From IMG/VR virus record IMGVR_UViG_2740892214_000003: a DNA stretch of 8,865 nucleotides, one strand, 5' to 3'. This document shows positions 1-8,865 of the stretch, one piece after another. The translations under genes were made by a program, and so were the position numbers. Positions within the stretch are counted from its first letter, which is position 1. The number at the start of each line of letters is the position of its first letter. The notes under the pieces were generated by a model. That model did no database searches and was not told the DNA's origin. It saw only the letters and a list, made by a program, of their open reading frames with translations. Source of the stretch: a virus (lineage: Duplodnaviria > Heunggongvirae > Uroviricota > Caudoviricetes).

Positions 1-161
1 ATATGACAAGATGTGTATCTACCTTAACTTAATGATTTTGATAAAAATCATTAGGGGATTCATCAGTGCTCTACATTTTTATCCATAATAACCTCCCAAT
101 GAACAGGTATCATCAGGAGGTTATTATAAAATATGATTATTTACTTTGATTGAATTTATTA

Positions 162-533
162 CTATATGTAACAATCAATTTCTAAAGATACCCCCAACAT
201 TGCCAGACAACCGTCAATAAACCCTTCAGCTTTCTGCAGTCTGATAACAACCTGATTAAGTGATATCCCCAGTTTTACCCCCAACGCCCGTAATGTAACC
301 CCATACACATAATACATTTCCAGTAATTCGTATTGATACGGTTCCTTTTTCTTAAGAACTGTCATCGCAGAGCTAATGATCAGGCCATCGTCATCGCTAC
401 ATTGCGGGCGGGATTTTACTTTCGAAGGAATTAATCCCTTAAAACCTGCAGCAACAGATGACCATTCCACATCCTCGTGATTATTTGCCACCCATGCCCC
501 CCAACGTTCAAGAACCATTTGAATATCACGCAT
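162..533 (-). CDS. Phage antitermination protein Q (QuuD-like late-gene antiterminator)
   Basis: ORF-track protein from the internal ATG at 533 (MRDIQMVLERWGAWVANNHEDVEWSSVAAGFKGLI...KSRPQC...) matches my memory of Q proteins of E. coli lambdoid prophages. The track start at 548 is a TTG; the ATG at 531-533 has a GGAG 9 nt upstream on the minus strand. Stop TAG at 162-164. It is the last gene of the early-right train, as expected for Q. Confidence 0.8.
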   Translation of the reverse strand: MRDIQMVLERWGAWVANNHEDVEWSSVAAGFKGLIPSKVKSRPQCSDDDGLIISSAMTVLKKKEPYQYELLEMYYVYGVTLRALGVKLGISLNQVVIRLQKAEGFIDGCLAMLGVSLEIDCYI

Positions 534-550
534 CAACTTTCTCCACAAAA

Positions 551-1546
551 TCAGGCCAGCACGCCTATTGCCAGCGCACGATCGATAAAACGAAATATCA
601 GCTCCAGCTGGGAGCCATACTTCTCTTCAAATGCCACGGTATCCGCATGCAGCTCGTCGTGATGCTTTCTGCACAAAGGCAACACAAAAAGGTCATGCGC
701 TTTTGTAGCCATTCCACCCTGACCGTGACCTATCAGGTGGTGGGGATCATCAGCAGGCTTTCCACAACATGCACACGGCTGTGTCTTAACCCAGCGCGTG
801 TACTTTTCATTAACCCAGCGGCGACGTTTTGGGCGTAACATAAAAGACTCCGGCGACTCCGGATCCACTTTCAGCGCCAGCACCTTTTTCGCTTTATCCT
901 GGATGATGCTGGTGGCAGGAACCGAAGGCACAAGGTCACTTTCCCGGGTGACAGACGGCACAACAGGCTTCGGTAATCTCAGTGCCTTACGGGCTGCACT
1001 TTCCGGTAAGGCATCCGCCAGGTCATTACGAATCAGCCACCAGCACAGTTCCGGCATTGTCACAACGTGACTGTCATCAAAACCGAGATCCCGACGCACA
1101 ACAGACAACACCCAGCGGGTACAGTTATCCGTTGCCATTGATTCCAGTCGTTCCGTGAACTGATCGCGCAGCTGGTTATCGCAGTGCCAGCACAGACGGA
1201 TTGCGCCCGGCGCGTGTCGCATTGTTGTCATGTTCTCGCTGTGCCAGTCGGAATGAGGCCACTGGCAGCCTTTTTCACGAAGTAACCAGCTTTCAAGACA
1301 TTCCACGCCACCAGCACGACGGATCACTGCCTCATTGCGGAACACGGCCCGAACGGCAGGATCATCCGCCAGCGGTTGTGATGCCGCCGGAACGGCACCA
1401 CTGGCGAAAGATGAATAACGTTCCGGCTCAGGCTCCAGCAGGACACGCCCCTGCATAAACAGGGGCATCAGCTCTGAACCTGGCCTGAACAATACGATCC
1501 CCATACGCGGGGCAATTTCAGGGGTCAGTAGCGCTCTCACGGTCAC
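551..1546 (-). CDS. DUF968/YdfU-like prophage protein with a C-terminal Cys/His (HNH-like, probable zinc-binding) region
   Basis: 331-codon open frame. C-terminal segment ...QPCACCGKPADDPHHLIGHGQGG...LPLCRKHHDELH... has paired Cys and His typical of the DUF968/NinG-like prophage proteins found just upstream of Q. The start is uncertain: the codon at 1544-1546 is GTG, a second GTG lies at 1538-1540 and the first ATG is at 1502-1504. The upstream gene stops at 1548-1550. Confidence 0.65.
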   Translation of the reverse strand: MTVRALLTPEIAPRMGIVLFRPGSELMPLFMQGRVLLEPEPERYSSFASGAVPAASQPLADDPAVRAVFRNEAVIRRAGGVECLESWLLREKGCQWPHSDWHSENMTTMRHAPGAIRLCWHCDNQLRDQFTERLESMATDNCTRWVLSVVRRDLGFDDSHVVTMPELCWWLIRNDLADALPESAARKALRLPKPVVPSVTRESDLVPSVPATSIIQDKAKKVLALKVDPESPESFMLRPKRRRWVNEKYTRWVKTQPCACCGKPADDPHHLIGHGQGGMATKAHDLFVLPLCRKHHDELHADTVAFEEKYGSQLELIFRFIDRALAIGVLA

Positions 1547-1547
1547 C

Positions 1548-2378
1548 TCAATGAACGGTATCGAGCAGCTTTAACAGCTCAGGGAACCGGGATTCGAAGA
1601 AATGCGGCTGCGTCTCGCGCGGATTTGCGGGACTGGTGATGTTCTTGCCGAACATGCAGCCTTTCGCTGTCAGCGACCAGAATTTTTTGATGTTGTTAAT
1701 CGCAGTGCGGCTGTATCGTTCACGTTGTTCAACGATCCCCAGCTTCGCCATCTGGTGATATGCCTGATTAGCTGTCAGGCGGATACCATACTGCTTCAGC
1801 AGTGCACTCAGTGACAGCGTGGGGCGGCTTGAGCCATCAGGCGCGTCAGCAGGAGCATCAATGGCATAGCGCGGTGCCAGATTCGGTAAGCCAACAGCCT
1901 CCTGGAGTTTCTGACAGGCACCAAGCACTGAAGAGTTAGACAGGTTTAATTCCCGGCGCATAAAGTCCAGCAGAATCACACCAGCCTGCATCTTGTCAGC
2001 AGCCTGTCCGGATAATTTTTCCGGTGCGCTGGTTACCATGTCGAAAGTACGGATCACCTTCAGATGGAATGACGGGCTNNNNNNNNNNNNNNNNNNNNNN
2101 NNNNNNNNNNNNNNNNNNNNNNNNNNNNNNNNNNNNNNNNNNNNNNNNNNNNNNNNNNNNNNNNNNNNNNNNNNNNNNNNNNNNNNNNNNNNNNNNNNNN
2201 NNNNNNNNNNNNNNNNNNNNNNNNNNNNNNNNNNNNNNNNNNNNNNNNNNNNNNNNNNNNNNNNNNNNNNNNNNNNNNNNNNNNNNGCTACTGCTGCGCG
2301 ATGCAGATCGTTCAGGCTGTAACGCCCATAAGCATCACGACGAACTTCAATACCATCAATGACCATCAGATTATTCAT
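1548..2378 (-). CDS. KilA-N domain protein (prophage antirepressor-like); central part masked by N
   Basis: N-terminus MNNLMVIDGIEVRRDAYGRYSLNDLHRAA is the characteristic start of KilA-N domain proteins. ATG at 2376-2378 with an AGGAG about 9 nt upstream on the minus strand. The reading frame stays continuous across the N run (2079-2286). The C-terminal 170 aa is an unrecognised domain. Confidence 0.7.
   Translation of the reverse strand: MNNLMVIDGIEVRRDAYGRYSLNDLHRAAVXXXXXXXXXXXXXXXXXXXXXXXXXXXXXXXXXXXXXXXXXXXXXXXXXXXXXXXXXXXXXXXXXXXXXXSPSFHLKVIRTFDMVTSAPEKLSGQAADKMQAGVILLDFMRRELNLSNSSVLGACQKLQEAVGLPNLAPRYAIDAPADAPDGSSRPTLSLSALLKQYGIRLTANQAYHQMAKLGIVEQRERYSRTAINNIKKFWSLTAKGCMFGKNITSPANPRETQPHFFESRFPELLKLLDTVH
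2079..2286. other. Run of 208 N (masked or unresolved sequence) inside the KilA-N CDS
   Basis: Literal n characters in the sequence; the flanking codons remain in frame. Confidence 1.
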
Positions 2379-2397
2379 ACTTCGTTTCTCCTCTTAA

Positions 2398-2787
2398 TCA
2401 GGCGGCTGCACCCGCCGTTTTCTCGTACTTACTGATAGTGATCTCGACCTTCCCTTTCGGGATAACCGGTCCCCACTCCACCAGCATTCTTTTCACCTGT
2501 CTGTCGTCTTCCCACACACCCGCGTGGGTCAGGGCGTCAAACAGCGCCTTGTTATAGTTGTCCAGATCACGGATCCGGTTATCCGGCGGAAACAACACGA
2601 TCTCCACTGAAGCAGGTGCCGACGTTGGTTTCGGCAGACGACGTAACTGCTCAACTATTGCTGCGCACGCCGCGCTCTGAAATTTTCGCCCCGCCTCGCT
2701 TATCAGGCTCTTACCAGCAAATGCCCCTTTGTTGGGGTGTCGCCAGTACGTGTTCACACTGGGCGGGAAAGGAAGGATCAACTTCAT
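2398..2787 (-). CDS. rusA: Crossover junction endodeoxyribonuclease RusA (Holliday junction resolvase)
   Basis: Protein MKLILPFPPSVNTYWRH...RDLDNYNKALFDALTHAGVWEDDRQV... aligns by eye with E. coli RusA (ITLPWPPSNNRYYRH...[26 protein letters not shown]). ATG at 2785-2787 overlaps the upstream stop (ATGA). Confidence 0.85.
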   Translation of the reverse strand: MKLILPFPPSVNTYWRHPNKGAFAGKSLISEAGRKFQSAACAAIVEQLRRLPKPTSAPASVEIVLFPPDNRIRDLDNYNKALFDALTHAGVWEDDRQVKRMLVEWGPVIPKGKVEITISKYEKTAGAAA

Positions 2788-3110
2788 ACTTTCAGGCCCC
2801 TCTCATGTAACCAGTGGGCTGCACGCAACCTGGCGCTCTCCTCACCGGCAAGCAGTGCGCGGATGATACCGACCGCTTCGCTGTCGTCGTCCTTCACTGC
2901 GGTATGAAGCGTGATCCCCCGGGCCACGCCACGCTTTATCGTGATGACGCCTTTTTTCTCCAGTGCGCGAAGATGCTCCACCGCTGCATTCACTGAACGG
3001 TATCCCAGCATGGTTGCCACCTCCTGATTGGTTGGCGGAAAGCCACGCTCTTGCTGGTAAGAAATCAGCATATCCAGCACCTGCTGCTGGCATTGAGTTA
3101 ACGTCGTCAT
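2784..3110 (-). CDS. LexA N-terminal DNA-binding-domain-like protein lacking the S24 peptidase domain
   Basis: N-terminal 70 aa (MTTLTQCQQQVLDMLISYQQERGFPPTNQEVATMLGYRSVNAAVEHLRALEKKGVITIKRGVARGITL) parallels the LexA winged-helix domain ([58 protein letters not shown]...GASRGIRL). The protein ends after 108 aa with no Ala-Gly cleavage site or Ser/Lys peptidase core. ATGA overlaps on both sides. Confidence 0.7.
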   Translation of the reverse strand: MTTLTQCQQQVLDMLISYQQERGFPPTNQEVATMLGYRSVNAAVEHLRALEKKGVITIKRGVARGITLHTAVKDDDSEAVGIIRALLAGEESARLRAAHWLHERGLKV

Positions 3111-3760
3111 GCCGCCATCTCCCTGACAAGTTTTTCTGCCTGCTGGCGAACCTGCGCCAGAAACGCCTCACCACATGCCTCAAGTTCATCGCGCCCGATG
3201 TAGCTGATTGCCGGTCCCTTCCAGGTCTTGTCGAAAACAGCAATAGCACCAGCGAAGAAAGCGCCTGTCGGCACCTGCTTCTCGTCCTTCGGGATAAACC
3301 AGGCTGGCAGTTCAAAACCAATACGCCCGCGAATAAAAGCAATATGGTCTGCATCTTCCGGCCACCACACTTCGCTGGTGGCAGCTTTGATCAGGAAAAC
3401 ATAGCGCCCGCCTTTATCACGCATAGCACTGGCATGTTTCATGATGTAACGCATGCCGGTGATGTATTGCCCCTCATGCTGACTGGCGCGGCTGTACGGG
3501 GGATTACCAAAGGCAGCACCTTTAAGCTCCGCAAGACGTTCTGACCAGTCATGCGCCAGCGCGTTGTCTTCCGCAGTGTAATAAGCGGCACATTTGGCGT
3601 TATCACCATCAGTGAACAGATCCAGAACAAACGGGCCAAACAGGGTGTTAATTCCCCAGAAAATGTTGTCCGGCGTGCGCCACTGATCGCCCACTTCCTT
3701 CAGTTCATGGGCTGGTTTGTTCCGCAGTTCCACCAGCGCCTGGCAATATTTATTACTCAT
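3107..3760 (-). CDS. Phage DNA N6-adenine methyltransferase (Dam-like, orphan)
   Basis: Motifs WRTP, FGNPPYS (the NPPY catalytic motif) and the FIRGRIGF region are typical of the phage Dam family. The ATG at 3758-3760 overlaps the upstream stop (TAATG); the track start at 3793 is a GTG and would overlap the upstream gene by 33 nt, so it is less likely. Confidence 0.85.
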   Translation of the reverse strand: MSNKYCQALVELRNKPAHELKEVGDQWRTPDNIFWGINTLFGPFVLDLFTDGDNAKCAAYYTAEDNALAHDWSERLAELKGAAFGNPPYSRASQHEGQYITGMRYIMKHASAMRDKGGRYVFLIKAATSEVWWPEDADHIAFIRGRIGFELPAWFIPKDEKQVPTGAFFAGAIAVFDKTWKGPAISYIGRDELEACGEAFLAQVRQQAEKLVREMAA

Positions 3761-4248
3761 TAAGCCCCCACGTAATTCCCTGATAGATACCACTCTTCAC
3801 CTGATGCAGCGCGCTTGCTGCTTTTCCGTAAGCACCGCTCACGACGCGCCAGAAAATTGTTTCGTTCTGGCTGGGAGTGGCTTTCACGGAATGCCGCCAT
3901 CCACACGGTTGCAGCACGACGGTATAAGCCCCTTGACTCCAGTTCTTCAGCCTGGCGGGTCAGGCACAAAATCACCCGGGGATCGTTAGTGCCGACATAG
4001 AAATTGCGCACAGGTCTGGTTTCACGAACTGGTTGTGGTTCCGGCTCCTGCGCTCTCTCAGTCAGGCGTGGGAAATGTCTGCGTGTATCTCCTTCACAAC
4101 GGTGAGCCACACGCCCACTCTGACGTAACTTGCTTGCAGACTGCAGAACGCGCTGCCGTGAGTAACCTGCAAAAGCATCCGCAATGTCTCCGGAAGTACA
4201 CCCCGGATGGGCTTCAATGAATTTCTGAACTTCATTCAAAAGACTCAT
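3760..4248 (-). CDS. Putative regulatory protein with an N-terminal wHTH-like region and a PerC/ANR-like C-terminal motif
   Basis: Open frame coupled to both neighbours. The first ATG is at 4246-4248 (MSLLNEVQKF...); the track start at 4254 is a GTG. The C-terminal segment LTRQAEELESRGLYRRAATVWMAAF resembles, from memory, the conserved helix of PerC/ANR-family activators. The family assignment is tentative. Confidence 0.55.
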   Translation of the reverse strand: MSLLNEVQKFIEAHPGCTSGDIADAFAGYSRQRVLQSASKLRQSGRVAHRCEGDTRRHFPRLTERAQEPEPQPVRETRPVRNFYVGTNDPRVILCLTRQAEELESRGLYRRAATVWMAAFRESHSQPERNNFLARRERCLRKSSKRAASGEEWYLSGNYVGA

Positions 4249-4250
4249 GA

Positions 4251-5243
4251 TCACCCCCTGAATCCTACCGGGATCTGGCTGTAGTCCACGTTGTCGTAAC
4301 TGGCTTTGAAGTACGGGTCTTCACGTTTTTCTGTGTGCGTGCTGACGGACGGCGATAAGCGCAGGGAAAGCTCATCCCATTTTTCCCGCAACTTCGACGG
4401 GCTGAGCACGTTACGGCACCAGAACGGATCACGGCTGACGCGGCTGTACATCTCGCAGATTTGTTTGTGAGTACGACCATCCTGCACACACATCAGGCGA
4501 ATTTCGTTTGCCCATGCTGTCCAGTTCGGTTCTTTGGGACGAACCACCTCGCCGTCACATTCGGCGGCCTGCTCGTACAGGGCGATGATTTTTTTCCAGA
4601 GCCACTGTGCGCAGGTCAAATCATCCTGCGTTCCCCACTGGCGCTTTTTAGGGCTGAATACAACCGCATCAGGATGGCGAGTTAAAAACTCCTGTTCAGC
4701 CGTTTGCGTGTCCGGTTGCGAAGCGTCCGGACGAGAAGAGGTTTTATTCTCTGTAGTAATCTCTGTTGTATTCTCTGTAAGATCATTGGGCCATTTTGAC
4801 CCGATGACAGCGTGTCGTTTTGAACCAATGGATCGTGTCATTTTGCGCCCATCCATCAGGTCACTTTGACCCGATGGAGAAGTGCATTTTGACCTGATGG
4901 ATTCGTTCACTTTGACCTCTTCTAAAAGCTCACTTTCATAGTTGATCGTGTAGAAGTTGGTCATGTCACGCTTCGATTTATTGAGTTGCTCGCGACGCAA
5001 AACCCCAAGTGATTTCAGGCTTGCAAATGTGCGTTTCAGAGTGGACTCTGACCAGAACGGAAACTGCTCCAGCCACTGTTCTGTCGTGTTATAAACCCAG
5101 CGAATTCCGCCATGCTCAGTGCCTGAATTCGTTTCATTCAGCCAGTAATGAAGCTGCTGCAACACAATTGCCTCATTCAGACCAATACGGCATGCAAGAT
5201 CACGATTTATCACAATGGGCTGGGATGTCATTAACAGACTCAT
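4251..5243 (-). CDS. O-like replication initiator (replisome organiser) with the origin iterons inside its coding sequence
   Basis: 330-aa ORF; the N-terminal region (INRDLACRIGLNEAIVLQQLHYWLNE...) resembles phage replication-initiator wHTH domains. Six iterons of about 17 bp lie in the middle of the gene, as in lambda O. ATG at 5241-5243 overlaps the upstream stop (ATGA). Confidence 0.75.
   Translation of the reverse strand: MSLLMTSQPIVINRDLACRIGLNEAIVLQQLHYWLNETNSGTEHGGIRWVYNTTEQWLEQFPFWSESTLKRTFASLKSLGVLRREQLNKSKRDMTNFYTINYESELLEEVKVNESIRSKCTSPSGQSDLMDGRKMTRSIGSKRHAVIGSKWPNDLTENTTEITTENKTSSRPDASQPDTQTAEQEFLTRHPDAVVFSPKKRQWGTQDDLTCAQWLWKKIIALYEQAAECDGEVVRPKEPNWTAWANEIRLMCVQDGRTHKQICEMYSRVSRDPFWCRNVLSPSKLREKWDELSLRLSPSVSTHTEKREDPYFKASYDNVDYSQIPVGFRG
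4746..4782. repeat. Three tandem 11-12 bp repeats (TCTCTGTNGTA) flanking the iterons
   Basis: attctctgtagtaa / tctctgttgta / ttctctgtaaga read directly from the sequence; they encode the TEN/TEI/TEN repeat in the initiator linker. Confidence 0.6.
4793..4922. repeat. Replication-origin iterons: six direct repeats with consensus CAYTTTGACCYGATGGA at 22-24 bp spacing
   Basis: Repeats start at about 4793, 4815, 4839, 4862, 4885 and 4908 (cattttgacccgatga / cgttttgaaccaatgga / cattttgcgcccatcca / cactttgacccgatgga / cattttgacctgatgga / cactttgacctc). The spacing of roughly two helical turns is typical of initiator-binding iterons. Confidence 0.7.
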
Positions 5244-5464
5244 GCCGCACCTCCGAGATGCTTCATGTTTTTTCCGGAGCGAAAGGCTATAAGCGGCATA
5301 CTGACGCGGTAATTACGACCCAGCGGTTCACAAATCACCTTCTGACATTCACGGTCCACCAGGCTAACACGTAGAACATGCCCTGCAGGCGTGGTGTACC
5401 ACTGACCGGGGCGAGGACAACGGAAAGTCTGATTGGTAAATCGTTTGAAAATATTCCGGATCAT
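5240..5464 (-). CDS. Hypothetical small basic protein (74 aa)
   Basis: ATG at 5462-5464 overlaps the Rha-ORF stop and its own stop overlaps the O-like ATG (ATGA both sides), which argues that it is translated. No family recognised. Confidence 0.5.
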   Translation of the reverse strand: MIRNIFKRFTNQTFRCPRPGQWYTTPAGHVLRVSLVDRECQKVICEPLGRNYRVSMPLIAFRSGKNMKHLGGAA

Positions 5465-6624
5465 TTGCGCCCCCTTACCTCTGAAGAGTTCAGCGACGAA
5501 TGAATAAGACGGGCAAGAAATGCCGCATCGTTAATTCGGTCATACAGACTTACAGCCAGAGGTGATTCAGCTTTTTCCAGCATGGGATAAAGCTGCTGCA
5601 ACCAGACCTGATGAATTGATGAAATGTAGGAATAGAGAACACTGGCGTTATGTGCAACGTCGCTCGGTACAGCGGGCTTTGAAAGCTGTTTCTCCATCTG
5701 GTTAAAGGCATTGATGTATGCCTCTTTGCACTGGGCAGCACGTTTACCCGTGAAACCCATAGCAAGAAACGCAAAGCCATCGCGGGTTATTTGATAGCAA
5801 GGTAGTTTGCGAGTACCGCCGTTGGGCTGGCGTACCAAAATTGATGTCTCCGCAAAATTGCGGGCACAAAACTCTGGAGAACAATCCAAAATGCGAATCT
5901 TTTTCAGAACATCGTCATGACGTTTAGAGAAGAAGTCAGCAACAGCCAAAGAAGATGTAACAGCCTGACCATCAACGATGGCAATTTCAGGTTGAGAGAG
6001 GGTTGGGAGAGTAGTCATAGTGACAGCCCCGGTAGTCAGTTTTTTAGAAAACTCACCACATGGGACGCCAATCACAGAGGTGGTGAGACGTACAGGGTTG
6101 GCGTTACCGGAGACTACCGAACCCGGCCCGACCGAAGTCGGCCCTGTACGCCCCACCATAATTTGGGCGTAGCAATGCTCATGACACGAAAAAACCGCAT
6201 GAGCGCGGTTATGCTCAGTAATCAATTTCAGGACGCCAATCCCGGCACCCGCTTTATAAGGTGCCTGAACAGTGTAACGTCCCGGAATGGCAGAATCAAT
6301 GTGCTGGTGGTCCTTCACACTCAACAAAATCACGCCTGAATTTCCACAAAGGACTAAAGCACTCATGCGGGTAGTCTTTGCGAAGATAGATAACGCGCTG
6401 TGTTTCTGGCTCCCAACGAATAACATGGACATAAAGCCCTCTTCCATCACGAAACCAGCGGTTAAGTTCCTGCACAACTCGCCCCCCACAGTCAGGTAAA
6501 GTTCTCTGTGGTTACTTACAGCCAGGTGATTTGGTAATCTGCATTCATGCCGTAACAACAGGTGTTCAGCGACACTGACCACCAGCTGTTGCGACAAACG
6601 GTTATTTGCCGTTAAACTGTTCAT
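5461..6624 (-). CDS. Rha-family phage regulatory protein carrying an unrecognised N-terminal extension of about 200 aa
   Basis: Residues about 215-311 (IAIVDGQAVTSSLAVADFFSKRHDDVLKKIRIL...RKLPCYQITRDGFAFLAMGFTGKRAAQCKEAYINAFNQME) match the pRha domain pattern. The same frame stays open for a further 606 nt upstream, to an ATG at 6622-6624 that overlaps the CII-like stop (ATGA). An alternative internal start is the ATG at 6016-6018 (MTTLPTL...). Confidence 0.6.
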   Translation of the reverse strand: MNSLTANNRLSQQLVVSVAEHLLLRHECRLPNHLAVSNHRELYLTVGGELCRNLTAGFVMEEGFMSMLFVGSQKHSALSIFAKTTRMSALVLCGNSGVILLSVKDHQHIDSAIPGRYTVQAPYKAGAGIGVLKLITEHNRAHAVFSCHEHCYAQIMVGRTGPTSVGPGSVVSGNANPVRLTTSVIGVPCGEFSKKLTTGAVTMTTLPTLSQPEIAIVDGQAVTSSLAVADFFSKRHDDVLKKIRILDCSPEFCARNFAETSILVRQPNGGTRKLPCYQITRDGFAFLAMGFTGKRAAQCKEAYINAFNQMEKQLSKPAVPSDVAHNASVLYSYISSIHQVWLQQLYPMLEKAESPLAVSLYDRINDAAFLARLIHSSLNSSEVRGRK

Positions 6625-7199
6625 GCGTTAGTTTCTCCACAGACACAAAACGCCACGACGCCCGGAGCTGCACACTCGCGGGCGTTACTCTTTTCCGGCG
6701 CACAAAAAACACGAAATAACAGTGTTAAATGCTCCTGCCACTTCGCCATTACTTGGTAGCTGTTCTCTTCGATTTGCTCACGCTCAGCCTGGTCAATAAC
6801 TCCATCAGCAGTTGCCTTGCGTAAGTACTGGGAATGCTTGCCAATCCATTCTATTGACTCCATCAGCCGCTGATTAATGTCACCATTGTCAATGTCATCA
6901 ATGACCACCAGCGGCACAAACACCCCATTACTACGACGGGCTATTGCATCTGTTATATGCCTGGTACCACTGGCATCCTGTAAAACCATGGCCCACTCAA
7001 GTGGAAAAATTTGATCCCCACCGCTACGCAGTCTGTTATGCAATTGATCTTTTGCTGGGGTGATATCATCAGATTTATACAAACCAAGAATTTCTGCTGC
7101 TTCCTCATAGCCATGAGGTAAATCAGCAATCGTTCTTCGTATTGCTGCCACCAGCCATGCTGGTTGTTTATCAACTTTCCATTCAGGTTCTTTACCCAC
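6621..7199 (-). CDS. CII-like regulatory protein (possibly CP76/YdaT family)
   Basis: 192-codon ORF immediately downstream of cro, the position of cII. Apparent GTG start at 7197-7199 with a GAGGA 7 nt upstream on the minus strand. The family assignment rests on position and a loose resemblance recalled from memory. Confidence 0.5.
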   Translation of the reverse strand: MGKEPEWKVDKQPAWLVAAIRRTIADLPHGYEEAAEILGLYKSDDITPAKDQLHNRLRSGGDQIFPLEWAMVLQDASGTRHITDAIARRSNGVFVPLVVIDDIDNGDINQRLMESIEWIGKHSQYLRKATADGVIDQAEREQIEENSYQVMAKWQEHLTLLFRVFCAPEKSNARECAAPGVVAFCVCGETNA

Positions 7200-7226
7200 G
7201 GTTAATTCCTCATTTCTGTGGTGTTT

Positions 7227-7424
7227 TTATGCCGCAGCACTGTTAGTCTTTTGATATAAAGACACGTCAACTTTCAGTTTTCCGTTAGTAATTTTTTCTA
7301 ACTGGTACGCTCGGCCTTCAGGAATAATCTCAGGCCACTCTGAAACAGACGGATGCTTAATACCTAGGGCTTCGGCGGTTTTACAAACTCCGCCGAAATA
7401 ATTAATCACGTCGGATTTCCGCAT
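7227..7424 (-). CDS. cro: Cro-type repressor (P22 Cro-like)
   Basis: MRKSDVINYFGGVCKTAEALGIKHPSVSEWPEIIPEGRAYQLEKITNGKLK parallels P22 Cro (MYKKDVIDHFGTQRAVAKALGISDAAVSQWKEVIPEKDAYRLEIVTAGALK). ATG at 7422-7424 with GGGAGA upstream; divergent from the repressor gene. Confidence 0.85.
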   Translation of the reverse strand: MRKSDVINYFGGVCKTAEALGIKHPSVSEWPEIIPEGRAYQLEKITNGKLKVDVSLYQKTNSAAA

Positions 7425-7456
7425 TTCTGTCTCCCGTTAAATTACGTTAAGCAGAA

Positions 7457-7474
7457 ATGTAGGATATCCAACAT
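7457..7474. promoter_or_regulatory. Operator (18-bp palindrome ATGTAGGATATCCAACAT) in the cro-proximal position
   Basis: Near-perfect inverted repeat; it is the exact reverse complement of the site at 8271-8288. Confidence 0.75.
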
Positions 7475-7485
7475 GCCAATGTCAA
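7457..7485 (-). promoter_or_regulatory. PR-like promoter for cro: TTGACA, 17-bp spacer, CTACAT (read on the minus strand)
   Basis: Minus-strand TTGACA (plus 7480-7485) and CTACAT (plus 7457-7462) with a 17-bp spacer. The same 35-bp module recurs at 8260-8289. Confidence 0.6.
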
Positions 7486-7496
7486 GAATCCTACAT
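7479..7496. promoter_or_regulatory. Degenerate operator (ATGTCAAGAATCCTACAT) with one good half-site
   Basis: The right half ATCCTACAT is a perfect half-site and the left half is poor. It lies inside the 9-bp inverted repeat TGCCAATGT...ACATTGGCA (7475-7500). Confidence 0.45.
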
Positions 7497-7503
7497 TGGC
7501 ATG

Positions 7504-7521
7504 TGGTAGGATTGCCTACAT
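7504..7521. promoter_or_regulatory. Degenerate operator (TGGTAGGATTGCCTACAT) overlapping the repressor start codon
   Basis: Matches 7 of 9 and 8 of 9 positions of the operator half-sites; sits in the position of an OR3-like site. Confidence 0.45.
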
Positions 7522-8173
7522 GATGAACATGAGTGATCGTATTCGCCAAAGGCGAAAAGAACTGAACCTGACACAACAAGCACTGGCTGATTTGACTGGT
7601 GTGAACCGTGTCACGGTTACTGGATGGGAAAAGGACGACTACCAACCAAATGGAGCCAACCTTCAAGCCCTAGCCAACGCACTTAAATGCGATCCTCTGT
7701 GGCTTGTTAGCGGAAAAGGCTCGCCTGAACCAAAGATAAATCTAAAACCTGAAATATTCGCAGTTAAAAAAGTCCCCCTCATCTCGTGGGTTCAGGCGGG
7801 TTCATGGACAATGACGGAGCCTGGTGTCAGGAAAGAAGATGCTGAAGAGTGGGTTTATACTACCGCCCTTGTATCAGAAATGGCATTTGCACTACGGGTC
7901 CGTGGTGATTCAATGACCAATCCCCTCGGCTCACCATCGATACCAGAAGGTTCTATCGTTATCGTAGAGCCAGATATTATTGATACAGAGTGTATTAACG
8001 GAAAAATCGTTGTTGCCCATATCAATGGTGGGCAAGAAGCGACACTCAAAAAATTTGTTGAGGACTGGCCGAACAGGTATCTCGTCCCACTAAATCCTAA
8101 CTATAAAACTATTGAATGCGGTGAGAACTGCAGAATAGTTGGTCTTGTCAAACAAGTAATAATGGATTTTTGA
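7520..8173 (+). CDS. cI: CI-type phage repressor: N-terminal HTH plus C-terminal S24 (LexA-like) autopeptidase
   Basis: The HTH region (LTQQALADLTGVNRVTVTGWEKD), an Ala-Gly site (VQAGSW), the catalytic Ser in GDSM and Lys in TLKKF are all present. The track start at 7496 is a TTG; the first ATG at 7520 sits under a degenerate operator and has a weak AGGA 8 nt upstream. Confidence 0.85.
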   Translation: MMNMSDRIRQRRKELNLTQQALADLTGVNRVTVTGWEKDDYQPNGANLQALANALKCDPLWLVSGKGSPEPKINLKPEIFAVKKVPLISWVQAGSWTMTEPGVRKEDAEEWVYTTALVSEMAFALRVRGDSMTNPLGSPSIPEGSIVIVEPDIIDTECINGKIVVAHINGGQEATLKKFVEDWPNRYLVPLNPNYKTIECGENCRIVGLVKQVIMDF

Positions 8174-8193
8174 CACATCTTCCTCACTATCGC

Positions 8194-8220
8194 AAAACCG
8201 GGGTATCCCCGGTTTTTTTA
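8194..8220 (+). terminator. Rho-independent terminator after the repressor gene
   Basis: aaaaCCGGGG-tatc-CCCCGGttttttt: GC stem, 4-nt loop and a run of 7 T, 21 nt after the repressor stop. An A-tract upstream means it could act in both directions. Confidence 0.8.
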
Positions 8221-8235
8221 TGAGCCTATCTTTTT

Positions 8236-8253
8236 ATGTAGGATAACCAACAT
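8236..8253. promoter_or_regulatory. Operator (ATGTAGGATAACCAACAT), OL-like distal site
   Basis: 18-bp near-palindrome matching the operator consensus ATGTWGGATATCCWACAT. Confidence 0.7.
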
Positions 8254-8259
8254 AAACTC

Positions 8260-8289
8260 TTGACACTTACATGTTGGATATCCTACATT
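8260..8289 (+). promoter_or_regulatory. PL-like promoter (TTGACA, 17-bp spacer, CTACAT/TACATT) for the operon to the right of the repressor
   Basis: Consensus -35 at 8260-8265 and a -10-like hexamer at 8283-8289, with an operator embedded; near-identical to the cro promoter module. Confidence 0.6.
8271..8288. promoter_or_regulatory. Operator (ATGTTGGATATCCTACAT) overlapping the spacer and -10 of the rightward promoter
   Basis: Perfect 18-bp palindrome of the same family. Confidence 0.75.
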
Positions 8290-8448
8290 TGTTTTTAGAG
8301 TTGTGGTGAATGCGCAGGCTGATGCGCGAAAGACATTGCAGCTATTGCGGAAAAGAGCTGTTCGGCGGGGCAATTAAACGCCCGTGAGAGTCTGAAATAA
8401 CCGCAAGCCGGAGATCAGCACCGGTCACCACAACAGCCACTGCTTTGG

Positions 8449-8495
8449 CGGTACCAGTTTGTACACTTGCTTCCGGCTGGTACCGCTCTTTTTAC
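8449..8495 (+). terminator. Terminator-like hairpin in the PL leader (10-bp GC-rich stem, 19-nt loop, TCTTTTT tail)
   Basis: GCGGTACCAG (8449-8458) pairs perfectly with CTGGTACCGC (8478-8487) and is followed by tcttttt. The large loop makes the function uncertain; it could be a terminator, an attenuator or a structured RNA element. Confidence 0.45.
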
Positions 8496-8630
8496 AAAAC
8501 AGAGAAGAGCATCACCGGACGACGGGCTCATAACCCAATCCATCCGGGCGGCTGCCACCGCAGGTGTTCTTCTCTGTTTTGTGGAGAAACCAACCGACCT
8601 TGCAGGGTCGATATGATGAGGAGCAGCAAA

Positions 8631-8865
8631 ATGGCTAGCGAACGCAGTACTGATGTGCAGGCATTTATCGGGGAGTTGGACGGCGGCGTATTTGAAACCA
8701 AAATCGGCGCAGTTCTCAGTGAAGTCGCTTCAGGTGTGATGAACACGAAAACCAAAGGTAAGGTCTCACTCAACCTGGAAATCGAACCATTTGATGAGAA
8801 CCGTGTGAAAATCAAACACAAACTCTCATATGTTCGCCCGACTAACCGCGGGAAAATTTCTGAAG
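8631..8865 (+). CDS. Hypothetical protein, 5' part only (runs off the window end)
   Basis: ATG at 8631 preceded by GAGGAG 7 nt upstream. The frame is open to the window end (MASERSTDVQAFIGELDGGVFETKIGAVLSEVASGVMNTKTKGKVSLNLEIEPFDENRVKIKHKLSYVRPTNRGKISE...). It is not arginine-rich, so not an N-like antiterminator. Confidence 0.55.
   Translation, partial: MASERSTDVQAFIGELDGGVFETKIGAVLSEVASGVMNTKTKGKVSLNLEIEPFDENRVKIKHKLSYVRPTNRGKISE

Follow-up and report, generated by a model that had tools for sequence, protein, structure and literature searches.

The gene at positions 1548-2378 is read here, with about even confidence, as encoding a bipartite DNA-binding regulator that a lambda-like E. coli prophage would make in the delayed-early phase, and as a member of the Bro network of phage proteins. 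According to this reading, its KilA-N domain would recognize DNA in a sequence-specific manner, the central part of the domain being an allelic cassette that is exchanged. Self-association would be provided by a helical hairpin, and a flexible linker carrying an invariant motif would lead to a winged-helix-like C-terminal domain making a second conserved contact, either with DNA or with a conserved partner. The gene would be co-transcribed with cro, the replication genes, rusA, DUF968 and Q once the repressor is lost, and the protein would therefore act in lytic growth and not in the quiescent lysogen.

The window, i.e. the whole stretch of 8,865 nucleotides that was analysed, represents the part of a lambdoid prophage that comprises its immunity, early-right and nin regions. 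The open reading frame and the 208-nt N run inside it were found as first described, as judged by the ORF list and the sequence. The features of the gene and its neighbours are collected in Table 1.

Table 1. Positions in the window of the KilA-N gene, its parts and the genes around it
Feature	Position	Strand	Remarks
KilA-N gene	1548-2378	minus	276 codons through the N run; 269 aa in relatives with identical flanks
Shine-Dalgarno GAGGAG	2388-2393	minus	strong; 9 nt 5' of the ATG (2378-2376); read from sequence
N-terminal 30 codons + 2 nt (MNNLMVIDGIEVRRDAYGRYSLNDLHRAAV)	2287-2378	minus	strands 1-2 and start of helix 1; translation, AF2
N run, 208 nt	2079-2286	.	replaces the KilA-N core, covers the hypervariable replacement cassette
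C-terminal KilA-N helix (SPSFHLKVIRTFDMVT)	2031-2078	minus	orthologue residues 94-109; Pfam to 109, AF2 helix 95-110
Helical hairpin, LNLSxSSxLG	1893-2015	minus	residues 115-155; AF2 helices 115-137 and 141-155, pLDDT ~90
Linker, LPxYAIDAP(x5)GSSxPT	1821-1892	minus	residues 156-179; pLDDT 60-70, no secondary structure assigned
C-terminal alpha/beta domain	1551-1820	minus	residues 180-269; strand, two helices, four strands, helix
Q antiterminator	162-548	minus	
DUF968/HNHc	551-1546	minus	
RusA	2398-2787	minus	
LexA DNA-binding-domain-only protein	2784-3110	minus	PF01726
Dam-type methyltransferase	3107-3793	minus	
PerC-like gene	3760-4254	minus	
O-like gene with iterons	4251-5243	minus	330 aa, no Pfam match
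Ash+Rha gene	5461-6624	minus	387-aa ORF
CII/CP76-like gene	6621-7199	minus	
cro-like gene	7227-7424	minus	
cI-like repressor	7496-8173	plus	flanked by 18-bp palindromic operators

Five complete E. coli genomes, that of strain 219 among them, match the 1193 nt of readable flanks (window positions 1400-2800) with 100% identity. The gene is uninterrupted there (810 nt, 269 aa, WP_001061444.1) and annotated as 'KilA-N domain-containing protein'. No complete E. coli genome matched the whole window at 99% or more. A 1401-nt query comprising rusA, the KilA-N gene and DUF968 found matches in 2410 of the 5426 complete E. coli genomes, with at least 80% coverage in 2093, corresponding to a gene frequency of about 39-44% (~40%). 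The gene was also found in phages mEp460, SfV, SfII, ST64B and cdtI, and in several Stx2 phages. Among lambda-like prophages of E. coli it is a very common early gene, previously annotated and uncharacterised. A few singleton gene calls (P0001-P0006, P0012, P0014) fuse KilA-N with RusA (405 aa), LexA_DNA_bind or other domains, and one database protein of 339 aa has part of its C-terminal module internally duplicated; these are probably assembly or gene-calling artefacts, or else rare rearrangements.

The earlier note, made from the window alone, had seen a clear KilA-N start. This holds by way of the orthologues: WP_001061444.1 matches the Pfam KilA-N family (PF04383) over residues 7-109 with E=2.4e-22 and 79.2 bits (cut-off 23.8), and tblastn showed residues 4-105 of the domain to be 40% identical to P1 kilA (X15639.1, E=2e-10). 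Taken by themselves, the 30 readable N-terminal residues do not show it. Because the masked translation of the window matched no Pfam family (0 families), the assignment is made through orthologues only. Most of the KilA-N core is indeed hidden by the N run, which removes residues 31 to ~93 of a domain of ~110 residues (numbering of the 269-aa orthologue).

We compared the length of the masked stretch among relatives. In 46 loci with the same anchors, it measured 187 nt in 45 and 220 nt in one, and the implied gap in 60 sampled E. coli genomes was ~175, 187 or 220 nt. Since all these lengths equal 1 modulo 3, the reading frame is kept; a frame broken by the unmasked sequence, which the earlier note had named as an outcome that would speak against it, was seen in no relative. 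Recovery of the masked sequence was partial: intact, in-frame alleles are present in relatives, whereas the exact masked sequence was not retrieved, a 208-nt allele being found neither among the 46 anchored loci nor in the 60 sampled genomes. The N run may be a scaffold gap of estimated size at a repeat or mosaic boundary, a conjecture that would explain the figure of 208. To judge from the aligned relatives, the masked core could confidently be filled with the frame intact.

The masked stretch covers the most variable part of the gene. Among 80 close-relative loci, four cassette types (A, A2, B and C) were distinguished, between which nucleotides ~90-230 of the gene are 13-56% identical, compared with 93-100% in the rest of the gene. 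The cassette is thus allelic and sharply bounded, and lies inside the KilA-N domain. On the AF2 model it corresponds to helices 41-60 and the next hairpin, which in this model would probably form the DNA-recognition part of KilA-N. Further cassette types occur in the protein database, some of them with a tandem repeat of 11-12 aa. Alleles with one or two extra 11-12-aa units (TQNLGVGSFNET, ~36 nt) encode proteins of 280 and 292 aa, the extra units being placed in the loop that follows the second pair of KilA-N helices (P0017, P0028; L049, L055). Over the 80 loci, no association was seen between cassette type and the type of Q, the type of repressor or any adjacent gene, and a target can therefore not be named from it. 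To look for an RNA concealed in the masked stretch, the unmasked type-A region of orthologues was compared with Rfam, without a match at E<=1. Residues 72-108 of the orthologue, in the conserved KilA-N helix region only, match weakly (E=1.6e-5) the PADLOC candidate defence model PDC-S22, which probably reflects a common KilA-N-like segment rather than a defence function.

The C-terminal part, which the earlier note could not assign to a domain, proved to be unnamed in the curated libraries: neither Pfam nor NCBIfam gave a match beyond residue 109 of the orthologue, and the only families covering it were two PHROGs, phrog_129, labelled 'transcriptional regulator', which spans the full length, and phrog_6486, which spans residues 192-269. 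The profile search that had been proposed for it was carried out exhaustively with the window-encoded C-terminal 176 aa as query and a threshold of E<=0.001. It revealed a conserved module of ~150 aa (hereafter the C-module) in 795 representatives of 50%-identity clusters, with the motifs LNLSxSSxLG, LPxYAIDAP(x5)GSSxPT, YGKN and PRETQPHWY. The C-module is present in SfV, SfII, SfIV, ST64B, cdtI, mEp460 and Stx2 phages, and also in APSE, in Pseudomonas F10 and JBD68 and in Klebsiella, Yersinia, Vibrio, Paenibacillus and Ruminococcus phages, i.e. from phages of Proteobacteria to those of Firmicutes. A literature search found no functional study of the family.

The AF2 model of the whole protein, based on a 100-sequence alignment, has a pLDDT of 90.4 and shows KilA-N at residues 1-110 followed by the hairpin, the linker and the alpha/beta domain (Table 1); modelled separately, the C-terminal domain has a pLDDT of 89.5. 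In the hairpin, L137 and S142 are kept in at least 90% of the aligned sequences. The hairpin may be a dimerisation element, and self-association through it is probable. The linker carries the most conserved linear motif of the family, in which P162 and Y164 do not vary at all and D167, S176, S177 and T180 hardly do. This motif is probably unstructured, which would suit a contact with another protein no less than it would DNA binding.

Within the alpha/beta domain, the motifs are YGKN and PRETQPH(W/F)(Y/F), and the beta hairpins of the C-module carry invariant R, K, N, Q and H residues. The family profile matched the PadR-family chain 1xma weakly (E=0.36), and sub-threshold matches to Pfam PadR were obtained for 12 of 53 members with the C-terminal domain. 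We read this domain as winged-helix-like, namely as a winged helix of divergent type to which a further conserved hairpin is added; the named DNA-binding domains of this fold with which it was compared are those of the PadR and MerR/excisionase types. The structure search, also proposed in advance, was fruitful only to this extent: the AF2 model is winged-helix-like with PadR as a faint match, and no solved structure was matched by sequence, for the C-module family or for BstA. We also considered kinship with ANT/KilAC and with the Roi and P43 proteins of APSE. The full target protein had no match to ANT/KilAC (PF03374) at E<=1, the ANT HMM matched only two of the 53 members with the C-terminal domain (E>=0.066), and hhalign against APSE Roi and P43 returned probabilities of 0.2-1.6%, which led us to reject this kinship.

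The Bro network of shuffled domains was reportedly described by Iyer, Koonin and Aravind in 2002. Two properties of the protein connect it with this network: its N-terminus is a KilA-N domain of the network set, and its C-module recombines with several such domains. Among 100 diverse full-length proteins, the N-terminal partners of the C-module were Rha (31), KilA-N (25), Bro-N (16), AntA (5), ORF6N (5) and P22_AR_N (1), and this range of partners is the signature of the domain-shuffling network. Other members, such as Roi of HK022 and APSE, Rha, AntA/AntB, P22 Ant and PLE CapR, have the same plan of an interchangeable N-terminal DNA-binding domain joined to a swappable C-terminal module. They likewise occupy early or nin regions, often beside other genes of the network. 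The C-module itself differs from the network domains curated in Pfam, namely ANT, P22_AR_C, ORF11CD3 and Phage_ASH. Domain swapping in the network, and segments of its proteins that are not curated, have been described (PMC10111431).

The position of the gene bears on when the protein would be made. As the earlier note had said, the repressor is not its neighbour; the gene belongs to the early-right operon, a densely packed one in which everything from the cro-like gene through Q is encoded on the same strand, with ends that abut or overlap. A spacer of 19 nt, which includes the Shine-Dalgarno sequence, separates the rusA stop codon (2398-2400) from the KilA-N gene; DUF968 starts at most 7 nt from the KilA-N stop codon. 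The only promoter candidate for independent expression is a 9/12 consensus match overlapping the start codon, and promoter-like sites are no more numerous over the window than in shuffled sequence. With the genes so closely packed and only 19 nt in front of this one, independent expression in a lysogen is unlikely. No candidate binding sites or repeats were found near the gene, the repeats elsewhere in the window being the origin iterons and the immunity operators. The region upstream of the ATG contains just an inverted repeat, GGCGG..CCGCC. A terminator-like hairpin, GGCGG-CTGCAC-CCGCC followed by GTTTTCT, is present at 2401-2416 of the plus strand, antisense to the operon, in the last rusA codons and a short way upstream of the KilA-N start; no plus-strand transcript ending at this hairpin is evident.

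The gene order rusA-KilA-N-DUF968-Q is retained in Mangrovibacter at 71% protein identity. More distant homologues, from Paenibacillus, Klebsiella, APSE and Pseudomonas phages, are likewise encoded in early operons and in the same direction as cro and the replication genes; they often have other antirepressor, Roi or Rha genes as neighbours, but not RusA or DUF968. Expression in the delayed-early phase, as proposed here, would be in keeping with such positions.

Several other elements of the window were noted. Matches to C4 antisense RNA (82.3 bits) and isrK (59.3 bits), both at the Rfam gathering level, lie at 6076-6163 (-) and 6188-6264 (-), in the 5' part of the Ash+Rha ORF. Since a relative annotates only 321 aa, the 5' third of this ORF probably consists of RNA genes and is not coding. 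Together, C4, isrK and Ash+Rha look like an immunity-RNA module of the P1/P4 type controlling an antirepressor-like gene. Four direct repeats of ~23 nt (CATTGGGCCATTTTGACCCGATG-like) at 4784-4899, inside the gene at 4251-5243, are probably the origin iterons of an O-like replication initiator gene. An 18-bp palindrome, ATGTAGGATATCCAACAT, is present in three copies flanking the cI-like gene, at 7457-7474, 8236-8253 and 8271-8288, and 40-nt inverted arms at 7448-7487 and 8258-8297 contain copies of it. These sites are the probable OR and OL operators, each overlapping a promoter-like TTGACA-18-TACATT site. The LexA-type protein encoded at 2784-3110 has 108 aa, matches PF01726 with E=2.6e-19 and has no S24 peptidase domain; judged from its sequence, it would be a non-cleavable LexA-like DNA binder of the nin region. 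Finally, the DUF968 (YdfU-type) protein matches the HNHc_6 putative nuclease model with 27.6 bits (cut-off 26.6).

An antirepressor role was the first alternative to be weighed. The protein would then inactivate a CI-type repressor through its C-module or the linker motif; the repressor could be the prophage's own, giving a lytic lock-in, or that of a co-resident prophage, giving cross-induction. The link to antirepressor-type proteins raised by the earlier note stands at the level of architecture, as the C-module is common to proteins with Rha, Bro-N, AntA, ORF6N and P22_AR_N domains. The AntA, P22_AR_N, Rha and Bro-N families include proven antirepressors. In the same direction, a region of Salmonella phage Emek with the annotation 'ant: antirepressor' shares 44% identity with the KilA-N domain, the invariant and probably disordered linker motif suggests a protein contact, and the freely reassorting hypervariable cassette could mirror changing targets. 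However, the gene lies deep in a pR-type operon and would be made only once the resident repressor is gone. The same prophage moreover has a module of the classical antirepressor type, with C4 antisense RNA and isrK upstream of Ash+Rha; the C-module is without similarity to the ANT/KilAC of APSE Roi or P43; and a module kept from Proteobacteria to Firmicutes phages would be an odd fit for repressors, which are highly diverse. We consider an antirepressor role unlikely.

P1 KilA, the founding KilA-N protein, suggests another possibility. It shares with the target a homologous N-terminal KilA-N domain, at the 40% identity given above, and both are two-domain phage proteins whose genes lie in early or lytic operons. 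P1 KilA kills E. coli when expressed. A comparable host-directed 'kil' function, by which the C-module would disturb transcription, replication or division of the host in lytic growth, could account for the conservation of this module and its linear motif across phages of Proteobacteria and Firmicutes, as expected of a universal host target. The C-terminal halves are nevertheless unrelated: that of P1 KilA is KilAC/ANT, whereas the target, which has no ANT match, carries a hairpin, a linker and a winged-helix-like module. Such a function is, in our estimate, decidedly improbable.

We regard with still stronger doubt the proposal that the protein is a DNA-targeting partner guiding or regulating either RusA, a Holliday-junction resolvase, or the DUF968/HNH-like nuclease. 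The conserved order rusA-KilA-N-DUF968 in E. coli phages and Mangrovibacter, with spacers of 19 nt and at most 7 nt, would agree with it, as would the HNHc_6 motif in the DUF968 protein. Yet distant proteins with the C-module are not encoded beside RusA or DUF968, and the linkage may simply reflect the common ancestry of one nin-region block.

The earlier note had mentioned BstA-type abortive infection as a possible function, and on this point each of the tests made went the other way. BTP1 BstA, used as positive control, matched the PADLOC BstA model PDLC02356 at 1.9e-124, while the target gave no match to this model at E<=1, and BLASTP of the target against BstA returned E=0.41. In the precomputed Pfam assignments, PF26567 is present on all 120 listed BstA homologues, whereas the target family has PF04383 only. 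Profile comparison by hhalign of the target with BstA gave a probability of 5.6-12% (9-12% for the alignment of the C-module with BstA) and E=0.0024-0.0068, a value that applies to a single comparison. The score of 23.9 compares with a mean of 12.8 for column-shuffled profiles (sd 2.5, maximum 21.3) and with 21.8 for the reversed template. What is similar is a short motif, FW..YG..R.TQPHWY..F in the C-module and W..YG..R.KHPH.YPdWF in BstA. At the level of profiles, the resemblance is not significant.

The two proteins are alike in gross layout, with a KilA-N(-like) N-terminus and a second domain of ~150 aa encoded by a prophage (PMC8585504), and differ in other respects. BstA genes typically adjoin the prophage repressor (PMC8585504), being placed downstream of it, whereas the gene studied here is in the early operon, between rusA and DUF968-Q and ~5 kb from the cI-like gene. 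The KilA-N domain of BstA is detectable by HHpred only, while that of the target is a strong Pfam match. In BstA, self-immunity depends on aba elements, which are homologue-specific and defined by function (PMC8585504); no aba-like element was identified at the target gene. Membership of the BstA family was ruled out on these grounds, i.e. by the HMM search, by BLASTP, by the hhalign comparison with its shuffled and reversed controls, and by where the gene lies.

A bolder version would place the C-module in very remote kinship with the C-terminal domain of BstA, with which it has the order W...YG...R..(Q/H)PH.Y...F in common; in the lytic cycle the protein would inhibit DNA replication of rival phages, and the cassette would set which DNA is spared or targeted, as in cognate BstA-aba pairs. 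We hold this to be very improbable; were it true, BstA-like warfare between phages would be a standard function of the nin region, in ~40% of E. coli genomes and throughout the Bro network. Exclusion of the BstA kind in the strict sense, i.e. binding of the protein to foreign phage DNA in the course of replication, which it would stop, while a cognate element in the prophage would confer self-immunity, is the most improbable of all, since beside the shared layout and the motif stand the failed BstA comparisons, with a reversed-template score close to the real one, a place in the early lytic operon away from the repressor with a 19-nt spacer that leaves no room for a promoter of its own, and a frequency among complete E. 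coli genomes at which it behaves like a core nin-region gene.

The reading as a delayed-early, bipartite regulator is the one that we retain. The analysis established the domain architecture, the shuffling of the C-module, the place of the gene in the operon and the lack of kinship with BstA, whereas DNA binding by either domain, dimerisation, the time of expression and a regulatory output are inferred.

As it stands, little changes: this is a routine gene, already annotated as 'KilA-N domain-containing protein', and the finding is an ordinary one apart from the uncurated domain family. The new points are modest, namely the definition of the C-module family and the cassette internal to KilA-N. 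The C-module is large and well conserved, plugs into at least six N-terminal DNA-binding domains and is uncurated, so that it merits a family definition. The cassette, being bounded and located in the probable DNA-recognition part, offers a natural opportunity for specificity swaps. If the C-module binds a conserved host factor, or is kin to BstA, a very common phage gene would be explained.

Follow-up and report, generated by a model that had tools for sequence, protein, structure and literature searches.

An O-like initiator with a DnaT-type C-terminal tail in a lambdoid Escherichia coli prophage module without a recognisable helicase loader

Introduction

The loader-less arrangement of replication genes in lambdoid phages is already known (PMC12315714). 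Such 'O-only' modules were described in 34 of 314 Enterobacteriales lambdoid phages, including LLS and mEp460_4F5, and their replication was considered 'not yet understood' (Zheng, Casjens et al., Genome Res 2025, PMC12315714). The same O-only module is present in Stx phages of the 'Eru6' type, such as Stx2a_WGPS2 (PMC8951638). Neither work gives a mechanism, and the PerC-like gene and the DnaT-like tail treated below are mentioned in neither of them; a literature search for papers on 'initiator-solo' found none. The window studied here, which is the whole analysed stretch of 8,865 nucleotides from the viral record IMGVR_UViG_2740892214_000003, carries the same module, an O homologue without helicase or loader, and shows no structural differences from these systems. 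A 2.36-kb query comprising the gene just upstream of O, O, the YfdN-like gene and Dam was 98% identical in DNA sequence to mEp460_4F5 over 91% of its length.

As in the O-P-ren cluster of lambda, the window has an iteron origin inside the initiator gene, an initiator C-terminal domain homologous to that of lambda O, and a gene for a putative Ren-type winged-helix protein after the replication genes. However, P is missing from the window, the initiator tail is DnaT-like whereas lambda O ends in ...TDWIYGVDL, the N-terminal domain of the initiator and the iterons are unrelated to those of lambda, and the Ren-like gene has an added PerC-like domain. With the Rac-type YdaU-YdaV pair, in which a phage DnaC accompanies an initiator having a DnaT domain, and with the host dnaT-dnaC operon, the window has in common the tail ...IPxGFRG. 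In a related locus, L221, an initiator carrying both the PF17948 domain and the tail is followed by DnaC and then by a YfdN-like protein. Unlike these systems, the window contains no dnaC and the C-terminal domain of its initiator is not DnaT-like, the tail alone being matched.

The protein encoded after the initiator shares with the LEE activators of the PerC/Pch group (EPEC PerC, EHEC PchA-C) a PerC domain scoring above the cut-off, a likeness seen at the level of sequence. It differs from them in having two domains, with an added Ren-like winged helix-turn-helix (wHTH), and in lying in an early replication operon and not in a moron position. YfdN of K-12, a cryptic-prophage copy of the window gene, was treated as the K-12 PerC homologue (PMC5931665). 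[quoted passage not shown]

Results and discussion

Gene organization of the module

The early-right operon held in the window belongs to a lambdoid E. coli prophage whose replication module is of the 'initiator-solo' kind. The window extends from cI to Q, and each ORF in between carries another, non-loader assignment by Pfam, NCBIfam or PHROG. The O-like replication initiator of 330 aa (4251..5243, minus strand) is followed by a YfdN-family gene (3760..4248, minus strand; PF06069, phrog_1324), both already recognised in the initial annotation and confirmed here. The YfdN-like product has 162 aa when counted from the ATG at 4248, and 164 aa in the ORF listing, which starts at an upstream GTG at 4254. 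Directly upstream of the initiator lies the gene of a DUF4222-like protein of 74 aa (5240..5464, minus strand; phrog_1153, E=1.3e-45), and DUF4222 has the same slot in related loci. A search of genome contigs gave only eight related loci. The module continues with a phage Dam-type N6-adenine methyltransferase (3107..3760, minus strand; PF05869, E=1.1e-45; TIGR01712, 255 bits).

The stop codon of the DUF4222-like gene overlaps the initiator start (ATGA), the initiator stop and the YfdN-like start, which is preceded by the Shine-Dalgarno sequence AGGGGG, are 2 nt apart, and the YfdN-like stop and the Dam ATG overlap in TAATG. All ORFs of the module are intact and translationally coupled. Dam is a context gene which varies among relatives. 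The possibility that the YfdN-like protein controls this downstream methyltransferase was rejected because the latter belongs to three unrelated families or is absent, while the adjacency to the initiator is constant.

Absence of a helicase loader

The initial annotation held that no recognisable helicase loader follows the O-like initiator, and this was borne out by both profile and six-frame searches. No homologues of P, DnaC or DnaB were identified between cro and Q. In addition, the window and the complete mEp460 genome (44.5 kb), where the module is the same, were searched in six frames by phmmer. Lambda P, two further P proteins, DnaC and DnaB served as queries, and nothing below E=0.1 was obtained in either. 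Since the searches of the window, from cI to Q, and of the complete mEp460 genome were both empty, a P- or DnaC-like gene lying just outside the window does not explain the absence.

The lack of a loader could also mean that the module is a decayed remnant and that the prophage became incompetent for replication when the loader was lost. A degraded copy (yfdO-yfdN-yfdM) does exist in the K-12 prophage CPS-53, and many of the database proteins are fusions or fragments. However, the same module is found in plaque-forming or inducible phages (mEp460, SfII, SfV and Stx2 'Eru6' phages), and the gene order occurs also in phages of the PhiR series and in LLS (PMC12315714). The existence of these isolated and propagating phages, as well as the integrity and translational coupling of the ORFs in the window, makes decay extremely improbable.

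The initiator and the origin within its gene

The initiator matches the 'replication initiation O-like' family phrog_391 with E=3.8e-101. Four parts can be distinguished in it: an N-terminal winged-helix origin-binding domain (aa ~10-101), a disordered linker (~103-177) which is coded by the origin DNA, a helical domain like the C-terminal domain of lambda O (~183-296), and the tail. The C-terminal domain is homologous to that of lambda O, with 40% identity over ~104 aa (lambda nt 39220-39495, E=8e-19). At the N-terminus Phage_rep_O (PF04492) is absent and no Pfam match was obtained, the model being that of a different winged helix; PDB sequence searches with the initiator and with the YfdN-like protein gave no match.

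We considered that the window initiator might contain a DnaT domain. This was rejected because, when the initiator alignment was compared with DnaT by hhalign, the tail region alone aligned (E=1.7e-4) and the globular C-terminal domain was unlike DnaT. The DnaT ssDNA-binding three-helix domain (PF17948) was absent from the initiator by both Pfam and hhalign, and outside the tail no similarity was found to the DnaT N-terminal oligomerisation domain or to its acidic PriB-binding linker.

Inside the initiator gene there is an iteron array (4784..4920; repeat families D1-D3) with the consensus CATCGGGTCAAAATG on the minus strand and a spacing of 23-24 bp. Four strong 15-nt iterons with at most three mismatches lie at 4792-4899, besides about two weaker ones; 0.29 would be expected by chance, and none of 200 shuffles reached four. 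Adjoining the array are three AT-rich direct repeats of 12 nt (4745..4780; repeat family D4), which coincide with a local GC dip and, by analogy with ori-lambda, are likely to be the unwinding element. The DnaA box consensus TTWTNCACA does not occur in the window, and as a consequence a route through DnaA boxes was rejected as unsupported.

A DnaT-like tail on the initiator

The initiator ends in DYSQIPVGFRG-COOH (4254..4286, minus strand), which matches the E. coli DnaT C-terminus SQIPPGFRG-COOH. By BLASTP eight of nine residues are identical, and both segments are at the extreme C-terminus, the K-12 DnaT sequence ending in ...EPDSQIPPGFRG. In a Salmonella relative 17 of 40 positions match DnaT residues 142-179. 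The motif [IVL]P-x(1-3)-GFR[GQS]-COOH is present on every initiator preceding a YfdN-like gene, across three unrelated types of C-terminal domain. Tail-bearing initiators as a whole have at least four N-terminal domain types and at least four C-terminal ones, namely the lambda-O-C-like domain, Phg_2220_C (PF09524), a third type with 'FEQAWLVYPKR', and the true DnaT domain PF17948, which is found in related initiators such as that of L221 and in many phage records. Readings of the tail as a beta-clamp-binding motif or as a mimic of the SSB C-terminus were dropped because the conserved positions of IP-x-GFRG misfit both and are accounted for by the exact match with DnaT.

Viral contigs were searched with a pattern of the tail, and 87 modules followed by 1.5 kb or more of DNA were obtained, many of them in prophages of unknown viability: a DnaC homologue was immediately downstream in 38, no loader was present in 49, and P or DnaB in none. 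The 38 phage homologues matched host DnaC with E about 1e-75. In contrast, O proteins linked to P end in ...TDW[IA]YGV.., as seen in 79 of 79 lambda-P-linked proteins, a sample of low diversity, and also in mEp237 and Klebsiella phage 2 LV-2017. Lambdoid initiators would thus fall into two tail classes predicting the loader used, with the reservation that linkage, as well as the high redundancy among prophages of enterobacteria, confounds the co-occurrence of tail and loader. Two initiators identical at 323 of 325 positions differ in that one is accompanied by a phage dnaC and the other is not. The host dnaT and dnaC genes are adjacent, with a gap of 2 nt, an order resembling that of the phage tail-bearing O followed by dnaC.

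The tail would also be in agreement with replication without dedicated loading at the origin, in which recombination and restart by the host (RecBCD/RecA D-loops, then PriA-PriB-DnaT-DnaC) would do most of the work and the part of O would be minor or early. Such a tail on O fits a link to the PriA primosome, and LLS, a close relative which has no recombination module of its own and is rich in Chi, grows better with RecBCD (PMC12315714). However, RecBCD only enhances the growth of LLS, which is not dependent on it (PMC12315714). Moreover, many lineages have conserved the initiator, the iterons and the AT-rich element under selection, which argues for origin-dependent initiation. The same tail is also present where a phage DnaC immediately follows, and this speaks for a classical initiator-plus-loader logic. 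Replication mainly by recombination and restart is therefore considered unlikely.

The YfdN-like protein

The 162-aa protein had been described as having a wHTH-like N-terminus and a PerC/ANR-like C-terminus. The winged helix and the PerC assignment were upheld, the latter by a PF06069 match of 36.1 bits over aa 100-151 (cut-off 22.6). On the other hand, the ANR assignment was not, as NF033650 of NCBIfam scored 23.6 bits against a cut-off of 32. Comparison with PHROG gave phrog_1324 (E=8e-79, 264 bits), phrog_1687 (E=7.8e-5) and the Ren-like phrog_142 (E=0.0068), and RefSeq already carries a PerC/YfdN annotation. In the AF2 model (pLDDT 76) residues 1-62 form a winged helix and residues 92-150 three helices, the linker between them and the tail being disordered. 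The layout of the protein is accordingly a Ren-like winged helix (aa 1-60), a variable linker, a PerC-like three-helix domain (~90-148) and the conserved tail WYLSGNYVGA. A Foldseek search with this model returned generic ArsR/MarR/BlaI winged helices only.

The family profile matches the ORF that follows P in Klebsiella phage 2 LV-2017 with 39.8 bits, the Ren-like gp44 of mEp237 with 19.8 and lambda Ren with 10.5. PHROG cross-matches link families 142, 1687 and 1324, phrog_1687 being the bridge; homology of the N-terminal domain to lambda Ren itself is weakly suggested. The YfdN-like gene lies directly after the replication genes, as Ren-like proteins do. The Ren C-terminal motif (..ECRxS..M.RVL..) is absent from the YfdN-like protein, which has the PerC-like domain instead. 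Judging from sequence, the protein is the counterpart of lambda ren, in which a Ren-type winged helix is fused to a putative PerC-like protein-binding helical domain. The proposal of a PerC-like regulator in the P position holds as regards adjacency to O, but the place is better described as the ren position with P absent.

Several data could suggest that this protein is a new helicase loader or adaptor replacing P, which would bind the initiator, perhaps at its tail, and deliver host DnaB. Its gene comes immediately after the initiator and is tightly coupled to it in translation, and this adjacency is maintained in nine lineages (31-48% identity) while the gene on the other side varies or is missing. 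The C-terminal motif is conserved and disordered, as is typical of docking peptides; it is kept in loader-less modules and absent in two members linked to phage DnaC. In addition, over-expression of a UTI89 region with this module caused filamentation, the responsible gene not being localised (PMC6206680).

However, profiles, a PDB sequence search and the AF2 model revealed no similarity of the protein to P, DnaC, DnaB or an AAA+ fold, and its N-terminal domain is homologous to Ren, which in lambda is located after P. Members of the same family also occur alongside a true loader: at L221 and L185 a phrog_1324 member with a PerC match follows a true DnaC homologue. The gene is missing from 46 of the 49 loader-less tail-bearing modules of the viral-contig sample, as well as from those of the Klebsiella phages ST147-VIM1phi7.2 and ST405-OXA48phi1.2. 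Salmonella phage 118970_sal3 has a broken version of it, fused with the initiator, and the most distant two-domain homologues adjoin RecT or AlpA and not an initiator. Profile searches thus placed the protein with PerC, phrog_1324 and Ren-like families and not with any known helicase loader, and we regard its being a loader as very unlikely. Most likely it acts early, as a regulator or a host-interaction factor that can be dispensed with. It may still assist replication, because the C-terminal motif is retained in loader-less modules and absent from the two DnaC-linked members.

Proposed mechanism

We find it somewhat probable that the tail borrows the host DnaC·DnaB and that the YfdN-like protein is an accessory, not a loader. 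The O-like protein would bind the iterons within its own gene and open the adjoining AT-rich repeats. Hand-over to a phage P protein would not take place; the initiator tail, apparently a copy of the end of DnaT, a primosomal protein of the host, would recruit DnaC·DnaB once the origin is open, by itself or via a partner of the DnaT tail. As the initiator ends in a DnaT tail, the host loader DnaC is probably the one borrowed, and under this proposal the phage needs no loader of its own. We infer this recruitment from the tail match; the partner of the tail could equally be PriA, PriB or ssDNA. A preprimosome structure paper from 2026 proposes the DnaT N-terminal domain for the recruitment of DnaB/DnaC and does not discuss the tail.

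Two alternatives had been offered in the initial annotation, recruitment of the host helicase machinery by the initiator C-terminus and a replication role for the small protein. The first is favoured by the presence on the initiator of a DnaT tail, which is confined to modules whose loader is of the DnaC type or missing. The second is not favoured, given the Ren-like N-terminal domain, the family member placed after DnaC, the scarcity of the gene in loader-less modules and the location of its distant homologues elsewhere.

More tentatively, IPxGFRG-COOH might be a portable docking peptide passing a protein bound at an origin or a fork on to DnaC·DnaB, so that the tail would pick the loader (P for TDWIYGV, DnaC for the DnaT type) and loader-less phages would hijack the host DnaC, a generalization about which we have more reservations.

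Significance

About one in nine enterobacterial lambdoid phages has no helicase or loader gene, Shiga-toxin phages and serotype-converting Shigella phages being among them. As regards the PerC-like protein, the outcome is deflationary, since it appears as an accessory gene in the Ren position and not as a hidden loader. The DnaT-type tail, for its part, provides a concrete and cheaply testable hypothesis, that these initiators borrow host DnaC. If true, it would bear on the question of how DnaT recruits DnaB/DnaC in replication restart, and, should the docking-peptide reading be correct, the DnaT tail would be the element, so far missing, by which the PriA-PriB-DnaT restart primosome recruits DnaB/DnaC.

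Gene content of the window

The 8.9-kb window comes from a lambdoid E. coli prophage and, when read on the minus strand, spans its immunity and early-right region. A gene for a cI-like S24 repressor (7496–8173, plus strand) is followed, all on the minus strand, by cro (7227–7424), a YmfL/CII-like gene (6621–7199), Rha/Ash (5461–6624), a gene for a 74-aa DUF4222-like protein (5240–5464), the O-like initiator (4251–5243), the YfdN/PerC-like gene (3760–4248), Dam (3107–3760), a gene for a protein with only the LexA DNA-binding domain (2784–3110), RusA (2398–2787), KilA-N (1548–2378), DUF968 (551–1546) and Q (162–548). The Rha/Ash ORF is listed at 387 aa, and its true start is probably downstream because the phrog_821 profile begins at aa 61; typing of Stx phages ('Eru6/7/9') takes this gene, a regulator, as a 'replication' marker. 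At about 2080–2290 the KilA-N-type ORF is broken by a stretch of N, bases that are masked or unknown, which leaves its middle unreadable. The 108-aa product of 2784–3110 (PF01726, 69 bits) has no S24 peptidase domain and may be a non-cleavable LexA mimic; nearly all related modules keep such a gene, a few genes 3' of the initiator. A Salmonella relative (L089, 5086–5719) has an insertion immediately 5' of the initiator region, a TumE/HVO_A0114-type gene pair on the opposite strand.

Several E. coli chromosomes carry the module at 100% identity, phage mEp460_4F5 carries it at 98% identity (91% of the 2.36-kb query covered), and the 'Eru6' type of Stx phages (Stx2a_WGPS2) has the same module. 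The K-12 prophage CPS-53 has a decayed copy, yfdO-yfdN-yfdM, in which yfdN is taken as the K-12 PerC homologue (PMC5931665). In a genome-wide screen, over-expression of UTI89_C5098–C5102, a copy of the module including yfdN2, led to filamentation of E. coli, the causal gene being unmapped (PMC6206680).

An initiator without a helicase loader gene

The initial annotation had noted that no P-, DnaC- or DnaB-like gene follows the initiator, and this was confirmed: no relatives of P, DnaC or DnaB were found in the window, and none across the whole mEp460 genome, which has the same module and so served to look for a P/DnaC gene just outside the window. This O-only arrangement has been published before, as an unsolved problem. 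The O homologue is the sole component of the replication module in phage LLS, a relative of mEp460_4F5, and such modules are common to 34 of 314 Enterobacteriales lambdoid phages, whose replication 'is not yet understood' (Zheng, Casjens, Davidson, Amundsen, Smith, Genome Res 2025, PMC12315714).

The 330-aa initiator matched phrog_391 ('replication initiation O-like', E=3.8e-101), and its C-domain is 40% identical to that of lambda O (E=8e-19); its predicted structure was of low confidence. Inside the gene, an iteron array (four strong copies against 0.29 expected) is adjoined by three AT-rich 12-mers, the same anatomy as in ori-lambda. No consensus DnaA box was detected in the window.

A DnaT-like tail on the initiator

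In the alignment, all initiators preceding a YfdN-like gene end in D-x-x-[IVL]-P-x(1-3)-G-F-R-[GQS]-COOH, a tail which is constant although these proteins have at least four kinds of N-domain and three unrelated kinds of C-domain. RAST labels the tail-bearing initiators 'Primosomal protein I' and, therefore, the K-12 dnaT sequence was examined. DnaT ends in ...NTVSEPDSQIPPGFRG-COOH, and the end of the window initiator (DYSQIPVGFRG-COOH) is identical to it at 8 of 9 positions. A Salmonella relative matches residues 142–179 of DnaT at 17 of 40 positions. The likeness of the window initiator to DnaT is confined to the tail; related initiators, such as that of L221, have a true DnaT domain (PF17948) besides it, and many phage records already carry a 'DnaT-like' annotation.

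A search of viral contigs by DNA pattern for D-T-x-I-P-x-G-F-R-G-stop gave 115 tail-bearing ORFs, 87 of which had at least 1.5 kb downstream and were used for counting loaders. These modules are redundant and come mostly from enterobacterial prophages of unknown viability. A DnaC homologue lies directly 3' in 38 of the 87; for the one compared, from L221, the identity to host DnaC is 50%. The other 49 are loader-less, and P or DnaB was found downstream in none of the 87. In initiators linked to P (L235–L314; L095, L096, L097) a different C-terminal tail is conserved, ...NTDW(I/A)YGV...; all 79 lambda-P-linked initiators, a sample of low diversity, and those of mEp237 and Klebsiella phage 2 LV-2017 end in ...TDW[IA]YGV... 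Lambdoid initiators therefore form two tail classes that track loader type. Two initiators identical at 323 of 325 residues (L199, 7292–8269; L206, 3705–4682) differ in the presence of a phage dnaC: a DnaC homologue comes after one of them, and the other has no loader and precedes a Ren-like DUF977 protein. Host dnaT and dnaC are neighbours with a 2-nt gap.

The YfdN/PerC-like protein

The YfdN-like gene, labelled in RefSeq 'yfdN: PerC family transcriptional regulator', starts with an ATG at 4248, two bases past the initiator stop. The winged helix and PerC-like part that had been proposed for its 162-aa product held: Pfam PerC scored 36.1 bits, past its threshold of 22.6, and in the AF2 model (pLDDT 76) a disordered linker joins a winged helix at the N-terminus to three C-terminal helices, after which comes a conserved tail that is disordered as well. 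The ANR match proposed for the same part is present but below threshold. The conserved C-terminal motif [WC][YCF]L[AS]GxYxG (aa 153–162, window 3763–3792), predicted to be disordered, is kept in members after loader-less initiators and is absent from the two members found after a phage DnaC (L221, L185).

Its place after the initiator, described earlier as the P position, raised the question whether this protein is the missing loader. In favour of such a role, when distant two-domain homologues were gathered and their contexts compared, the gene lay directly after the initiator, usually with a 4-nt overlap, in nine lineages (31–48% identity; Citrobacter, Salmonella, Atlantibacter, Kosakonia and divergent E. 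coli), while the gene 3' of it changed. This slot (window 3107–3760; L082, L084, L087, L091, L093, L094) holds one of three unrelated adenine methyltransferase families (Dam, PF05869; D12-class, PF02086; MT-A70, PF05063) or nothing, and is a case of non-orthologous replacement at a fixed position. In Salmonella phage 118970_sal3 (L112, 2886–4332), an in-frame fusion joins the initiator ORF to the YfdN-like one (...IPEGFRG-MSLLAKV...), with the PerC-like part broken off into a second small ORF.

However, the family profile also matches the product of the gene that directly follows P in O-P phages (Klebsiella phage 2 LV-2017, 39.8 bits; 'Ren-like' gp44 of mEp237, 19.8 bits; lambda Ren, 10.5 bits), and PHROG cross-matches connect phrog_142 (Ren), phrog_1687 and phrog_1324, the YfdN-like family. 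The YfdN-like gene is thus the counterpart of ren, P being simply absent; a Ren-type gene always comes after the replication genes, with every type of loader. In addition, two loci (L221 and L185) have a true DnaC homologue followed by a phrog_1324 member that matches PerC. The YfdN-like gene is missing from 46 of the 49 loader-less modules and from two Klebsiella phages without a loader, ST405-OXA48phi1.2 and ST147-VIM1phi7.2, in the latter of which the initiator is followed by Dam. The two homologues most distant in sequence adjoin RecT or AlpA instead of an initiator. The loader role is largely deflated by these data. We regard the protein as an accessory early protein combining a Ren-type winged helix with a PerC-like helical module; PerC/ANR-type modules, as in ANR and Pch, work through protein contacts. 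We give a low probability to a helping role in replication.

Proposed recruitment of the helicase

The earlier suggestion that the C-terminus of the initiator recruits host machinery has gained a specific and testable form in the DnaT-like tail, the recruitment step itself being our inference. [quoted passage not shown] In the recruitment of DnaC·DnaB that we propose, O bound to the iterons would open the AT-rich element and its DnaT-type tail would then bring in the DnaC·DnaB complex, supplied by the phage if it carries a dnaC gene and by the host if it does not.

Follow-up and report, generated by a model that had tools for sequence, protein, structure and literature searches.

The 387-codon open reading frame between the cII-like and O-like genes of the window (the whole stretch of DNA analysed, 8,865 nucleotides) is very probably not one protein but three unrelated things: ymfM, an inserted RNA cassette and a Rha cargo gene. 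There is equally high confidence in the reading of the whole as ymfM, an RNA control cassette and a cargo of a 185-aa Rha gene and a 74-aa gene. Because the frame joins ymfM, an IsrK and C4 cassette and the Rha gene, the 'unknown N-terminal domain' of the Rha fusion proposed in an earlier note is best read as mostly RNA genes translated as protein; this N-terminus comprises the ymfM/DUF4222 pair and the RNA cassette.

The DNA comes from an e14/CPS-53/ST64B-like lambdoid prophage of E. coli, and the window corresponds to its early-right operon. The features of the locus are as follows.

6621..7199 (-) ymfL, cII-like regulator, upstream neighbour of the 387-codon frame
5461-6624 (-) 387-codon open frame
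6316..6624 (-) ymfM-type reading frame, first ~105 codons of the 387-codon frame; its ATG overlaps the ymfL stop (ATGA)
6296..6475 (-) DUF4222 gene, 59 aa, in another frame inside the 3' half of ymfM; GTG start after a G-rich SD
6271..6299 (-) predicted sigma-70-type promoter: -35 TTGATT (6299-6294), 17-nt spacer, -10 TACACT (6276-6271)
6188..6264 (-) predicted IsrK-type leader RNA, Rfam RF01394 (equivalent of P4 seqA and P1 a1b1)
6239-6233 (-) putative target b1 in the IsrK-type leader, TTGGCGT
6224-6216 (-) putative target a1 in the IsrK-type leader, TGATTACTG
6210-6193 (-) stem-loop which, with a T-run, forms the predicted intrinsic terminator at the IsrK 3' end
6076..6163 (-) predicted C4/CI-type antisense RNA, Rfam RF01695
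6159 (-) orf45-type AUG within the 5' end of the C4 RNA
6119-6111 (-) predicted C4 hairpin-2 loop a', CGGTAGTCT
6104-6098 (-) predicted C4 single-stranded b', ACGCCAA
6027..6071 (-) putative downstream target pair and Rha ribosome site (b2, a2 and SD-like GGGG)
6071-6065 (-) putative target b2, TTGGCGT
6038-6030 (-) putative target a2, TGACTACCG
6030-6027 (-) SD-like GGGG of the Rha gene, adjoining a2, 8 nt before ATG 6018
5461..6018 (-) Rha-family regulator/antirepressor-like gene, 185 aa, from ATG 6018
5240..5464 (-) 74-aa gene, with ATGA coupling to the Rha gene and to the O-like gene
4251..5243 (-) O-like replication initiator, downstream neighbour

Both ORFs described in the earlier note are present, with 387 and 74 codons respectively, and ATGA overlaps are found at all three junctions (ymfL/387, 387/74 and 74/O-like). 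As claimed, the pRha domain is confined to the C-terminal half of the longer ORF (residues 223-312, E 7.7e-26). The identity of the flanking genes is also borne out: YmfL matches Pfam Phage_CP76 (E 4.7e-7), NCBIfam phage_reg_YmfL (E 5.3e-54) and phrog_101 'CII-like transcriptional activator' (E 3.1e-62), and the downstream gene matches phrog_391 'replication initiation O-like' (E 3.8e-101). Gene models of the 387-aa type are annotated in ST64B (sb41), mEp460, Stx2a_WGPS2 and most GenBank records.

The module between the cII-like and O-like genes is accessory and variably present. Gene order was compared across 40 loci recovered from other Enterobacterales genera, 38 of which were informative; the O-like gene directly follows ymfL-ymfM/DUF4222 in K-12 e14 and in about 36 of the 38. 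Against these relatives, the presence of an accessory insert stands as proposed; its makeup as '387 aa + 74 aa' does not, and it begins at ~6299, at the DUF4222 stop, rather than at 6624. The overlapping ymfM/DUF4222 pair lies outside the insert and is a conserved core unit of this prophage group; the O-like replication gene normally comes next.

The ymfM-type frame is homologous to K-12 e14 ymfM by position and sequence. The e14 gene (SfiC cell-division inhibitor; Ansari et al., bioRxiv 10.1101/2020.11.19.390815) has the same ATGA position at ymfL and a similar sequence; in contrast to it, the window ymfM has no stop codon. The YmfM family phrog_1170 matches residues 47-98 of the long ORF (E 2.3e-10), and the window aligns gap-free with the YmfM N-terminal motif L[FL]R[YH]E.R...N...NH...VG. 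In the N-terminal half of ymfM, the synonymous fraction is 51%, versus 14% and 7% in the other frames. The ATGA overlap on the ymfL-like stop occurs in ~31 of the 40 loci from other genera; in most of the 40 no stop interrupts the frame between an ATG at -167 to -194 and position +157..163, both counted relative to DUF4222, and ~38 have stand-alone ymfM ORFs of ~110 codons with the stop ~10 nt before the next gene. E. coli L005 has a ymfM stop 9 nt before the ATG of an ORF spanning the cassette and Rha. The stop, expected at +157..163 from the DUF4222 start, is absent in three diverged lineages (the window, ST64B and C. braakii); as a result, the frame in the window lineage runs on into the RNA cassette.

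The nested DUF4222 gene matches Pfam DUF4222 (E 9.5e-14) and phrog_1343 (E 1.1e-36), and is annotated by PGAP in relatives. Codon differences from ST64B number 12 synonymous and 5 non-synonymous in its frame compared with 0 and 16 in the 387 frame; from K-12, the counts are 18 and 17 compared with 3 and 32. Among 22 DUF4222 sequences, diversity is 0.486 at the third codon position versus 0.23 at the other two. In the K-12 ymfM experiments, the ymfM frame was not separated from this nested frame (bioRxiv 10.1101/2020.11.19.390815).

The N-terminal 200 aa of the long ORF had been regarded as unplaceable; they are in fact covered by Pfam Phage_ASH (PF10554; residues 117-212, E 6.6e-11), by the phrog_1170 match and, in the other frame, by DUF4222. 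The 'Ash' match coincides with isrK and C4 RNA genes both here and in P4, where it corresponds to the old 'cI ORF' containing the CI RNA (C4 family). The Pfam Ash 'domain' appears to be a translated RNA cassette. A coding signature was sought in all three frames across 6295-6019 (codons ~106-201) in nine lineages, and none was found; the synonymous fractions are 0.150, 0.135 and 0.130. AF2 gives a pLDDT of ~25 for this stretch, without secondary structure. In the same nine lineages, the Rha frame has a synonymous fraction of 0.47-0.50 versus 0.06-0.14 in the other frames, only from 6018 downstream. The alternative raised in the earlier note itself, namely an untranslated N-terminus with the start at 6018, is largely what is observed, as coding selection is seen from 6018. 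The note had also suggested a degenerate echo of calcineurin-like phosphoesterases; there is no Metallophos-type Pfam match at E<=0.1, the stretch is RNA-coding, and the CHEH and VGPGSV strings fall in the IsrK terminator/spacer and the C4 RNA.

The segment 6019-6299 is predicted with high confidence to consist of a promoter, an IsrK-type leader with terminator and a C4-type antisense RNA. No other part of the region is as conserved as the putative promoter (pi 0.086); its -10 element lies 6 nt upstream of IsrK model position 1, and translation of this stretch gives a conserved 'IDS..GRY' motif. It aligns with Gifsy-1 PisrK, an experimentally defined promoter (TTGACA-18-TATATT; PMC4825925). 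A generic promoter scan is silent on TTGATT-17-TACACT because 8 of 12 consensus positions are matched and the threshold is 9. The IsrK model RF01394 matches at full length on the gene strand (59.3 bits, gathering 50, E 5.1e-11); the c4-a1b1 model matches the leader weakly, below gathering (E 0.0028). The terminator was found independently. The C4 model RF01695, which belongs to clan CL00128 and describes a long closing stem with two hairpins, matches over positions 1-87 of 87 on the gene strand (82.3 bits, gathering 45, E 1.8e-15). IsrK matches are also found in L004, L005, ST64B, mEp460, C. braakii, P4 and Gifsy-1, and the C4 family also marks the P4 CI RNA and the Gifsy-1 STnc1160/orf45 region. 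All relatives carrying the 'Ash' ORF contain the IsrK and C4 RNA pair.

The proposed pairing partners covary. Between a'/b' and the upstream a1/b1, 96.8% of cells are paired versus 65.8% in shuffles, none of 500 of which reached the observed value; slid controls gave <=50%, and compensatory changes are found in 11 of 16 pairs. Between a' and the downstream a2, 91.3% of cells are paired compared with 51.9% for shuffles, with compensatory changes in 8 of 9 pairs. The b2 element tracks b': it is TTGGCGT in the window, and GTGGAAA where b' is TTTCCAC. Seven loop-specificity alleles occur among eight sequences. As in C4 systems, target pairs are located both upstream and downstream, and the downstream pair is found where ribosomes bind to the first gene under control. 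The Rha SD is a weak GGGG in the window versus GGAGG in relatives.

The 185-aa Rha product matches Phage_pRha (PF09669) with E 2.2e-26; scores are 90.9-92.7 bits against a cut-off of 29.9, and TIGR02681 scores 88.3 bits against 45.95. PHROG matches are to 'Rha-like transcriptional regulator' and 'anti-repressor' families, and the presumed antirepressor role rests on this family annotation. AF2 models a winged-helix pRha domain (pLDDT 80-90), followed by two long C-terminal helices. The Rha cargo has no BLASTP similarity to Gifsy-1 AnrP (E 0.88).

The 74-aa ORF is a real gene. Its own frame differs from ST64B by 26 synonymous and 12 non-synonymous codons, and its product matches phrog_1153 (unknown function; E 1.3e-45). 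The family is narrow, with 42 protein clusters, all from Enterobacteriaceae and all 'hypothetical'. The AF2 model (mean pLDDT 75) suggests a small five-strand beta-barrel. A Pfam search with the 74-aa protein gives no hit. Weak alignments with DUF4222 (PF13973) are found by BLASTP (E 0.02), between DUF4222 and phrog_1153 (E 0.008) and by hhalign (E 0.02, but a probability of 2.3%); all three share one register.

Three other gene models were weighed. A genuine YmfM-like + Ash + Rha protein of 387 aa, translated from the ymfL-coupled ATG, is improbable. In its favour, the open ORF is ATGA-coupled, the window type, ST64B and C. braakii all retain ORFs of 383-387 codons (64-79% amino acid identity), and the window lineage has no canonical ATG with an SD at the 'Ash' start. 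The frame in phase with ATG 6018 is also stop-free over ~95 cassette codons in all nine lineages, and cassette indels among them are multiples of 3. However, this openness is weak evidence, since the other frames also contain just 0-5 stops in the upstream half of the cassette. The 'Ash' stretch shows no codon-level selection in any frame, is unstructured by AF2 and is occupied by a terminator, a promoter and two Rfam RNA genes with covarying targets; where the ORF overlaps DUF4222, selection favours the other frame, and in most relatives there is a stop after ymfM. Given the stop-free cassette frame and the lack of a ymfM stop in three lineages, translation through the cassette on pR transcripts is possible.

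It is somewhat unlikely that functional Rha begins within the cassette, at the orf45-like AUG 6159 in the C4 5' end, as a 232-aa product with the leader fused in frame. The absence of a synonymous-site excess from 6159 to 6019 argues against this, as does the conserved SD and ATG 6018 directly after a2, an arrangement which fits independent or coupled initiation at 6018. However, the start AUG GUG GGG CG is conserved, and in Gifsy-1 it has been proven to be the first start of orf45, the translation of which is required for anrP translation (PMC4825925); the frame from 6159 reaches the Rha ATG without a stop in 7 of 7 lambdoid lineages, and the same kind of fusion, of orf45 to anrP, is noted in S. 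dysenteriae (PMC4825925). Very improbable indeed is the RefSeq/PGAP model, DUF4222 plus an 'Ash-Rha' protein of 297-321 aa from an internal ATG (6366 or 6426). PGAP annotates near-identical loci in this way and phrog_821 spans residues 61-387; yet three different starts (6426, 6366 and 6333) are given for one sequence and all three are without an SD, the N-termini are inside the DUF4222 gene in a frame without selection, and the 'Ash' part is RNA cassette. The preferred reading remains ymfM, an RNA cassette and a Rha gene starting at 6018.

The module had been put forward as plausibly undescribed; it belongs instead to a described kind that includes P1 c4-ant, P4 CI RNA and Gifsy-1 isrK-orf45-anrP. 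The Gifsy-1 system has been characterised experimentally (Hershko-Shalev et al. 2016, PMC4825925) and shares with the window the order promoter, IsrK, C4-type RNA, antirepressor-like cargo. Gifsy-1 produces a 77-nt IsrK with a Rho-independent terminator, and the 5' end of STnc1160 carries the AUG of orf45 (MVGR...), which is conserved in nucleotides and not in amino acids (PMC4825925). The Rfam families are the same, the b element is identical (ACGCCAA/TTGGCGT), and in both the a' loop can pair with a1 and a2. The cargo differs: a pRha-domain protein in the window, and in Gifsy-1 AnrP (ORF6N domain), which acts on the adjacent antQ. In the window the orf45-like frame continues in phase into the cargo, whereas in Gifsy-1 it has an AUGA end; the gene after the cargo is the 74-aa gene in one and isrJ in the other. 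The two cassettes are also placed differently: that of Gifsy-1 is downstream of the Q-like antQ, whereas in the window ymfM/DUF4222 and the O-like gene flank the cassette within the early operon and the Q-like gene is ~5.5 kb away.

In P1/P7 immI, the order is c4 antisense RNA, icd and ant; the c4 RNA has two exposed elements, with targets a1b1 upstream and a2b2 downstream. The downstream pair lies at the ribosome site of the first gene to be regulated, the cargo is of antirepressor type, and loop differences set specificity, as seen between P1 and P7. P1 gave the Rfam families C4 and c4-a1b1 their names. The window shares with immI the C4-family RNA, the two target pairs and the ribosome-site placement; it differs in having no icd, a Rha-family cargo, a lambdoid pR operon and upstream targets within a terminated IsrK-type leader. 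In P4 immunity (PLE leader seqA, CI RNA seqB, seqC), the isrK and C4 models match in the same order and the cassette is likewise upstream of replication genes; unlike the window, P4 has epsilon, orf151 and alpha downstream. Its CI RNA acts through premature transcription termination, a mechanism that may also operate in the window. Cargo differs among homologous systems (P1 Ant, P4 epsilon/alpha, Gifsy-1 AnrP).

The Rha/Ash proteins of Stx-phage types Eru6, Eru7 and Eru9 (Fagerlund et al. 2022, PMC8951638) belong to the same locus type. Stx2a_WGPS2, the Eru6 reference phage, is 89.5% identical to the window, and its genes are arranged in the same way (CII, 'antirepressor' of 383 aa, small ORF, O). 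Ash was treated there as a protein domain of unknown function and a role in replication was considered (PMC8951638); in contrast, the evidence presented here identifies the 'Ash' part as an RNA cassette.

By analogy with P1, P4 and Gifsy-1, promoter activity, RNA processing and the regulatory outcome may be pictured as follows. The internal promoter would produce an IsrK-type leader carrying one copy of both targets and ended by the intrinsic terminator, and then the C4 RNA, which would be processed from read-through transcripts. The C4 RNA would pair with the targets at the Rha ribosome site, leading to a translation block and/or premature termination; through this block, Rha protein and internal-promoter transcription are proposed to stay off in the lysogen. 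The IsrK-type leader may be a competitor or an activator, and the Rha protein, once released, may act as an antirepressor-like regulator. The Rha gene and its translationally coupled small gene plausibly have a role in repressor or lysogeny conflict.

From the position of the cassette, immediately ahead of the replication genes in the early-right operon, a P4-style second layer of immunity can be proposed, though it is rather unlikely on present evidence. C4 RNA from the internal promoter would gate Rha and transcription into O in the lysogen, and hetero-immune classes would be set by the exchangeable loop/target specificities, of which there are at least seven. If so, these classes would split otherwise near-identical E. 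coli prophages. Ribosomes on pR transcripts would cross the terminator and C4 fold and override the block in lytic growth; the long frame, from ymfM here and elsewhere from another upstream ATG, would be kept open for such ribosome passage.

The window comes from a lambdoid prophage of the e14/CPS-53/ST64B type and represents its early region, with transcription from the minus strand. Among 5426 complete E. coli genomes, 983 have a match to at least 80% of the stretch 6200-6640, and related DNA is found in isolated phages such as ST64B, mEp460, cdtI and Stx2a_WGPS2. The genes are arranged as follows.

7496-8173, plus strand, cI-like repressor
7227-7424, minus strand, Cro-like gene
6621-7199, minus strand, ymfL, a cII-like gene
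5461-6624, minus strand, 387-codon ORF
5240-5464, minus strand, 74-codon ORF
4251-5243, minus strand, O-like replication gene
after the O-like gene: PerC/yfdN, Dam methylase, a LexA-like gene, RusA, KilA-N, DUF968 and a Q-like gene

A run of 208 N at 2079-2286 hides the central part of the KilA-N domain gene (1548-2378). The 387- and 74-codon ORFs and all three ATGA overlaps are present as the earlier note described them, and the pRha domain is indeed limited to the C-terminal half of the larger ORF (residues 223-312 only). The same note placed the N-terminal half in no family; in fact residues 117-212 match Pfam Phage_ASH (PF10554, E 6.6e-11), residues 47-98 match the YmfM PHROG, and a 59-codon DUF4222 gene lies at 6296-6475 in another frame. 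The suggested echo of a calcineurin-like phosphoesterase has no profile support in Pfam; the CHEH- and VGPGSV-type motifs fall inside RNA genes.

The 'Ash' stretch, the part of the ORF that matches PF10554, is probably an RNA cassette consisting of a promoter, an IsrK-type leader and a C4 antisense RNA. Both RNAs are full-length Rfam matches above gathering threshold on the gene strand: isrK at 6188-6264 (59.3 bits, E 5.1e-11) and C4 at 6076-6163 (82.3 bits, E 1.8e-15). The 3' end of isrK coincides with a stem-loop (6210-6193) and T-run found by an independent terminator scan. A predicted promoter (TTGATT - 17 nt - TACACT) ends 6 nt before IsrK position 1 and aligns with Gifsy-1 PisrK, which has been defined by experiment; the invariant 'IDS..GRY' protein motif is most simply read as this promoter translated. 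IsrK followed by C4 occurs in every relative with an 'Ash' ORF (E. coli C-SRM-3, the E. coli locus L005, ST64B, mEp460 and C. braakii).

Codon analysis across nine lineages is decisive against the 'Ash' stretch as a protein domain. In the 'Ash' stretch (6295-6019) the synonymous fraction is 0.150 in the Rha frame and 0.135 and 0.130 in the others. It is 0.471 in the Rha domain (6018-5740; other frames 0.111 and 0.055) and 0.501 in the Rha C-terminus (5739-5464; 0.136 and 0.108). The 'Ash' stretch carries no coding signal, and coding selection begins only at 6018. An AF2 model from a 45-sequence alignment leaves the 'Ash' stretch without secondary structure at a pLDDT of ~25, against 80-90 for the folded Rha domain. 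Amino-acid polymorphism along the 387-aa proteins gives only a hint of weaker N-terminal constraint, and within-type SNPs in the 5' region show too little variation to be informative.

The C4 RNA exposes two elements: a', the loop of its second hairpin (CGGTAGTCT in the window), and b', a single-stranded ACGCCAA. These are complementary to a1 and b1 in the IsrK-type leader and to b2 and a2 downstream of C4; a2 runs up to an SD-like GGGG (GGAGG in relatives) 8 nt before ATG 6018. Pairing was examined in eight aligned sequences, the window and the related loci L006, L007, L009, L010, L012, L013 and L054, with a' at window 6111-6119, a1 at 6216-6224 and a2 at 6030-6038. There are seven different a' loops among the eight, and both targets are altered to match every time; the b element comes in two forms, each with its matching target, ACGCCAA/TTGGCGT and TTTCCAC/GTGGAAA. 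In the upstream pairings 96.8% of cells are paired vs 65.8% in shuffles (0/500 reach it) and at most 50% in slid controls, with compensatory changes in 11/16 pairs. The downstream a'-a2 pairing is 91.3% paired vs 51.9% in shuffles, and 8/9 pairs show compensatory changes. Covariation of this kind points to an RNA system that is functional and diversified in antisense specificity. E. coli prophages that are otherwise near-identical differ mainly in these few loop and target bases. The a'/target alleles look like a set of RNA specificity (immunity) types.

Systems of this kind are already known, and Rfam detects this one at gathering thresholds. The layout of C4 and two target sets is shared with P1/P7 c4 (a1b1 and a2b2), P4 CI (seqA and seqC) and the Gifsy-1 isrK locus. 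P4 has both matches in the same order as the window, isrK falling on the leader and C4 on the CI immunity RNA; in Gifsy-1, the isrK and C4 matches lie directly upstream of anrP. The Gifsy-1 promoter has been shown experimentally to produce the 77-nt IsrK and a read-through transcript, and the orf45 region is the source of a processed ~80-nt RNA, STnc1160 (PMC4825925). Translation of anrP is coupled to that of orf45 and is activated by IsrK in trans; the orf45 region is preserved at the nucleotide level though not as protein, and in S. dysenteriae orf45 and anrP are fused (PMC4825925). This fusion matches the window, where an orf45-like AUG is in phase with the cargo ATG. Work on Stx phages of type Eru6 has covered this locus type in protein terms, as 'Rha/Ash' (PMC8951638). 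The literature searched yielded no recognition of the 'Ash domain' as an RNA cassette, no such cassette inside a lambdoid early-right operon with Rha as cargo, and no set of covarying specificity alleles.

By analogy with P1, P4 and Gifsy-1, the internal promoter would yield an IsrK-type RNA and some read-through transcript in the lysogen. C4 RNA would be cut from the read-through and pair with b2 and a2 at the Rha ribosome site, preventing Rha translation and/or provoking termination; the a1/b1 leader may act as a competitor for C4 or as an mRNA remodeller. Rha, when expressed, would be an antirepressor-like regulator.

Cargo varies between cassettes, so the cassette is probably a portable control unit: it precedes AnrP (ORF6N domain) in Gifsy-1, a 76-aa ORF in E. 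coli C-SRM-3, and epsilon and alpha in P4. In the window the cargo is Rha, 185 aa from ATG 6018, with a pRha winged-helix domain (E 2.2e-26) and a C-terminus modelled by AF2 as two long helices; its PHROG neighbours are labelled Rha-like regulators and anti-repressors. In E. coli C-SRM-3 (L004 3308-4082) the same promoter, IsrK and C4 are followed by the unrelated 76-aa ORF, which has no Pfam match, and then by a 78-aa variant of the small gene; Rha is absent after the cassette, and the annotation reads 'ash family protein'. The insert runs from the DUF4222 stop codon, which shares bases with the -35 box, to the start of the O-like gene. At least three O-like N-terminal types (330, 272 and 313 aa) stand beside the same upstream cassette (window 4251-5243, L004, L005 and L006). 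Their last ~25 residues are common to all types, and the recombination junctions fall at ATGA gene boundaries.

The 74-codon ORF is, from its substitution pattern, a real gene: compared with ST64B it has 26 synonymous and 12 non-synonymous differences. Its family (phrog_1153) is narrow, with 42 clusters, all in Enterobacteriaceae and all 'hypothetical'. The protein is predicted by AF2 to be a small five-strand beta-barrel, and a BFVD search gave no structural neighbour below E 1e-3. Three weak tests in one common register, hhalign among them, are suggestive of a possible similarity to DUF4222. The gene is not strictly tied to Rha, since it is present after non-Rha cargo in E. coli C-SRM-3 and absent after the Ash-Rha ORF of L005. 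Among 'Ash-Rha' ORFs, including P0164, P0167, P0168 and P0241 (474-492 aa) and P0272 (290 aa), some are ~100 aa longer than usual, and one starts with the N-terminus of the 74-aa protein (MIRNIFKLFTN...), a hint of tandem or rearranged cassettes.

Upstream of the cassette, the first ~105 codons of the 387-codon ORF are probably ymfM; the window N-terminus can be aligned gap-free with the motif conserved at the start of YmfM proteins. K-12 e14 has ymfL, then ymfM (112 codons, ATGA overlap) and immediately after it the O-like oweE, and an unannotated DUF4222 ORF also lies within ymfM in another frame (L003 7823-8181; window counterpart 6296-6624). A DUF4222 scan using one genome per species recovered 40 loci from many Enterobacterales genera. 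In nearly all, the frame lying one base ahead of DUF4222 has no stop between an ATG at -167 to -194 and +157..163, shortly before the DUF4222 stop; in ~31/40 this ATG forms an ATGA with the stop of the ymfL-like gene. The third frame is mostly closed by ~+11. The order ymfL - ymfM/DUF4222 - O-like is usual in ~36/38 informative loci. The pair is thus a core unit, and the earlier note's accessory insert upstream of the O-like gene stands only without it.

It could be argued that a real DUF4222 makes the ymfM frame an artefact. This was rejected, as the frame is open in ~38/40 loci and its N-terminal half is under classical purifying selection: in codons 6-55 of 22 distinct sequences, the first, second and third codon positions have diversities of 0.164, 0.125 and 0.288, and synonymous changes make up 51% of codon differences, as opposed to 14% and 7% when the other frames are read. 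Where the two genes overlap, the DUF4222 frame is selected (47% synonymous vs 9.5%, 22 distinct sequences), also in pairwise comparisons. There ymfM position 2 is DUF4222 position 3, so the synonymous/non-synonymous test is uninformative on ymfM translation, and stop avoidance is the sole evidence; conditional on the DUF4222 protein sequence and local codon usage, a stop-free ymfM frame across the overlap has P ~0.045 per haplotype. A programmed -1 frameshift from ymfM into DUF4222 is compatible with the frames, but every haplotype examined gives DUF4222 an SD and a start of its own. ymfM and DUF4222 are therefore best regarded as a genuine overlapping pair, the core unit of this phage group. 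DUF4222 is the better conserved, and PGAP annotates it, not ymfM, in K-12 genomes other than the reference. Between the window type (6476-6624) and the K-12 type (L003 7823-8001), the N-terminal halves of ymfM are barely alignable as DNA, yet have a protein motif in common; ymfM evolves fast, yet is in phase with DUF4222 in all haplotypes. It has been reported as SfiC, an SOS-inducible division inhibitor; the published clones of the whole ymfM ORF carry all of DUF4222 except its last 6 codons, with no frame-specific mutants (bioRxiv 10.1101/2020.11.19.390815). Because the genes overlap and the clones held both frames, filamentation could be attributable to either product.

The length of the 387-codon frame can be explained by loss of a boundary. 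In E. coli L005, a stop closes ymfM 9 nt upstream of an ATG, from which an ORF extends over the cassette and Rha; the window type, ST64B and C. braakii lack both this stop and this ATG, so the ymfM frame continues in phase through the cassette into Rha. Stand-alone 'Ash-Rha' ORFs elsewhere have four different N-termini, each beginning ~12 codons before the promoter motif. Among 1.8 billion representative proteins searched, the 'Ash' match is mostly at the target's extreme N-terminus, and residues 1-100 match YmfM-type proteins of ~108 aa. The frame in phase with ATG 6018 is stop-free over ~95 codons in 9/9 lineages, and an orf45-like AUG at 6159 is in phase with that ATG in 7/7 lambdoid lineages. 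Coupling of the orf45 type accounts for part of this openness. The other frames of the cassette's upstream half are stop-poor too, so translation through the cassette is no more than a possibility.

A common Enterobacteriaceae annotation thus appears to be a promoter and two regulatory RNA genes read as protein. The translated cassette is labelled 'Ash family protein', 280-390-aa 'Rha family ... regulator' or 'peptidase'. For near-identical loci RefSeq gives a DUF4222 gene and a 'Rha family' protein starting inconsistently from 6426, 6366 or 6333; in phage records the gene call is the long ORF that starts at the ATGA overlap. PF10554 itself seems to have been built on the translated cassette, as it lacks a coding signature and is predicted to be unstructured; its match overlies the isrK and C4/CI genes both in the window (5989-6276) and in P4 (L053 8330-8521). 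It has been taken as the epsilon antirepressor marker in a survey of P4-like satellites (PMC8628076). An identity of Ash with P4 epsilon was considered and rejected: among P4 ORFs, Pfam assigns epsilon to PF25738, and PF10554 matches the old 'cI ORF' over the CI RNA. BLASTP found no similarity between the 'Ash' stretch and P4 epsilon. Use of PF10554 as a protein marker carries the error on, for example as P4 epsilon or as a Stx-phage replication candidate. The main value of the finding lies in this annotation correction and in a tractable RNA-immunity system; the cassette would lend itself readily to studies of RNA-based immunity, or of cross-talk among lambdoid prophages that share a host, Eru6 Stx phages included.

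Follow-up and report, generated by a model that had tools for sequence, protein, structure and literature searches.

The window analyzed in this study (the whole stretch of 8865 bp) was found to be the early region of a lambdoid prophage, in an orientation opposite to that of the usual lambda map. It contains a cro gene and a repressor gene that are divergently oriented, with three operator-like sites between them and two further sites beyond the terminator of the repressor gene (Table 1). Besides its assignment to the P22_Cro family, the Cro protein showed a match to the structure of P22 Cro (1rzs, E 7e-12), and in identical prophages the gene product is named ‘Cro/CI family’ by PGAP. The repressor contains a helix-turn-helix at residues 17–37 and an intact S24 self-cleavage domain, with the cleavage site Ala93-Gly94 and the catalytic residues Ser131 and Lys177/178. 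Its N-terminal domain was similar to P22 C2 structures (E 4e-14) and its C-terminal domain to lambda CI (E 1e-22). The start codon at 7520 is the one annotated by PGAP for the repressor in identical E. coli prophages.

Table 1. Features of the immunity region and adjacent genes. Positions are those of the window; mismatches are counted against the operator pattern ATGTWGGATATCCWACAT.
Feature	Position	Strand	Description
CII-like gene	6621–7199	-	located after cro
cro	7227–7424	-	65 aa; P22_Cro family, Pfam PF14549 (E 7.6e-22, above the curated cut-off)
PR	7457–7485	-	-35 TTGACA 7485–7480, 17-nt spacer, -10 CTACAT 7462–7457
OR1	7457–7474		ATGTAGGATATCCAACAT; 0 mismatches; over PR spacer and -10
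OR2	7479–7496		ATGTCAAGAATCCTACAT; 5 mismatches, fifth best in the window; weak
Proposed PRM	7484–7512	+	weak -35 AAGAAT 7484–7489, 17-nt spacer, extended -10 TGG-TAGGAT 7504–7512
OR3	7504–7521		TGGTAGGATTGCCTACAT; 4 mismatches, fourth best in the window; overlaps PRM -10 and repressor ATG
Repressor gene	7520–8173	+	217 aa; Pfam HTH_3 and Peptidase_S24
Terminator of repressor gene	8194–8223	+	intrinsic; AAAACCGGGG TAT CCCCGGTTTTTTT
OL2 (upstream OL site)	8236–8253		ATGTAGGATAACCAACAT; 1 mismatch; centre approximately -51.5 from the predicted PL start
PL	8260–8288	+	-35 TTGACA 8260–8265, -10 CTACAT 8283–8288
OL1	8271–8288		ATGTTGGATATCCTACAT; 0 mismatches; over PL spacer and -10; 35 bp from OL2
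yfdP	start 8631	+	

The terminator of the repressor gene consists of a perfect 10-bp inverted repeat (8194–8203 and 8207–8216) followed by a T-run and abuts OL2. A hairpin with a T-run was present at this position in all relatives (see below). A match to the Rfam family ‘Termite-leu’ at 8179–8261 was discarded; it had an E value of 0.49, far under the gathering score, and corresponds to this terminator hairpin.

Five 18-bp sites of the pattern ATGTWGGATATCCWACAT flank the repressor gene, and they were shown to be the five best matches to the pattern in the 8865-bp window, with 0, 0, 1, 4, and 5 mismatches. All remaining matches in the window had at least six mismatches and were scattered. At a threshold of three mismatches or fewer, exactly three matches were found (7457–7474, no mismatch; 8236–8253, one mismatch; 8271–8288, no mismatch), while approximately 0.01 matches were expected from dinucleotide shuffles and none of 200 shuffles reached three. 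Each of these clean sites is self-complementary at 16 of its 18 positions, since positions 5 and 14 are A/T-degenerate. This agrees with the original prediction that three clean and two degenerate palindromes flank the repressor gene, the degenerate ones ranking fourth and fifth among all matches in the window. The three OR sites are arranged as 18-4-18-7-18 and run into the repressor ATG.

The two promoter regions form a 40-nt inverted repeat, of which the arms (7448–7487 and 8258–8297) are 85% complementary. Both arms contain TTGACA-N17-CTACAT (equivalently N18-TACATT, which matches the consensus at 10 of 12 positions), and they face outward, on the minus strand toward cro and on the plus strand toward yfdP. 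PR and PL each have the 18-mer ATGTTGGATATCCTACAT as the operator covering spacer and -10, if the sequence is read along the direction of the promoter. The almost identical promoter module that had been described on both sides of the repressor gene was therefore found as claimed, but this duplicated module is simply OR/PR together with OL/PL, the normal lambdoid arrangement. Transcription is predicted to start at approximately 7448–7450 from PR and at approximately 8295–8297 from PL. The sole candidate for PR was a promoter whose -10 lies within OR1 and whose -35 lies in the half of OR2 that is nearer to OR1, and it was also detected by a promoter scan in two of the relatives (L066 and L079).

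Inverted repeats of this kind could also be terminal repeats of a cassette that moves or recombines, instead of regulatory DNA. The degree of complementarity of the arms, the presence of a single gene between them, and the right end of the similarity of the immunity module at approximately 8300, just past the arm, would be in line with this. However, each arm is a complete outward sigma-70 promoter, the relatives conserve the positions of operators and hexamers and not the whole arm, and the same arrangement is present in P22 and the phage 21 immunity region (imm21). Neither a transposase nor a target duplication is present. We consider a mobile cassette to be extremely improbable.

In a scan of viral contigs, the repressor was identical at 62 loci and showed 76–92% identity at a further 18. 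From a scan of genome contigs four loci were obtained, three of them informative, which added sequences from Enterobacter soli, Pantoea brenneri, and Erwinia tracheiphila. A multiple alignment comprised nine distinct sequences with repressors that were 76–100% identical. In the relatives with 76–92% identity (Enterobacter, Pantoea, Erwinia, and IMG/VR contigs), all five sites were found in place, whereas the spacers had diverged. Within the nine-sequence alignment, OR1 was invariant at 18 of 18 positions, OR2 in its ATGTCAAGA and TC.TAC parts, and OR3 was almost invariant, with TGGTAGGAT..CCTACAT being fully conserved. The spacers between the OR sites (4 nt and 7–8 nt) were freely substituted in the same alignment. 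The TTGACA hexamers of both PR and PL were invariant in the relatives, as was the 35-bp spacing between OL1 and OL2. The outer positions of OL1 and OL2 were conserved as well, while the central 4 bp of OL2 and all flanking DNA varied.

On the protein level, the helix-turn-helix sequence LTQQALA..GVNRVTVTGWEKDDYQPNG was invariant in this group, whereas the rest of the repressor showed identities down to 70%. More distant phages showed a different picture. The repressor of Yersinia phage YeP2 (64% identity) has the recognition helix VSRVTVTGWE and related operators with ATGTCAGAT halves, and that of Pantoea phage AH07 (50% identity) has the helix VSRVSVTKWE and different operators of the GTAAC-N6-GTACA type. 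Thus, in YeP2 and AH07 the layout is unchanged while operator and recognition helix have both changed. Such co-variation of operator and helix within a fixed architecture fits the expectation for an immunity determinant, and it supports the earlier suggestion that the operator sequence defines the immunity specificity of this prophage.

Among characterized proteins, P22 C2 was the closest to the repressor (44% identity across 95% of its length), along with the imm21 repressor, which is almost the same as C2. The organization of the switch was shown to be very similar to that of P22. The centres of the OR sites are spaced by 22 and 25 bp, compared to 23 and 25 bp in P22, and the distance between OR1 and OL1 is 814 bp, compared to 819 bp in P22. 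OL1 and OL2 are 35 bp apart in P22, imm21, and the window, with the PL -35 located between the two sites in P22 as well as here. In P22 OR3 directly abuts the c2 ATG, and in the window the last two bases of OR3 (7504–7521) overlap the ATG at 7520, so that the repressor start indeed lies under a degenerate operator, as had been noted previously. The hexamers of the proposed maintenance promoter PRM occupy the same operator positions as in P22, and both phages have a Cro of the P22_Cro family and 18-bp operators with an A/T-rich centre, of which the outer positions are those contacted in P22.

There were also differences from P22 in the organization. P22 and imm21 have a third OL site, and the window has two. 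PR is located approximately 14–16 bp closer to cro than in the P22 record, where PR is annotated as TTGACT (3687–3692) and GATAAT (3709–3714), with OR1 over the start and the -35 at the edge of OR2 that faces OR3. Because PR is placed otherwise than in the P22 record, the analogy to P22 is incomplete. The proposed PRM has a TGn extension, which is lacking in P22. Downstream of PL, P22 contains nutL and gene 24, whereas in the window PL is followed by a yfdP-type leader that lacks an N gene; relatives were found to carry a P22/lambda-like CATCAACAGCG leader.

The operator sequence itself was clearly different from that of P22. The consensus operator of P22, ATTTAAGATATCTTAAAT, is reportedly the site used in Koudelka’s crystal structures. 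Compared to this reported sequence, the window consensus ATGTAGGATATCCTACAT is changed at just two positions per half-site, 3 and 6 (operator positions 3, 6, 13, and 16), a comparison in which our own scan of P22 defined only the outer operator halves, ATTTAAG-N4-CTTAAAT. The P22 and imm21 operators showed 5–7 mismatches to the window pattern at its 14 specified positions. The P22 repressor contacts operator positions 2–7 and 12–17 but not 8–11, and it no longer binds specifically when position 3 is substituted (PMC4267663). In the relatives, OL2 is conserved in its outer positions and varies in the centre, which corresponds exactly to this contact pattern. The recognition helices also differ, with NRVTVTGWE in the window and SNVAISQWE in P22, so that neither operator nor helix is shared as would be expected for homoimmunity with P22 or phage 21. 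Since the operators differ at positions 3 and 6, which are contacted in P22, the prophage should be heteroimmune to P22. The description of the switch as P22-style thus holds for its architecture (the 18-bp operators, the OR spacing, the position of OR3 at the ATG, and the 35 bp between OL1 and OL2) but not for its specificity. From the sequence comparisons taken together, the region 7457–8289 is very probably an immC-type lysis/lysogeny switch of the P22/phage 21 build with an operator specificity of its own (half-site ATGTWGGAT).

The switch shares with lambda the divergent PR and PRM, a tripartite OR in which OR1 covers the spacer and -10 of PR and OR2 is located at its -35, and a repressor C-terminal domain that is homologous to that of CI, including the Ala-Gly site and the Ser/Lys dyad. 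However, lambda operators are 17 bp long and of the TATCACCGCCGGTGATA type, whereas the sites in the window are 18 bp long and unrelated to them in sequence. Furthermore, lambda Cro belongs to a fold family other than P22_Cro, and lambda contains three OL sites as well as rexAB between cI and OL.

A third OL operator was searched for near PL, allowing up to five mismatches, and in the relatives, and only the two sites were found. The Stx phage 933W has a lambdoid switch without OL3 and provides a precedent for a two-site OL, although its repressor and operator sequences are different from those of the window (PMC5977221). As discussed for 933W, a two-site OL may influence the amount of repressor or how easily induction occurs. 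As a separate observation, a structured PL leader is present, which we leave unexplained. The possibility of an HK022 put-like RNA was rejected, as the leader showed no sequence similarity to the PL-nun region of HK022, matched no Rfam family, and was not repeated on the downstream side of PR within the window.

Of the OR sites, OR2 deviates most from the pattern. Its right half-site is perfect, and the PR -35 stands in place of the left one. OR2 may not be a real site, because it has five mismatches and its right half decays further in some relatives, and its occupancy would need cooperativity. OR might accordingly be functionally a two-site region (OR1 and OR3), in which 7479–7496 would comprise only the PR -35 and the relic of a half-site, without being bound by the repressor. 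This would account for the five mismatches and for the decay of the right half to TCTTACCT in relatives L065 and L078–L082; the PR -35 is sufficient to explain the left half. In addition, the 933W repressor was reported to lack cooperative binding to OR1 and OR2, showing that lambdoid switches vary in this respect (PMC5977221). Nevertheless, OR2 lies 4 nt from OR1 and 7–8 nt from OR3 in all relatives, a position that it also has in P22, most relatives retain one perfect OR2 half-site, and the lambda CI domain responsible for pairwise cooperativity has its homologue in the C-terminal domain of the repressor. A two-site OR is therefore regarded as unlikely, and a three-site OR with a weak OR2 is preferred.

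The original prediction further proposed that a TAGGAT hexamer upstream of the repressor ATG is the -10 of a PRM-like promoter with a short leader or none. TAGGAT was found at 7507–7512, and the gap between it and the ATG is 7 nt, which suits initiation at the AUG or directly before it. The presence of TAGGAT in itself proves nothing, because TAGGAT is part of every operator half-site. However, the first two bases of OR3 are TG instead of the consensus AT, which creates a TGn-TAGGAT extended -10, and TGn precedes TAGGAT in OR3 only. This departure from the consensus is invariant in all relatives, as is the complete TGGTAGGAT. TAGGAT corresponds to positions 4–9 of OR3 and AAGAAT to positions 6–11 of OR2, the same operator positions as those of the PRM hexamers annotated in P22. 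In the P22 record, PRM is AGGAAT-N17-TAAGAT, with the same 17-nt spacer as in the window and a transcript start 4 nt before the c2 ATG. The 7-nt gap between -10 and ATG also recurs in YeP2 and AH07, despite their different operators. The positions shared with P22, the invariant TGn, and the 7-nt distance to the ATG make TAGGAT credible as the PRM -10, and on balance we regard this assignment as probably correct.

With this PRM, transcription is predicted to start at 7518–7520, giving a leader of 0–2 nt. A leaderless or near-leaderless repressor transcript is thereby plausible; the cI mRNA of lambda is leaderless. The AGGA at 7508–7511, 8 nt before the ATG, could equally serve as a Shine-Dalgarno sequence for transcripts that start further upstream. 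The proposed -35 matches TTGACA at only two of six positions, and it would be covered by OR2, with the centre of OR2 at approximately -30.5. This is the geometry annotated for P22, unlike the activating geometry of lambda, in which the centre of OR2 is located at -42 from the PRM start.

The lambda-type activating geometry would instead be obtained with a maintenance promoter consisting of TTGGCA (7496–7501), a 17-nt spacer, and CATGAT (7519–7524), which is predicted to start at approximately 7529–7531, the third ATG at 7529 then being leaderless. This is the only consensus match on the plus strand upstream of the repressor gene (9 of 12 positions). It would place the centre of OR2 (7487.5) at approximately -41.5, counted to 7529, and its -35 in the spacer between OR2 and OR3, as in the OR sequence of lambda. 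Still, TTGGCA was shown to vary even among loci with a 100% identical repressor, where it is TGGGCA or TGGTCA (L063 and L064), the spacers of the relatives with 76–92% identity are unrelated, and the promoter was not found by the scan in L066 or L079. Furthermore, only 4 nt separate CATGAT from the ATG at 7529, and both YeP2 and AH07 have retained an ATG at the edge of OR3. The lack of conservation of TTGGCA-N17-CATGAT led us to reject it as the principal model, and we consider it quite improbable. The TAGGAT promoter is retained as PRM in the following.

Judging by the protein families, the switch is predicted to operate as follows. In a lysogen, repressor dimers would bind strongly to OR1 and, cooperatively, to the weak OR2, so that the -10, spacer, and -35 of PR would be covered; cro and the rightward early genes would then be switched off. 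Binding to OL1, which covers spacer and -10 of PL, and to OL2, just upstream of the PL -35, would shut off the leftward operon. The repressor itself would be transcribed from the weak PRM, mostly by means of the extended -10 (TGGTAGGAT) inside OR3, and the 5′ end of its mRNA would lie at the AUG at 7520 or within 2 nt of it. At high repressor levels OR3 would be filled, and the repressor would turn down its own promoter. Upon DNA damage, RecA-stimulated self-cleavage at Ala93-Gly94 by the Ser131/Lys177 dyad would free PR and PL, and Cro would then bind to the same sites and silence PRM.

It could be speculated that the switch is a distinct design variant of the P22 type, in which an activator-independent extended -10 PRM with a truly leaderless repressor mRNA, a near-vestigial OR2, and a two-site OL jointly set a steady-state repressor level and a threshold of induction other than those of P22 or lambda. 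With only two OL sites, OR3 would have no OL3 partner for a loop-mediated shut-off of PRM. We consider this reading doubtful, but if true, it would bear on the inducibility of Stx2c phages with this immunity region.

The immunity region was shown to be 99.4–99.8% identical to regions in three Stx2c-converting phages, in Lys8385Vzw, and in a prophage of the ETEC strain H10407. Besides, the phages vB_EcoM-720R4 and SKA5 showed 99.2–99.6% identity over 92–96% of the query. Among 5426 complete E. coli genomes, 135 contained at least 80% of the 1451-bp query (window positions 7200–8650). Searches for the operator sequence (as 13-mers) and for this immunity type gave no match in the literature searched. 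The architecture of the switch is well known, while its operator specificity is uncharacterised.

The results reveal no new regulatory principle but are useful for annotation and immunity typing. Homo-immune prophages can be predicted from the operators, and the operators can be used in the design of reporter or induction assays for the Stx2c phages that carry this region. In addition, the switch is a natural specificity-swap partner for the repressor–DNA system of P22, with two contacted base pairs changed per half-site and matching changes in the recognition helix.

The leader of PL, the predicted promoter reading towards yfdP, was found to fold strongly (MFE -135 kcal/mol, z -5.4), with a 13-bp stem and a long hairpin (see table). 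Heteroimmune phages (mEp460, cdtI and Stx2a phages) share this leader at 96-100% identity, and since the similarity starts at about position 8300, directly past the predicted PL start, a module junction is placed there. No Rfam family was found for the leader, no similarity was detected to the PL-nun (putL) region of HK022, and the annotation of the left operon contained no N gene. The leader may serve as an element for antitermination or processing. It includes a small Arg-rich ORF (MRRLMRERHCSYCGKELFGGAIKRP) for which PHROG gave no match, and a boxA-like motif, CGCTCTTTTTA, which was the sole motif of this kind in the window. Because about 0.5 such motifs are expected per window by chance, the motif is only suggestive.

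Features of the PL leader and RNA matches within ORF 5461-6624
Feature	Position	Strand	Description
PL leader	8296-8630	+	335 nt, ahead of yfdP
Arg-rich ORF	8310-8387	+	25 codons, within PL leader
13-bp stem	around 8445-8487	+	folding, in PL leader
boxA-like motif	8484-8494	+	directly ahead of long hairpin in PL leader
Long hairpin	8489-8585	+	folding, in PL leader
C4 antisense RNA	6076-6163	-	Rfam, strong, 82 bits (gathering score 45)
isrK RNA	6188-6264	-	Rfam, strong, 59 bits

A 14-nt direct repeat was common to the regions where translation of the cII-like gene (7206-7219) and of cro (7417-7430) starts; the copies read TTCCTCATTTCTGT and TTCCGCATTTCTGT on the + strand, which corresponds to ACAGAAATG(A/C)GGAA in gene sense. 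Among the comparison records, operators and recognition helix were practically the same in the lambda h434 imm21 locus (L093) and the P22 immunity locus (L083). In this imm21 record a stop codon breaks the repressor reading frame, in line with the shortened repressor that the record mentions. The KilA-N domain gene (ORF 1548-2378, - strand) is broken by a run of masked bases at about 1650-1950 (X in the translation), which is a data gap and not biology.

Besides the strong C4 and isrK matches, Rfam gave a weak match to the c4-a1b1 target in the same region (6076-6277, - strand). These matches fall within a mechanically called ORF of 387 aa (5461-6624, - strand), labelled 'peptidase' in the annotation of phage Lys8385Vzw, which is probably over-extended across the RNA genes; the RNA matches lie upstream of a coding part of the Rha/Ash antirepressor-like type. 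The whole appears to be an insert, with the cII-like gene on one side and the replication genes on the other. The otherwise identical ETEC H10407 prophage does not contain it. The RNAs and the antirepressor-like part look like a c4/ant module of the P1 immI type, a second immunity layer.

Follow-up and report, generated by a model that had tools for sequence, protein, structure and literature searches.

A putative non-coding RNA cassette, with a DicF-like hairpin and a tRNA-like junction, in the early-left leader of a lambdoid prophage lacking N

What occupies the long leader of an early-left operon in a lambdoid phage that has no N gene? The window (the whole stretch analysed here, 8,865 nucleotides) covers the immunity region of an SfV/mEp460/ST64B-like lambdoid prophage, in which Pfam recognised cI, Cro, CII, Ash/Rha and Q. 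An N-type antiterminator was found neither by Pfam in the window nor in the annotated left operons of the relatives mEp460 and Lys8385Vzw, bearing out what the initial annotation had said of the N gene. The PL-like promoter that it had proposed, which would be under repressor control, was recovered in a promoter scan with 10/12 matches, flanked and overlapped by operator-like palindromes; one of these covers the -10, and the same repeat search found another at the PR-like promoter (7457-7474). We infer that PL transcription starts at ~8296, the homology mosaic boundary with the mEp460-type phages being at 8297. This leaves ~335 nt before the ATG of the first ORF, in agreement with the leader of ~340 nt described earlier. 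That ORF is named yfdP from the annotation of RefSeq E. coli genomes and of K-12 CPS-53; it encodes 120 aa in relatives, runs past the window end here, and was assigned no family in a Pfam search.

8236-8253 and 8271-8288, no strand: two 18-bp operator-like palindromes (repeat search).
8260-8289, + strand: PL-like sigma-70 promoter, TTGACA-18-TACATT (promoter scan).
8618-8865, + strand: Shine-Dalgarno GAGGAG (8618-8623) and first ORF, yfdP, from ATG 8631 (sequence).

The leader is strongly structured, as had been claimed: its fold reached -140.9 kcal/mol (z = -5.7), and 0 of 100 shuffles folded as well. Folding delimited a first domain, D1, which also holds a short ORF read from the translation.

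8300-8434, + strand: leader domain D1.
8300-8308 with 8426-8434, + strand: D1 closing stem, GUUGUGGUG with CACCACAAC.
8312-8316 with 8323-8327, + strand: hairpin H2.
8407-8425, + strand: hairpin H3, GCCGG-AGAUCAGCA-CCGGU.
8310-8387, + strand: 25-codon ORF with a CxxC motif, MRRLMRERHCSYCGKELFGGAIKRP.

The middle part of D1 is variable. H2 followed by H3 recurs in this order in phiEt88, HK629 and KP591P3, and in KP591P3 and phiEt88 the two hairpins lie immediately 5' of tRNA genes. H3 was detected at 111 places in viral contigs; Rfam, searched at permissive thresholds with the window, with hairpin T1 (below) by itself and with a Klebsiella copy of the junction described below, gave nothing relevant, H3 producing a marginal rydB-like match only. 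The 25-codon CxxC ORF reported by the initial annotation exists, at 8310-8387 and not at 8311-8388, and its ribosome-binding site is indeed poor, with GGUGA abutting the AUG. It starts inside H2. Because HK629, where H2 shows a compensatory change, keeps the hairpin pairing in spite of R to H and R to C changes in the peptide, and because the ORF tails are unrelated across four phages, this stretch is more likely RNA than gene, and the ORF is probably not a gene. It matched no Pfam family, and the arginine-rich peptide, not being conserved, offers no N-protein candidate.

The next element was described earlier as the first of two terminator-like hairpins.

8447-8493, + strand: hairpin T1, then UCUUUUU (fold, conservation).

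Its core is a perfect 10-bp stem between GCGGTACCAG (8448-8457) and CTGGTACCGC (8477-8486), with TCTTTTT at 8487-8493; stem and T-run had thus been seen correctly, and only the coordinates given, 8449-8487, were off by one. The stem is perfect over 10-13 bp (-21.2 kcal/mol), and a simple terminator scan missed it, the loop being longer than 8 nt. A hairpin with at least 5 U was kept at 114 of 117 class-A (related) loci, its stem occurring in no fewer than 10 different sequences. Of the two hairpins noted earlier, T1 alone has a G+C-rich stem directly before a U-run, as in intrinsic terminators. It looks like a true intrinsic terminator, and the role of terminator or attenuator suggested for it is supported by this conservation and by its likeness to DicF. 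A PL RNA of ~198 nt is predicted to end at T1, which agrees with the small RNA of about 200 nt that had been postulated from this promoter.

The boxA-like string CGCTCTTTTTA that had been pointed out here is present and consists of the 3' arm of T1 plus the U-run. At the same position the related loci carry CGTCCTTTTT, CGCCCTTTTT, CGCATTTTTTT, CCAGCCTTTTT or GGCACCTTTTTT, and homologues read CGTCC-, CGCCC-, CGCAT-, CCAGCC- or GGCACC-TTTTT. Because the string is not conserved, a boxA is not supported, and no conserved boxA (CGCUCUUA / GCUCUUUAACAA) was found in the leader.

DicF is a cell-division sRNA. In local alignment T1 scored 41 against K-12 DicF, compared with a mean of 16.4 (sd 3.3, maximum 32) for shuffled sequences (z = 7.4), and other class-A variants reached z values of up to 9.6. 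The Rfam DicF model (RF00039), which gives K-12 DicF itself 76.7 bits, matched neither 8395-8505 nor 7000-8865 at E values up to 10, and its gathering score was reached by 0 of 13 class-A loci and not by phage P1. In the subtype present in the window, other sequence replaces the DicF 5' seed. When duplex energies between T1 and the ftsZ leader were compared, authentic DicF itself was not separated from shuffles; any DicF-like targeting by T1 is hypothetical. A literature search for 'DicF-like' returned nothing relevant.

The second hairpin of the initial annotation was also based on a real pairing, CAGAGAAGAG (8500-8509) with TTCTTCTCTG (8567-8576), the first arm having been placed one nucleotide off. 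This pairing is the middle of the closing stem of a larger structure, supported by folding, covariation and a covariance model.

8494-8582, + strand: tRNA-like three-way junction.
8494-8513 with 8563-8582, + strand: closing stem P1, 20-29 bp, extendable to 8489/8587.
8515-8526 with 8534-8547, + strand: P2, with apical GGG-CUCAUAA-CCC at 8524-8536.
8548-8551 with 8558-8561, + strand: P3.

Because its TTTT sits within the stem, paired in P1, the second pairing is not terminator-like, and we discarded it as a terminator: the stem closes a conserved tRNA-like junction. Of the terminator cascade that had been envisaged, the first hairpin is supported and the second is not. Covariance analysis across homologues revealed strong covariation in the junction. 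The fold was recovered independently in 33 diverse variants, 96.2% of the alignment cells were paired against 40-51% in slid controls, and nine pairs had changed on both sides (0 of 500 shuffles). P2 covaries among the Klebsiella tRNA-array copies as well, and an internal mismatch recurs in P1 (alignment columns 14/109). Because about 60 cells of the alignment are G-U, and because the covariance model gave the + strand 109 bits and the - strand 40.6 bits, we favour a putative RNA read on the + strand.

The same data bear on the idea that the conserved feature resides in the DNA, as 'boundary sequences' for recombination or as the termini of a mobile tRNA cassette, with no functional RNA. Mosaic homology joints are found at 8297, 8426 and 8445-8448, a related stretch of phage CUS-3 overlaps the annotated 'boundary sequence' bsq4, and the modules occur in shuffled order among very different phages, all of which would fit such an origin. 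However, read from the other strand or as a DNA repeat, the G-U cells would become A-C mismatches, the stems covary around fixed loops, and the element is always oriented with transcription and always preceded by a terminator or a tRNA, so that we consider a purely DNA-level feature highly improbable.

The junction is built around an invariant 21-nt core, GACGGGCUCAUAAYCCAAUCC, while P1, P2 and P3 vary and covary. Fourteen nucleotides of the core are identical to the anticodon arm of metZ, three G-C pairs included; three such pairs in the anticodon stem are typical of initiator tRNA. At the level of sequence, the core reproduces the anticodon arm of initiator tRNA, the 7-nt loop of GGG-CUCAUAA-CCC matching that of metZ. 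The rest differs from a tRNA (fMet or Ile2, both with CAU): there is no cloverleaf, no D arm and no T-loop consensus, the anticodon arm is elongated and the 'acceptor' stem of the window element has 20-29 bp. ARAGORN called 0 tRNA genes in the window, and the Rfam tRNA model matched neither the window element nor a Klebsiella phage copy at E up to 10.

The element is widespread. Of 5426 complete E. coli genomes, 2597 (about half) gave a match to the junction; in CPS-53 of K-12 it is deleted, and only ~25 nt 5' of yfdP are left. A contig scan used a 16-mer, which was too short: 103 of its 120 matches were chance hits in unrelated phyla, and only the Enterobacterales matches plus one other (L215) were usable. 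The element was found in both early and late operons. In Klebsiella phages it starts ~6 nt beyond the final tRNA of an array, is followed by N-CCA and has an intrinsic terminator ~85 nt to its 3' side. These tRNA-sized copies form, with tRNA-like spacing, the last unit of the array, which would be the placement expected for a unit excised like a tRNA. They also contain a hammerhead-like CUGAUGA, dismissed as the 5' arm of P2.

Could the junction then act in trans as a mimic of the initiator/Ile2 anticodon arm, its stem and its placement in arrays serving excision? Once freed, it would bind or decoy a factor that reads a CAU loop on a GGG/CCC stem; candidate partners would be MetRS, TilS, the 30S P site or an anticodon nuclease such as enteric VapC. 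Consistent with this possibility, the core is invariant among covarying stems and includes the initiator-type pairs shared with metZ, distant copies in phage P1 keep GGG-(U/G)UCAUAU-CCC and with it U33, CAU and A37, the copies within Klebsiella arrays have kept N-CCA, and the occurrence in early and late operons points to a function independent of the neighbouring gene. On the other side are the rejection by ARAGORN and by the Rfam tRNA model, the missing D arm and canonical T loop, and a window copy without CCA; the element could be a tRNA relic retained as a folding scaffold only, and our literature search yielded no description of a tRNA-like initiator-anticodon mimic in prophages. We consider a mimic rather unlikely; it can coexist with the processing role proposed below, and a processing role alone leaves the invariance of the 21-nt core across genera unexplained. 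More doubtful is the wider proposal that the junction represents an undescribed, widespread family of phage tRNA mimics that act in trans through the CAU arm after excision, which would be performed by RNase III in early-left leaders and by tRNA-processing enzymes in arrays. During phage development such RNAs could, for instance, serve as decoys for toxins of the VapC type that cleave initiator tRNA, or could interact with MetRS, TilS or the ribosomal P site.

The absence of N also recalls HK022, and the initial annotation had raised a put-like RNA. The put sites direct factor-independent antitermination, which depends on the zinc-binding domain of the RNA polymerase beta' subunit; each put RNA forms two adjacent stem-loops of ~70 nt, with one site per early operon after PL and PR. 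As in HK022, a lambdoid phage without N has here a highly structured early-leader RNA, with invariant loop nucleotides, and in the Klebsiella phages a terminator lies ~85 nt after the element. These features would fit a cis-acting processive antiterminator that modifies RNA polymerase for read-through of terminators further down the early-left operon. However, putL and putR, located through the published A3GACG7/C15-U19 pairing, gave no similarity above the chance level with 8296-8630 (24 for putL and 22 for putR; shuffle means, 22 and 21), and the covariance model of the element (R1) found nothing in the HK022 early region. Furthermore, the architecture is a three-way junction and not two adjacent stem-loops, the window has a single copy (plus a reverse-strand echo) with none in the PR operon, and that copy sits after T1, not before it. 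The copies in tRNA arrays with a CCA end suggest an excised RNA rather than one bound to polymerase. Thus the put-like proposal found no support, and we hold it to be very improbable. Outside the leader, a 44-nt putR-like stretch of borderline significance lies in the cII-like gene (6917-6874, - strand).

Two further conserved elements lie between the junction and yfdP, and one of them has a second copy on the PR side.

8580-8594, + strand: linker motif UGUGGAGAAACCAAC, directly 3' of stem P1 (conservation).
6627-6641, - strand: second linker copy UGUGGAGAAACUAAC, in the PR-side transcript (exact 12-mer match, inverted repeat).
8595-8610, + strand: P4 hairpin, CGACCU-UGCA-GGGUCG (conservation).

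Most class-A variants keep the linker in the form GGAGAAAC(Y)(A/U)AC. In nearly all class-A variants the P4 position is taken by a hairpin whose loop is UGCA or GGCA and whose stems are unrelated (for example GCCCC/GGGGC, GGCGGU/GCCGCC, AGCGCC/GGCGCU and UCCU/AGGA). Most E. coli relatives likewise have the PR-side copy, on the strand opposite to the element and 1.9-2.9 kb away. In the window this copy, which repeats the linker 12-mer only, without P4, overlaps both the ribosome-binding site of Ash/Rha and the CII-like stop codon. Linker and P4 might form a nut-like site that loads a phage antiterminator or a translational regulator. Within the window the 12-mer GGAGAAACYAAC is found at exactly two places, one in each early transcript, when ~0.002 additional exact copies would be expected by chance (an estimate from window size), and a YGCA loop kept while the stems vary is a usual signature of protein-binding hairpins. 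But Pfam found no N-like protein, the PR-side copy falls on a stop codon and ribosome-binding site with no P4-type hairpin after it and is known from close relatives only, and the boxA-like string is not conserved; we regard a nut-like site as quite improbable.

Taken together, our best explanation, to which we give about even chances, is that the leader is a non-coding cassette whose PL RNA is partly terminated at T1, the read-through RNA being cut by RNase III. On derepression, transcription from PL would produce D1 (8300-8434) first and then reach T1 (8447-8493), where a fraction of the transcripts would end, yielding a stable RNA of ~200 nt and attenuating the early-left operon. No antiterminator is evident for the passage of T1. 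The transcripts that read through would carry the junction (8494-8582), whose P1 is the type of duplex cut by RNase III; at 20-29 bp it is long enough for an RNase III substrate, the one known cleavage, taken from the literature, being that of a weak homologue in Qin. The cut would release a tRNA-sized RNA with the copy of the initiator anticodon arm, would also free the upstream sRNA part, and would give the yfdP mRNA a defined 5' end comprising the GGAGAAAC linker, P4 and the Shine-Dalgarno sequence. We further infer that the DicF-like and tRNA-like RNAs may act in trans. Hairpins processed by RNase III are known from phage early leaders, such as the lambda N leader and the T7 early RNAs; like them, the window has a long near-perfect duplex between an early promoter and the first ORF, but here the duplex encloses a conserved branched RNA and not a simple loop. 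In two surveys of RNase III targets, DicF appears by citation only.

The leader might instead switch between alternative pairings. In many variants UUUUUACACAAC, made of the U-run and the 5' arm of P1, could pair upstream with GCUGUGUGUAG or downstream with the 3' arm of P1, many class-A folds enclose T1 in a UGUGUAG/UUACACA helix, and GUUGUGGUG could pair with CACAAC or CACCACAAC. We regard such an attenuator as quite improbable: the upstream GCUGUGUGUAG is missing from the subtype of the window, no ligand or sensor is evident, and the pairing options may reflect the common ancestry of repeated arms.

The cassette with termination and processing finds its closest parallels in other phages and prophages, and part of our explanation is that the same kind of cassette would be common to the Qin dicBF operon, the phage P1 ban operon and the neighbourhoods of enterobacterial phage tRNA arrays. 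In Qin, dicBF has a repressor-controlled early promoter beside immunity genes, and DicF shows significant similarity to T1 as a hairpin with a U-run (UUUGGCGGUAYCAGUUU...CCGCYCUUUUU), ending at its own Rho-independent terminator as predicted for T1. Long-range stems flank the sRNA in Qin too, and a small gene follows, dicB there and yfdP here. In Qin the long-stem element has a weak homologue at L252 2170-2262 (17 bits, E = 0.003). For the 190-nt DicF precursor, the 5' end that depends on RNase III lies at approximately L252 2246 (bioRxiv 10.1101/2023.04.14.536235), which on this approximate mapping falls within the 3' arm of the long stem. Right after the DicF terminator comes a second long-range stem of ~20 bp that ends 15 nt before dicB, and this terminator-stem-dicB layout is that of T1, P1 and yfdP. 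Unlike DicF, T1 fails the Rfam model and, in the window subtype, lacks the 5' seed; the module order differs as well, and the tRNA-like core is intact here and degenerate in Qin.

In phage P1, the ban operon has a C1-repressed promoter and a leader with an annotated 'dicF-like region', tRNA-Asn, tRNA-Thr and tRNA-Ile2, and at least two good long-stem CAU copies of the element (38 and 31.6 bits), in addition to the GUGAAUGC...hairpin. It differs in having several tandem copies interleaved with real tRNAs and a core that reads GGG(U/G)UCAUAUCCC. If our reading is true, the 'empty' leaders of common E. coli, Shigella, Salmonella and Stx-converting prophages hold a diverged DicF-type sRNA together with an unrecognised structured RNA, and the DicF family would extend well past the near-identical copies catalogued so far. 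The dicBF leader, the ban leader and the phage tRNA arrays would then draw on one shuffled set of RNA modules, one of which would be a concrete candidate for an RNA by which phages imitate the anticodon arm of initiator tRNA. In the phage P1 record, the ORFs plp and upl are placed on the opposite strand across the copies; these, like mEp460_036, are short ORFs annotated over the RNAs described here, and all three are probably spurious.

Judged from its sequence, the window comes from a lambdoid prophage of the SfV/mEp460/ST64B-like kind and represents its early region. With 8170-8865 as BLAST query, Stx2c-converting phages and phage Lys8385Vzw matched at 99% identity and mEp460 at 99.5% identity with 82% coverage, and in the annotated Stx2c-type, Lys8385Vzw and mEp460 relatives the gene order is as in the window:

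162-548, - strand, Q antiterminator (Pfam)
5461-6624, - strand, Ash+Rha protein (Pfam)
6621-7199, - strand, CII/CP76 protein (Pfam)
7227-7424, - strand, P22-type Cro (Pfam)
7496-8173, + strand, S24/HTH repressor (Pfam)
8236-8253 and 8271-8288, no strand, operator-like palindromes of 18 bp (repeat search)
8260-8289, + strand, promoter TTGACA-18-TACATT (promoter scan)

Behind the repressor gene and the terminator that closes it lie the operator-like palindromes, which recur at 7457-7474 beside a PR-like promoter. As the initial annotation had proposed, this layout of repressor, operators and promoter is that of lambda cI-OL/PL. Pfam revealed no N gene among the window genes. Separately, a KilA-N-like ORF (1548-2378, - strand) is broken at about 2050-2300 by consecutive N, which stand for masked or unknown bases, and its translation carries a long X stretch.

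The leader between the promoter and yfdP (about 8296-8630) is unusually structured (-140.9 kcal/mol, z = -5.7 relative to shuffles), confirming what had been noticed by eye, with several coordinates shifted by one. Its first hairpin (T1, 8447-8493 including the U-run) has a perfect stem, 8448-8457 with 8477-8486, then UCUUUUU, one nucleotide from where it had been placed. The second pairing, described as terminator-like, is also real (8500-8509 with 8567-8576), but it is a mere portion of a much longer stem in which its U-run is base-paired, so it does not look like a terminator.

T1 is predicted to be a conserved, DicF-related terminator. Among the matches listed, a hairpin with at least five U directly precedes the downstream junction described below in 114 of the 117 loci situated in early-left leaders (class A), in keeping with the original reading of hairpin 1. 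The stems have at least 10 different sequences, including GGCGGUACCAG, GCGGCAUC, GCGGCGCCAG and GCGGCGUC, and further CUGGCGG, UGCCCAUC and GGGGCGGUAACA. The string likened to boxA consists of T1's 3' arm together with its U-run; it is not conserved in class A, and that reading was dropped. T1 was compared with K-12 DicF because the ban operon of phage P1 has an annotated 'dicF-like region'. The two align over UUUGGCGGUAYCAGUUU ... CCGCYCUUUUU with a score of 41 (z = 7.4), where shuffles averaged 16.4 and did not exceed 32; for other class-A variants, in which a DicF-like 5' part is retained as well, z rises to 9.6. Since the Rfam DicF model, built from near-identical copies, matched neither T1 nor the other class-A variants tested, we regard T1 as related to DicF but not as a member of the Rfam family.

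Directly after T1 lies a tRNA-like three-way junction (8494-8582). A distant BLAST search with 8400-8640 unexpectedly matched Klebsiella phages beside annotated tRNAs, along a 50-nt stretch that starts directly after the last tRNA of the array and lies between Q, on its upstream side, and the lysis genes. Scanning viral contigs with the shared core GGGCTCATAAYCCAATCC gave at least 120 loci, with 73 distinct variants among the matches listed, and all 33 diverse variants folded share closing stem P1, hairpin P2 (upper part GGG-CUCAUAA-CCC) and a variable hairpin P3. When 32 distinct early-leader variants are aligned, standard pairs make up 96.2% of cells, versus 40-51% with the partners slid; both sides changed at 9 pairs (53 cells), and none of 500 shuffles reached the observed covariation score. 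P2 also covaries between early-leader and tRNA-array copies (GC, UA, AU and UG at one position). That the junction is a DNA repeat is opposed by the roughly 60 G-U cells in the alignment and by its covariance model, which scores 109 bits on the + strand versus 40.6 on the - strand; both suggest selection on an RNA read in the PL direction.

The invariant core, GACGGGCUCAUAAYCCAAUCC, matches the anticodon arm of the E. coli initiator tRNA (metZ) exactly over 14 nt, which cover three G-C pairs and the CUCAUAA loop. ARAGORN and Rfam recognised no tRNA or other family at the junction. Among divergent forms, one locus (L215, 2548-2626) has P1 and P2 without P3, and two (L007 and L240) lie downstream of an apparent tRNA 3' end and share the P3 loop AUUCCUAA with some class-A variants. 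The ORF mEp460_036 (window 8415-8558, - strand) may be spurious.

Class A covers prophages of E. coli, Citrobacter, Enterobacter, Kosakonia, Mixta and Buttiauxella, with a P1 of 20-29 bp and no tRNA within 600 nt of the junction. In class B, seen in lambdoid phages of Klebsiella, the junction closes a tRNA array as its last unit; its core always starts 22-24 nt past the end of the last tRNA, and a short P1 (GGCCUG/CAGGCC) is followed by A/G-CCA. A megablast with 8396-8640 gave matches in 2597 of 5426 complete E. coli genomes; in 1549 the match spans at least 80% of the query. The downstream gene is annotated yfdP. The K-12 CPS-53 prophage has lost the junction; upstream of its yfdP (L129, 5380-5520), where the leader is lost, are direct repeats of GATTTTGACG(G/C)GTCA-like units. 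Two unusually long Rfam tRNA matches of about 126 nt (L089, 1800-1925; L106, 1077-1203) suggest an insertion or intron; at a class-A locus, one of the two lies about 350 nt before the junction.

In the phage P1 ban operon, the dicF-like region, tRNA-Asn, tRNA-Thr and at least two good junction copies (cores GGGUUCAUAUCCC and GGGGUCAUAUCCC) are found, beyond which come tRNA-Ile2(CAU) and ban. The P1 ORFs plp and upl (AF234172, our L251, 1669-2238), annotated on the opposite strand, lie exactly over long-stem CAU element copies and the GUGAAUGC hairpin, and thus may be spurious. In Qin, the model search found a weak junction homologue (L252, 2170-2262) whose fold is a stem of about 24 bp. Published work shows that the 5' end of a 190-nt DicF precursor is generated by RNase III (bioRxiv 10.1101/2023.04.14.536235, which cites Faubladier et al. 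1990); measured from the DicF 3' end, this cut falls at about 2246, within the 3' arm of the Qin stem. A second long-range Qin stem, roughly 20 bp long, begins immediately downstream of the DicF terminator and stops 15 nt short of dicB, and this order parallels T1-P1-yfdP. Long stems of this kind are probably cut by RNase III.

A put-like antitermination RNA had also been proposed for the leader. HK022 putL and putR, extracted for comparison, showed no similarity to it in local alignment, and the junction model had no match in the HK022 early region and no second copy in the window PR operon. Unlike put, the junction is preceded by a terminator, and where it belongs to a tRNA array it looks like an excised RNA. 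Apart from the leader, a 44-nt stretch inside the CII/CP76 gene (GTGCCGCTGGTGGTCATTGATGACATTGACAATGGTGACATTAA, 6917-6874, - strand), preceded by a small hairpin, is similar to putR stem II (score 41; shuffle maximum 35; maximum 40 in 6328 chunks of unrelated natural phage sequence); it could be a chance likeness in coding sequence.

In the mechanism we propose, transcription from PL would make the 5' domain D1, and T1 would stop a fraction of transcripts; these would end as a DicF-related RNA some 200 nt long, and the operon would be attenuated. RNase III would cut read-through transcripts in P1, freeing the tRNA-like RNA and setting the 5' end of the yfdP message, with linker, hairpin P4 and Shine-Dalgarno first. 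To this combination of a T1-terminated DicF-related RNA with RNase III processing of the read-through we give an even chance as a whole. Processing alone does not account for the invariant anticodon-arm copy; the junction may be a trans-acting tRNA mimic, the reading of most interest. Prophage early-operon cassettes of sRNA and RNase III processing are known already from dicBF, and we found no description in Rfam 15 or the searchable literature of the tRNA-like junction and its link to phage tRNA arrays, or of the wide extent of DicF-related hairpins.

The first part of the leader folds as follows:

8300-8434, + strand, domain D1, closed by GUUGUGGUG/CACCACAAC
8312-8327, + strand, hairpin H2, within D1
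8407-8425, + strand, hairpin H3, GCCGG-AGAUCAGCA-CCGGY, within D1

The H2 ... H3 series also follows a P1-type stem in phiEt88, HK629 and KP591P3, and stands directly before tRNA genes in KP591P3 and phiEt88. The 25-codon ORF noted earlier exists, at 8310-8387 (again off by one), and H2 overlaps its start. In HK629 the H2 pairing is kept (GCGCA/UGCGC to GCACA/UGUGU) while the peptide changes (R to H, R to C), and comparison of four phages shows unrelated ORF tails, which makes the ORF most likely an accident of H2. H3 is almost invariant and followed by a C/A-rich run (window 8407-8425, + strand; L127, 1501-1536; L128, 1501-1528; L126, 1501-1531). It occurs in at least 111 places in viral contigs of very different phages (T1-like, P1-like, lambdoid and of about 157 kb), often before a ribosome-binding site or tRNA; in Rfam it gave only a marginal local match (rydB, 13.7 bits).

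After P1 come the linker UGUGGAGAAACCAAC and P4 (8595-8610), whose UGCA/GGCA loop is conserved among class-A variants with unrelated stems. The 12-mer GGAGAAACYAAC has exactly one further copy in the window (6627-6638, - strand, in the PR transcript), present in most E. coli relatives. Both early transcripts carry the 15-mer UGUGGAGAAACYAAC (6627-6641, - strand; 8580-8594, + strand), which on the PR side overlaps two gene signals, the CII-like stop codon and the Ash/Rha ribosome-binding site. The 15-mer is similar to the ftsZ leader CGGAGAGAAACUAUG, and in relatives several T1 loops contain its complement, such as GUUUCUCUCC in L027.
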